The notes under the pieces were generated by a model. It saw only the letters and a list, made by a program, of their open reading frames with translations. It did no database searches and was not told the DNA's origin. A DNA stretch of 63,957 nucleotides, counting the filler, from Basidioascus undulatus (Eukaryota), in NCBI GenBank assembly GCA_000826855.1. It is 3 parts of 3 records of this genome, joined end to end, with 100 filler letters (N's around TTAATTAATTAA, not from the genome) between each part and the next. Parts side by side here need not be neighbours in the genome. Positions count along the whole stretch, not along the records: positions 21,929 to 43,755 come from JTLS01000315.1; 2 more parts are not named here. The stretch is one strand, 5' to 3'. The translations under genes were made by a program, and so were the position numbers. Shown here piece by piece: positions 1-63,957 of the stretch (positions are counted from its first letter, which is position 1; every line of letters starts with the position of its first letter).

Positions 1-41
1 GAAATAGGACTGCAAAAGGTTGGAAGGGGTAGGATGGCGTT

Positions 42-2054
42 TCAAGTTGGGTGCAGTGTGAGGGACGCATGTCTGCTTGCTGCTCTGCCGTCTTTAAATG
101 AAGCAAAGCGACGCACCTTCCCGTTGGGAGATGTAGATCGTGGTGCAGTTCGCAGCGAGTGCTTCAATGCGCTGGAAGAGAGCATGTTCTGCTTCGGCGT
201 CTGTCGCCCAAAATCCGTAAAAAATTCAGTGACCACGTCCGAGAACTTTCAACCACTATGAAAAATCCTGCCCAAGCTCGAAGAAAGCTCGTCGAGCACC
301 ACCAGGTCGCAGTCCGGATGGAGGAACGCGCGGGACAGAGCGAGTCTCTGTAAATTTGTCGCGAGTCGGAAGATCCCGAACAAGCAACGGAGCAATGGGT
401 AGTCAGTGAAAGAACTTGCGCGCCATTGGCCACCGCTCAAAGCATGCGATGCCTCAGTCGCTCGACCGCCCTTCCACGGCCCCTTGACGACTTCGACGTT
501 CGTCGCGTTCTCGGCGCCCGGCCGACTCGACAGTCGCGTCTCGTACTTGTCTGGCAAGTTCTCGATGAACTCTGCTGCGCCGCCTTTCAGAGCGGCCTCC
601 TCGATCGCAGAAACAGATTCCACAAGCGCGAGTGGACGATGCCGACGTTGGTCCAGGCGGACATGTCGAGGCGAGCGAACTCTTGGAAGCACACGGTGGT
701 TCGCGTGCAGATCGTCCGGGTCGTATTTGTGGGCGTCGATACCGAATATGAGCAGCTCGCCGGAGGAATAGTCGAACCTGCAACGGGCGGATAAGCAAGA
801 AGCGCAGCCACACGGTCATCAACTTGCTCGCACAATCTCAGTAGAACTTTGACGAGCGTCGTTTTGCCTGAAAACAGCCAGAGAACCTCATTAGTCGTCT
901 CGATAACACTGCTGGTAAGGAAGCGAGTGATACCTGAGCCGTTCTTGCCGACGATAGCTATCGTCTGACCGGGCTCGATCTTGAGCGAGAAGTCGTGCAA
1001 GACGAGCTTCTCGCTGTTGTGGTACACATAGCTGTTGTTCCTGTAATATCCACAGACCCTTTTAGTGAGACTTGACGTTATAGATAGTCAGCGACGCAGC
1101 GTACCTCGCCTCGATGGCCATCCCACGTTTGCCGCTCGTCCGACCATCGTCTCGTAAGTCGCCGGCTTGCCGACAGGACGCATCGAGCCTCGCAGAACTG
1201 GGAGCTCGAAGAATGCCGAGATGAATAAGACGACTTGGAAAGTGTTAGTGTTACCGATGGACTCGAGAAGCTGCTTGCCAGTTCCGAGCAACATCGCGGC
1301 GTTGCTCTGAGAGATGCCGATGGTCCCGAGCGACATAGTTGACGAAGCGCGTGCAGGGCGAGGGCAGCCTGAGGATTCCAAGGTCAGTTATGCGGAGATC
1401 TAGGAGTGAACCCGTGAAACTAGAACAGGGTGTCGACTGACTCCCGGACGGACGTAAGAGTCAGGTCGCGGACTACGCTATCACGGACTTCCTGCGCTCG
1501 AGCAGTAAGCGCGCGAGAAGCGGCGGTGTACTGCTGAAGGATCCATTTCCTGGGATGTGTTCGAAAACCTCAGCTCCGCCATCTCCGCGACGACTTGATG
1601 TTCAGTGACGTACTTCAACCCAAACACCAGAACCTCCTTCAACAAAAACTCGTCCACATCCCTCCCCGCCGTCTCCTCCTCGAGCTCCCATAGCGCCGCC
1701 TCCCGCGGGAGCTCGAGCTCCCACAGGGAGAACTCCTCGACGAAGATCCGGGCCACGTGGAGCGCGAGCTTGTCCGCATGCTCACGGCGAGAGAGGCCCG
1801 CCAGCTGCGCGGGCAGGGTCGGCGCGGCGGACGCGGCGGTCGCGGCGGCGCTGGCGTGGTGTGCTCGTTTCGCTGTGGAGGGCAGGAGGGGTGAGTGAGT
1901 TGTATGAGATGGGGATGAGATTGAAGGTGTAACCTTCGCTGCAGCGGCCTTCTTGGCTGGTTCCCGACAGCAAAGTCAGTTTGGGCGCGTGAAGGAGGGA
2001 CGCGATGAGCGAGAGCAGCGGACGCACAGGGACGGCCGAGCGCGGAAACGGCAT
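42..2054 (-). pseudogene. ABC transporter (half-transporter-like), frameshifted/degenerate
   Basis: Walker A GKNGSG|KTT (intron-split), Q-loop VCFQEF, signature LSGGQW, Walker B VVLDELSSSL. Frame changes are needed near DLHA/TTVCFQ (~697) and NVGI/PLAL (~637). The H-loop reads ISQR instead of ISHR, and the membrane domain is short and decayed. Ends approximate. Confidence 0.75.
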
Positions 2055-2392
2055 GGTATGTGATCAAGTGAGTGTGTAAGTTACTGGTGACAAGAACGAA
2101 ACGAAGCGTCGTCGGCGCGGAGATCATGAGGCGTCTGTGGAGAACGAGCGTCGCCCGCGCTCGCAGCGGCTTGAATCCGCCCCATGGCGTATGGTAGTAA
2201 TACTATCCAGCGAGAAACCAGTGTCTTCTTCCACCCCCTCTGGAAAGTATACAAGATATCATTCTTAACAAGCACTCTCCCGAAGCTATACGCGTTTTCC
2301 AAATCCATCTCCGGCACCGTGATACTCACACGCTCTGAGCATGAAACACAACATGCATCCCTCTCCCCTCCCCCTTCACCCCTCCGCGCTCC

Positions 2393-4092
2393 TCACCGCC
2401 GCTTATAAATGCACGGCTTAAGCAATGCCTCGCCCCTTACCACCAGCTCCGCCGCGTCCTCCGCGCTCTCCCCCTCGCCCGCGCGCGGCTCCTTGACAAA
2501 GTCGAACAAGATGAAGTGCGTGTTGGAGTCGTCCTGTGGACAGGACGACAGAATGCTCAGTCAGTCGAAGAAAGAGAGGGAGAGGGGAGCGGAGGGAGAG
2601 GTGAAGAGGGTGAAGGTGGCATGTGATAGATGGAGGGAGGGAGGAAGGAAGGGAAAGGGGCGCGCACCTTGAACGTCAGACGGAAGCCAAGGGAGATGAT
2701 GAGCGCCACGAAAGCCTTGACGTCCGTGAACCTCGACGAAACCTCCGCAATATGGAGTTTCCCTCTGCCCGGCCCCGACTGCATCAGCCTCTCTCCTCCT
2801 CCTCACCTCTCATGACTACTCACCCGTCCAAAAGCACCCTCCTCCCCTCCCTTACAACCCCCACCCAATTTTTGCCCATCAGACTCAAACAACAAACCAC
2901 CGCGTCCGCGACCCCACTGGGGAGCGGGACGTGGCTGGCGGTATCGCACGGGACTACCAGGCCCGCGCCGGTCGGGTCCACCAGGTCGAACGAGAGGACC
3001 TTGTGCTGCGGGAGAAGGCGCGCGAGGGACGCGGGGCCGGAGCCGAGGTCCGCTACTAGTTGGCGGGCCGGCAGGGAGGACAGCGAGCGGGATATGAGGT
3101 GGAGCGGGTTGGTGGGCCAGGATTGGGTCTGCGAGAGAGCGGGTGAGCAGGGGAAGGAAGGCGGGAGGGGAGGGGCGGACCTGGTGCGAGAAGCCTTGGT
3201 GATACTGCCCGAAAGGGTGGGGCGGTAAGTGGGGAGTTTTGCGGGAGGACGGGGAGGGATGGGGACGACGGACCTCCTCAAACACCGACGGGTCCTTCTG
3301 CATCATCTCGAACGCCTCCTGCGAGCTCGTCGTATACAGCTGCTCGTTGATCCACCTGCCCCATCCCCCCACACACCATCCCATCAGCACCCCACTACCA
3401 TCTCCCACCCTTTACCCCCTCCTCGTCTTGGAAACACACCTGAACCGCGCCCCCGACAAGCTCTTCTTCATCTTCTCCTGCAGGGCCGTGACAGCCGGGC
3501 CCGCCTGCACCTCCTTCTTCTTCCCCTCCTCCTTCTTCTTCCCCTCCTTCCCCTTCTCCTCCGCCGCCTCCGCCAGAACCGGAACCGCCTCCTTCTCTTC
3601 CACCCCAGCCTCAGCCCGCGCTGCCTTCGCAGCCGCCTGACGCGCCTTCTTCGCAGCGCGCTTCGAGAGCTGGCCGTCAGTGGGCGCGGGGCCGGAGGCG
3701 CGCTTGGCGGGGGAAGAGGTAGACTCGGACGGGCCTGGCTTCTCAACTTGTTTCCCCTTCTTCTCCTTCTTCCCCTGCTCCATGTTTCTCTGGTCCTTCT
3801 TATCCTGCTTCGGCCCCGGCCCCTGCGCCTTGCCCTTCCCCTCGTCCTCGCGCCTAGCCTTCTTCTCCGCCGGCCCCCTTTCCTCTTTCCCCTTGCCCTT
3901 CTTCCCCTTCCCCTCCCCCTCCATCGCCTCCATCTTCTGCATCAGCTTCTCCAAATTGATCGCCGCGCCCGCGACCTTCGCGTCCGCGCCCCCCGCGGCC
4001 GCTGCCTCGCTGGGACGCTTGCGCTTCTTGTTTGACCCTGGCTCGGGCGCGGGCGCGGGGGGGAGGGCGAAGGGGGTTTCGAATAGCGCCAT
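2393..4092 (-). CDS. RRP8: 25S rRNA (adenine-N1) methyltransferase Rrp8, multi-exon
   Basis: Lys-rich N-terminus, then LSGARFR|WINEQLYT, WPTNP, VADLGSGPASLA, SFDLV, VCCLSLMG, LHIAEVSSRF and C-terminal PCIYKRR*, the typical Rrp8 motif set. Confidence 0.93.
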
Positions 4093-4888
4093 GGCGGTTT
4101 GGGGGGAGGCCGGAGGGGGAGATGAGGGAGGGGCTGCCGGGGCGAGGGTGAGAGGGAGGGGACCAGCGGAGAAGACGCCGGACGGAACGGAGACTTTTGG
4201 GCTTTCGGCGTTAGGGTCGAGTTCATACTGGACAGCTTGACAGCTCCAGGACATCTGACGTCAGGAATGCCAACCAAGCTCGGCATCGAACACCAGGTAA
4301 TGATATGGCAACAAGCAACAGCGAAGCGATGAGAACAAACAACAGATCTAGTACAGGATGAGGATGAGGATGACAGCGCATGAAGGACCGGAGCGAGCGA
4401 GGGCATGGACGGAGGTGTAAGGGACGCATACAGGCAGTGAGGGAGATGGAGAAAGAAGTCCGGGTGATGAGGTGTGATGACGATGATGAGGATGAAGATG
4501 AGAGGAATGTCTCTTGGATGCTATGGATGTGGATGTGGATGTTGGTGAGGGTGGTGTGCGGTGCGATGCGAGTGAGGAAAGATGAGTGTGATGCGAGCGG
4601 GTGCGGGTGTCAAGGTTAGCGTGCGTCGTTGCGGGGTGTGGCGGCAAGCGAAAGCGATGGTGGGGGTTGCGGATAACGGATAATGTTAGAATCTGTCGCA
4701 GCAGGGGAGCGATGAGAAATGAGGGTGAGCGACGGCCGGACTTGGGTCGATAGGGGCAGGGCTAGTAGAGCGTACGGTACGAGAATGTGCTGTTATAATG
4801 AAGAATCGCGTGGGAGCTCCGACGTGTGGGGGAACTTCTCAGATGGAAGCTACTGGGTTGAGGGAAGTTCTAGATTCAGCTCGGGACG

Positions 4889-5725
4889 TCATGAAGCAGC
4901 GGAAGAAGGGAGGGAAGACGCACGGGAGGAGGTGGACCGCGCCCCGCCGATGCAGACGAGGAGCTCGTCCGTGTGGAAGGGGCACCCGACGCCGTACGCC
5001 GAGAGCGGGAGGTCGTCCTGGAGTGGCGTGGCTGCGCGGGCCGGGGCGCTAACGCGCCGCTTGAGCGCAAGATCCTCGTCGACCTCGGGCGGGGGGAGGA
5101 GGATGTCGATGTGCTGCGCGTCGAGGCCGAGGCGCGGGAGGTCGAGTGCGGAGGAGAGGTAGGACTTGAGCTGCGCAACGGTGGAGGACGCCGGGGCGGC
5201 GTGGGACAGGGAGCCGAGCGGCGGGGATAAGGGCGAGGGGAGGACGGTGAGGTGCAGGTGCGCTGTGGGCGGGAAGGCGCGTGTGTAGGGCAGGCGCGGC
5301 GTCGCGGGTGGGGAGACGGAGGGTGTGGAGGAGGATGGGGAGGAGGATGAGGGTGGTGGGAAGAGGGAGAGGACGAGCTCGGGTCTGGAGAAGGTCGCGG
5401 ACGGGAGGAGAGGCGAGAGAGGGCGACCCGCCCCGAACGGACGGGACCCGACGACCTCCTGCTCATCCGCGTCGCCCGGCCAGCACGGGGGGATAGCCGA
5501 CTCGCTCACGGCGCAGGCCGTGAAGAGGCTGAGGTTGCGGACTGCCTGGCTGTGTCTCAGTGGCCCGCCGATGGACCCCCTGGGATGGGGTGCGGGCGCA
5601 GGGGGCGGGGGCGGCGAGGAGGGCGGGCGGCGCGCGAGCTGGGTCGGGGGCGTGCCTTTGAGGTGGGGATGGTGGTAAGACGCTCTTGAGGGCGTCGGTG
5701 GCGGTGTGAGGGGAGCAAAGGACAT
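4889..5725 (-). CDS. Pro/Ser-rich protein with C-terminal ubiquitin-like domain (single exon)
   Basis: Uninterrupted ORF from MSFAPLTPP. C-terminal STVAQLKSYL...LQDDLPLSAYGV resembles beta-grasp UBL patterns. Confidence 0.55.
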   Translation of the reverse strand: MSFAPLTPPPTPSRASYHHPHLKGTPPTQLARRPPSSPPPPPAPAPHPRGSIGGPLRHSQAVRNLSLFTACAVSESAIPPCWPGDADEQEVVGSRPFGAGRPLSPLLPSATFSRPELVLSLFPPPSSSSPSSSTPSVSPPATPRLPYTRAFPPTAHLHLTVLPSPLSPPLGSLSHAAPASSTVAQLKSYLSSALDLPRLGLDAQHIDILLPPPEVDEDLALKRRVSAPARAATPLQDDLPLSAYGVGCPFHTDELLVCIGGARSTSSRASSLPSSAAS

Positions 5726-7180
5726 TGTGTGAGATGGGAGAGATGGGCGATGGGCAGGGGCAGAGGGCGAGGATAATGATAATGCTCGTGGGAATGATGC
5801 AACGCGCGTGGCTCGATACGACGACGGGATTGTGCTGCTGATCGGGGGCGAGGGAGGGAATGGCAGAATCAATACTCAGAATAGAAGAGAGAGGGGCAGG
5901 ATCAAGATGGGTCTGCGGCGGTTAAGTAAGGCGAAAGAGGCGAGCGAGCGAGGCCATGAAGGCAGGCAGGGCCTTCCCAGGACAGTCGGTGATGGTGAGC
6001 GCGAGCGTGAGCAAGCGAGCGAGCCGCGGAAAAGGCCAAAATCCGCTCCCCCGGCTCACGAGGAGCGCCACACCAACTTTAACTCGCCCGACTCTATCAT
6101 CCGCCCTTCTACACATACACTACGCCTCACCCTTCCTCGCCTCGAGAGTCGACTGTCGGGCACACCCCAAACATGGCGCCTGGCGTCTGCCACACCCGCC
6201 GCGCCCTCTTTGTCGCTGTCTGCACAGACTCTTTTGTACAGAGGTTTCTTATCGCACACGAGGACAATAGAGATGGTCTCGCCCGCAGTGCAGGCAGGTA
6301 ATAGAACAAAAGCCGACGGAAAGCCGCTTCGGACACTGCATTGGACAGTCCGTCGCATTGTCCACTTCCCTCTCTCCTCCTCCTCGTACCACAGTGTGAG
6401 CAGGGTGCGTCTCAGGGATTATCACCCCTACAAACCTAAGCACCTTATCAAACAAGCTCCGCCCACTCCTCTTCCTCCCCTAAAGCCACCGCGCAGCGGC
6501 CGCAGAGTTTGCCAATAAAGCCGCCGGTCTTCTCTCTTCCTCCCCTCCCTCCGCAGGCGTCCGAGCTAACTAGCACATGAACGTGGGTCCACAGAAAACA
6601 GCGAGCCGGTTCAGCTTGCTTACGCTAAGGTCGAGCGCCTGGGGCCCCTGCACTCCGCGGAGTCGCTCGCGCCCTGTCAGCCTCAGGGTACGCCTTGGTC
6701 GTTCTCGCAGCGCTGTATGCCGGCGCCAGCACCCCTCTGGCTGGCCGCGGGTGGCCGGTTTAGCATAAGGTACACTGCGAGCTCGAGAGCTGCATGCATA
6801 CATCGATGTAACGCCTTTGAAAGTAAATGGAATGGGTGACTCTGACAGACGACAGCCGCCGAGCGAGCGGCTTCCCGAGCGCACGGCCATCTTCCATCCC
6901 ATTTCGCTCCCTCCGTGCCCTCCAGCTTCACGCCTTATCGCGACTGATCTCCACGCTTCGGTACCTTGCCCTGCGAACCTGGGACAGGAATTCCCCGACG
7001 TCGAGTCGGGTCGATTGCTTCCCGCACGTTCCCGCCTCGACTCAACCCAGCTTCCTTTCGAAGGCCCTCTTCTCACTTCCTGAAATCACACTGCACAGTC
7101 GTCCTGCCAGGCTGGAGGATCTTTCTGGTGGAAGGAGCTGGGGGATGGGGCAGCCCACGGGCCCCCGGACTCGTGCCCGC

Positions 7181-7230
7181 GCACAGACGCACAGACGCAC
7201 AGACGCACAGACGCACAGACGCACAGACGC
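7181..7230. repeat. Tandem repeat (GCACAGAC)x6
   Basis: Six perfect 8-nt units seen directly. Confidence 0.95.
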
Positions 7231-9723
7231 CCATTCACAGAGTTCAAATAACACCGACAAGGTCGCTGCGTTCCCTGTTGAAGAACTCTCTCTCGTTTCA
7301 CGGCTCCAGTGGCAGTGGAAGGTTGGGAGGGAGTGCGGTTTCATCTTGTCGCGCTCAAGCAGCAAGGCTGCACGGCTTCCAGAAAGGAACACCGCGTCCT
7401 CGGGGCCTCGTGACCCCACGACGAAGCTCACACACCCTCAACCCCGGCAGCTCAGAGTGGGATTTTAGCGCTGCTAGCTGACCTCGGCGATAATCGCGGA
7501 GACTACCCGGATAACTCCGGAGATCCCCTCAGCAGGGTGTGTTTGGCCGCTGCGGACCGAGCTGATCGCAGCATCTTTCTTCGATACCCGGAAGCTCGTA
7601 CTGGGTTGTTCCTACCCATAATTAAAACGGAAACAGAACCTGGGTGGGACTGGATAAAAGAGGAAAAGACCAGTCCCGAGTTCGCGGGTCGGCGCTGCCA
7701 ATGGAAGGCAAGTGCCCGCCCGCTGGTGCGGATGGTAGCGGCAAGCTTGCGGTTGTGGAGGGTGAGGATCTCGGGCGACGGGGAGAAACCGGGGCGTGAA
7801 CTGAGGGAAGCTGCAACTTGAGTCTTGGACTCTTGGGATGCTTCAAAATTGGGACCGGGCCGGATGTGTTTAGATGGGAAATGGAGAGGGGTGTCGGGGG
7901 AAGCAGGAAACTGGATGAGTTGGGTGGTTGGGTGCCGACTGTGGGTCGCCATGCACTTGGTTGAGGTCGAGCAGGTTGGGCCATGATAAAATGCTGTACC
8001 ATGGGTCAATCAAGAAAAGGCATAAGGAAATATTTGGTACTTGCTAACACCTCCATCCTGAAGTCACAACGCATTCTCGAAACGGGAAATGCCGTTCTTG
8101 CCGGCTGCAGTCTGGAGACCGGGATAGCGCCGACAGTGGCTCTATACCAAACGAGGCAATGCCGATCACCTCCCGACTCTACAATTCAAATCTGAGAACC
8201 CAAAAGAGACCACTTTCCGCGAAGCCGGATGGAGAGTACCTCGTTAGCAGGCCAGCTTTCGACTGCGCCGGGCAAGACGTGCTCCTTTTCCCCATACGCC
8301 ATCAAACATATCTGATCGTGCTCCTCGAGTATCTTGGGAAAGCCACAGGAACACCACCCTAGTTTCAACACCCCCGGGTCCTGCAAGCTCGTGGATACGA
8401 GACAACTCTATGCTCACGCGATGTTGCTCAATCTCCGCTGTAGCGAGAGCAAGCGAGAGGCATGCAGCGGCGCTGCCGCTGCACATGCCCATAACCTTGT
8501 TTTGAAAGCTCCCGGTGTTGATGCATGCCAGACTTTCCTGAAAGTTGAATGTGAGTTATGGGACCTTGCAAAACCCCTCGGGTTCAATGACGCACCAAAC
8601 TTGGAGGAGTCCTGCTTATCGGGCGCGTCTGCGCGATCGGAATGTCAACAAACTCATGTAGCTGCACGCGACGACGACGCTGATGGCTGCCTCGTTTCCA
8701 AGCTTCGTGTTGTTGGTTTAATCTGTCGACGATTGGACTGAGAGCTTGATGGTGAGAGGCTCTGGAATGGGTTCCGCCGCTGCGGGCCCACAGTCGACGA
8801 TCGATTGTAAGAACGGTAGTCGGCAGGCATGCAGCGGGGGAGCTTTGTGGATGACCGGCTTCTGGTAGAGTCCTCTGACGAGGGTTCAGGTGGGCCCGCT
8901 GTGAGATGAGTGATAGGGGCAGATGATTTTGCCACCTTCTTAGTAAGGGGGGTGGGTGGGACTGCATGACGGCGGCGAGCACGAGAGTGTCCACATCCGG
9001 CACGACAGTCATGGAGCATCCTATATTTTTATCCACCCTTTGTATGCGTACATATACAGACTCTCATATTCTTAAACTGACCTTTCACAGAGGCTGCGGC
9101 AAGCGCTACCTTGGAGGTCTCAAAAGAGACACTGATGAACGGGTGAAAACCGCAAGCAAGCCCCAAAGGAAAGCCTGCAATCAAGTGTCAGTAGAGCTAT
9201 GGAGACGTAACAGCATTGGATATAAAAAACATTGTCCACATCAGAAGTGACATCTTCCCCCGTGTCTGGACATGCATCGCCTTTCAGGCATCGCTCTGTT
9301 TTCTTAGATCATCCTCAACGGTACCTCCAGGAACCCCATCAACTTAAATTCCAAGCTCGAGATCACTGATCAGCAAGAACTGAACGCTTTGTTGGGTCAC
9401 GCCATTGGCGGCCCACTATGCTCACCGAGTTTTGTCCCAAGGCGCTGTATTCAAACAGCGGTACTGTCCGGGGTTGCCGCCGCGCCCTCTCGGAATGTGT
9501 GAATAAAATATTCCACCATGTAGGTGAGCAATTCCATGCAGGAGTAGAAGCCTCAGTGCCGTGGCTATGGAGAATCAGAGCTGGAGTCTGTACGCTGTCA
9601 TAGGTCGCTTTGCCTCGCTGGATAAACTGTAGATGCACGACGCGAAGGCTCTTCCTCCAATCCTTCATGCTGATCTGAATGTTAACTTTGGGCTGCCAGT
9701 TCAATTTCTGGCCGTCAAAGATG

Positions 9724-10898
9724 TTATCGACACCAACACCATGCATGTACGTCCCTCGCGTTGCCCACTTGCGTCCCTCCCTCTACAACTCGTCGTTGAA
9801 CACCTACGCGAACAGCCTTCGAATCCTCGTCCAACAGCTTTATCCCGCAGCGCCCAAGCTTCGAGCTCACCTTGAGTGCCCTGCCTAGTAGCCCGTTGTT
9901 CGCCGTCGCTTCCCAAGTAAACTTGCCACGTTTCGACCGCAGAAGAAAAAAATAAGGCTCGAAGGTTTGGAAGACGAGCCAGATAGAGCCGGTCAAAAAC
10001 GCGTTCAGTACGCTCAAGTAATTGTCAGAGGTTTTGGACACGACTAGGGTAATGATGGCTAAAATGGGCGGAAATGGTGCCGTGAGATCCTGTGTCGGGA
10101 ACGAGGACCAGAGCCGAAGCTTAAGATGCTGCAAGTTTGCACAAAGCTTCAAAATGGCTGCGACGTCTGTATCGACATGGTTGACAGTGAGGGTTAGATA
10201 GCTCAGTTGTTTGCCATGCTCGACGAAGAAGTCGTTGAAATGCTCGGGGGTTTGATCCTCCTTATCGATCATCAAACTCCGGAGAGCCCTGAATGTTGCG
10301 TTGCAAATGCAGAAGACCGAACCAGCGGGTGGCCTCTGTAAAAGCCTGATTGAGCGAAAGCCTCACAAGAATGGGAAGTACGATTAGTGGCAGCTTTTCT
10401 AAGAGCTCTACAGCGGAAGCATTGAGCTCAAGGTAGCGGAGTTGCATGAACCGGTTATTATGAGCTCGGCCCTGGCCTGAGGCAGGTCAATGTCGACAGT
10501 GAGCAGGCGGAGGGTGCTGACGCAGATAACGCTCATTGCATCGAGAGTCTTCAAACCACGTCAACGTAGAGGGGAGCTCTCTAACATGGGGCTTAGCGGC
10601 GAAGCACGATGTTCCGAACGCAGAACGGCTTCGTAGAGACGCTCGATCGAAGACACAGAGCGCGAAACAATCGTAAAGGCGAGGTGGATTTGAGCAAGCG
10701 GCTTTGACCAGACACAATGTCTCCTTCCAGAAACGACAGTATCTCTCGAGGAGGACGACGTCTCACATGAAGCTCCTTGCATACGAGCGGGAGAGCGCAA
10801 CGAGTCGCTCCGGCTTCCGGGCTCATCCCCGCCGTCGCGAATGCCAGGATGGTTGAGGTTACCTCTGGAGGTAGGATTTGAAGTGGGCTGGCGTTCAT
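9724..10898 (-). pseudogene. F-box/LRR-like gene, frameshifted
   Basis: N-terminal F-box-like LQILPPEVTSTILAFA...LPLVCKELH. LRR-like segments (QLRYLEL, QLSYLTL, NLQHLKL) are spread over different frames. 3' end approximate. Confidence 0.6.
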
Positions 10899-12217
10899 TC
10901 TGGTACTGGAGTGTGAGGTAGCCTGAGTAAGGCTGGGCGGTGGTGGGGAAGGGATGGAGCGTTGGGGCGGTGAGGAGTGGCCCGGACGACTACTGAATGT
11001 TCGCGGTCTCATAGGTCACGGCCTGCGGACGCCGTTCATTCCCGGAATGTACCGATCTGTGCAAGCTTCCATTAATTCTTGCAAGACCCACGCAGGCGAT
11101 TACCTTCATGCGGAAGCTGGATTTGCGTGCGTCCAGTGGACCACTGTTGTTGATGAAACAAGAGCTCGGACTACACTGACAAAAACTTCAGGCCAATCAC
11201 AGTATGGCTGTAATGAACTTCACCGCGTATCGAGACAGGGCTTCTGCTTCAAAGTCTCCAAACCCTTCCACATCCCTCACTACCACCTGAGCCCAGCAGA
11301 GTGGGGGTTTTGAATGACCCCTGTTTATGAATTTTTAACCCTAAGTTCTCCTGTTTCATTCAGTGCTTGTATCACCCCAAGAAATTAGTGTAAGCTGTGT
11401 GTTGGGGAAGCTATACGGCACTGCGGACATGTGGACACTGCGTCGATGCGGTAACCCGCATGCTGGGTGGTTCAGTTCTCAATTTCACGTTCACCTGCTT
11501 CAGTGTGTTCTATGGGATAAAGCTTCCTTTTCAGAACAGCGGAATAGCCAGAGAGACAAAGATCCAGGACCAGTCGTAGAGACTGTGCGGCCAAGGAAGG
11601 TACGGCTGCAGAAGACGTACTTCCTCTCGCATTTCAGGCGAATTCGGTTGGCTATACTTGGGCCTTACACACAAATCATATTGATCTACTTAGAATTGAC
11701 GGATGCATTCTGCATTCCAATTCAGGACTTTCCCCCCAGTGCTACGTGCCTTCACGCCGAGGAAGAGAGCAGACATTGGCGAAAGGTCGTCGCTCAGGTG
11801 TCAACTGTAGGTGAATTCCAGAGAAACGACCATTAGGCAAAGAAAGGTCTACACGATAATGTCCCTCGGAGCTCTGTAAGAAGATGCAGTACCGTGGACA
11901 CTACCAGGCTGCGCTGAGGTTTGCAGTGGGTTGTGGCTGGCGGGCTCTTACCGCTACTCCGCGGCTGAGCTTGCTTGCTCGGAAGAATAAGATGTATACT
12001 TAGATTTTTGTTTAGAATATCTGGTATTCAAACTGCTTGCAGCCCATCGAAAGGCAGCCGTTATGACCGCGTCGAAGCTGAGACAAACGCTCAAGCGCGT
12101 GAACGGCGCGACCCCCAGCGCTCGTGCGCTCGCGAGCCCACCTTGAACCTCACCATCATCATCTCGGCTCACGCATACTCACGCTCCTCTGACTAACCCC
12201 TCACCGATCGCGCCGAT

Positions 12218-15200
12218 ATGGGTGCCGGTCTTTCAACTTCGACTTCGGCCTCCCGCGGCTTCACGCTCGACTCGTTCGTCGCCGAGCTGGGCGGTGATGT
12301 TGTCTACGAGAAGAGGTCCGGCTCTCCCAGTCGATCTCGTTGTTCTGCGCAACAGATTTCGCTGATAGTTGAAGGTTACAGCCTGGGAACATCGCGGTTC
12401 CTAAAGACCATTCGAGGACGCAACAAGAATGGGCGCATCGTCGTCAAGATCTTCAGCAAGGCCGACCCCGGCATGCCGCTGTTCCAGTTCGTGCGAAGGC
12501 TGAAGAGTGCGTGGATCATCATTGCTCGGGATCATGCATGGGTCTGATAGGAGGGGGGATTAAGAGGAGCGCACGCAGCTCATGGGCATACCGAACGTCT
12601 ACACCTATCAGCACTTTATCGAGACCGAGAAGGCGGGCTACATGAGCCGGCAGTGGCTGGGGAGCAATCTGTACGACCGGATAAGGTGCGTGTCCATATT
12701 TCGTGCTGCAACGAGAGAAAAGATGGGAGTTTGTGGAACGTACAGGGATGGTTTGGTTGTACGAGCGTCTTCGCCAAGCCGGAGAACGAAGCTTACGGAG
12801 GAGCGCTGCTCAAACCCCTCATGAACCACGAGCTTATCCCTTACCCCAAACCAGCACTCGGCCGTTCCTCAGCCTCGTGGAGAAGAAATGGATCGCCTTC
12901 CAGCTCTTGTGTGCCATGCGGGATGCTCGGGCATGCAACGTACGTCTCTATAGCTTGTCCCATCGGCCCGGCGCTGATCTCATTTGTTTCCCAGGTCTCT
13001 CACGGCGACATTAAGTCCGAGAACGTGCTCGTGACGTCCTCCAACTGGGTCTACCTCACCGACTTCGCCGCGTTCAAGCCCACCTTCCTCCCGCTCGACG
13101 ATCCCTCCGACTTCTCCTTCTTCTTCGACACCTCCTCGCGCCGGACATGCTACGTCGCGCCCGAGCGCTTCTATGAGGCGGACTCGAAGATCGCGAAGAG
13201 GAGGGAGGTGGAGCTCGAGCGCGGCGACGAGCACGAGGGCAAGCGCGTCCGCGTAAGCGAGGCGATGGACGTGTTCTCTGCGGGCTGCGTGGTAGCCGAG
13301 CTCTTCCTGGAGGGCAGCCCGCTGTTCACGTTCAGCCAGCTGCTGCGGTACCGCGAGCGAGAGTACGACCCAGAGCCATCGCTGGCTGGGATCGAGGATG
13401 AGCACATCAGGGTGCGTTCAGGCGTCGACAGCTTGCCAGTGTGTACTGATCGATGGTCTCCCCCAGGATATGGTTCGCAGCATGATCTCGCGCGATCCGT
13501 CCGCGCGCCTGTCATTCGCCGGCTATCTCTCAGAATACCGCGCGAAAGCCTTCCCCGAGACGTTCTACATCTTCCTTCACTCGTACCTCGCGGGCATCAA
13601 CGAGATCGTCTCGACCTCTCCGACCCCGCCGCCGTCCGGCTTGAGCTCGCAGCCCGCTCCGTCCAACGCGTCCGCAGCGGGCGACGTGCCAGCAGTCCCA
13701 TCGTCCGGCTCGAGCTCGAGCGTGGTCGCGGATGAGAGGATCGAGCGCCTGTGGGCGGATTGGAGCGAGATCGCTTCGTATTTTGGCGGCGAGGCGGTGA
13801 CGAACGACCACGCTGGCGGATGCGAAGCGGCGGAAGCCGTCGCGCCGTCCAAGGTGCTTTCCCGGCGTCGCTGGATTGCCTGGTCCGCTGGCCCCAAGCT
13901 GACTTTGCTGGTTACAGACCGTCTTCCCCGTTCGCCTCAACATCCCGAACGTCCCTTCACCTGCTCTTCAGCCTGCGACGCCCGGACAGCACACCGATGA
14001 AGGTGGGACATGGCTCAACTGGTCAGTACGTTCAGGCGACCAAGCTGACATCGCATGCTCAACAGACGGTACCGCGCTGATCGTCTCCAGCTTGATCTGC
14101 GCAACGATGCGCAACTGTCTCCGGCCGAGTTCGAAACAGCGCGCGCTCGAGCTCCTCCTCGCTACCGCTCCTCATCTTTCCGACGAGACTAAGCTCGACC
14201 GCATGCTGCCTTACGTCGTCTCATTGCTGGCCGACGAGGTCGCTCCTGTCCGAGCCGCTGCATTACGCACGGTGACGCAGCTAGTGTGTACTTTGTGACC
14301 TTCTCCAGATCCATCAAAGTTGATGATATGTCTTTCACACAGCTCCTCCTCGTTGGCGCGATCACCCCCTCGAACGCCTCCGTCTTCCCCGAGTACATCG
14401 TTCCACACATCCAGTCGCTCACGACCGATCCCGACGTCGGCGTCCGCTCGATGCTCGCGCAGTGCATAGCACCGCTGGCTGAAGTCGGAGGACGCTTCCT
14501 CGAGATGACGCAAGCGATGAAGGCGCACGGCTCGTTCAAGCTCGGGGCGACCTCCGATGGGGAGCTGTTGGACGGGACGGACGCCTTTGAGGTGGGTCCC
14601 CCTCTGCATCTTTCCCAAACGTTCTCCGCTAATGATCCAATTTTCCTAAGGCTTCCTACGACGTCTCGCTCCAGGACCTGCAGAACGTTGTCCAAACGCT
14701 CGTCACCTCGCTCCTCATCGATCAATCGCCGGTCGTGCGCCGAATCCTCCTCTCCAACGCCGTGCCCCTCTGCCTCTTCTTCGGCCGCACCAGGTCGAAC
14801 GACATCATTCTCTCGCACGTCATCACATACCTCAACGACCGCGACTGGCAAGTTCGCGCGGCGTTCTTCGAGAACATCGTCGGCATCGCGACGTGCGTCG
14901 GCGGGCGCAGCGTCGAGGAATACATCTTGCCTCTCGTCGTTCAGGCGCTCGCCGGTAAGCAGCTTGACAACGCTCTTGGAGAGTCTCTTATCTTACATGA
15001 ATGGGCTTGAAGACGTCGAGGAGACCGTCGTCGTCAAGGTACTCAACGCGCTGACGAGTTTGGCGGAGCTCGGCTTGTTCAACAAGATCAGGCTATGGGA
15101 GCTCATCAACGTCACCGCCGGTTTCCTCGCTCATCCGAACGTGTGGATGCGCCAGAGTGAGTGCTGATTCATTACATTACGAGTCTTTACCGCCCTGACA

Positions 15201-18200
15201 TCCCGTTTGAAGGCGCTGCGGGTTTCATCTCCGCCTCGGCCAAGCAGCTCCCGGCCACGGACGTCTGGTGCATCATCTACCCCTCCCTCCGTCCTTTACT
15301 GAAAGCCGACCTGCGCGTCATCAACGAGCTCTCCTTGCTGGACACCGTGGTCGAACCTGTGAATCGTTTTGACTGTAGACTGATTTGCACGACAGAGTTC
15401 TGACAGCGTTCTCTAGCTTCCTCGCCAAATGCTCGAAGCCGCGATGGCATGGTCCCTCAAGCCGGAGCAGTCGCTGTTCTGGAAGGCCGCCGCGCGCGAC
15501 AGCAGAGGCAAGGGAGCTGTTGCGATCCCCAAAGACGGCTTGAAGGCGCTGCGTAGTTCGATGCTTCTGCCTGCGAAAGGCACACTCACGCTTTCAGACG
15601 AGTGAGTCCGCATTTGAGTTAGCTTTTGATGTGTGCTCTGACGCACATCACCCTCATGTAGCGACGAGATTCAGCTCGAGAAGCTACGGCATGCGGGCTT
15701 GAAGCCGGAGGACGAGGTCAAGCTCGTGGCGCTGCGCGACTATCTTTGGTCCGTGGCGCATATGCAAAGGTGCGTTCACGTGCTTACCTCCGCTGTGCTA
15801 CAGCTGAACATCAATGCCCCCTTTCAGCTCGACCAGCCGCCTCGGCGTCGGCACGGACGGCGAATCGATACGTGCCGGCGACAGCGTCCAGCTCTCCGAC
15901 CTCAACGTTGCTCCTCAAACGGTCTTCGTAGGCCTCCGCACCTCCGAACTTGTCGCGGGCTCCCTCGAAGCCGCTCTCCGTCCGCGCAGCAGCCTCTCGC
16001 GCCAGCAGAGCATCGAAAGCTGGTCACGCCACGTCTCGATGACGCCGCGCATGACGCCTCCCCCAGACATGACACGCAGCTCGCGCGACTACGGCGCGAG
16101 CGATCTGCGACGCCGTCTCGCGCTCGGAGACGGCTCTTCCACGTCGCTGGCGCTGCCGAGTCCGCCCTCCCAAGAGCTTTCGACGCCGAACGCTCTCGAC
16201 ATCCCCGGATTGCCCCAGCTTTCCCAGCGTCCTGTCGAACTCGCACCGTCCAGCCCGTCCGAATCCGCCATTTCCTTTTCAGCTCAGGGCTCGCCGATCA
16301 TCGGCCGCCATCGCGGCCGCAGGGTGCCCATCGGCTCTTCCGACACCCAGAAAGCCGCGCCCGCCGTAGCGTCCAGCATGACGAACGCCATCGGCACGCT
16401 CGAGATCCCTTCTAAGCTGCGCCAGCTTGAGGAGGAGGCGCTGGTCTCCGGTCGGACGACGCCTGTGTCCAACGTGGGCGGTCCGTCCGGTCGAGCTGAC
16501 TACCACACGTTCGAGTCGAGGCCGTTCTACCACACCTACGGTGCGCTATCCCGCTGAGTTTGACTCCCTTGCGGCGTCGAGCTCATGCTGTGTCGCTTCG
16601 TGCAGAGGGCCGCGATCCTGCCATTCTCACCCTCCTCGAGCAAACATGCCTCGACAACTTCCGCCCACCCATGCCCGAGTTCGGCCCTCGCATCACGCCT
16701 GGGCCGCCGCGGCGCCGCGCGATCCGTCAGACGTTCCATCCGCGCGAGCGGTCCAACCGCACTTCGAACGCGACGCTCATCGCGCACCTCACCGAGCACA
16801 AGTCGGCCGTAACTGCCATCGCCGTCTCGCCCGACCACCTCTTCTTCGTCACGGCCTCGTCCGACGGAAGCGTTCGCGTATGGGATTCAGCGCGCCTTGA
16901 GAAGAACGTGACGAGCCGGGCACGCCAGACGTTCTCGCGCGACGGCGGACGCGTTACCGCGCTGTGCATGCTCGAGAACTCGCACTGCGTCGCCATCGCT
17001 GCGGAAGACGGGAGTCTCGCTGTCCTTCGCGTGGACGTGACACAGGGCAGCTCGATGCCGAAGTACAGCAAGCTCACCGTGATCCGGGACTATCAACTCG
17101 AAGACGAAGGCGAGTACATCACGACGATGCATCATTTCAACACCGGTGAGCGCATCATAGGTTTCAATCGTATCGGAATACCTCTCTGACTATTTGTTGC
17201 CCCTCAAGACACTTCCTCTAACCTCCTTTTCGCCACATCATGCTCCACCATCTCGATCCTTGACCTCCGCACTCTTCGCACTACTCTCTCAATGACCGCC
17301 CCGCTTGAACACGGCCCGATCACGAGCATCTGCGTCGACCGGCGCCGGACGTGGCTCGTCGCCGGCACGGCATCGGGCCACCTCACGCTGTGGGACCTCC
17401 GCTTCGGTCTCCTGCTGCGCTCATGGCGCGTCCGGCGGCCGGGCGCGACGGTGCAGCAGATCGAGCTGCACCCAAACAAGGGCCGGGGCCGGTGGATCGT
17501 CGTCGCGCTGGGCGAAGCGCCCGAGGGCCCTTCGGCGCGCGCTCAGGTCCCCTTCGTCGAGGTCTGGGACGTCGACCGTGGGCGCCTGGTCGAGTCGTAC
17601 GAGATCGGGTCGACCGGCGAGACTGAGCCGATAGCTTCATCCGCTTCCTCCGCTGGACGCTCGCCGCAGCCGCCCGCTGTCCAGGCTCCCCCCGACCCCG
17701 TCGTGCTCTCGCCAGCCGAGGCGATCGAGCAGATCCTCCGCACCCGCTCGCAGGCGTCGCCCTCCCCTTTCCCTGAACCCGCCCCCGACTCATCCACATC
17801 CCTTCTCGTTCCCGTTGCGCCCTCCGCCCGAACGTTCCTTGTCAGCTCGTCCAGCGAGTCGTCGCGCACTGCACCGGGATGGGTTGACGGCGCGGTATCC
17901 GTTGTGGGCGATACGCTACCCCCGGGAAGCGACGGGTACCTCATCGTCGGTGGAGACGACCGGCGAATACGCTTCTGGGATCTGGGGGCCTGGGAACGTT
18001 CGGGCACACTTAGCGGCGGCGACCTAGACGAGAGAGGTCCGACGTACTCGTACGTTGTCGATACTTTCGTCTGTTCGCCCTTGGAGATTGAAGCTGACAT
18101 TTGACCTCGTCAATAGTACCGAGCAACCTGCGTCCTCGTCCTCGCCGGTCCGGCACATCGAGCAGCCCGCGACGGCGCACCACCGCCGACATCGGACGGC

Positions 18201-18342
18201 GCTCATCAGCCACCAGCAGCAGCACCTGCTGCGACAGCACCACGACGCCGTCACCGCGCTCGGCTTCCTCGAGTCTCCGTTCCGTTGTCTCGTCAGCGGC
18301 GATCGCGCGGGGGTCGTAAAAGTGTGGCGGCTGGAGGACTGA
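12218..18342 (+). CDS. VPS15: PI3-kinase regulatory subunit Vps15 (kinase-HEAT-WD40), multi-exon
   Basis: MGAGLS myristoylation motif; LYDRIS|TRPF; HGDIKSENV..LTDFAAFKPTFLP..RRTCYVAPERF; HEAT region ITYLNDRDWQVRAAFF; WD40 repeats; ends VKVWRLED*. Confidence 0.97.
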
Positions 18343-18820
18343 GCGTGGCGAGCTTATGATTTATTTGTTTTGACTGGTTGTGTGTGTTGGCTGTCCGCCA
18401 GGATGTGTTTGAGGGGAAAGTCACGTAGCTGAGTAGTGTCACTTCAAGAATGGTAATGATCGGAAGTCGTCACGGAGGATAGAGGCCTGACTTGCATCCG
18501 ATTCGAGGCCGACAGATGCAACAGTTTGAATCACGAGTGCGCTTGCGCGGTCTGCATGCTTCTCCGCCAATCGTCAATAGCTGCGGTAACTAGAAGCCTT
18601 CACGTTATCTATTGATGCTTGTCCACTCTATCCAGCATCCCCGGAACTGATCTCCGACGGTAGACAAATCGATGATAGTGTATAACCGTTTGCGCACGCG
18701 CACAGTCCACCTCCCGTGTCCTGCACCTCATCCCCTCTCCACTCCACTGAGATCTCGGCCCGCATCCCCCGTCCTCAACCCACCTTCTCACCCCGTCTCC
18801 TCCCCTCATTCCCGCCCAGG

Positions 18821-20255
18821 TCACGGGCGCTTGACGACGACCGCGCCCTCGTCCTCCTCGTCCTCCTCGGTCCCCTCGCTCCAGCCCTTGCTGCTCGCCG
18901 AGGCAGGGACGGGCTCGTCCACTATTTGCGGGCCCGGGCTCGGGCTCGGCACGCCCGCGACGGACGCGGGCTCGCGCTGCTCGGGCCGCGGCTGCGGCGG
19001 CGCGGGCTTATCTGTCGCGGACGCGAGGGCGACGCGCTGCGCCGCGGGGAGGGACGTCGAGCGCTGCGAGAGCTCCCGAAGGGCGGTGAGCATCAGCTCG
19101 TATGTACGCTCGGTGAGCGCGGGGACGTCGGAGGCTGTCAGGCCGGCGGTGGGGATGGGGGGAAGGACTGAGTGTGGAGGCGAAAGGCAAGGTCAGTATG
19201 CTCCTCCACAGCCCCGCATACCGCCCCGTCCCAACGCTGAGGAAAATGTGCGAGGCCCACTCACCCTTTATTCCCAGCTCACCGCGCTCGAAGCGCGCGC
19301 CCCGGCCGTCGCCCTTCGCCGCGCCCTTCTTCCCACCGCCAAAGTTGACAATGTGCCAGTAGTTCTCACAGACGACGGGCACGATGGGCACCTGCGCCTG
19401 GACGGCGAGGTGGAACGCGCCCTTCTTGAAGGGGAGGAGGGAGGGCTCGGGCGAGGAGGAGCGCGTGCCTTCGGGGAAGACCCAGAGGGAGATCTGGAAG
19501 GACAGTGGGAGGGGCGGCGTAAGAAAGGGAAAGGAAGGGGAGATGGGGAGGGGGGAATGAGAAAAGGAGGAAAAAAGAAAGGACGCACACCCTTGCGCTT
19601 CATGTCCTCGCCGACTTGGTCGAACGCCTTGATCGCGTTTGCCCGGTCCTTGCGGTTGATGAAGACCGCTCCGGAGAGGGACACTGTTGTCCTATACCAT
19701 GTCAGGGACGCCGTCCTGCGTCCGAGAAAGGTAAAGAGAATCAGACGCACTCCACCAGCCGAGAAGGGGCATGTTCTTGATCTCGCGCTTGGCCATGATG
19801 CTCGTGAACCGGGGGAAGATCCGGCCGAGATACAGAATGTCGAGCGCGCTCTGGTGGTTACCAACGATGACCGCGGGGGTCCTAGACTTCCCGTCTGCGC
19901 CGCCGTCGCCCTCGGCGAGGGCCTGGAGGTGCTCCTCGCCCTCGACTCTGAAGCGCCAGCCGACGAGGGGCCCGACAGTGTGGTAGAACGTGCGTGCGAC
20001 GATGTAGTTGATGCGGTAGCGGAGGTTGGGCCCGCCGAGGGAGAGCACGAGCGAGACGAGCACGCCGTAGATCGAGACGGTCGCCAGGCCCGTCGTGTAC
20101 GCCGCGGTGTGCAGGACGAGCTTGAGCAGGCGCGCCGGGGTCGACTTGGGTGCGAGCAGCAGCAGCGGCGCGGCGAGCGCGGAGGCGATCGCTAGGGGCG
20201 GCATGAGCGTGCCGAGAAGCGAGCTGGAGGAGGAGGCGGGGGATGTGTCGGGCAT
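18821..20255 (-). CDS. SLC1: 1-acyl-sn-glycerol-3-phosphate acyltransferase
   Basis: PlsC motifs [34 protein letters not shown], with N-terminal TM helices. Confidence 0.93.
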
Positions 20256-20859
20256 GGTGCAGAGCGAGCGCGATGGGCTGCGAGCGAGGCGCGAAGGGGC
20301 TCGGCCTCAGTGAAGACCGGTCCGACTGGCCGGCGTGTCGCAGATGCCGGGTGGAAGGAGGGAAGGGCAGACCAAGTGCAACGGCAGGGGTAGCGAGGCG
20401 GGTGTGGTCGACAGCGAGCACGAAGAGTTCGGTGGTGAAGATGGGCAACTTGCGGAAGGAGCGAAGAGGCCAAGGAGCAAGGAACGTTGAGGGAAGGAGC
20501 CCGCGCTCAGGCGTCGACGAAATCGCGCTTTACGTGGAACCGACACTGTGCAGCAGATCATTTCGATCACTCTGATGATGGGTTTTGATCTGCTGCAGAG
20601 ATTGATATTAAAGTATATATGATCATGATGAGGTGTTGCGAGATGCTGACATTGGACTCTGCAACGTTCGACCATGGCAGGCAGTCTCACCAAGTCTCAC
20701 TCAGGTCAAGTTGCTGCTGGGTGCCTAACTGTCAACGCTGCTTGTCTTTCCTCTGCCCGAGCTCTCCCGGTACTGTCCGTTCTTTCACATAAACAAATCG
20801 AACCGCAAATCGAAAGGCAGTCTAGTACACCTAGATAGCACAGAAAGGAATCCATGTCT

Positions 20860-21828
20860 CTAAGCCCGGTGGTACGGGTCGTTGTAGCCCCCGCGCCCGC
20901 CATCATAGCTGTACCGGGCTTCCCAGGCTGCATTGTCCTGAAGGGGTTGGTAGGCCTTGCTCATGGGGCGATCGGACTGGTATTGAGAGTTGAGAACGTG
21001 AGACTCCGCGCGGCGCGACGCCTCCTTGTCCTCGAGCTGGTGCTGGTACGCGCGCGCGACGTGCGTTATCCAACAGAGGAAGAGGACGGTGAGGGCGGCG
21101 ACCTGTTCCACAAGCAGACGCAGGAGAGTGAGTTAGTGCTGTGCGCGTGCAAAAATAGGGGAGAAGAAAAAGAGACGCACGATCGGCAGCCCATACTTCA
21201 TCGCCGTGATAGCGGCACGGCACACCTGGCCCCTGTGGTCCGCTGCGTCCTTGAGGTCCTGCGTCGACTGGTCGAGGGCAGAAGTCGCGTTGTTCAGCTT
21301 GGCGAGCTGTTCATCGAGCTCGCTCCGGATGGCATCCTCGCTGTCCCGGACAGAAGGCGATCAAGATGAGCGGGGAAGCCTTCTAGGGGGAGGAACGGGA
21401 GGAGGACTTACCAGCGCTTCTGCTGCTCGCCGGAGAGGTTGTAGAACCGGATGATCCCCCAAGTCGACGCGGCGATGATAGCGATGATGTATCCCTATTT
21501 CACATCCAAATCCGGTCACATCATCAGTACTCCCAGTCTCCAGCTCCCCCCCACTCTCCCCACGCGCCTTACGAAAACAACACTCACGATCATAGTCCAC
21601 CCAAACGCCTTCACGGCCCCCTTCCAAGCTCCCAAACACCCCACGACGCCCAGCACGCCCGCGAGCGCGAGCGTCGCGTACAGCGACCCGACCACGAGCG
21701 CAGCGACGCGGATGTCGTCGTCCGGGTTCGTCAGGCGCGAGTACGAGTAGAAAATGCCTGCGCTGACGAGCGCGGTGAGAAGGGCCGTGGAGAATGTGAA
21801 GAGAAGGGCCCCGAGGCGCACGGGCTGG
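20860..21828 (-). CDS. Tetraspanin-like multi-pass membrane protein (5' end lost in gap)
   Basis: Hydrophobic helices (LLFTFSTALLTALVSAG, VAALVVGSLYATLALAGVLGVVG, QVAALTVLFLCW) with a Cys-containing loop and canonical introns. Confidence 0.55.
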
Positions 21829-21928
21829 NNNNNNNNNNNNNNNNNNNNNNNNNNNNNNNNNNNNNNNNNNNNTTAATTAATTAANNNNNNNNNNNNNNNN
21901 NNNNNNNNNNNNNNNNNNNNNNNNNNNN
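21829..21928. other. Assembly gap with artificial TTAATTAATTAA spacer
   Basis: 44 N + TTAATTAATTAA (21873-21884) + 44 N; the same layout occurs at 43756-43855. Confidence 0.97.
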
Positions 21929-22222
21929 TCCTACCTCCCGCCCAGCACCCCCTCTGCGTCCCCCGTCCTCCCAGTCCCCAAGCTCTTCGCCGCGCTTTCC
22001 ACCTTCGCCCTCCTCGCCGCGCTCGTCCTCCTCCTCCTCCTCAACCGCGCGCCCGCCGGAGGGAAGTTCTCCCCCTGGTTCAGGATGGCGATCGCCCCCG
22101 CCGTGTGCACGTGGGGCGCGAAGGGCATGCGCTGGGAGGAGCGCGCATGGTGGGCTCTGCCGGGCGTGGGGCTGGCGGCCGCTTGGGCGGGAGGGTGGTG
22201 GGCTAGGAGGGTGAGGGGGTAG
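21929..22222 (+). CDS. 3' fragment of a membrane-protein gene (5' part lost in gap)
   Basis: Open frame LFAALSTFALLAALVLLLLL...WWALPGVGLAAAWAGGWWARRVRG* with GC3-rich codons. Confidence 0.4.
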   Translation, partial: SYLPPSTPSASPVLPVPKLFAALSTFALLAALVLLLLLNRAPAGGKFSPWFRMAIAPAVCTWGAKGMRWEERAWWALPGVGLAAAWAGGWWARRVRG

Positions 22223-22906
22223 GAGTGTGAGGGGGTAGGGGTTGTGGATTAGGGATGGAGAGGTCGGAAAGAATGGGGTTTGAGGGGAGGCGAATGGCGG
22301 ATCGACGGATCAGCATTGACAACGGGTGTTCGTGGGGTCATTCTTAGCTGTGTTGGGTTCTCGGAGGTTGCGTTGGCAAGATTAGTTGTGTATAGGCAGC
22401 AGGAGCCCATCAGGAACCGTTGGGTGCAACACACACCCTCTTAGCCCCACCAACCTGGTCGGGCTGTCCCGACTGAGCAGGCGACGAGACCCACGTCTTT
22501 GTAGCTGGAGCAGGTGGGCAATCCATCCCACACAGTAAACGCATGCTTGGCGCAAAGCTTTTCTGTATGCTGTAGGTAGCAGTGACTTGCCTATGCCGTC
22601 TACGATGTGCACCGCCTGCGCGCCTGCTTGGGGTAGTTATCGAAGTTGCGAGTGATAACCACCTGCTTATTTGGCATTAAAGACCATCTTCTGTCATATC
22701 TTTGATCGAAGGTTTGCTCTATCCCGGAAAGGTGCTGTAACACCGACTCTTCCTTATCCGAGCCTTTTTGTCGACTTCTTCAGGGTTGTGGAAGAGACTT
22801 TCTGAGGATGTCTCGCATCACCGTAGCGTTCGACCGTGACATATATCAAATTCACATCGGTACAAAACACCATATCGTATTTCTAAACATTCATCACAGA
22901 AACTCT

Positions 22907-23418
22907 TTTACTCAACCGTCGGCCAGTGCTCCCCCAAGTTTGACTTGTCCTCGGGCTCCCCGTACGAGTCGCCCTGCAACTCTTTCTGGCGCCTGAGCTC
23001 CTCCTACTGTTGCTTGCGCAGCCTCAACACACTTCTAGCGACTCACATAGACCCCGTTGTAGTCACGCGCGTGGCGTCACGGTTGTCGAGGCTGCGGACC
23101 TGTGGCGCCCGGGAAAGCAAATTCTTCATCAGGATTCGCTCATGAGGTACCTCAAACACCATGTCTACGGTCTTCGCTAGGCTGGAGACAAGCACTCACT
23201 CCGGGAGTGTGAATGGACGGGACGCTGGTCCCAATGCTGTGCGTAGGCCACCCGATGATAGGTCCGATCCGGTGCGGAGCTTGAGGCATGTTGTGGCACC
23301 GTCTGTAATAAAGCTGTGAGAGGAGGTGCGTGTAACTTAACGGGAGCCGGCCCAGCAGAAGCGAGCTGGCCGGAAACCAGGCGGCGCAAGCAAGGGCGTG
23401 CGGCGTGAGCTGGACCAT
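22907..23418 (-). pseudogene. Small secreted protein paralogue A (frameshift in signal peptide)
   Basis: MVQLTPHALACAA, then a 1-nt shift to LVSGQLASAGPAP, aligning with paralogue B. In-frame TAG in the apparent last exon. Confidence 0.55.
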
Positions 23419-23520
23419 GATGGTTTTGGCTATGTGTTCGAGTGGTGAAGGTCTTGTTCAAAGTAGGTACGAGTGGGGGCGGTCTGTCTGATGGGGAGGT
23501 GAAAAGAGGCGTCGAAGCCG

Positions 23521-23532
23521 CCCGTATTTATG
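23521..23532 (-). promoter_or_regulatory. TATA-like element CATAAATACGGG of paralogue A
   Basis: Identical 12-mer about 100 nt upstream of both paralogue ATGs. Confidence 0.5.
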
Positions 23533-24087
23533 GCTCTCCGCGAGAAAGTCATATGGCCTGCGTGTGGGTGCTCGACGAGTACATCTATTTATATAAACTC
23601 TGAACTCTTCAACTGAGGTGATCTGCAACGACAGTACGAGCGTGTAACTGCCTCAGCGTAGAGGTTTTGCATCGTCTTTCCGAGGCCGAACCGCAGCACC
23701 CTGGCTTGCACCGCCTCATAGTCTTGCAGTATCATGGGAACGTGGTTAGATTCGTGGGCCGGATTGCCCATCGTAGAGCCACAGCACCTGGCTAGATCGA
23801 TGAGCACTGTCAGTTGGTCGTGGACTCGCAAGAGCCAATCGCTGTAATGCAACAGAACATGGTGGCAATCCAGAATACTTTTGCACATTAAGGAGTGTAC
23901 TTGGGGAGACCACTGAGCAGCCACTGCACCAGAAACGAGCTTATGCCTATTGACACTCTACAGGTTGCAGCAGAGGGAACACCCAGCCGAGCAGCAGGCC
24001 ATGGCGCACTGAAATTCCTCACTGCAGCTTAGATAACATCCACCTGGGTACAAAGCGTGTGTACATATATGCTCAAACGAGTCACGT

Positions 24088-24458
24088 CTACTCAAACAGC
24101 GACTTCAGATCTTCATCGGCCTGTTGGTACGATTCGTGGGCCTGCTGCTCCTGCCGCTCCTGCCCCTTCCGGAGCGCCTCCTTCTTTGACGCGCCGCTGC
24201 AAGTGTGGTATGTGGACGGGAGTATCAGCTTATATTTTTCTTCATTCTCAGCCATACACTTCTCCCTACTCACCTGGGCTTCATCGCCCTCCTTCGTCGT
24301 GGTAATGCCCGACTGCTGAATTATGTCATGACGGAGTAAGTGGCTCAATCGTGTGTCGCCAGAAAGGTGTGTTAGTGACTTACGGCAGCCGGAGCAGCAG
24401 GGAGCTGATCGAACGCCAGGGCGGCGCAGACGAGCGCGTAGGGCAAAAGCTGGACCAT
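24088..24458 (-). CDS. Small secreted protein paralogue B (3 exons)
   Basis: MVQLLPYALVCAALAFDQLPAAPAA signal-peptide-like exon; GTAAGT and GTGAGT donors with CAG acceptors. The last-exon frame is uncertain (stop at 24113 or 24088). Confidence 0.55.
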
Positions 24459-24550
24459 GCTGACGGCAGGGGGACGTGCAAATATTGAAAAGGTAAGGAG
24501 TGTGCGAATGTGGGCAGGTCGACGGAGAGGTGAAGGAAGCCTTAAAGCTG

Positions 24551-24562
24551 CCCGTATTTATG
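24551..24562 (-). promoter_or_regulatory. TATA-like element CATAAATACGGG of paralogue B
   Basis: Same 12-mer as 23521-23532 at an equivalent distance from the ATG. Confidence 0.5.
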
Positions 24563-25484
24563 CTGCTGGCCCAAAGCCTCATGCGTGCTTCTCGTAAGTA
24601 GTTGCACGACTACATCGGGAAGATGATATGATTATGAAGTGCACATTCCATCACTGGAAGCAGCCATATCCAACATAGCGGTATCAAACACAGCCGTATG
24701 AAGGTACACTTCTGCACTTCTCACGTAGAGGCAAATATGGTGTCCGCACTGCCACCCGGCGAAAGCGGAGGCTGAACATGTTTTTATACAACTGTTACAT
24801 ACATTTATATAGGATAGAATACTTCGGAGGAAGGTGAGCTGTAAGGACTGCACGAGCATGCCACTGCCCGTGGACGCGTGAACCTGTGCACCGTGTGGAC
24901 CATCACTTTCCATTCCGACAAGCGGCAGTACTCTGCAGTTAGACTGCACCGCCTCGGATACTTTCAGAGTTACGTTCAAGCTGTCCGCTTGTCGACTGCA
25001 GGCCCATCGTAGAGAGCTAGGTATCTGGCGTCACGTAGGTAGTGCAGACATCTGAATGTCGCTCTGCAAGAGTCTATGGACGTAGTGCAACAGGACGCTT
25101 TCGAAAAGACTTGAGGAACATTCCTGCATAATCATGTCAGTGTTCATGAAGTAGGACCAAGGGCACTTATGCACGGACTCAAGGATGACTTGAGTCGCGC
25201 TGCAACATCGTGAGGCCGTGCAGGTCTGCGGCAAGACTTGCTCTTTTCAGAAGCCTCATCGATGCCTCATACAACTTATAGTACTCAGTACTGAGTGTTG
25301 AAATAAAGTGTTTAGGTGCTTCCGGGCAGATGTTCGTCTATCGACCCTTTACGTGCCCGCTATATTCCCCTCTGTACGCCGCTCATGACAGAAAACGAGG
25401 GCGATATCGTTTCGCGCATGATATAAGCTGGAAATCGTCAAAGTTCATAATAATAAGCAATGCAATACCACTAAACAACTGTTC

Positions 25485-27631
25485 CTAGTTCTCCCTGTTC
25501 AGCAAGTCCTTGACCGCCTGCTCGCACGCCCTCCGTCCCTCCCCTTCTTTGCACAGATCGTGGCCTCCCTCCACCGTATCCCACCTCACCAGCCCGCACC
25601 GATGCGTGACCTGCGTCGCGAGGTCGCGCTGCGCAGCTTCCCAGCCCGGCCTGCGCGCGAGCGACTCAGAGGAGCTGAGGACGATCGCGGGCGCTTTGCG
25701 GGGGTACGTGCGCGCGTTGTCGAGGAGCGTGAGGCGGGAAAGCGAAGCTAGGAAATTCGAACAAGCGTCAGTAGAGGTTTTGAAATGTGAGAATTGGAAG
25801 GTAATAGAGACAACGCACTGAGGTCATGAGACAAATACGTCTCCTGCAGCAGTGCCTTGCTGAGCGCCTCGTTCCTCCCCCTTGTCTTGCGCGTCGCGAG
25901 CGTCCTCCCCTCCTTCGTCTCGCCCCTGCCAAGCATCGCGCCCCACTTTCGGATGCCCAGGGGCGTCGTGACGGCGGGCAGCCAGCGCGCGAAGATGCGG
26001 TGCACGGGCTGGCGGAACGCGAGCGGCAACCAGCGGAAGTAGCGCGGCGCGCGCGGAGGCGCGAAGTACAGCTGCGGCGTTTGCGCGTCGATGTGCAGGA
26101 GGGAGGACGTGAGCTGCGGGTGCATCGAGGAGAAGGTGCGGGTGACGAGGCTAGGGAGAGCGCGCAGATGTGAGCAGGGGAGGTTGAAAGCAGGAGGTTA
26201 ATGAACGCACCCTCCGTAGCCTTGCCCGACCAGGAGGAAAGATTGGGACTGCGAGAACTCTCCTGATTTGTTAAGCGCTTGATGAAGAGCTTCGGAAACG
26301 TGGGCGAGCTCGGAAGCCGGGGCGTTCTCAGAGAAGCCGTATCTGTTGCGTGCTTGAGTGAGCTTTGCGACTTGGGGGCGAAGATTAGACATTCAAGACG
26401 CACCCCGGCCGGTCCCAGTAGCACAAACGAGCCGTCTCCCCTCGGTTCTGCATGTCGCGCAACCACTGCGCCCCGACCGTCCCTGGGACGCCGCTCGCGC
26501 TCTCGAACATGACCGTCGGAACGCGCGAGCCGTTCAGCGTCGTCGGACCCGCGCAGTCTATGTGGACGTTATAGGACGTTTGGGTGTCGTACGGCCTAAT
26601 GGAGACGCGCTGGGAGGTGGGCGAGGGCAAGGGTGTGGAGGCGTCGTAGGCGCGTAGGATGAGGTTCACGGTGAGGAGCTGTCGGGAGAGGTGATTAAGA
26701 AGACGGAATTGAAAGACAGAATGCGTGAGTCACGCACGAAGAGGACAATTGTCCCCAGGAAGGACAGCAACATCGACAGCGCCTTGAGGATGAACCGGCC
26801 GGCCTTGTGCGGCCACGAATCGCTGGTCCGGAGCCGTGTGTACGCCTCGCGCGAGAACCGCGCCTCCTCGAGCTCGACGACGCGCACACGGAGCTTCGTA
26901 TCGCGCACGACCCACTCGGAGACCATGACGAGCGCCAGGCTCGCTAGGACGAGGAGCGCCGTGGAGAGGCCGAGCCACGACTCGCGGTGCCGGAGGTCGG
27001 CCACGGCCGCGAGGAGGATGACGTCGGTGAGGGCGAGGAGAGTGGCCAGGTAAGTCGAGAGGAGGGAACCGGTGGACGGCGTGGTGAAGAAGATGAGGTT
27101 GGAGAGGAGGATGTAGGTCGAGGTGACGGAGAGCCAGAACGGCAGGAAGGTCGTGGAGCGGGAGGGAGGAAGGTACGGGGAGAGGTCGGAAGACGTGTTG
27201 AGGCCCGTGAGAAGGGTGAAGACAACGGAGACGGCGAGGAGGAGGAGAAGCAGGAGATGGAGGAACTTCACGCGGCCCTTGGGAGGTGAAATATAAATGA
27301 TCTGTTAGTTGAAGTCAGGATGGGAGATCGAGAGATTAGGCTCACGAAAGCAAAGATCGACGGAGGTGTTTCTCTCTCCGCCGGCAACGTCCGCCGCGAG
27401 AGGCTCAGAGGAGGGCTCACGGAGCGGCTCAGCAAGCTGGTGGTCTCTGTCGGTCTGTAAAGGACGATTCGTGAGTGCTGTACCCGGGATCTCGCAGAGA
27501 TAACCGACGCACTCATTGTGGATGACCTCGCCTCGCTCAGCGCCGTTCCCGTCCAGCCCGGTTCTGGCGCCAGCGGCTTCGGCCTCGTCCTCCTCCGAGT
27601 CCTTCTTGCTGCTGTTGGACCACCACGGCAT
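25485..27631 (-). CDS. Integral membrane protein with C-terminal alpha/beta-hydrolase fold
   Basis: N-terminal TM helices, then VHIDCAG, TVMFES, CYWDRPG|YGFSENAP, LLVGQGYGG, LLHIDA and ends CEQAVKDLLNREN*; a conserved fungal architecture. Confidence 0.8.
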
Positions 27632-28063
27632 TTGTGGATGGTAAAAGATGGTAGTGGTAAGATGTAATGGTGAGAGGGAAGGTGTGGTGGAGCTCGAAGC
27701 CCGGGAATAATGGTCCTCGAGGCTCGATTCAATCTCGATGACGCACTTTGGTTGCCCCTTCACGCGATGTGCACGATCTGAAATGCTGCTTGGACACTAA
27801 TGATTGTTCAAACTGTCTTTGAGCATTATCCAGCCAAATTGTGACGATTTTATAAATAGATTTCTAGGCCGATGGTGATCCACGCAAAGCAAACTTCAAT
27901 TTACCGTGCAGTTTGGCGACGCTCTGCTCTCAGTCAAAGTCCCCCAAGCAAACAAAGCGAACTTTCACGTGACAGCTAGACTGGGAGCGCGTTGCTCGCT
28001 GCTCTCGCCCGACCATCACCATCGAAGCAACATCTCATCGCGTCTTCGGATGCACACACAGCT

Positions 28064-31000
28064 ATGAGCGATGCATCGAATGCCGCAACGCCCGCCGAGC
28101 TCCGCGATGCTTTCCCCAAGCTAAGCGAAGGCGCGCTCGCCGAGGCCTGGCGCGCCTCCGCCGGGAACCTCGAGAGTGCCGTCCAAGCGCTGTCCGTTGC
28201 AGACGCGGAGCGTATGTGCGCTAAGGCAAAGGAGGGAAGGGACAACCATCAGGAGGATCTGGCGGTGGAAAGTCGCGCGGGCAAGCGGAGGGAGGTCGTC
28301 GAGATTGATAGCAGCGACGAGGCCGACTCTGGCCCGGAGGACGCCGCCGCAGGAGACGCCGCTTCGAGACCTTCGAACGGCTTGGGTAGCGGCGCAGGCA
28401 CTCCGAAAGACGCTGGTGCGAGTTCCTCGTGCGCGCCCGCGCCCGCACCGTTCACCATCGATGACGCTCTCGCTTCGGTCTTGAGCATCGTTCCGGACGT
28501 TCTGCCCGCACACGCTCGCTCACTTCTCGTATGTCACCTCGATCGACTCGGGCCTTGACATCACGCTCATGCACCTCGTATCCTTATAGGAAAAGCATGC
28601 GTCTAAAGAGCACGAAGGTAGGCAGACTCTGCGCGCAGTGTCTTTGCATATGCTGAGGCGTGGTTCGGCAGCGATCGGCATCGTTGTGGACCTCATCTTC
28701 GACGACGTCTCCTACCCAAGAGCGCCAGACTCCTCTCCCTCCAAGAAGCGCAAACGCGCGAACGACGACGGTGCCGATGCGGGCCTCCCCGCCAAGGCGC
28801 GCGCGCTCGAGTTCGACTACGGCAAGGTCGAGGGGCGTGCTCGTCCGACATCGGCTAATTACGCCGGGAACACGCTCACGCAGCTTCAGTCGGACTATCC
28901 GCTCGTTCCGCTCGCTTTGTACATTTTACGCAGTCCAACTCCATTCGCACCACCCGCTAACTGAAATCGCTGACATCTCTCCTCACCTTCTTTTTCGCCG
29001 TACCTCCTTTTCGTCTCTTTCGCGGCGCCTAGCATTCGCGCGACGCTCAAGCAGCAAGGCGACTTCTATGCGCCCACGCACGCTGCGCTCGCCGAGACTG
29101 CTGCGCTGGTCGCGAAGCCGTACAAGGACAAGAAGGTCCCGTTCCGGGCGAAGGGCAAGCTTCCGGCGGATCCCGAGTTCAAGGCGGAGCTCGAGTGGGT
29201 CAAGTCGCTGGAGAGTGAGTCTTCTTTCAAGCCTGACGCGTAGCCTGACGCGTAGTCAGGCTTGACAGTCGAGGGGCAGCATTACGTGCACAGCACGGGT
29301 TTCGGCCAACTGGGCACTTGTTTCAACTTACTGACAAGCTCGCCCGCTTTGTCAGTGAGCAAGATCGCGGAAAACGACGCGGAAATCGCGGAGCAGCTGG
29401 ACGAGGAGGAGAATGGCGGGATCGAGTGCGGCTGCTGCTTTGGCGAGTATGCCTTTGTGCGTCGTCTCCGCTTTTCATCTCCGGCGCGCTTTTTACTGAA
29501 CGTGTGGAGTTCCGCTGGAGCAGGACAAGATGGTCCAGTGCGAGGAGGGGCACCTCTTCTGTTCGGCCTGCGCGAGAAGGGCGGCGGAGGAGCAGATCGG
29601 ACATCGCAAGACGGTGCGTCTGAACTGGAGCATGGCTAGCAGGGGCAAGGATCGCTGACAACTCGGCTGATTCAGGAGCTAAAATGTCTGTCATCCGATG
29701 GCTGCATGTCCCGCTTCCCGATGAGCGAGGTCAAGCGCTTCTTGCCTGTCAAGGTTCGCATCGCCTCTTATCACGGTTTCCCTCCTGTGCTAACGCCCCC
29801 TCCCGCAGACGTGGAACCTAGTACGTTACGCGTGCAGCCTCGCTGATGATATGAAGCTGAGACTGACCTCTGCACCGAAGCTGCACCGCATCATCCAAGA
29901 GCGCGAGATCGAAACCGCAGGGATCGAAGGCCTCGAGAGCTGCCCGTTCTGTCCGTTCAGCGTCATCATCGACAACGCGGACGAGAAGCTCTTCCGCTGC
30001 GAGAACGAGGAGTGCGCGGCGGTGACGTGCAGGCAGTGCAAGAAGGCGGTACGTCCTCTCCTTGTGAGCGTCGACGGTCTGGGCTGCGATGCTGACCGCA
30101 TGGAGGACGGCAGAACCACCTTCCGAGTAAGCCATCACGAACAGAGCACTACGCGTCGTCGCTGAACAGTGGATTTGGACCAGGATCCTGCCAGGGTAAG
30201 CTGACGGATTCACTTTTGCGTCCCGATCGCAGCTCATCACATGGTCTGTCTGCCTCGCAGAGGTCGAAGACAACAAGAAGCTGGACGCGAGGCACACGGT
30301 CGAAGAGGCCATGACCAAGGCCCTCATCCGACCCTGCCCTCAATGCAAACAACCGGTATGCTTCTCAAAGTTCCCCGGACTTACACTTCGTGCTGACATC
30401 GTTCTCTTCCGACAGTTCATGAAGTCGGATGGCGTAAGCGCTCAGCCCTTAGTCCGGTTCTCTTCAGCAGCTGACATTGTGGCTGTCGCTTGATGCTCGA
30501 TGCAGTGCAGTACGTCATCTCGTGTCGTGGACTGTTATCAGTTTCAAAGGCTGACTTGTCACATTCACGCAGACAAGATGACCGTGCGTCCGTTCGCCAC
30601 TGGAAAACGAGCTTCCTGCTGATCATCGTTGCTGGACAGTGCCCGAACTGCCGCACCATCAGCTGCTATGTCTGCCGCAAGGCCATCACCGACGGCTACA
30701 AGTACGTCTCCTCAAGTCCTCATGTGGCTGAGGCCGCTCACGTCTTTTCCTCATCGCAGCCACTTCGACCAGAACCCGGTGGGACCTACAGTACCAGTTT
30801 CTCCTCACATCGCAGGCTCAGGTGTTGACGCACGTGTTACAGGCCGCATACGACCAGCCGCGCAACACCAGAAAGTGCCCGCTCTGGGAGGATGCGAACC
30901 AGAGGTAAGTGTTCGATTATTCCTAGGCCCTTTTGGGGAGATTAACGTAATCCTCCATTGTCTTTTCAGGCACGACCGCGAGGTAAGGCCCGCGATGAGT

Positions 31001-31645
31001 CGTCCAAGTTTGACATGACTAACGTCATTCTTTCGGACAAGGTTACCGAAGCTGCACGAGTCGCGCAAGAAGCGGCGCGCCAAGGCAACGCGGATTTGAA
31101 CGAAGACGACGTCCAGGTCGAATTGTAGTTCGCGTGTGCGTCTTCTCGCAGCGCCGTTTAAGTCTAACTGTTTTCTCTCTCAGACCTCGCAACGCCGCTG
31201 CTGGCCATGCCCAACCGGTGCCGTACCCGTACGGCCCGGCGATGCCTGGCATGCCTGGCGTCTTCATCGCCGGCGGGCCGGCGGGCGTGCATTTCCACGC
31301 CGGTGGGCCCCCCCCAGGCATGGCGAGTCATGACTGATTCATTAAATCGACTTGATGTTGTCGCTGACCAATTGCCGTCGTTTGCAGGAGCAACTCATCC
31401 AGCAGCAACAAGCGGCGGCGCAAGCAGCCCGAGCCCAAGCTCAAGCCGCGCACGAGGCAGCCCGTGCAGCCCAGCACGCTGCGCAGGTGCACGTTCAACA
31501 GGCGCGGCAGGAGATGCTCCGTCAGCAGCAGCGCGATGCTCAGGCGTATCGCGCGCGGCTGGCTGCTCACCAGGCTGAGCTCGACAGGCAGCAGGAGGAG
31601 GTGAACAGGGCCCGGCGGGCTCGAAGGGATGCTAGGAGGAGATGA
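28064..31645 (+). CDS. RBR (RING1-IBR-RING2) E3 ubiquitin ligase, RNF216/TRIAD3-like, with CUE-like N-terminus
   Basis: RING1 ECGCCFGE..C.EGHLFCSAC; IBR CPFCPF..CENEEC..CRQC..NHLPRSC; RING2 CPQC..FMKSDG|CN|KMT|CPNCRTISCYVC assembled from micro-exons; Gln/Ala-rich coiled tail. Confidence 0.9.
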
Positions 31646-32665
31646 GGGGGGCGGTTGGCGGTGAGAAAGGTGGTCTGGTGGGCATGAGAGAGATTTTGGG
31701 ACGTCGCCTGGCGCTTTTGGCGGTTTCGTTTGCTACAACACTGTTCGCATTTCCTGGGCTTTTGTTTCTGTACCTCACTGTCGCATCGCTCGTCCGGCAA
31801 TCCCTGTTTGTTGTTCGAATTGAACTAGTCAACACCTTGTGTGGGAGCTTTTCCAATCAGTGATGGTGGATTGCGACCGCGACATGCAGCCTCGGTCTGC
31901 ACGTGTTCCACGCAGGCTGCGAAGTGGCCATCCTTTGGTCGGAAGTGGGGCGCATGGAACGAAGCAGCTCTGACGCTCCTTGTAAAACAGTAAGCAACCA
32001 CGTTGACAACATTCTACTGCGACCGATCGAGACTACCATTCAACGTGGCTGCGATAGCTGCCTGGAGAGTGGAGGCGGTCCCTTTCCCGCACTTGGTCCT
32101 GGCGGTCCTGGCACGCCCCACCGATCGACGACTCGTAGTTGGCGGCTATTGCAACTTTCAAACTGAAGTGTGATGAGAAAAGGATCTGACTTCCACCTAA
32201 AGGATGGCCGCATACTGTGTAGCCTTCGGGAGCAGTTCCAGTCGGAGGGCTGTTATGCGCCTGGCGACCACTGCGCAGTTGCTCGCGCGTTCCCGGCTGC
32301 GCAGTACACCGAAGGGAACCGCACTCCTCTCGCCCATGCCAGGCTCTATTTCGAGATTGTCTTTCTATATTTGGGGTCGGAACGTTTATAAAGGTGTGAG
32401 GTGCTCGAAGAGACGCAGGCGCTTTAGCAGCAAACTCAGCGTTGACGAGTCGACGAGCCAGCCGGGAAACCCCGCAACAACCCAAGGCACGTTCGCTTTC
32501 ACAGTTGCGCAGAGCTCCACCCTAATGCAACGTCTAAGGCGCTATGCATATACAGAAATCGGAGGCGCTACAGCCTTGGCTCACATGTATTCAGCGAGCG
32601 AAGCAGCACCAACCTCCTCGACCGACTCGCCGTGTTCCCGAATCAGCAACAAGTCGCTGAGCACC

Positions 32666-35587
32666 ATGACCGCCGAGACATCGCCTCAGCTCGGCAACGC
32701 GACCATCTCGCGCCGGTCCTCTTTCACTTTCTACGACCGCACGGCTCCCGGATCCGCATGGCAATCTAAGGCGCCGACGATCATCGAGCCTGCCCCTGAA
32801 GAGCCGCCGGCCATCAAGGAGGAAACAGCTGTCCAGGCGGTTACGAAGGAGCCGGCGAGCGAGCCTTCGCATGGCCGTCTTCTCCCGCTACGCCAGTTCT
32901 TGATCGTGTACGCCTGCCTTGCGCTTGCCACTTTGCTCTCTTCCCTGGACCAGGTACGCTTGCTTCCAGCTCCTGGACCGTGCGACATCGTTGTAATGAG
33001 AGTGGATGCCCCGCAGACCATCGTTGCTGCAGTGCTGCCTCAGATTTCCAAGGACTTCCAGTCGGCTTCTCAGATCAGCTGGGTAGTCTCTTCCATCGAT
33101 TCAAAGCTCGACCCCTGTACTGAATGCCTTTGTCGTTTGAAGGTCGGAACAGCCTTTCTGTTGACGTCCACCGCCTTCTCGCCTTTCTACGGCCGTCTGG
33201 CCGACGTGTTCGGAAGGAAGGCTGCCTTCTTATGCGCCATGACAATTTTCTCAGGTATTTTTTTCTTCTGAACTTCCATACGGAGGAAAGGGGCTGAAAC
33301 ATTCCTGCAGGGGGCACCGTTCTCTGCGCTGTCGCCCCGAACATGGTCACGCTCAGTACGCACGCCGGGCCATGCCGACTGAAACGTAATGCTGACCCCC
33401 TTTGCTAACTCAGTCATTGGAAGAGCCATTGCTGGTGTCGGTGGAGGTGGCTGCTTTTCCATGGTACACATTGTGGTCTCCGACGTTGTAAGGTCCGTGT
33501 CGCCGCTTCAACATCTGCCATAGCTCGAAATTAGAATGACGGGAGACGACATCACCAGCCTTCGCGCTCGCGGCAAGTACCATGGCATCCTCGGTTCGGT
33601 AAACGGTGCCGGAAGCGTTATCGGTATGTCCTGCTTCTCCGGCATATGGTCCCGCGTCCTCACACTGACCCACGGGTCCACTGTCGCCAGGTCCGCTCGT
33701 CGGTGCAGGTATGTGGCAGCCCTTCTTCAAACATGGAGGTGAACGCTAACATTGCTTGATCTTCGTTTTGCAGCCCTCGCTCAGCGTCTTTCATGGCGGT
33801 GCGTCGTGCCGCTCCTGAAGTCATCTGCCTGATCGCTAACGTCAAGTTCGTACAGTTGGAGCTTTTACTTTCAACTTCCCATCATGGGGCTAGCCATTAT
33901 CTGCATTACTTTCTTCTTGCCGTCGACCGGCAACCTAGACCGCGCCAAGTTCGCGACCAAGTTCAAAACGCTGGACTACATCGGCATCACGCTTCTGCTG
34001 GCCGCCATGACCTTTGCTTGTGTACGTTTGCCCCATTCCATGGGAAGTGGGGAAAAGTATTCAAATTTACATGGCACAGCTGGCAATCAACATGGGTTCA
34101 AAAAAAGTCACGCCCGCCGTCACTGCATTCGCAACGGCTGCCGGCTTCCTCGTCTTCATTTTCGGCTATTGGCAGACCCAAGCTAAGGCCGGAATCATGC
34201 CCCCATGGATATTCACCAACATGCAAGTAAAAATCAATTCTCAACCGGCACAAGGCAGACTTACAGCTGGCTTCTTCCTTCTGCAGCTCGCTTGGCATTA
34301 CCTTCGTTCTCAACTTCTCCTTCGGGTATGTCTCAATCATTGCCCGGCTCCACAGCGCTTCCCGCTGACTTGGACGCAACAGGTGGATTTTCTATACTGG
34401 CCTCTACTATCTCCCAGTGCGAACAATCCCGACTATGAGATGAACCGCCTTGCTTACTTGGGCAATGAGGACAGGTCTTCTTCCAAGTGGTGGATCGCCA
34501 AACCGTCCTCGAGTCTTCGATAACCCTTCTCCCTTTCGTCCTGACATCAAGTGCGAGCCTTGACTTAGGAGAATTATGATCAGACCAGCTAAGACTATCC
34601 CGCAGTTCTCTTTTCGACCTTCTCGGGGGTTGCGACCTCGTACACGGGCAACTACAAGATCAGCCTCATCCTCGCCTACGCCCTTATGCTCGCTGCGGCT
34701 GTGGGTCTCGCAACGCTCGGGCGCTTCACGCCTCATGGCATCGAGATCCTCTACATGATACTTCTCGGCATCGGAAGCGGCTGCCAAATGCAGAACTCCC
34801 TAGTGGTGGGTTTTGTGCCTCTTCGCTGGTCGGACACCAGACTCATCCAGTATTTGTGTCGGGGAAAATCTCAAGGCCGCTCAAAGCGCCACCCCCAAAA
34901 AGAATGTCGCTGTCGTATCCTCCGTCCGGAACTACTTCCGCAACTCGGGTACGTACTCTCAAATTAGGCCTCGGTTTGCCGAAGCTGATGGGGGTTTCGT
35001 CTAGGTGGAGTGTTCGGCTTGACGATTTCCGGCGCGATCCTCAATGTACCTGAGAGTTTTACTCGGCAGTGACTTGAGTTCCCACTCACACCGCAATCGG
35101 CCCCACAGGTCCTCATGCGCACTACCCTGGACTCACACCTCGCGCAGGAGCTGCCCGACGAGATTCTCGACACTGTCGCTGCCGATCCTCTGGCCGTGCA
35201 CGATCTCCAGATCCTCAAGGAGTCGCAGCGCTCGTTCATGATCGATACGTACGTGAAGACGCTTGTCGTGATCTTCTGGATCTTCGTGCCGTTCACCGCA
35301 ATCGCGCTGTACGACTATTCCACTTGCTTCACGTGTTGGGAGAGACACTTACCGGTTCGCCTCGTACCAGGATATCTTCTATCATTCTTCCCGAGGTCCG
35401 CTGCTTTCGTCTTTGGAAAGGCCGTGTTGGGATTGTTCACGACTTGCTGACACTCTTTCATTGCACGCAGTTCGACCTCAACCGCACCGAAGACGGCCTG
35501 CCGGTCAGGCGCCCCAACCTCTTCAAGCGTCTGTGGCGAAGACTGGCCCGCCATGAAGACTCAGAGGAGCCCAACGGCACAGCCTAG
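32666..35587 (+). CDS. MFS multidrug transporter, DHA2 (14-TMS) family, many small exons
   Basis: LSSLDQ|TIV, WVGTAFLL, YGRLADVFGRK (motif A), GRAIAGVGGGG, VSLRARGKY, WRWSFYFQLP, LDYIG. Confidence 0.9.
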
Positions 35588-36349
35588 CATCTTTCGGTCG
35601 CCGAGACCGGAGCTATCGCTGGCGCTCAGGTCCATCTGCAGATTCAGACCGGCAAGAAGCCAACCGTCTCGTAACGTTCCTGTACATCCCCTCTTCGACC
35701 TGCGCCTGTAGAGTTTCCGTCTTCATTTGTATCCGTCCACTCTGAGCGACACATTTCCCTTTATGACCATGAATCATTCCAGAAAAAACATGCCGAGATG
35801 CGAAAACCCGTAGTTTCTGTCTGCTTGAAGGCAGACAGGACTGTCCGTAATCTTGAGTCCACTCAGGATCACTGCCTCATGGGGGCGAACGGAGCTTAGG
35901 AGTTGCCCCTACTCGTTCTTGGGGATGTTTGGACAAAATATCTGGTGTATCAGAATACAAGCGAATGACAAACGCACACGCTGGAAAACGAAGTGGCTCG
36001 TCTAAGCTGCCCGCATTCGTGACTGAAGCCTGCCTGTTTCCTAAGCGGGTGCATGTCCCGCCCGAGTCCAGTCCGTGAGGAGAGTTAATCGACAGCTTGA
36101 CTATCTGCTGCAAAGTGAAGCTGCTAACCCTGCGCAGCGTCGCGGCGCATTCTCTCGCTCGCGCACATGGAATCGCTCATAAACTTGCCGAGCCAACGAT
36201 ACTGCGAAAGAGCGATATATTTGCCCATTTCCACCCCTATCAAGGAAAGATGGCAAACCGACGCATCTGGCCCGTGCTTCCTCACCCTGCACATCACCCT
36301 GTTTCCACAGCTCACCCTGTTCCCACAGCTGACCGCTGCCCGGGCCGAC

Positions 36350-37829
36350 CTTGAAGAAGTGCGCGCGATGGAAGCAGATGAGACGAACGGACGGGCACGA
36401 CCTAACAAGAGCATCAACAGAGCGTCTGGGCATCCGCTCGAGAGAGGTGGTGCCCGGCATTGAGATCGAGTTTGAGGTATCGTAGCCTGATGAAGGGAGC
36501 GAATGCGGAGGCCACCCTGGCAGGCTGTTGGGCAGGATTAGACCATGGCAGCGAGCCGTCAGTACAGGAGCGCAAAGAAAAATACCATAAAAGGGATAAT
36601 ACTGGAATATTGAACGCACATGCAGGCCGTGTCTAGCTCGGTCGCGGCACTCGAGCGCCTCTAGCGAGCCATGTAGACAAGGCGCGGGAGAGAGCACGCC
36701 GTTAGGCCCCAGCTGCCGCCCCGGGTCGAAATTGCTAAATCGAGGCGCTCTGAGAGGGACCCGTTGCTCCTGTATAAAATAGTGCCAAGTTCGATTTGAA
36801 GAGCTGGGCCTTTGCCCCACCCCACATCGAGTTCCTCCAGCGAAGGCCGTGTAGCTGAGGCGAGAACGTTGAATGCATCCACGTCACTACCAAGCAGACA
36901 TCGCAGATGAGGAAGTGCCAAATCAGGCAAACCCTCGAAGGGACGCTTCGTGCCTGAGGGCGCCGCCCCGGAGGGCGCTTGGAGGGCCCTGTGATGCGAA
37001 TGAACGTGATGCCCGGGTGGCGGTCGAGGAAAGTGTGCAACAGTGCTGGATGAGGCAGGACGATGTTTCGCAAATCAAGCGCCGTAGGTGATCAAAGGTC
37101 ATAGCGGCAGGGTGCACCTCATTGAAATTGGGGGAAGTAGAGGACGCAAGGCGCAGAGTGCGGAGCGAGCCTGAAGAGGCGATGATGGAGCGCTGAACGA
37201 AAGGACGAGATGAACGGCGCGACGGCCTAGTGTGCGCCGCTGAGGAAAATGGACTCGAGATGTGCGAGTGCGGGCGCGGTGTCCGAGTTGGGCGGCCACG
37301 CGTTCCCGACAATCTGCCCGAGGTCGACCTGCAGATCGAGGTGTGCGAGACGAGGCAAGTTCGATAAGGCATTGGTGAGTCTGACAGCAAGATCGACGTC
37401 CTGCACGTCCAGCACAGTCTCGTCTATCTGCACGCTTCGGAGGGTACGCTGGCTGGCGCCGAAACATTCGAGAAGCTCCACGCCTCTTTCGAGGTTCGCG
37501 ATTGCGGACTGCTTCTGCTCACGCATGGGGACACTTGTAATAAAGGCCCCCGTGGGAAGCTGCGACTTTGTGCCAAGTTTGTACTGGTCGGCGTGGAGGA
37601 CGAGGTTTCGAATGTGCGCTTCGTGGGCGCGCGGGAAGGCCGGACCGTGCAAAGTGAGATCGAGGTGGACGGTCGAGTAGAGCGCTGGGGCGGAGAGCGC
37701 ATGGAGCGCCCTGGAGGTACGAGACAGAATGACGAGGTCTGAGATTGGAAGGAATTCGATGCATCGCCCGATGGTCTCGGGAGGTAAAGTCGTAAGCATC
37801 GGAAGATTGGGCGGAGTCGACGAGGACAT
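36350..37829 (-). pseudogene. F-box/LRR-like gene with premature stop and frameshifts
   Basis: F-box LTTLPPETIGRCIEFLPISDLVILSRTSRALHAL. TAG at 37227 followed by LRR-like segments (LRTLRL, SLEELDV) in other frames. 3' end approximate. Confidence 0.6.
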
Positions 37830-38218
37830 GATGAGTGTGAGAGGCAAGAGGACTCGCAGATTGCCTCTCACGTGCAGTGGACGACCGGCGTCGACGCCGC
37901 ACGCCGGGCAACTCCTCCGAACTCCTCCATTACTGGTGAACGCAGACATTGCATCGTGTTCCCCAGCGCTCTGTCACGCGCATGAACAATGTTGTTGTGT
38001 GATTTCTGACGAATGGGTTCTCCTGGTTTCGTTGTGTACGTCCAGGCTATCGCGATGACGACGGCGACACGAGCCAACGAGACGCGTCGCCTGCGTCTTC
38101 CCTCTTGACCTCCTTGACCTCGTTCCTCCTTGACGCTACTTGCTCATTTCCAGCCGACAACCCCATCCACTCCAACAACACACGCGTGCGCAAGGCGATT
38201 CTTCTCCCGAAACCATCC

Positions 38219-39202
38219 ATGGACCCCGTCCTCGACTCGCTCGTCGCCCGCATCCACACCCGCCTCCAATCGTGCGCCTACCCTGTCTCCCCGGTCCCCC
38301 ATCCACCCACCCAACGCGTTCTCATTTCCGACCGACCTCATTCAGCCTCCCACCGACCCACCGCTTCCTCGTGGGCATTGCCGGTTCGCCCGGGAGCGGC
38401 AAGACAACGCTTGCGCTCAAGCTTGTTGAGCGCCTGAGCGCGGGAGAGCGGGGTGTGCAGCCGGTGGAGGCGGTCCTTGTGGGCATGGATGGTTGGCACC
38501 ACACACGTGAAGTACGTTTGAAGGTATAGAGAGAGAATGACTTGGAGGGTATGGGAAAGTTCATGCTGACGTCCACTTGCGGGTTCAGGCGCTCAGTGGT
38601 TTCCCGGTACGTTGAATGCCACTGGGGTCTTCGGGTCAGGTCGACGCTGAAACGTAAGACTTAATCCTCAGGATCCCGAAGAAGCCTTCCGCCGGCGCGG
38701 TGCAGCCTTCACGTTCGACGCGGCCTCCTACTCCTCCTTCATCGATCTTCTGCGCTCCATTCCGATCGACTCTCCCACTGCCCCGCCGCTCCTCGCACCT
38801 TCATTCGACCACGCACTCAAAGACCCCACGCCCGACGGGATCTCCATTCCGCTCTCCACGCGCGTCGTTGCCCTCGAAGGGAACTACGTCCTCCTCGACG
38901 CAGAGCCCTGGGCGCGCGCGGCGCGCACGCTGGACGAGCGCGTGTTTGTTGATGTGGACAGAGCGGTGGCGAGGGGGAGGTTGGTCGCGAGACATGTGCG
39001 GAGTGGGATTTGTCAGGATGCGGAGGAGGCGGGGAGGAGAGGTACGTTACGGAGTTGCGTTCAGAGAACGGGAAGCAGTCGCTGATTTCGGAGCGGTGCA
39101 GCGGACGATAACGACCTGCCCAACGGGGATTACATCAAGGAGAACCTGGTGGATCCTACCATGCGCGTAATCAGCACGGAGGACGCGGCGTTTGCTGCAT
39201 GA
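38219..39202 (+). CDS. P-loop kinase, phosphoribulokinase/uridine kinase family (YFH7-like)
   Basis: Walker A GIAGSPGSGKTT, MDGWH, RRGAAFTFD, PSFDHALKDP, EGNY, NDLPNG. Confidence 0.88.
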
Positions 39203-40178
39203 GGGGGCACGCAATGGTGGCTGGGAAGGTGCGTGAGCGAGGGACAGTGGGACATGAAATATAGATCGCACTGGCATGGCATGATGATTTATGGTTTTGT
39301 CAATCTCATGTGAGAGTCTGATAATCTAGCAATGACGCATGGCCAGAGTGAGTCGCCATTGAGTTGCTTCCGCTGGGCTCTGGGTCGAGGATGTGCAAGG
39401 GTGCGTCCCTGTCCCTGTGAAAACTGACAGCACAAGAAGAACCCGCTCGCATCTGCCGGCCCGCTGTATTGAGCATATCTGGCTGTAAGGCACTTCGGAA
39501 AACGGCATCGCAGTTTCTAAAAGTGTTCTAAACAGATACGGAAGCTAGTCTCGCTCTCTGTCGAGGGTGCCTTGAGGTAACCAGGGGCCGATCCCGAAAG
39601 GCTCCAGCAAGCGCTGGGCGAACAGCCTCAACGGGAACATACAAACGTGCAGGGTGGTGAAGGTCACTACGGTCAAGCCAACCAGAACCGCCTATGCCCG
39701 GTCATATCGGAGAAAAAAAGCTGTGGGTCCCCAATTCCCCGCAAGCAGGGCTCAGTAGTCTAGCGAACTGAATCTGACCCTGCCCGACATTCCACGATTG
39801 CGCCACTCACAAAACTTCATCGAAGCTGCAGAGCGATTTGCTGAGTGCATACACACCCGTATCACTCGTCCATTCAGTCTACAACGCGTAAAGTTTGGTA
39901 GTTTATTATGCGAGGCCGATCATGTGCTCTCGCGCTGCCGACGTCGGTCATCTCTTGTGGGCTGTGGCCAGTCTTTGGTGGTCTGTGCGCGACAGGCTCG
40001 CGACCCTCGTCCCCAGCCCCTCGACGACGCTGCACGTGTTGCTGGCGTAAAGTGCCCGCTCAGACCTGGTCTTCCCTTTGTGTTCCCTGGCTAGCGGGAC
40101 CCGAGGAGGCGGCATTGGGGCGACCGAGTCGGATCGCTCACCACCTCATACTCCTCTCCTCCTCTCACTTCACACGTT

Positions 40179-41530
40179 ATGCCTCACGTTCAGATAGATT
40201 CGAACCTCGCTCTCGGATATCACTCTTCTGTACCCGAAGGTCAAATCGACGGCTCGAAGCCGGTTCTAGTGCTTCTCCAGTCCGTCTCCATACGTTGGGA
40301 CTTCGCGTTGTGACTGACATGACGAGACTTTGCAGTGGCTACATCGGCGAAGCCTCCCTCTTCGAGCGCCAGTTTTCTGACCCCAGCTTGACAGAGCGCT
40401 TCACCCTCGTCCGTTCCACTTCGTCCAAATCGAACCTCTTCGGAACTCACAGTCGTCCTATTCGCTAGATCGCCATCGACCTGCCGGGCGCCGGTCTCTC
40501 CTGGGACGTCCCTGCCCTGACCTCCCTTGCCGGACTGCCAGTGCTCGCGCAGCAGCTCGTGCGAGCTGTAAACCTGCTCGTACCGGACGCCGCTCATGTC
40601 CACCTTCTCGGCCACAACGTCGGGGCGCTCCTGGTCGAACTGATGCTGGCGCACGCCCCCGAGCGCTTCGGCTCGTCCGTGCTCATCAGCCCTGTCGGTC
40701 TGAAAAAGGTGCGTCCACTCCCAAGAATTCAGAAAACAGAAAAAAAGATAAGCTGAGGCGATTTTAGACCGCTTCGCCAAGCCAGGACACGAATATCGCC
40801 TCCGAGTTTGCGGACTTCTGGGACTTCCTGCTGGAGGATGACCCGGAAGCGTCGCCCGAGAAGCGCTTCGCCGTTGCATGCGTGTACAGCATTTTGGGCG
40901 ACAGGGTTGAGCCCGAGGACGAGGAGCGGATGTGCGTCTGCCCTTCCCTCCCTCAGTCTCCACGCACCAGCCGCTCACGTCCTTGACTCCGCACTGCAGG
41001 ATCCAGATCGGGATGCGGGAGCTGCACGATAACTCGGACGGCGGCGTGGAGAGGCGCCGGAGCTTCGTCCGCGCTGTTACGATGGGCAATTCGGGGTTCG
41101 GGAAGGAGGAGCTCCAGGGCTTGACGCATTCGGTGCTGGTTGTGCGGGGGAGTGAGTTGTCTTCTGATTTTTCTACTTAGCCTGCAGGCAGGAGTCCTGA
41201 CTTTGACCACGTTCGCAGCGGAGGATCACACGCAGTCACCCGAGGTCGCTCGAGTAAGCACCTATGCACTGATACCTCATGTTCCACTTTATTGAAACTC
41301 CCCCTAGGAGCACCTGGACGCGCTTAGCAACGCCAAGACACAGTTCCTCGAGCTTCCGGGAGAGCCGCACTGGGGCTTGTTCATGAAAGGAGGGGCGGAC
41401 AAGTTCAATCCACTGTGCGTCAATCAATCTTCACTCGACTTCACGTCTGCGGGTTTGGAAGATTATGCTAACGATACTCCTTCCCCTCAGTTTGTTGGAG
41501 TACTTGACTACCGGTTCTGTGAAGCAATGA
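40179..41530 (+). CDS. Alpha/beta-hydrolase fold protein with atypical nucleophile elbow (GHNVG)
   Basis: VLVLLH|G, IAIDLPGAGLS, VHLLGHNVGA, VLISP, VLVVRG.ED and ELPGEPH; the spliced frame is open. Confidence 0.8.
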
Positions 41531-42355
41531 CTATGTTTCAGCATGCATGTCTTTACCCCTTTTTTGCAACAGTTGTGTCTGGTGTCAGGTCGGAATACGG
41601 CCGACTGCGTCCTGCACAGTCTTTCGAATTTGAGAGAGTTACGTAACAGATTGAGCTGGGCTGATCAGTACAAGAACAGAGTAACGTGATTGTGGTGCAG
41701 AATGAAGAATCAGTAAATATCCAGAATGGGGTGGACCTCGACCGGGGGAGCGACTTCGTGTGCTTTCATCTTTCCTCGAGTCGGCCATGTCTCTATGCCC
41801 GGTGTTTGCAAACCTCTTCCTGTCGAGGCTACCGCTGAAGTTCACGTTCTCCACGGGTGGCATGAAATTTCGGTTTCCAGGTTGCCACGTTTTTAGAAGG
41901 TGTACGGCTGCCAGTTGGACAGTAGCCAGGCTGCACCACGGTTGTACAGCACCGGTCCAAAGCACTGAATATTGACCTTTTTTTTCCGATCAGAGACCCT
42001 GCCTGATCATTGTCAGAGGCTTCAGACGAAATGCGACATGGTTTGCAACGAGGGACTGCAAACAAACGGGAGCAGACAGCTGCAGGCTACTTCAACGCCG
42101 CTGATGCTCTGACACAATCTGACAGAAGACGTGGGATGAGAGCGTCGCCCAAGGCTAACCACCCGCCCAATTGCTTGAACTTGCACCGTTTCTCTTCTGA
42201 CCCTCGACCAGCTCGAACTCACGCTCATTCACTTCCCTTCTCCCGGTCCACGGAATCCTCCTTGTTACCTCACCGTCAACGACTACACTTCCCCCCCGAT
42301 ATCCCCGCCCACTAGGCTGTCGTCATAAGCCTGCGCGCGAGCCGTGCGGGCCAGC

Positions 42356-43755
42356 ATGCCCGGGCCTTCCGATCCCCAACTGGACAGGGGCGCAGGAGCA
42401 GACGGCCTCGAGGACGTCCCCCTCGGCGGCGACCGCGGTGCTGCTGAGGGCACCGAAAGCGCTGGTGCAGTGAGGCCAGTGCTGGTGCGCTCGGAGGCGA
42501 CGAGGGAGCTCCTGCGCGAGGTGGAGGACTTCGTCAACGCCGCCGACGCAGCTGCCGACGCCGGTGCGGCCGCGCTCTCCTCCCCTCCTCCGCTGCCGGC
42601 GCGTGCATCAGATGGACCATCGATGGTGCAGGCCTCTGAGCCCTCTGTGTCTTCCTCCGCCGGGCGCTCTCCCTCCCCCGCAACCGTCGTCCCGCTGTCG
42701 TCGCCCCTAATGCTCGACATACCCGAGCAGCAGCAGCTGCTTGCTCAACCCGCACTTTCCCTCGATATCCCCTCCACGTCCATAACGATGCCCGCCGCCG
42801 ATGATATCCCCACTACCACTAGCCCCATAATCATGACTACCCCGCCGACGCTGCCAAAGTCGCGCGAGCCCCGCTCGCTTAAAGAGCGACTCGACGCGCT
42901 CGTCGGCAACCCCCCGCCGCCGTCCTCTCCCTCCCCCTCTCCGTCCACTTCACCCTCGTCGTCTCCTTCCGGGCCGTTCTCCTCTTCCTTCCCCTCCACC
43001 TCGAGCGCGCCAGTCTCCCCCCTCACGCCTTCACCCATCTCGCCCCATCCGAGAGTGGGCTCCCGACCAACGATCAAGGTCAAGACCGTACGTCCACTGT
43101 GCTGTGCTGTGGGCTGTGGGTCGTGCAGCTGAGCTGGGAGGCCGTCGGTTGTGCTGTACAGATTAGCTGGAACATGGGTGACGCACTCATGAAAGGCGAC
43201 CTCGAGGTCCTTCTCGGCCACGTCCCGCCTTACGATCCACCCGTCCCCACGCTGCCTTTGCCGGGCGAGCCGATGTCGCTTCTGCCTCAGCTCGAGGCTA
43301 TTGATGCGCACCCATACCATCTCGTCGTTGTCGGTGCGTTCCCCTTTCTCTTATTTCCTATTTTTGGCTGCTCTAACAGCCTACCTCCCCCCTTTGCGCA
43401 GCCGGCCAAGAATGGTCCGCCTGCCTCTTCTCCCTCCTTACCCCAGCCTATATCTCTGACGCTGCCCCCTCGCCCACACAGCCCAACCACCTCCGGCCTC
43501 CTCCCTCGTGGCTTCGGCGCTGCCTGGCCGCGCGACCCGCACCGAAAGCGCGAAACCCTCGCGGGGTCCTCCACGCCGGACCTGCACTCCTCTGCCGCAG
43601 GTGCCGTGCCCGCCACGCCCGTGACGTCCACCTCCGAAGCGAGCGTACCCGGCGGGTGGACAGGCATCCTCGAGCAGTGGTTCTGCCACGGCGCGGGCGC
43701 ATGCACCGGCGCGGCGGCGGCGTGCGCGGACGCGTCGCCCAGCCCGCCGATGGAG
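42356..43755 (+). CDS. Inositol polyphosphate 5-phosphatase (3' part lost in gap)
   Basis: Disordered N-terminus, then KVKT|ISWNMGDAL and HPYHLVVVA|GQEC|P, the N-terminal WN and GxQE motifs of 5-phosphatases. Confidence 0.78.
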
Positions 43756-43855
43756 NNNNNNNNNNNNNNNNNNNNNNNNNNNNNNNNNNNNNNNNNNNNT
43801 TAATTAATTAANNNNNNNNNNNNNNNNNNNNNNNNNNNNNNNNNNNNNNNNNNNN
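43756..43855. other. Assembly gap with artificial TTAATTAATTAA spacer
   Basis: 44 N + TTAATTAATTAA (43800-43811) + 44 N. Confidence 0.97.
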
Positions 43856-45014
43856 AGTAGAGGGCATGGAGGGGACGACGGGAGTGGAGGGGAGGGAGGG
43901 ACAGGTCGCTTTCGGCGTGCGTGAGCCGGGGCCCGAGACGCCGAGGTCGCCTTCGTCGTCTGGGTCGGCGTCGTGCGTGGGTGCGGGGGAAGCGGAGGGG
44001 GATGGAGAGGGAGAGGGAGATGGGGAGGGCGACAGGGAGGGGGATAGTGGGGTGGAGGACGAGGAGGGGTCGGCCTGGTATGCAGGACGGGGTATTGGTG
44101 GAGAGGGTGTTGCGGTCGGGTCGTACTCGGGATTGGCGATAGTGTGGGTAGTAAGAAGGGCAGGTGCGAGATCGGACGCGACGACGCCGTGCGCTACGAG
44201 CGAGTCGATCATCTTTTGCTCTATGTTCATCCATCCGCACCATCAACATCCTTCCCTCCAAGCAGCCCTTCTGCTACATCTCCTCCGCCCCGACCAGACC
44301 ACTTACCGTCGACCTCGAGCTCCATGTGCTCATACAGCCTCGCCATGATCTTCCACCCCCAGCTCTCCGCGCTGCTGCCCGCAGCCTTCATCGCGCGCGC
44401 GCGCTCCTCCGCCTTCTTCCTTGCCTTCGGGTCCGGCCCCGCAGCGTCCACAACGGCCGTGGCGGAGAAGCGCTGGACGAGCTCGGCGAGGGCCAGCTTG
44501 ACGAGGGCGACGTACGCGATGCGCTGGGACTCGGTGAGGAGGCGCTTGGTCGCCTGCAGCTGCGAGAGGGGCGTCATCGCACTCTCCTCGTCAAAGAGGT
44601 ACTGCGTCCGGAGGTGCACTTCGTCCGAGTCGTCCTCCTCCTCGAGCCGCAACCGCGTGTAGTCGTTCTCGTTCTGTCCCGTCCCACCCAGCTCCCGCTC
44701 TCAGCGCCTTCTCCTCAACCCAAAACCACAGTACAACCCGAACGCACCTGCGCCTTCTTCTCGCGCCACTCGTTCCCCTGCTCATCGTAGTCGAGCGTGC
44801 CCGTCGCGTTCCCCAGCAGGAACGCGCGCGAGCTCGACGCGGAGAGCAGCTCAGGGCGCCCGCCGCTGCGGCGCCGCGGGTCAAGCTCGTCGTAGGACGA
44901 GATGGGCGCGTCCGACTCGCGCACGACGGGCATGTCCTGCCACTCGTCGTCGTCGTCCCATGCTGCCGCCGCGGCAGGCGTGCGCGAGGGCGGGGGCGCG
45001 AGCATGGGCGCCAT
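43856..45014 (-). CDS. DUF726/Mil1-like (TMCO4-family) protein, N-terminal part (3' lost in gap)
   Basis: DDDEWQDMP, TQYLFDEESAMTPLSQLQATKRLLTESQRIAYVAL, WGWKIMARLYEHMEL and EQKMIDSLVAHGV are recognised as fungal DUF726 N-terminal motifs. Confidence 0.75.
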
Positions 45015-45732
45015 GGCGGGTGGCGGGCTACGGGGGCGATCAAATGAGGGAGCGAAGGAGAGTAAAGGGGAGTGGTAGGGGGTGTGGAGCGTGTGTGGCT
45101 GTTGTTGGATTCGGACTGCGAGGCGCTGGGACTGCCGCAAGTGGAAGGCGAGGGAGCGGCCTGGCTCGCAGGGGCAGCAGCTGCACCGGTCAACTGTTGC
45201 GACCTGAGCACGAAAGCAATGCGAATAAATACAATCGGATATTGAGACGCCAGAGCAAGAAATTCTCACTATGAATTTGACCTAAAAGAATGCAGCTGAA
45301 TGATAATTACTAGGCGAGACAGAGCAGAGAAAGCGAGTGGGAGGAGGTGAGAGCGGGCAAGCGGCAGGCTGAGCGCGTGCTGATGGCCTGCCAGCCAGAG
45401 CCGTTTGCGCTGCAGCTTGGCAATGCACGCTCGCCGTGGGTGGTGTGCATACTGAATCAGAACAGGGTACATTCCTCATTGAAAGGCGTCTTCAGACGCA
45501 TGTCAACTTGGATTACAATATGTGCCTGAAGGTCGAAGCACGCCAGCATGGCACTGTAGCGGGTCCTCATCTCCCACACAACCTCGATATTGACGCCCTC
45601 GCGAACGAGAGGGCCCGCTCCTGCCCCAGATGTGCTTGATAACGATACCGGGGCAGCCGACCAATCCCGTCATACCCGCCCACCATCAGTCCAGTCTCAG
45701 TTGCCCGTGCCAGTCCATCAATCTCCCCTCCT

Positions 45733-46661
45733 CTACACACCCGGCACCCCCACTTTCCCCCCCTTCTCCCTCTCCCGCTCCCTCTCCCGCTCCTTCTCCA
45801 GCGCCTCCACCCTCTTCGCCTCCGCCTTGACCCTCCGCGCGCGCTTCCGCCGCCCGGCCCCGCGCTTCGGGCCCTCGATCACGACGGGCGTCTCGAGCTT
45901 GCGCTTCCGCGCGGCAGACGCGTCTGCCTTGCGCTTTTCGCGCTTCTTGTCCCGCTTGCGCATGTGGGGCGCGAAGGAGGACCGGAGGAGCGCGGCGTAG
46001 GCGTTGAGGAAGGAGGAGAGGGAGGTGGGGGTGACCTAGGAGGTGGGGGGCGGAGAGGGGCGTGAGATGGAGGTTAGGGACGGATGGCGGTGCGGTAGAG
46101 CGCAGGGGGTGGCGCCGAGGTAGCGTTCAGGCTCTTATGCGCTGGAGGGGCAGGGAGTAGCAGCCGATCCCAGCCCTTGCCCAATCGCTCCCTCTGCCCT
46201 GCCCTCCCCTCCCATTTCCCCGCCCACCTCAGACAACGACACCACCAGCCCACGCCTACTCACCCTCGTGGAGATCTTCTCCTCTCCCTCTCTCCATCGC
46301 GCCGTAGCGCGCAACAAGACGGGCCACTCCTCGCGCTCCGCCTGCTCAGTACCCTCCATCACCGTGTCCTCGCCCTCCTCCCTATCCACGCGAGTCACTG
46401 CGCTCCCCCGCCGTCCCCATTCCCTTCCATAAGCCACCAGCCGGTAAGAAGGCATTATAGGAGGAAGATCAAGTCCACGCACGCCGCTTCTGGGTCAGAA
46501 ACACCGTGCCCCCCTCCTCCCCCGCCGACGACTTTTCAAACAGCTCCGTGAGCTTGGGGATGAACTGCGCGGGCCGGGGTTGAGCGGTGAGCTGGTGTGA
46601 GTCTGGAGGAATTGGGTGGGGAAGTGGGCACCTCTTCTGCTGATACCTGGATGGTGAGCAT
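45733..46661 (-). CDS. SRP14: Signal recognition particle 14 kDa subunit
   Basis: Spliced MLTIQVSAEE|FIPKLTELFE..GTVFLTQKR|L..PVLLRAT..KISTR|V..FLNAYAALLR..MRKRDKKREK. Confidence 0.88.
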
Positions 46662-47499
46662 GGCAGACGAGCAGGCGAGAAGGTGGGCGTTGGCTGTCAA
46701 GCGATCCAGCTCGCGTGCAAGGCGTAGCTGCTAGTTGTTTGGCGCTCTCCGTACGTGGGCATTGCTGCACGCACTGTGTTGTTTCTTGATCCGTTTCGGT
46801 GCACAATAGCTGCTCTTAAGTCTCTCTCCACAGCAAGTTTTTTTCTTTGACTTAAACATCCTGTAGGGGGCAAAACGAAGAATCTCTGCAGGCGCAGTGG
46901 GGATGGAGTCAGTACATTGAACCTGTGGTCTCCTCAACACTCGTGGATCAACCTTGGAGAGCAATAGTGAAGGGAAAGAAGGGGCTCTTCAAACGTTTAT
47001 ACATACTTCGCACCCAGACTGTTTTCTCCTCTAAGCATGGGTCAGTAGGAAGGACAACGCATTGACGAACTTGCGATCTGCGAGGCGCCGGACGGAAGTC
47101 GTCTAACTACTCGTAACGATGTTGCTTGCCCTCATAGGTCTGTCTGTTCATGAAATAAAGGGGGGAAATCCTTCATGGCTATGTGTACTTCACATTCAAG
47201 CGTAAAAGGATAACTTGAGTCTGAAGGGGGAAAGGCTGCCCTTGGGATGCTGCAGTCCACTAGCCACTGTGCAGTGCCTCGGCACCTTAACACTGAGAAT
47301 ACCCTCGATATGGGGCAGCTACAAGTAAATAATTCACCAATATGTGTGCCCTGTTCTCCAGCAGGATATCCAGTGCGTCGCGCAGGCGAGTGTTGTAGAA
47401 CTATCCACAACATGATTTTCGATCGCAGCGGAGCCTGCCAGCATCATCATCCCCCTTTCACACATATGGGTAGACCAGATACATTACCCCCCCAGGGCT

Positions 47500-48505
47500 A
47501 GCCAGGCCTCACAAACTGAACGCTACAGTACTCAGAAATGCTTCCCTTGTCCAAGTCCCCCACCGTCCCATTTGAGCGAATCTTCACTCCGGCCCTAGAG
47601 ATGTAGTTTCCAAACGCATCCGTGTCTCCCTCTTCAAGATCACAATAGACTGCACCTGGTATTCACCCCAGTTTACAACCCGCGAGGTGGAAGAGCGAGA
47701 GCGGGCCGCCAAAACTGCAAGGTACGAAAATGGCACACGATGCACCGGCCTGGGCTGCCGGTACTTGGTGTTGATGATAGTGACGCAGAGCTGAGGTCAA
47801 AGAAGGTCTCAGTTCTCATCTGGAAGAGCGAGGACGACGCAGCGTACCTTGAGTGGCCCGGGAGTCGGTCAAGTAGCGTTGGAAAGCGTGGCGTCTGAAC
47901 GGAACCGGTGCTTCTTAAGCTCCGGTATTCAGGAAGCACCCGCCTTCCGGATGCCTCACTTGTCACCGAAAAACTCATTGGCCATCTTGACCAATCTACG
48001 TGGCCAGCGCCCGTCCTTCGGCTGGACAAACATAACGTGCGCCTGCCGAGGGTCGCCGCTCGGAGGCGTGAAGATGTCGAGCTCGTCGAGGAAGACTTTG
48101 AGGGGCCTCCCACCCAGGATGCCCTGAATGCGGCTCGAAAGGGACTGGAGGAGCCGGCGACCGCGGCGCACGTCGTCTGGCGTCGCGAAGTGGACGCGAA
48201 CCAGACCGAGATGCAGCTTGGCAGCCCCGAAGCACTGCACAGGTGAGATGTTGATCAGAGGTGGCATAAAAATATCAAATGTTCTGGATTGTGTGAACTG
48301 GGAACACACAATTGAGTCCGTTGCTGACAACGACACGCCGCAGCCCTTCGACCTGCAGCCTGAGTCCGTCGTGCTGACCTACCATTTGATGCCCTCCAAT
48401 CTGCGTTAAGTCTCAAGAGCTCAATCCGCACTATTACCCATCGGGATTTCCCCCGTGAGTATACCGTACGAAGGGACTGGCCAGAAAGTGAGTCGGTGAT
48501 GGCAT
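47500..48505 (-). CDS. AKAP7/ASCC1-like 2H phosphoesterase-fold protein with degenerate HxT motifs (possibly a pseudogene)
   Basis: MPSPTHFLASP, KLHLGL, AHVMFVQP and QLCVTIINTKYR..RVPFSY follow the AKAP7_NLS pattern. 3' end uncertain. Confidence 0.65.
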
Positions 48506-49038
48506 GGTGGGATGGTGGCCTGGAGGGACTGGGAGTGGAGATGTGGAAGATAAGTATTGTCCGTTGAGGACTTGTCTTGTTGGAAAAGCCCTGCCAGCGT
48601 TCCGTGGCCGTGGAAGAACACAGAACACAGTAGCCCGAGCCCGACAGCCCGTACTCGTGGGTTTCACGTTCCGCGAAGCACGATACTGAACGCGTGATTA
48701 TGTTCTATGTTCTGAGGGACACTGACAAAACAAAAATACCGCATGCACCTGCTTTACTGAAGAAGTATTGTCACTCAAATGGACAGCACCGTCGCTCAGT
48801 GTTCCGGACATTAGCGGGGGCCAGCAGCCCGAGCGGGGCCATACAGGGCTCTTTATTCTCATAAGATTTCTCATGGGTGTGGGTTTGTAGAACATGCCTT
48901 CGGTGCGGCTTCTAGCACCGGCAAAGTTCCGTGGCCGCGCGAAGCGGTCTTGCCTCCCGACCATCACCCCCTCTTCAGCCTTCTCCGCTACTCACCCTCA
49001 AGCCACTTCTCAGCGATCGCTACTCTCCTCGATCAAAA

Positions 49039-50120
49039 ATGCAGCCACTGTCACTCATGACCCTGCCCTCAGAGCATCTGGTCTTGATCCGGGACGAGCT
49101 TCCGACTCTCGACGACCTTGTCGAGTTCTCGCAGACATGTCGACAGCTCCGCGCCCTCTTGCCCGAGTCTCTGCTGGTCTCCGGACTGGGGGCTCTGCGT
49201 CTCGGGGTTCCGCTCCTCTTCCGCAAGGATGCAGAGCAATCGGCTGGCGTACGGGTTGCGGCCTCGCTGCTGAGCATGCCGCCGTGCGGGGGCAAAATGG
49301 ACTGCGACATGTGCGTTGAGCGCGACCGCCCGGGTGAGTTTCAAGCGTGGACGGCTTGACCAGGTGAGAGTATGGCTTAATTATATTTGGGATTTTTAAA
49401 ATTCTAGGTCAGAACTTGCTCATGCACCCCTTTCCTTCGGCAGCTCACGTCGCCACGGAAAACATTGAGCTCGCTCTTCACCACCTGCTCGAAAACCAGG
49501 AATTATGTGTTTTGTTCAAGTCGCGAACCGCTGAATTCTTCAAGCCCGATTGCTTTCTCCCTTGCTGTCACCCCACCTATGGCCCTTGCCACTGCTGGCC
49601 AACGCACGACCCCGACGCGACGGAGTTGGAACCGACTCGTTCGGCTCTTCTCGATCATCTCCCAATCGCCGCAGCCTTCGCTACGTCCCCCCAAGTGCAG
49701 GGTCTGGATATTTCAATCTTTCCGGACATAGTCCCCACCTTCACGACCGCTGTGTTCAATCCACTGGGCGTCACTGTGGTGGATCTAATTGAAGAAGTGC
49801 ACGAAGTGTATGTCAGCAACATATCATTTGTAATCGGCTTAGAACTGAGGTCATTCACAGGCTCTCTAGCCAGATGCCTGATCAAGAGCGCTCTGTTTTA
49901 AAAGAGTCTTTCCAGTTATCTCGTCTTCCGCGGCACACACCCCACTGCATGGCTTTCGTAGATTGGGCGGAACTGTGAGCACCCTCCGCCCGCCGTTGCA
50001 GCCAGAGTTGTTCAGCACTGAAGTCTTTCTCGTCATATGTCTGCAGCTGGTGCGAGGTACTTTACTATTCAAGAATCGGGCTGCATTGCGGTTGAGGCTG
50101 AGTACTACTGGCAATGATTA
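49039..50120 (+). CDS. F-box domain protein
   Basis: LMTLPSEHLVLIRDELPTLDDLVEFSQTCRQLRAL F-box; Cys/His-rich middle; NPLGVTVVDL. 3' end uncertain. Confidence 0.6.
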
Positions 50121-50845
50121 CCTTTTACGTGTGCACGCCACTGCTTTTGTGCTGTTTGCGGGAGACGGCCTGCCGAAATGTAGTTCAAGGCGACCTCAGG
50201 AAGACTCTGATATGGAAAAGCAGGTTGTAAAAAGGCTCAAAGAGGGAATGAATGACAACCTCATGGCTCCGTTTGCGCCCTCTGCACTCGTTTACAAGCG
50301 CTCCAGGGCCCTACCCCTGGAAATCTTCCCTAAAAAAGGAGCTCACGCGTAAGGACAGACTGGATCCGGTTTGCAGTCCTGCATGAGGGATGTCAGCAGG
50401 TGCAGCAACTGCCGTAACGGAAATGCGGACGGATGTCCGAACCAACAAGGGAAACCAAGCCGGTGTGCAACGAGAGCAGTCTTGCACTATACTACTCGGT
50501 TTGATTATAAAGATGTAAACAACCCAAATGATTACAAGTCAACCAGTCTCCCGGCAAGGCCACCTCAGCACAGTGGCCGTTTCCGGTTCCGGCATGTGGA
50601 GCACGGGTCCAGCGCTTTTGCAGTCAAGAGAGCTTTGAGCCCACGATGATTTTTTTCAGCCTATAAGCAGTTTTTAGCCCGATGATGGAAACAGACTGCA
50701 TACGGCGCTGTGATGACTCGCTTCAATCCCGTTGCGTCGCACCGCGTGCCACTCGGCCTGCTTATCTCCCTTCTATCTCTCTCCATTCCACACACACAAG
50801 CTCTTCCTTCACTTCCATTCGTCTCACATCTCTCCTGAAAAATAG

Positions 50846-51660
50846 ATGTCCTATATGCATCCCTCTCGCCGGGCGCGTATCGCGCACGAGAACCTCACCA
50901 CCTACTATCCTTCCCTCCTCGCCGCCCACCCCACTCTCGCGGCGTCAATCGGCTCTTCCACCCTCTACACCTCCCCCACAGAGCTATATATTGACGGAAT
51001 AAAGGCCCAGGAGCCCTTCCATCTTCCCACCTTCCAAATCTTCCGCCTTCCTCCACTCGAAGCCGCCTCGCAACTCCTCTCCACCGCGCCCAGCTCTGGC
51101 CAAACCTCCTGCATCCTCAACCTCGCGTCCCCCTCGCGTCCCGGCGGAGGAGGCTTCCTCTCTGGCGCCACAGGGCTGGAATGCTGGATGTGCAGACGTT
51201 CTACGCTCTACATCCATCTGCGCCCTTCGTTCTATCCGCTCCCGCCCGGCGCAGTCATGTACAGCTCGGGAGTTTGCATCTTTCGGGGTCCAGACGAGGA
51301 GGACTGCAAGGTCTTGGCTGCGCAGGAGAGGTTCGAGGTGAATGTTCTGAGTGTTAATGCTGTAGGGGAGGAGGTGGGGGAGGTGAGGGAGACGATGATA
51401 TCGGTGCTGCGAGCCTCAAGACGGCATGGGCAGCGGGTGCTCGTGCTCATGCCACTGCCCTTGCTGGGAGAGGCGGCGGAGAAGCAAGGAAGCGTTGAGG
51501 TAGGCCTGGCCTTTTTTGGGTACTGAATATATAAAACAGCTGAAGATAGATTGGGCTTCTCATTATGCAGCTATGGAAGCAGGCGCTGGAGGGGCCCGAC
51601 TTTCGGGGAGCTTTCGATACGGTCGCGTTCGCAATGGGGACCTGTAGCATGGGAGAATAG
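50846..51660 (+). CDS. Microbial-type PARG (DUF2263/TIGR02452) macrodomain protein, degenerate catalytic motif
   Basis: RIAHENL, ILNLASPSRPGGGGFLSGATGLECWMCRRSTLY, YSSGVCIFR, GQRVLVL, and second exon FRGAFDTVAFA. Confidence 0.8.
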
Positions 51661-52046
51661 CATAAAATAGCTTGATGGGCTTTCTTGATGTGGTGAAGTG
51701 GCAGGATTGGCACGAGCAATACAGGTATTAGGGCATGTGAAACTGTTGCTGTACGGCATGGATGCATAACTGTCGAGTTCAAGAGTCTTCTGGCCATATG
51801 CGGGGATCAATCCCTTCATAAAAAGTGCAGCGTCTGTGTATTTCTTCCCCCAAATATGCAAATGAAGTGGTGGAAAGCAGTGCAAAATGGACTGTTGTTA
51901 TCAGAGAAACGCACGTGACGCCACTCTTGAGGTCCTCGAAGTCGACCTTCGTCTCTTGCCCGGAGACCACCATCACATACACGCGCCCACACGCCCGAAC
52001 ATCACTTTGTCCCCATGCTACATTCCCCAATATTTATCAGCGCGCA

Positions 52047-53408
52047 ATGACCCCCTGCCCGAGCTGCAACAAGGCCAAGGACTGCTTCCTCTGCGCTCCT
52101 TGCCTCCGTGCGCCCATCTCTCCCTGCCGGCCTGTCCTCAGCTCACCAAAGTTGTTCCATCTTGCTCATCACAGGCCGAGATGTGTCGGACGCAGTGAGG
52201 CAGACGCAAAACCTCCGCAATTCCGCCTCGCGCGCGGCGGCTCGGCTCGTGCAAGGCGGGGCACACGAGTCGGCTGCGCGTGAGGCGAGGGCGGAAGAGT
52301 GGGCGCTGGCGAGGCGGGTCGAGTGGATCGATTCAGCTGTGCAGTCGGAGAGGGAAGAGATGGAGAAGCGTGCGTTCCTTGGATCCCTTCAAAGCACTCC
52401 TTCACAGCTCATCTCCCCTATAACAGGCCGCGCGCGCCTCTCTACCCTGCGCGCCTCTCTCGAATCCCGACGCACCGCCCTCGTCTCCGCGCGCTCCGCG
52501 CCGCCACGAGATCTCGAGCGGGAGATCGAGCGCGCGCGGGCTGCGTACGCGTCCACAGCGGACGAGCTACGCGACGCGCGCGCTGTGCTCTGCCGGGAGG
52601 TCGTGCAGCTGTTCGGGATCCAGCCTGCGCGGGGCGGCGGGGGGGCTGGCGCGGGCAGGGAGGACCAGGTGGATTGGGAAATCGGAGGGATCACTCTGCC
52701 GTTGTCCGGAGATCTACAACGTGCGTTCCGCTTTCTCTGCTTGTGCGACGGCTGGAAGCCCTGACGCGTTGAGCTGTTCGACAGGTCATCCACCTCACCA
52801 TCTAACATATACGACCTACCTCCTCCTCCAAGCGCTTCACCTCCTCACCTCCTACCTCTCCCTCCCACTCCCCTTCCCTTCCTCCTCCACCTCCCTCCTC
52901 TCCCCCTCCCTTCGATCTTCCTCTTCCTCCGCCAGCGTGCGCTCCTACCCGCTCCGCCTCAGCTCCAACAGCGTAAGCAGCAGCAGCACCCGCGCGTTCG
53001 AGCACGCGTTCGGCATGCTCTGCTACGATGTCGCGTGGGTGTGCTTCACGCAGGGCTTGGACGTCGGCCTGACGCGCGCTGGCGCACCGCTGCGGAATCT
53101 GAATGCCCTTCTCGCATCGCCATATCTCGGACAGTGCGTCTGGCTGCTCTACCCTCTCCCTCAATCCCCCTATCATCTGACACGCCCGATCCCCCTCCAG
53201 ACGCTCCTTTGGCTCCCCCCACACCTCCCGCCCAGTCCGGTCCTTCGCCTCCTTCCCCATCGACTTCGACCAGTTCCTCCAGACCCAAAGTGCCGCTGCG
53301 CCCGGACAACGCCGCGCACAGGGCCGGGCAGCACTGTCGGTGCAGACGCAGGGGGAGGACGAGTGGGACTTGGTTGAGAGCGCGGGCGCGGACGAGGGTG
53401 TTGGTTGA
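52047..53408 (+). CDS. Atg14/UVRAG(Vps38)-family PI3K complex subunit
   Basis: N-terminal CPSC..CAPC zinc motif, coiled coil, RAVLCREVVQLF, WEIGGITLP, LLTSYLSLPLPF, GMLCYDVAWVCFTQG and acidic EDEWDLV end. Confidence 0.78.
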
Positions 53409-54089
53409 CCGTGAGCAGGAGGGGAAGGAAGACAGCTACGGGGAACAGATATATTGTCAAATCGCCCAAGGAGTGAGGCCTGCCTGTGACGTAGCAACTT
53501 TCAGCAACGAAACGTCCTGCATCTGCCGTCTTGCATGCCGCATGGCACATCGTTCTCGTACTCGTAGCCACATAGGAATCTGTGGGGATCTACCGTCTCC
53601 GTATCCCACACACTCGTACAAATTAATACATAGTGCACTTGCCTCGCAAGGACGGTATCACCAAGGTATCACACATGGAGGCGACTCCGAGGTCAATTGC
53701 GGTGGTATTGGTTTCGACTGCCCCGAGCGCAGATGTGCCGCAGGTCATCGGAGTCGTAATGCGCCAAGGGGTGGCCCAATATCGTCGCATCTGAAGCGAA
53801 AGCTGGCGTTGTATGACTTGAGGAGAAGTAAGAATCTGCCTTCTTACATTCCATTGACACAGTCTGTCGGACTGGCCTGTAGCTCTTCCAGCGACTCTAC
53901 GTCTGTGGGCGTGTGCGTTTGTTTAACTACCTGTGATTGTCAAATCGCTGCTTGGCAGTACGAGCTGTACTGCATGCTTCGCATCAAAATGAAAACGGGA
54001 TGTCGGACCGTCGTGTCCGTGCCTCCGTGGCTGAAGGGACAATGGCCCGTCTGGAGCCGCATTTACACCTCATCTTATTCCCCGACAGG

Positions 54090-56420
54090 TCTTCTTTATC
54101 CTTCAATCTTTCCGGACGCAGTACAAAATGCTGCCTCTGCCTGCGGACTATTCTCTTTTGTTCCCGTACGTTAGAGCACCCCCAGGCTGACGGAGACGCC
54201 CCACATCCCATAGCAAACTCGACTCCAACGGCTGTATGTGTCCATCCTCACGAAGTGTAATTCAAGCTGACGGCAAGACATTGCACAGTCATCGACGACG
54301 TTGGCAGCTTGGAGATGACGTGCAACAAGTACGGTCCCGGTACGTCGGCGAGGTGAGAGGAGGTGGGATGTCGATCACTGAAAGTGGACTATGGCAGGCA
54401 CCACTAACGACCCGGCACCCCTCACGCAGGACGTCGCTGCTGGGGCGATCACTACGTTCCAATGGGGCAGCAATTGGCCTGCCGGACATGACGGTCCTGT
54501 GGTACGCTTACTTGCGTTTTCAGCCGATGGAGCGCTGCTGACTGAGCGCAATGCAGATTAACTACCTGGCCAAGTCTGCTGCCCCCACAGTTCTTGTATA
54601 ATCGCACTTTTCAGACTGACGAAATATCTGCAGTGCGATTAACGACGACTGTACCAGCTTCGCTGGGTGCGGCCGTTAAAACTGAGCGCCCATTTTGGAC
54701 GCATGCTGAGCCGCTATTTCTACAGCGACGCTGCAGTCTGGTTCAAATTGGCGAATCGGGACGTGAAGACGGGGTTTGGGCCAGCCAGAAGATGGTCGAT
54801 CGTGCGCCCGAGATTTTTGTCGTCTGACAGGGGAACCGGTGCGCAAGATGGGAGGAAGTGGACGATCACCTCGCTGTGTGCACCAACCCACCTCCTGTTA
54901 AACCTGACGTTTACAGTCTGGCGGATGGCGCATACGTTATGCGTCACGAAAATATCGCGGTGAGCTGCAGCGTGCATCGGGTTCCCCCGGTCCTCACCTG
55001 ACTCGATCATCGTCAGTTGCACCGAGCTGGGAGCAAGGGCGGCGCACAGATGTACCCGAGCTGCCACCAGATGAACATCTCCGGTGGAAGCGGAGCGACG
55101 ACTCCCAAGGGATACGAGATCCCAGGAATCTACCCCGGCCTCCTCAAGTGCGTTGCTGAGATCATTCGCTGGGACCTTGAGGACCGCTGACAGTCGTTTC
55201 ACCGAGCATTTACCAAACTGACTTCGATAACAACCCCTATGTAATCCGTACAGCCGGACCTGCGCTCTACAACGCAGACGGGTCCGGCTCGGGATCAAGC
55301 TCCACTGCCAGCCCCAGCCCTAGCTCCAGCTCGCCTGCATCAACGTCGAGCGCGGTACAGGGTACCACCACCGCTGTGGGGCCTGCTCCGTCTAACACCA
55401 CTTCTGCGCTTGCGGAGAGCAGCCCCGTCGCAGAGGCTAGCGCTGTTCCGACGACTGCCAGCGGCCGCACGACCGCCGCTCCCACCTCGGCTTCTGCTTC
55501 ATCTTCCAGGTTAGCCTAGCTTTGCATTCCAGTTGAAAATAGAACTAGTTTACAGAGGGCTGGGCTTGATTGACAGCTCTGCGCTTACCACCACGTCTGA
55601 GGCTGAGGAGCCTGAGGACAGTGCGTGACCCACCGACGAGTGCGCATAGTTCATGGCTGGTTGGCTGCGCAGCGCGATACGACTGACCTTCTTATGTAAT
55701 TGCAGTGGGGACGGGGAGGAGACGACCACTACTGCAGCAGCGACGAGCGCTCCGGCTGAGACGACGGCGACGCCTTCGACGACGTCCGTTGCCGATGAGG
55801 ATCCCGCAGAGTCAGCTTGCCCCACCGACGATGGGTAAGTAGTTCCCCTTAATTAATTCTTGAGTCTTTGTTAAGCTGACATTTGCACTTGTGCAGCGAG
55901 GGTGAGGACGACGAGGGCGCGACCAGTGCAACTGCCGCCCCCACTTCCGCGAGTGCGAGCGAAGTCGCTTCTGCGCCGTCTGCCTCCTCCGTCGCCAGGT
56001 CTGTCCTGTTGAAATTTCCCTTTCTCCTAGCTGTAAGTTAACTACACACACTTTCAGTGCCGTTTCGTCTGCTCCGGTTGCTAGCTGTCGTTGCGGATGC
56101 CAACACCTGCTGCAACCGTGAGCCGTCACCCTGTTGCCCTTCCGATTGCACATTGGCTAATTGGTCTTCTGTAGATATGAACAAGTGCATCAGCCAGGAA
56201 ACAACAAGGTAAACGGCGGTGGCGACTTCAGCAGCTGCTACAGCGCGCGTGACTGTGTGTTTCCATATTCGACTTCTCGGACATTTTCACCAGGACTTTT
56301 CACTGACCAAGGGCACGCTTCTTTCCTCAGTCTGCCTTGCTACCGTCCCCGCCTCACGTTATCGCCGTCAGGTGATGCGTAAGGTGGCTAGTCGTCACTG
56401 AGCGGGTTGCGGGTGCTTCG
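54090..56420 (+). pseudogene. AA9 (GH61) lytic polysaccharide monooxygenase with Ser/Thr linker and Cys-containing tail, frameshifted
   Basis: MTCN, FQWGSNWPAGHDGPV|INYLA, WFK, GAYVMRHENIA|LH, GAQMYPSCHQ, IPG.Y. Indels near 54570-54640 and 54745; no signal peptide plus His1 found. Ends approximate. Confidence 0.8.
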
Positions 56421-56759
56421 ATGTAGCATCCGGCCTGTCCCCAGCGCGAGCACGTTCACTAGTGTCTGTAGCAGGCCATGCAGTTTTTGTTTTTTTTTGT
56501 TTGTATTGACTGCTTTTCTATTCACAAACGCAAAGAGTCGACACACAAGTTTGTTCGATGTCCCGCCGAAGCTTCCGAAGGCATATGACAGAAGCAACAA
56601 GACAGGGGAGTCAGTGCAGCACAACCATGCAATTTCGTTTGAGGAACAAGAATCTGCTACAAATCCCAGTGACTCCTGAGCGCGAGGTACAAGCGGGGAG
56701 GGAACCGCGCATAGGGAGGATGTTTCTGGCCTGCAGCGACGTCGTCAACACGACCGCGA

Positions 56760-57878
56760 GTGAAATGTAAAGTTGGCATCCTGTTAGGCCAAAAGGAAAA
56801 CGTATCAAGAAGATTTATCAACTCCATGTTCTCCCTGGCCTCTCGGAGATCATTCGTTTCGCCGCCTTGCTGCACCGACAACTCCTCGACAGCCAGGAAC
56901 CATGCCCTCGCCCAGCGGTACCGTTCAATGCCCCTGCAGGCGACGCCCCAGTTCGAATATGCCAGGGGTAAAAAGGACTTGAGGTGCTTGCGACATTCTC
57001 GATCGATTTGAACTTCGCATTGAGCTCTTCTTGCTCCGCCGGACGAACAGGAAGCAGTTCCTCAATCGAGGCGAAAGTGAGGCCCATTTGCATCCTGAAA
57101 AGTCTCCTGCCTCGATTTCGTCCGACGGGCGATTGCACACGGCACAGGAGCACTTGAACCCATAGCTCTGCTGAAGGGATTCACGGCGAGTATCGCGAGG
57201 ATGAAGCCCTCGGCACCGAGATAGCAGTAGCTGAGCTCCGCGTGGGCCGGAATGTCACCAACCGCTCGAAGTCCTGCGCAGCAGATAGACGGATTCCAGA
57301 AATAAGCGAGTGTGGGCGGGCACGAATGCTGCATATCCGCGAAGGCAGGGAAGACGCCCGCGAGAGCGTCAGGAACGCCAGGGAGGTCGATCGCCATCAT
57401 GTGGGTATTGAGAATGCGGACGATATCCAGCCACGACCTGGGTTGGGTTCCCGGTGGGAGAGGTTGGGTATCTTTTAGTTTAAAGAAAGCCTCGCGTCCC
57501 GCGGGCGAGAGCATCGCGACAGCGAGTTCCTCGGTAACACCGGCGTCGTGCTGAGGGATGAATCTTTTGAGAGTAACGTAAAGAGGCCTCTCCACGTTTG
57601 ATTAGGCGTGATGCGAAAAGGCCAGTCGTGAAATCTGGATACAAGCCGGATTGCAATACCGGTAGCGAAGCGATCGACGAAGGGCGGTATGAAGGGGCCC
57701 ACGCGGGATGATCGGCCAATGTGAGTTTCGCGGATCTGTCAGCACGAAGACGGTGTCATGCGATGGTAAAGTGAAGACGGAAACATTGGGCGCGGACGAG
57801 GGGTCCATGCCGATCTGGAGGGGGTTGTTGAAGAGCTGCGGCGGAGCCGAGCGCACGAGCGAATAGAGGTGCGGACAT
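56760..57878 (-). pseudogene. SET-domain protein, frameshifted
   Basis: ERPL, GVFPAFADMQHSCPPT, LRAVGDIPAHAELSYCY; the post-SET YGFKCSCAVC lies in a different frame. Ends approximate. Confidence 0.7.
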
Positions 57879-58810
57879 CGATCGAAAATGTGCTAAAGAT
57901 GCAAGGCAGATGTGGACTAAGCTTGTGAATGGAGGGAAAGACGAAGGAGCGGAAAGAGAAGACACAAAGGTCGGATTGAAATCTTCCCTATCGGACGTCA
58001 CAGAACTCACAAGAAGTTCGCCACACCCTTTCACCGAGCAGAAGCTCGTCGAAAACTACTCAACAGCAATCGGGGCGTTGAACAATCATCTTATCCCCTA
58101 CACATTCAATTACAACAGGATACCTGTGCCTGAACCACCGGTCGGACGCAGCAAGAAGTTCTGCAGCAAGAAGTTCTTCTGGCACTTGGGGTTATGGACC
58201 AAACGCGTGAGCAAACGCCTTATATGTTTATCTGATACATCAAAGAGTACACCAACTCGTTGAATGTGAACACAATCAAGACTGTGCTCCTTGTGTTGGT
58301 TGTGCATACTTTTGCATATAGAACTGATATGCGTTTCTTGTCGTCTTTTCCCTTTCAGAACACACTGCACAAATGCAGGGAATGCCTGTTGCAGTCTTGT
58401 GTACTTGCGACCGGGTGCCGAGCGACCACGGATCTCCTGCACCCATTCCGGATCTTCTCTTCGTAATACCCTCCATGCTGGAAGGGGCAGTGGAAGTCCT
58501 TATTTCTGACAAGGCTATGTCAACGCGGTAGACTACGAGGTAGACTATTTAATTACCGCGGACTGGGAGCCCATTTCAGAATTTCTGGAGATTTCTGTGT
58601 GGATAAGAATTTGAGTGCCACGGAATAACCCAGAACATTTGATATTCCGCGTGCCAATTGGTTGGGGCAAGCCGTGGGCTGAGCAGGACCCTCCCTCCGC
58701 CTGGGTCCGCCAGCGCGTTCCTTGTCGACTTACCCTCACCATCGCCACTTGACTCTTTATTCGTCCACTCGATCGACTGATACTCTTGAGCTCTCTCGCA
58801 TACCATCGCC

Positions 58811-59979
58811 ATGCACCTCCACTTCCGCACCGAGACCATTAACGATCACGATCCGCGCATCTTTCGGCCTTTCAGGCAATTGCTCGATCAGCGATCTTAG
58901 CGATCCTGCAAACAAGCCGCTCACCTTCAGTGTCCCGGATGGTGTCGAGATCTCTGCGTATTGTGCCGGCATAGTGGACAGTTAACTTTCTGAGACCAAC
59001 CTTTCGATTGCCTCGCAAGGCGCACCGCTGAACCCCGACAAGCTCCTTGCGTCTCGCCTCATGATGAACTCTTGTCGATCTTGCATTTTCGCGGTCGTAC
59101 TCTTGTCCTGTGGCAAGGCCTGATGGGGGCTCTGCCTAGACTGGATATCCTCTTTCCGCCAAGCTAGGGCGCCCAAGCTCCTCCGGAGGTTATCATTCTC
59201 TCTGCTTTTGAAAGCTTCAAGGACTCACTCCTCGAAGCCACGCGGGAACTTCCCGAGTCGGCGGAAGCCATGCACCAACGAGTACAAATGGCTATCATCG
59301 CCAACTTCACGCATATCTCCGGCGTCAGACCGACCATACTATATCCTGGTCCTCCAAAGCGCATCGCCTGGAACGCCTCATTGATGATCTCCAAAGACGG
59401 CAGCATCACCGCCTTTTGCCCAGAGTTGAGTGCTCGTGTTGTACACCTCTCAAACTCGAAATATATTTATGATTCCACACTCAGGAGCTGCGTCGAAAGG
59501 CCAGCCTGATCCACGAGATGCCCTTCGTAGTCGGCCAGGTGGGCCTGGCACAAACGTGGTTACAGTTTGACCGTGGCCGTGCAACGCCGCCCCCGCCTCC
59601 CGACGACCTTACGCGTTGCTTGCTGCGCAGCGTGCGGCCTGCGTGAGCCCAGTTCGACACAATCCGGCATCCGGCGCGGGAGTGTGAATCCGCTGTTGCT
59701 CGATGCCTCGCTTAACATGCCGCAGGTTGACTTGCTGAAAGGTCTCTGTGTGAGCTCATAATTCTAGGCTTCATCAGCCGGTCGTGGTGCGAGGTCTGCG
59801 GCGAGCCCTGCAACTCGATGTGCGATCGCTGCAAGGGCGCTGTTTACTGCTCGGTCGCGCACCAGGGCCAGGACTGGCCCAAGCACAAGAAGGTGTGATC
59901 CTCTCTTCTCTGTTTCTCGAAGTCGCGAGTGCTGAGCGACGGCTTCCGGTAGTGGTGCAAGGCCAACCGTCTTCAGTGA
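58811..59979 (+). CDS. Protein with C-terminal MYND zinc finger
   Basis: CEVCGEPCNSMCDRCKGAVYCSVAHQGQDWPKHKK|WCK from 59788. Upstream exons inferred and start uncertain. Confidence 0.72.
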
Positions 59980-60505
59980 GGGGAGAAGTTACTTGAGGCG
60001 GCGGGCGACGGCTTGCTCGACTGAAATGACGCGCGTTCTCGTTTGCATGTAAAATGTCGTTGATGTTTGTTCGTACGTGTTCGTCTGCTTGCCGTCGTTG
60101 GCTCGCCCGCAGCGCGCATGTTGCTATGCCCTCGAGACCTAACGCGTGCTGTCCAGACGCACTGCATTTCACTTGCAAAGCGGGCTCTGATTGCTGTTTG
60201 GTTTCAGACCAGATAAACGTCTCCGAGGCGCGGACTGGGAACTGGTACAATCACCAGCAACCGAGCCTCCATAAGCAGAAGCGCCAGCGGACGTGTCAGA
60301 GATGTATGCAGGGCTATTAGCGCAAGTCCCCAGAAGCCAAAGAAAAGCGGAGAGTAGAAGAGTAGCTGCCAGAAGCGTTCAAAACGAAAGGGAAGAATGA
60401 AATGAAACCATGTGTGGAGACCAGTCCGACAGCGAAGGAAGGGAATGTTGCGAGTGCAGCCGTACAAAGAAAAGAAAAGAAAAGAAGTTTGGATGTCCAA
60501 CAAGA

Positions 60506-62163
60506 TCAGCCTCTCTCCTCATCCGACGACTCTGCATCCTCCTCCTTCGCGATCGGCCCGACGTCCGCGAGCTGGCGCGGGAGCATGGACGTTATCCGCC
60601 GACGCGGGATGGGATCCGCTGCGTCGGTGGGGTATTCAGAGGATGCGCTCGTTTCGGAGAGGTTTTTCGGCGAGGATGGCTCGGCGTCGGCAGTGGCGGA
60701 GGGAGCGGGCGGGACGAAGAGTAAGTCGAGCGGGACGAGCGAGTACGTCTCTGAGAGGCGGAGGAAGCGCGCGTAGAGTGACGACTCGGCCTCGCAGGCG
60801 GTGAAGACTTCCTGTTTGTTTACAATGAAGTCGGGTTTGAGCAGTGAGACTTCCTTATGAGGCGTGCGTGATACGCACCCGGTGATGGAAGTATGCATGC
60901 GCGAAAATGCGCGACAGCCTTCGTGCGATAGCGGAAAAGTTTCTCACAGACGGTTGAGGGATGGACAGTCTGAAGTAACGTTCTCAGCAACAGGCACGGC
61001 ATGATCATGCGGCGGCTCTGCATACCGTGAAGGGAAGACGCGCGGGTTGTTGAGCAATGCGGTGGCGCCGTCGAGGGTATGATGGATCTGCGAGACGTTT
61101 GTTGGGATGAGCGGTAAAAACTGTGTACCAAAACCGAGACAGGTGCGTACATAGTCGATCGCTGCGCAACTCTGTAAGGTGCAGGTATGTCGGGTAAGAG
61201 GAGGTCCGGAAACTGATCAAGCGCTCCGAAGGACTCGAACGTACTGTGCTCGTATTCCCTTCATGCGCCACACACTACCCACATCGTACCATGCCCCTGT
61301 AAGCTCCCGCATTCATCAAAACGAAATCGAGGATAGCGCACCAGGTACAGCCATTCGCCCGCTTTCATCTCCGGGCAGCTCTCCCTGCTGCACACTTCCT
61401 GCAATTGCGCCACCCATGGCGCATTCAGATCCCGCCCCAGTCGTCTACAAAACAAAGAACGAGCCGTCAGCCTCGGACTGCTACACCGGATACGCGGTCT
61501 CGACGCACCGCAACTGCTCGAACACCCAGACATCGCGGTCGGCGTCAGAGGGCAGGTCGACAATCTCGTCGAGCGCGTGGGGTCCGCGATAGGATATAAG
61601 GTGTGAGAGGTGTTCCTGCAGCTGGAATGCGGAGTTGAGGGAGGACAGAGGCGGAAGAGCCGGGGGAGGGCGCGGGTGGAGCGCCTGCGGTCAGCAAGTC
61701 AGGGTCAGTCGCCTGGTCCCAACATGCATGCGGGCTAATCCCAGCGGTCCACAGAGTATCGTAGACCTGGAACGCTACCTGCTGAGCAGCACGGCATCGC
61801 GTATCCGACCTGCGAACTTCGCTTCGGCACCCGCGCAGCTAGTTCGCAACGACTCACCTCATTCCGCATCCCTCGTCTTACGCGCCTCCTCACCCGCTTC
61901 GAAGCGTCCTTAATGTCGCCTCCCTCCTTCTCCAGCGCACCCGTCTCTCTCTCCATTGCCTTGGGCGGCGAAGGCGCGCCGGTGTCCCTCTCCTTTCCCT
62001 TCGGCGGGCTCGCGGCCTGCGCTGCCTGCTCGGTCGGCTGGGGAGGAGCAAATGCGGCCGCGAGGGGAATGTTTTTCGGTGGTTGGGGTGCGGACGACTT
62101 GCGCCTGCTTTTGACACGGAGTGATGCTGAAGGGGCGAGAAGAGTGGGAGCGGAGAGGGACAT
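60506..62163 (-). CDS. MOB4: MOB4/phocein (Mob3) STRIPAK subunit
   Basis: LNSAFQLQEHL, DVWVFEQLR, MKAGEWLYL, CAIDY, HTLDGATALLN, RRLSRIFAHAYFHH, CEAESSLYARF. Confidence 0.85.
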
Positions 62164-62669
62164 TGTCGGCTGGAGCGCGGGCTTGGCGCTGGACCGGGTG
62201 GATGGTTCGTGGCTGGGTCGTTACGGAGTCGTTACTGAATGAGAAATATAGCCTCCTGGGTGGAAACTACGACGTAAACAGGACTACAAGGTTGTGGAAG
62301 GAAAAGGCGGTGGTGGTGCAAGTTCAAGGGGCTGGACAGGGGACGACCGTGTGAAGCATGCGCGTTGGGCTCGGGCGCGGGGGCGCGACCCAGCGTCCAG
62401 CTCAGGCGTCGCGTCTTCGTTGCCGACTCTTTCTTGACTACTTGTGAGCTTTCCCAAAGTGTATTGAGGTCCAGAACTATCCCATGATCCTATGACAATG
62501 TAAACTTCGAGATTCTTCAGGGGTACGTTGAGGGTTTCAACACGTAGACGGCCGACCTACGCAGCTGTTTATGGTAATGTTTAATCTCATGAATTCATGT
62601 CGTATCAGAGATGTCACCAAACAAGGCTCTGGAACGGATCAAAAGTGAAGTTGACAAAGAAACAGCTCA

Positions 62670-63290
62670 ACAAGCCTACTTTGTGCCCTCCCAAGCCTTG
62701 CTCTACTTGTCCTTCCTGACCTCCCTGTTCACAGCCTGCACCGACTTGCTCGCATCCCAGCTACGTCCCTTGACCCCCTGGCCCATCCTACCAAGCACAA
62801 TCTCCTAAGGTTGCACTTTGGGGAGCTTGTTGGGCTTTCCTATGGTAGCCCTGCTCCAGTCAAGCTCAGGGGACGATGCTGATTTGCACTTCTTGCAGTC
62901 GAGAGATGAAGGGGAGGGCCCTCCTGGATGACCTTCAATTCAGACAGCTGGGAGGAGGGCTTGGCTAACACTTCCAAAGCTTTAGCATCAATCAAAGGGA
63001 AAGAGCCACTTGAAATACCAGGGAAAGGCAAGCCAGTCTGGCAGTGCAGTTGCTGACCTCTGCCCTGTAGCTGATGAGGTGCACCTCAGACACCCAAGTG
63101 CAACCTTCATCAGGTGTACGGTTATAGTAGATGATATTCCAGTATGTCAGTATTTGAGAGAAGGATTGAGGGGCACAGAATGAAAAGATACTTGCCCTTC
63201 CAGAGCATTTGATAGTAGTCCTTTTCGACCTTGTGCCCTACAATTTTCTCCACTTCAAGCTCAATTTTCTCCACTTCAAGCTGGAATTTT
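62670..63290 (-). pseudogene. Degenerate chromodomain-containing relic in CpG-poor DNA
   Basis: LEVEKIVGHKVEKDYYQMLWKG ... TPDEGCTWVSEVHL chromodomain pattern; 21-nt tandem duplication at 63241-63282; downstream stops. Confidence 0.6.
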
Positions 63291-63489
63291 TGAATGAATT
63301 GTAGGAGGATGTTGGCAAGAAGGCAAACTGAGAAGTAGAAGATATAGTTGTGTGAATGGTGGAAGAGTAGGCAAGCCTAATATTCTTCTAGAGGACAATA
63401 GTGGAAGAGCTTGTCCTGTGAGGCAAGATGTGTGAGATAGCAGGGGCAAATCAAGAGAGGCAAGGCACACTTTTTACATGCAGGGGATG

Positions 63490-63900
63490 GTGGATGTCAT
63501 GTGACAAATGACATGTGACAAATGTGACGAATTGTTCCATACTCGCCCAAATGCCGGAATGCCAACTTCTTTTAGCTGTATTAACTAGTTCTTGCTCTAT
63601 CAATTGTTTCTAGCATGCATGCTTGCCAGAACTGTACCTTCACAAAATAAGTTATGACGCTATTGTCATGGGTGTCCATAAAACACACATGCCTAGTGAA
63701 AAGCAGTGCACATGCAAAGATTTGCATGTACAATGAGTGCACAAGCAGAATGGTGCCTGCATCCAATGAGAGCATGAGCAGATCAGTGCCTGCATCCAAA
63801 GGGTGCACAGGTGGAACAGTGCACATCTCTGGTGTGCAAGGCAGGACAGTCCACATTTGGGTGTGCATCCAGTGAGTGTGTCATGAATACCCTCCCTCCC
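63490..63900. repeat. Degenerate repeat-containing CpG-poor sequence (possible TE remnant)
   Basis: CATGTGACAAATG x2, GTGCCTGCATCCAA x2 and a related GTGCATCCA; TG/CA-rich with very few CG. Confidence 0.4.
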
Positions 63901-63957
63901 TTCACCAAGGACATCTACACCCTCCCCTACCCTCTCCCTATTGTCACCTTCCTTTGT

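What the first reader, a model, noticed from the sequence alone, without database searches (positions are those of the whole stretch)
30416..30700. Catalytic cysteine of an RNF216-like RBR E3 ligase is encoded by a 4-nt micro-exon
Seen: exon 30416-30433 (FMKSDG), intron ending TGCAG, exon TGCA (30506-30509), GTACGT donor, 11-nt exon ACAAGATGACC (30573-30583), then TGCCCG from 30640. This splicing rebuilds G-C-N-K-M-T-C-P-N-C. Known: the Cys of the RING2 GCxxM motif forms the ubiquitin thioester (Parkin C431, HHARI C357). Inference: skipping the 4-nt exon removes the active site and frameshifts, whereas skipping the 4+11-nt pair deletes CNKMT in frame and gives a dead ligase. This could act as a splicing on/off switch. 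Gene predictors are likely to miss it and call the ligase inactive.
Basis: partly seen in the sequence, partly recalled or inferred. Interest (0 to 1): 0.72.

Follow-up and report, generated by a model that had tools for sequence, protein, structure and literature searches.

The report
Four-base exon carries ligase catalytic cysteine
In an intron-rich fungal gene for an RNF216-type ubiquitin ligase, the codon of the active-site cysteine almost certainly sits on a four-base exon, but such tiny exons are already known in these fungi and nothing shows that this one acts as a switch.

Summary
The exons are 30416-30433 (18 nt), 30506-30509 (TGCA) and 30573-30583 (11 nt), with the next exon starting at 30640. 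They are separated by 72-, 63- and 56-nt GT-AG introns with CTGAC/CTGAT branch sites.

An exhaustive spliced search finds only this exon chain that restores the RING2 motif. Shuffled controls reach the family motif in 1 of 5000 trials. A usable 4-nt exon alone arises in 37 of 5000.

The gene (28064-31645, +) has 22 exons in my model, 7 of them 18 nt or shorter. It encodes a 723-aa RNF216/TRIAD3-like RBR ligase.

Among 62 solvable relatives out of 79 metagenome loci, 57 share the phase-0 intron just before the catalytic Cys codon. None has the two introns that create the 4- and 11-nt exons. These two introns look lineage-specific.

No RNA run was listed, so splicing is inferred, not shown. The on/off-switch idea has no support. 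Exons of 1-3 nt are already documented in Coprinopsis. Verdict: real, ordinary in kind, a neat extreme case.

The parts
28064..31645 (+). Whole coding region of the RNF216/TRIAD3-like RBR E3 ligase gene in my model: 22 exons, 21 introns, 723 aa.
   Evidence: Model built by reading and checked by translation. It has one stop, at the end, and aligns without gaps to P0003/P0004/P0005 through the RBR region. blastp of the model gives P0004 1e-133 and P0003 2.5e-129. The 5' and 3' ends are less certain; intron 21 uses a GC donor.
30261..30355 (+). Exon 12 (95 nt). It encodes the helix and the first CxxC of RING2 (...ALIRPCPQCKQP).
   Evidence: tblastn to P0003/P0004/P0005; exon chain.
30356..30415 (+). 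Intron 12 (60 nt, GTATGC...ACAG, CTGAC 19 nt from the 3' end), phase 0. Relatives have an intron 2 nt upstream of this position (phase 1).
30416..30433 (+). Exon 13 (18 nt), F M K S D G.
30434..30505 (+). Intron 13 (72 nt, GTAAGC...GCAG, CTGAC 31 nt from the 3' end). It is a phase-0 intron between Gly and the catalytic Cys codon. This position is shared with 57 of 62 solved relatives.
30506..30509 (+). Exon 14 (4 nt, TGCA): the catalytic Cys codon plus the first base of the Asn codon.
   Evidence: chance control 37 of 5000. No RNA evidence.
30510..30572 (+). Intron 14 (63 nt, GTACGT...GCAG, CTGAC 18 nt from the 3' end), phase 1. It is found only in the window. It has no in-frame stop, so retention would add 21 residues.
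30573..30583 (+). Exon 15 (11 nt, ACAAGATGACC): the rest of Asn, then K M T.
30584..30639 (+). Intron 15 (56 nt, GTGCGT...ACAG, CTGAT 17 nt from the 3' end), phase 0. It is found only in the window.
30640..30701 (+). Exon 16 (62 nt), C P N C R T I S C Y V C R K A I T D G Y and 2 nt of the next codon.
29809..29820 (+). Exon 8 (12 nt, T W N L), another micro-exon of the same gene.
   Evidence: model and alignment.
30114..30126 (+). Exon 10 (13 nt). The intron that follows it (phase 1, inside the codon after N-H-L-P) is found only in the window.
30184..30195 (+). Exon 11 (12 nt).
30970..30982 (+). Exon 19 (13 nt, completes R, then H D R E).

Best explanation
The region is part of an intact, intron-dense fungal gene, probably basidiomycete, for an RNF216/TRIAD3-type RBR ubiquitin ligase. 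An old phase-0 intron sits immediately before the catalytic Cys codon of RING2 and is shared with most relatives.

In this lineage two further short introns lie within the next 15 coding bases. One comes after TGCA and one after ...ACC. As a result the catalytic Cys codon is isolated on a 4-nt exon and N-K-M-T on an 11-nt exon.

I infer that the three introns are each recognised across the intron (intron definition). The exons are too small to hold a 3' and a 5' splice-site complex at once, so the introns would be removed one after another. The result is one constitutive mRNA that encodes an active ligase.

Shown: the sequence anatomy, the uniqueness of the exon chain, the homology, and the absence of the two introns in relatives. 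Inferred: that the RNA is spliced this way, that inclusion is constitutive, and that the two introns were gained rather than lost elsewhere.
For: 1. Anatomy. Introns of 72/63/56 nt fall within the gene's typical range: 19 of 21 introns are 52-72 nt. Donors are GTAAGC, GTACGT and GTGCGT, the three commonest hexamers in the gene (3, 4 and 3 of 21). Branch sites CTGAC/CTGAC/CTGAT lie 31/18/17 nt from the 3' end.
2. Only this exon chain restores the family motif. Shuffles give 17 of 3000 (loose motif), 1 of 5000 (family motif) and 37 of 5000 (4-nt exon alone).
3. The rest of the gene is intact. All RING1/IBR/RING2 Cys/His columns align with P0003/P0004/P0005. blastp gives 1e-133. PDB hits are RNF216 only for the window's own exon. 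A gene kept intact everywhere else needs its catalytic Cys.
4. Tiny exons are normal here. The gene has 7 exons of 18 nt or less. The neighbouring MFS gene has an 18-nt exon. A strict tandem-intron scan gives 6 candidates in the window against a mean of 0.3 in random sequence.
5. Relatives. 57 of 62 solved loci have the Gly|Cys intron. In 51 of those it follows a 20-nt exon. 0 of 62 have an intron inside C-N-K-M-x-C. In a relative that 20-nt exon is seen spliced in RNA: L017 is a polyadenylated intron-less copy of an L015-like gene.
6. Published precedent. In Coprinopsis cinerea, 1,165 gene models have an internal exon of 15 nt or less, and there are 13 exons of 1 nt (PMC12230235, passages).
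Against: There is no RNA evidence for this gene; no RNA run was listed. No genome of a close relative was available; the best relative is about 70% identical in the 56-aa exon. So the 4-nt exon is not confirmed by conservation.

The 4-nt exon taken alone is only moderately improbable by chance under minimal GT/AG rules (37 of 5000).

Gain versus loss is not settled. In an 87-column tree the window sits in an unresolved basal position with Botryobasidium and L052, outside a clade of 62 rows with SH-aLRT 94. A single early loss in that clade is therefore not excluded.

Constitutive inclusion is an inference from signal strength and from what is described for fungi.
Confidence: 0.78

Rival explanations
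1. Regulated switch. Exons 14+15 form an in-frame 15-nt cassette whose skipping yields a catalytically dead ligase, or skipping of exon 14 alone yields a truncated, NMD-prone transcript. The cell would use this to tune ligase activity.
For: The arithmetic is right. Skipping both exons removes C-N-K-M-T in frame (718 aa). Skipping exon 14 gives G-T-R-stop. A regulated micro-exon has been reported in a filamentous ascomycete, Trichoderma Xlr2 (PMC11121469; I saw only the search listing and the start of the abstract).
Against: No RNA data exist. The splice signals are strong, not weak. The same gene has five other exons of 12-18 nt that nobody would call switches. The cassette is absent from 62 of 62 solved relatives. 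An in-frame pair is expected one time in three from two phase-0 boundaries. Fungal mis-splicing is described as intron retention rather than exon skipping (PMC3925392 passages).
Confidence: 0.06
2. Chance or decay. The RING2 region of this copy is broken (a pseudogene or a dead paralogue), and the apparent micro-exons are a coincidental reading.
For: There is no RNA support. The 4-nt exon alone arises in 37 of 5000 shuffles under minimal rules. The whole genome was not available to look for a second copy.
Against: The family motif arises in only 1 of 5000 shuffles. Both extra inserts have complete donor, branch and acceptor signals and typical lengths. All the other 18 introns keep the frame, and every conserved Cys/His is present.
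Confidence: 0.05
3. The main or a frequent product retains intron 14. The intron is 63 nt with no in-frame stop, so retention gives a 744-aa protein with 21 extra residues directly after the catalytic Cys.
For:: retention of intron 14 keeps the frame open. Intron retention is the commonest fungal splicing variant (PMC3925392 passages).
Against: Twenty-one stop-free codons are unremarkable; I estimate about one chance in three, not from a call. The intron has a consensus GTACGT donor and a CTGAC branch site. The insertion would split the conserved G-C-N-K-M loop, which is contiguous in all 46 distinct relative peptides.
Confidence: 0.05

Closest known systems
Constitutive micro-exons of intron-rich basidiomycetes (Coprinopsis cinerea long-read annotation, PMC12230235)
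   Same: These are internal exons of a few bases flanked by short (~50-70 nt) GT-AG introns. Leaving one out breaks the frame, and they are hard for gene predictors. The paper reports 1,165 gene models with an internal exon of 15 nt or less, and exons of 1, 2 and 3 nt (passages).
   Different: Here the exon is inferred from DNA only. It carries the codon of an enzyme's catalytic nucleophile, and it is next to a second micro-exon (11 nt). The organism has no close relative in the databases searched.
Human RNF216 (TRIAD3), RBR E3 ligase with active-site Cys688 (PDB 7m4m, 8eb0; PMC9834252)
   Same: The RING1-IBR-RING2 order is the same. The RING2 loop ...K-x-x-G-C-N-[KR]-M-x-C aligns residue by residue through the orthologue P0003. 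The window's own IBR exon hits only RNF216 chains.
   Different: The fungal protein has a different N-terminal half and a Gln/Ala-rich tail. It reads C-P-N-C where the human protein reads C-R-C. Biochemical activity and K63 specificity were not tested.
Orthologous genes of other Agaricomycotina (79 metagenome loci; Botryobasidium P0003, Obba P0004)
   Same: They share the phase-0 intron before the catalytic Cys codon (57 of 62 solved loci) and the introns after C-K-K-x and after ...S-C-x. In 51 of 62 the preceding exon is also tiny (20 nt).
   Different: None has an intron inside C-N-K-M-x-C or inside D/N-H-L-P-K/R-S-C. The window lacks their phase-1 intron in the codon after ...E-E-A (codon 34 of the pattern, 'aa33.1').
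Regulated micro-exon of Trichoderma virens Xlr2 (PMC11121469)
   Same: It is a fungal micro-exon whose inclusion decides whether a functional domain is made (start of abstract only).
   Different: That case rests on observed alternative mRNAs. Here no alternative mRNA has been observed, and the signals look constitutive.

Membership tests
RBR (RING-between-RING) E3 ligases, RNF216/TRIAD3 subfamily | RING1-IBR-RING2 arrangement with conserved Cys/His zinc ligands | tested here: met
   The spliced model aligns without gaps to P0003/P0004/P0005 from G-I-E-C-G-C-C to C-P-L-W. blastp gives 1e-133 and 2.5e-129. The orthologues carry Pfam IBR PF01485 above cut-off. Pfam could not be run on the spliced window protein itself. 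The contiguous window exons gave no Pfam hit at E 0.01 or better.
RBR (RING-between-RING) E3 ligases, RNF216/TRIAD3 subfamily | Closest solved relative is RNF216 rather than another RBR (ARIH1/2, parkin) | tested here: met
   P0003: RNF216 7m4m 6e-45, against ARIH2 2.4e-6 and parkin 1e-3. The window exon P0001 hits only RNF216 chains, E 3e-5.
RBR (RING-between-RING) E3 ligases, RNF216/TRIAD3 subfamily | Catalytic Cys in the RING2 loop G-C-N-x-M | tested here: met
   The Cys is present only after splicing in the 4-nt exon. It aligns with the Cys of human G-C-N-R-M-S-C. That Cys is C688 by my residue count, which assumes 3 leading residues on a 511-784 construct.
RBR (RING-between-RING) E3 ligases, RNF216/TRIAD3 subfamily | Forms a ubiquitin thioester and transfers ubiquitin | not testable with these tools
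   This needs the expressed cDNA product and an E2-discharge assay.
Spliceosomal micro-exons of basidiomycetes | Internal exon of 15 nt or less flanked by canonical short introns with donor, branch site and acceptor | tested here: met
   Intron table. Lengths are 72/63/56 nt, donors GTAAGC/GTACGT/GTGCGT, branch sites CTGAC/CTGAC/CTGAT, acceptors CAG/CAG/CAG.
Spliceosomal micro-exons of basidiomycetes | Junctions seen in RNA | not testable with these tools
   No RNA run was listed for the gene, and no genome or transcriptome of the organism is held. RNA proof exists only for the 20-nt exon of a relative (L017 against L015).
Regulated (alternative) micro-exon switch | Two or more isoforms that differ by the micro-exon, with changing ratios | not testable with these tools
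   No RNA data. Indirect signs (strong splice signals, no conservation of the cassette) point the other way.

The most novel reading that the evidence does not exclude
The 4-nt and 11-nt exons form a lineage-specific, in-frame cassette. Skipping it, or retaining the stop-free 63-nt intron 14, would be used to make a ligase-dead RNF216-like protein that still binds E2 and ubiquitin chains. That would be a fungal micro-exon switch acting directly on an enzyme's catalytic nucleophile.
Probability: 0.05. Interest if true: 0.65.

Novelty: new member of a known kind. Interest (0 to 1): 0.3.

Why it matters
The practical point is annotation. A predictor that misses a 4-nt exon will either truncate this ligase or report it without its active-site Cys. 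Even the 20-nt exon of relatives is visibly mis-modelled in public proteins (7 of 150 representatives).

The evolutionary point is that three window-specific introns sit inside exons that were already tiny (25 nt and the start of the RING2 exon). This makes the gene a compact example for studying intron gain and the lower size limit of exons under intron-definition splicing.

It does not open a new kind of biology. Exons of 1-3 nt are already documented with long reads in Coprinopsis.

Tried and rejected
- RNA evidence: the look-up of sequencing runs on 28000-31700 listed no RNA holder. This is no evidence either way.
- Whole genome: none is held, so paralogues and the genome-wide micro-exon rate could not be examined.
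- Organism identity: the 56-aa exon search and a VPS15 exon search found no protein from the same or a closely related organism. Best identities were 62-71%, spread over many Basidiomycota. The top VPS15 hit, P0006 (labelled Racocetra persica), scores high only because the model contains the region twice.
- Introner or repeat origin of the new introns: blastn-short of all 21 introns against the window gave only 11-15-nt chance matches (E 0.04 or higher), and no intron matched another intron. Rejected at window scale.
- Other features on either strand: there was no Rfam family in 27500-32200. Minus-strand stop-to-stop ORFs, such as 30417-30665 (82 aa), are no longer than the spurious open frames on both strands of this 58% GC sequence and were not pursued.
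- The long 70-residue pattern solved only 34 of 79 loci because it was too strict. I used it only for intron positions in those loci, and used shorter patterns for the counts. In one search some minimal-intron solutions read into an intron at the loose 3' end, and one (L075) is spurious. I drew from that call only that no credible relative splits D/N-H-L-P-K/R-S-C.
- Earlier notes of this scan: nothing for this genome or for this sequence.
- Searches already indicated that the organism is not represented.
Full report
**What is in the sequence**

The letters and coordinates in the finding are exact.
- After exon 12 (30261-30355, ending ...C-P-Q-C-K-Q-P) comes a 60-nt intron.
- An 18-nt exon follows at 30416-30433 (F-M-K-S-D-G), then a 72-nt intron ending ...GATGCAG.
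- The four bases TGCA lie at 30506-30509.
- A 63-nt intron follows, starting GTACGT and ending ...CACGCAG.
- The 11 bases ACAAGATGACC lie at 30573-30583.
- A 56-nt intron follows, starting GTGCGT and ending ...GGACAG.
- A 62-nt exon starts with TGCCCG at 30640.

**Is it more than chance?**

I wrote an exhaustive spliced search. It tries every GT/GC...AG intron of 35-250 nt and keeps any exon chain whose translation fits a loose RING2 pattern.
On 30200-30800, with at most 5 introns, it returns that chain plus one variant that only adds a fifth intron further downstream.
- I shuffled the 206 nt between the 18-nt exon and 30640, preserving dinucleotides. A loose-pattern solution appeared in 17 of 3000 shuffles.
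- The family motif C-N-[KR]-[MI]-x appeared in 1 of 5000 shuffles.
- I then kept the 11-nt exon and shuffled only 30434-30572. A usable Cys+1-nt exon appeared in 37 of 5000 shuffles.

These controls ask only for GT and AG. The real introns also have the gene's commonest donor hexamers (GTAAGC 3, GTACGT 4 and GTGCGT 3 of 21). They have CTGAC/CTGAC/CTGAT branch sites 31, 18 and 17 nt from the 3' end. Their lengths fall within the 52-72-nt range of 19 of the gene's 21 introns.

**The gene**

My model runs from ATG 28064 to the stop at 31643-31645. It has 22 exons and 21 introns and encodes 723 aa.
- It aligns without gaps to three named basidiomycete proteins across RING1, IBR and RING2: P0003 (Botryobasidium botryosum), P0004 (Obba rivulosa) and P0005 (Vanrija albida). 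Every conserved Cys/His is in place.
- blastp of the model gives 1e-133 to P0004 and 2.5e-129 to P0003.
- P0003 matches the solved RNF216 RBR (7m4m) at 6e-45, far ahead of ARIH2, ARIH1 and parkin. In that alignment ...I-K-E-H-G-C-N-K-M-T-C pairs with human ...I-K-S-E-G-C-N-R-M-S-C.
- The window's own 56-aa IBR exon hits only RNF216 chains (E 3e-5).
- Passages of PMC9834252 name C688 as the RNF216 active-site Cys and give the construct as residues 511-784. With three leading residues on the 277-residue chain, the aligned Cys at chain position 181 is C688. That arithmetic is mine.

The family assignment and the catalytic role of the Cys on the 4-nt exon are therefore well founded by homology. 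Activity was not tested.

**Tiny exons are the rule in this gene**

Seven of the 22 exons are 18 nt or shorter: 12 nt (29809-29820), 13 nt (30114-30126), 12 nt (30184-30195), 18, 4 and 11 nt (the finding), and 13 nt (30970-30982).

I also ran a strict scan of the whole window for two strong short introns separated by 1-18 nt. It finds 6 candidates on the + strand and 0 on the - strand, against a mean of 0.3 in random sequences. Three of the six are the finding. One (33691-33708) is a frame-keeping 18-nt exon, G-P-L-V-G-A, of the neighbouring MFS transporter gene. The 4-nt exon is the extreme of a common local pattern, not a singular device.

**Relatives**

A scan of metagenome contigs with the 56-aa exon gave 79 loci, at best 68% identical. 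The same spliced search solved the RING2 region in 62 of them.
- Nine of the unsolved loci have less than 700 nt downstream.
- The other eight have motif variants or other intron positions.
- 57 of the 62 solved loci have a phase-0 intron exactly between the Gly and the catalytic Cys codon.
- In 51 of those 57 the intron is preceded by a 20-nt exon.
- In 0 of 62 is there an intron inside C-N-K-M-x-C.
- Among the unsolved eight, L078 has an intron one codon upstream of the window's third intron, and L018 has one in a later Cys codon. Neither coincides with the window's positions.

A longer pattern solved in 34 loci shows which introns the window shares.
- Shared: the introns after C-K-K-x, after ...S-C-x, and before the catalytic Cys.
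- Missing in the window: the relatives' phase-1 intron in the codon after ...E-E-A (codon 34 of the pattern, 'aa33.1').
- Unique to the window: three introns. One splits a 25-nt exon into 13+12 nt, and two create the 4- and 11-nt exons. One search supports the first of these.

The new introns resemble neither each other nor anything else in the window.

**Gain or loss**

In a short tree (87 columns, quick search) the window sits with Botryobasidium and L052 in an unresolved basal position. It lies outside a clade of 62 rows with SH-aLRT 94. Gain in the window's lineage is the more economical reading, but one early loss in that clade is not excluded.

**RNA evidence**

None exists for the window. 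No RNA run was listed and no genome is held.

There is indirect support from a relative. L017 ends in a poly-A run. It is collinear with genomic locus L015 at 98.9-100% identity through the RBR exons and onward (91% in the block upstream), with the introns precisely missing. The 20-nt exon is included. So fungi of this group do splice such exons into mRNA at this very spot.

Published long-read data for Coprinopsis cinerea report 1,165 gene models with an internal exon of 15 nt or less. They also report 13, 57 and 27 exons of 1, 2 and 3 nt (PMC12230235, passages).

**The switch idea**

The stated consequences are right.
- Skipping exon 14 gives G-T-R-stop.
- Skipping 14+15 removes five residues in frame.
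- I add that retention of intron 14 also keeps the frame and adds 21 residues.

Nothing favours regulation.
- The signals are strong.
- The gene has five other exons of 12-18 nt.
- The cassette is not conserved.
- An in-frame pair follows one time in three from two phase-0 boundaries (my estimate).
- Fungal splicing is described as intron-defined, where failure gives retention rather than skipping (PMC3925392, passages).

A regulated fungal micro-exon has been reported in Trichoderma (PMC11121469; I saw only the listing and the start of the abstract). The idea is therefore not absurd. I put it at about 5%.

**The annotation warning**

Of 150 representative proteins found with P0003, 140 carry a catalytic-type motif. 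That total is 101 strict matches, 33 with variant flanks, and 6 variants that I classified by eye. The other 10 lack the motif. Seven of those 10 break or read into intron right after the first CxxC of RING2, where the 20-nt exon lies. I cannot tell truncated contigs from prediction errors for the rest. P0002, a 107-aa 'TRIAD3' model, reads through two introns.

**Verdict**

The micro-exon is very probably real but unproven at RNA level, and the switch is unsupported. In kind this is a further example of basidiomycete micro-exons. Two things are particular to it: the exon holds a catalytic nucleophile, and it arose from introns not seen in any sampled relative.

Two earlier notes of this scan describe tiny-exon arrays in other basidiomycete genomes. 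They agree with this picture but are unchecked notes, not evidence.

Noticed in passing
L017 (whole locus) against L015; also L028 and L041: The 'metagenome' collection holds spliced transcripts. L017 ends in a poly-A run and matches genomic L015 at 98.9-100% identity through the RBR exons and onward (91% in the block upstream), with all introns precisely absent, including those around the 20-nt exon. L028 and L041 are likewise intron-less in this region.
   Followed up: partly
window 30510-30572: Intron 14 is 63 nt long and has no in-frame stop. Its retention would keep the reading frame and insert 21 residues right after the catalytic Cys (744 aa instead of 723).
   Followed up: partly
window 30501-30510: The pentamer TGCAG occurs twice in tandem: the end of intron 13, and then the 4-nt exon plus the G of the next donor. 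A second CAG therefore lies 5 nt downstream of the modelled acceptor. Using it would destroy the donor of intron 14.
   Followed up: no
window 33691-33708 (+), also 33785-33798 and 41236-41253: The strict tandem-intron scan finds further micro-exon candidates. The first is a frame-keeping 18-nt exon (G-P-L-V-G-A) of an MFS transporter gene. The second looks like part of a 25-nt exon with a different acceptor. The third was not examined.
   Followed up: partly
window ~12200-18340 (+): A VPS15-type protein kinase gene (kinase, HEAT and WD40 parts). It is 62-70% identical in the kinase domain to many Basidiomycota, with no close relative in the database.
   Followed up: partly
P0006 (protein labelled Racocetra persica, partial): This public model matches the window's VPS15 region twice in tandem (residues ~8-730 and ~733-1488 hit the same window stretches). 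It looks like a duplicated or mis-joined gene model, which explains its inflated score.
   Followed up: partly
window 31323-31387: To keep the frame into the Gln/Ala-rich C-terminal exon, my model needs a GC-AG intron (ATG|GCGAGT...TTGCAG), close to a run of eight C at ~31309-31316. The 3' part of the model is therefore less certain.
   Followed up: no
window 28919-29032 and 29215-29355: Two introns of the gene are much longer (114 and 141 nt) than the other 19 (52-72 nt) and contain several CTGAC/CTAAC sites. Unrecognised tiny exons inside them are not excluded, although the protein alignment needs none.
   Followed up: no
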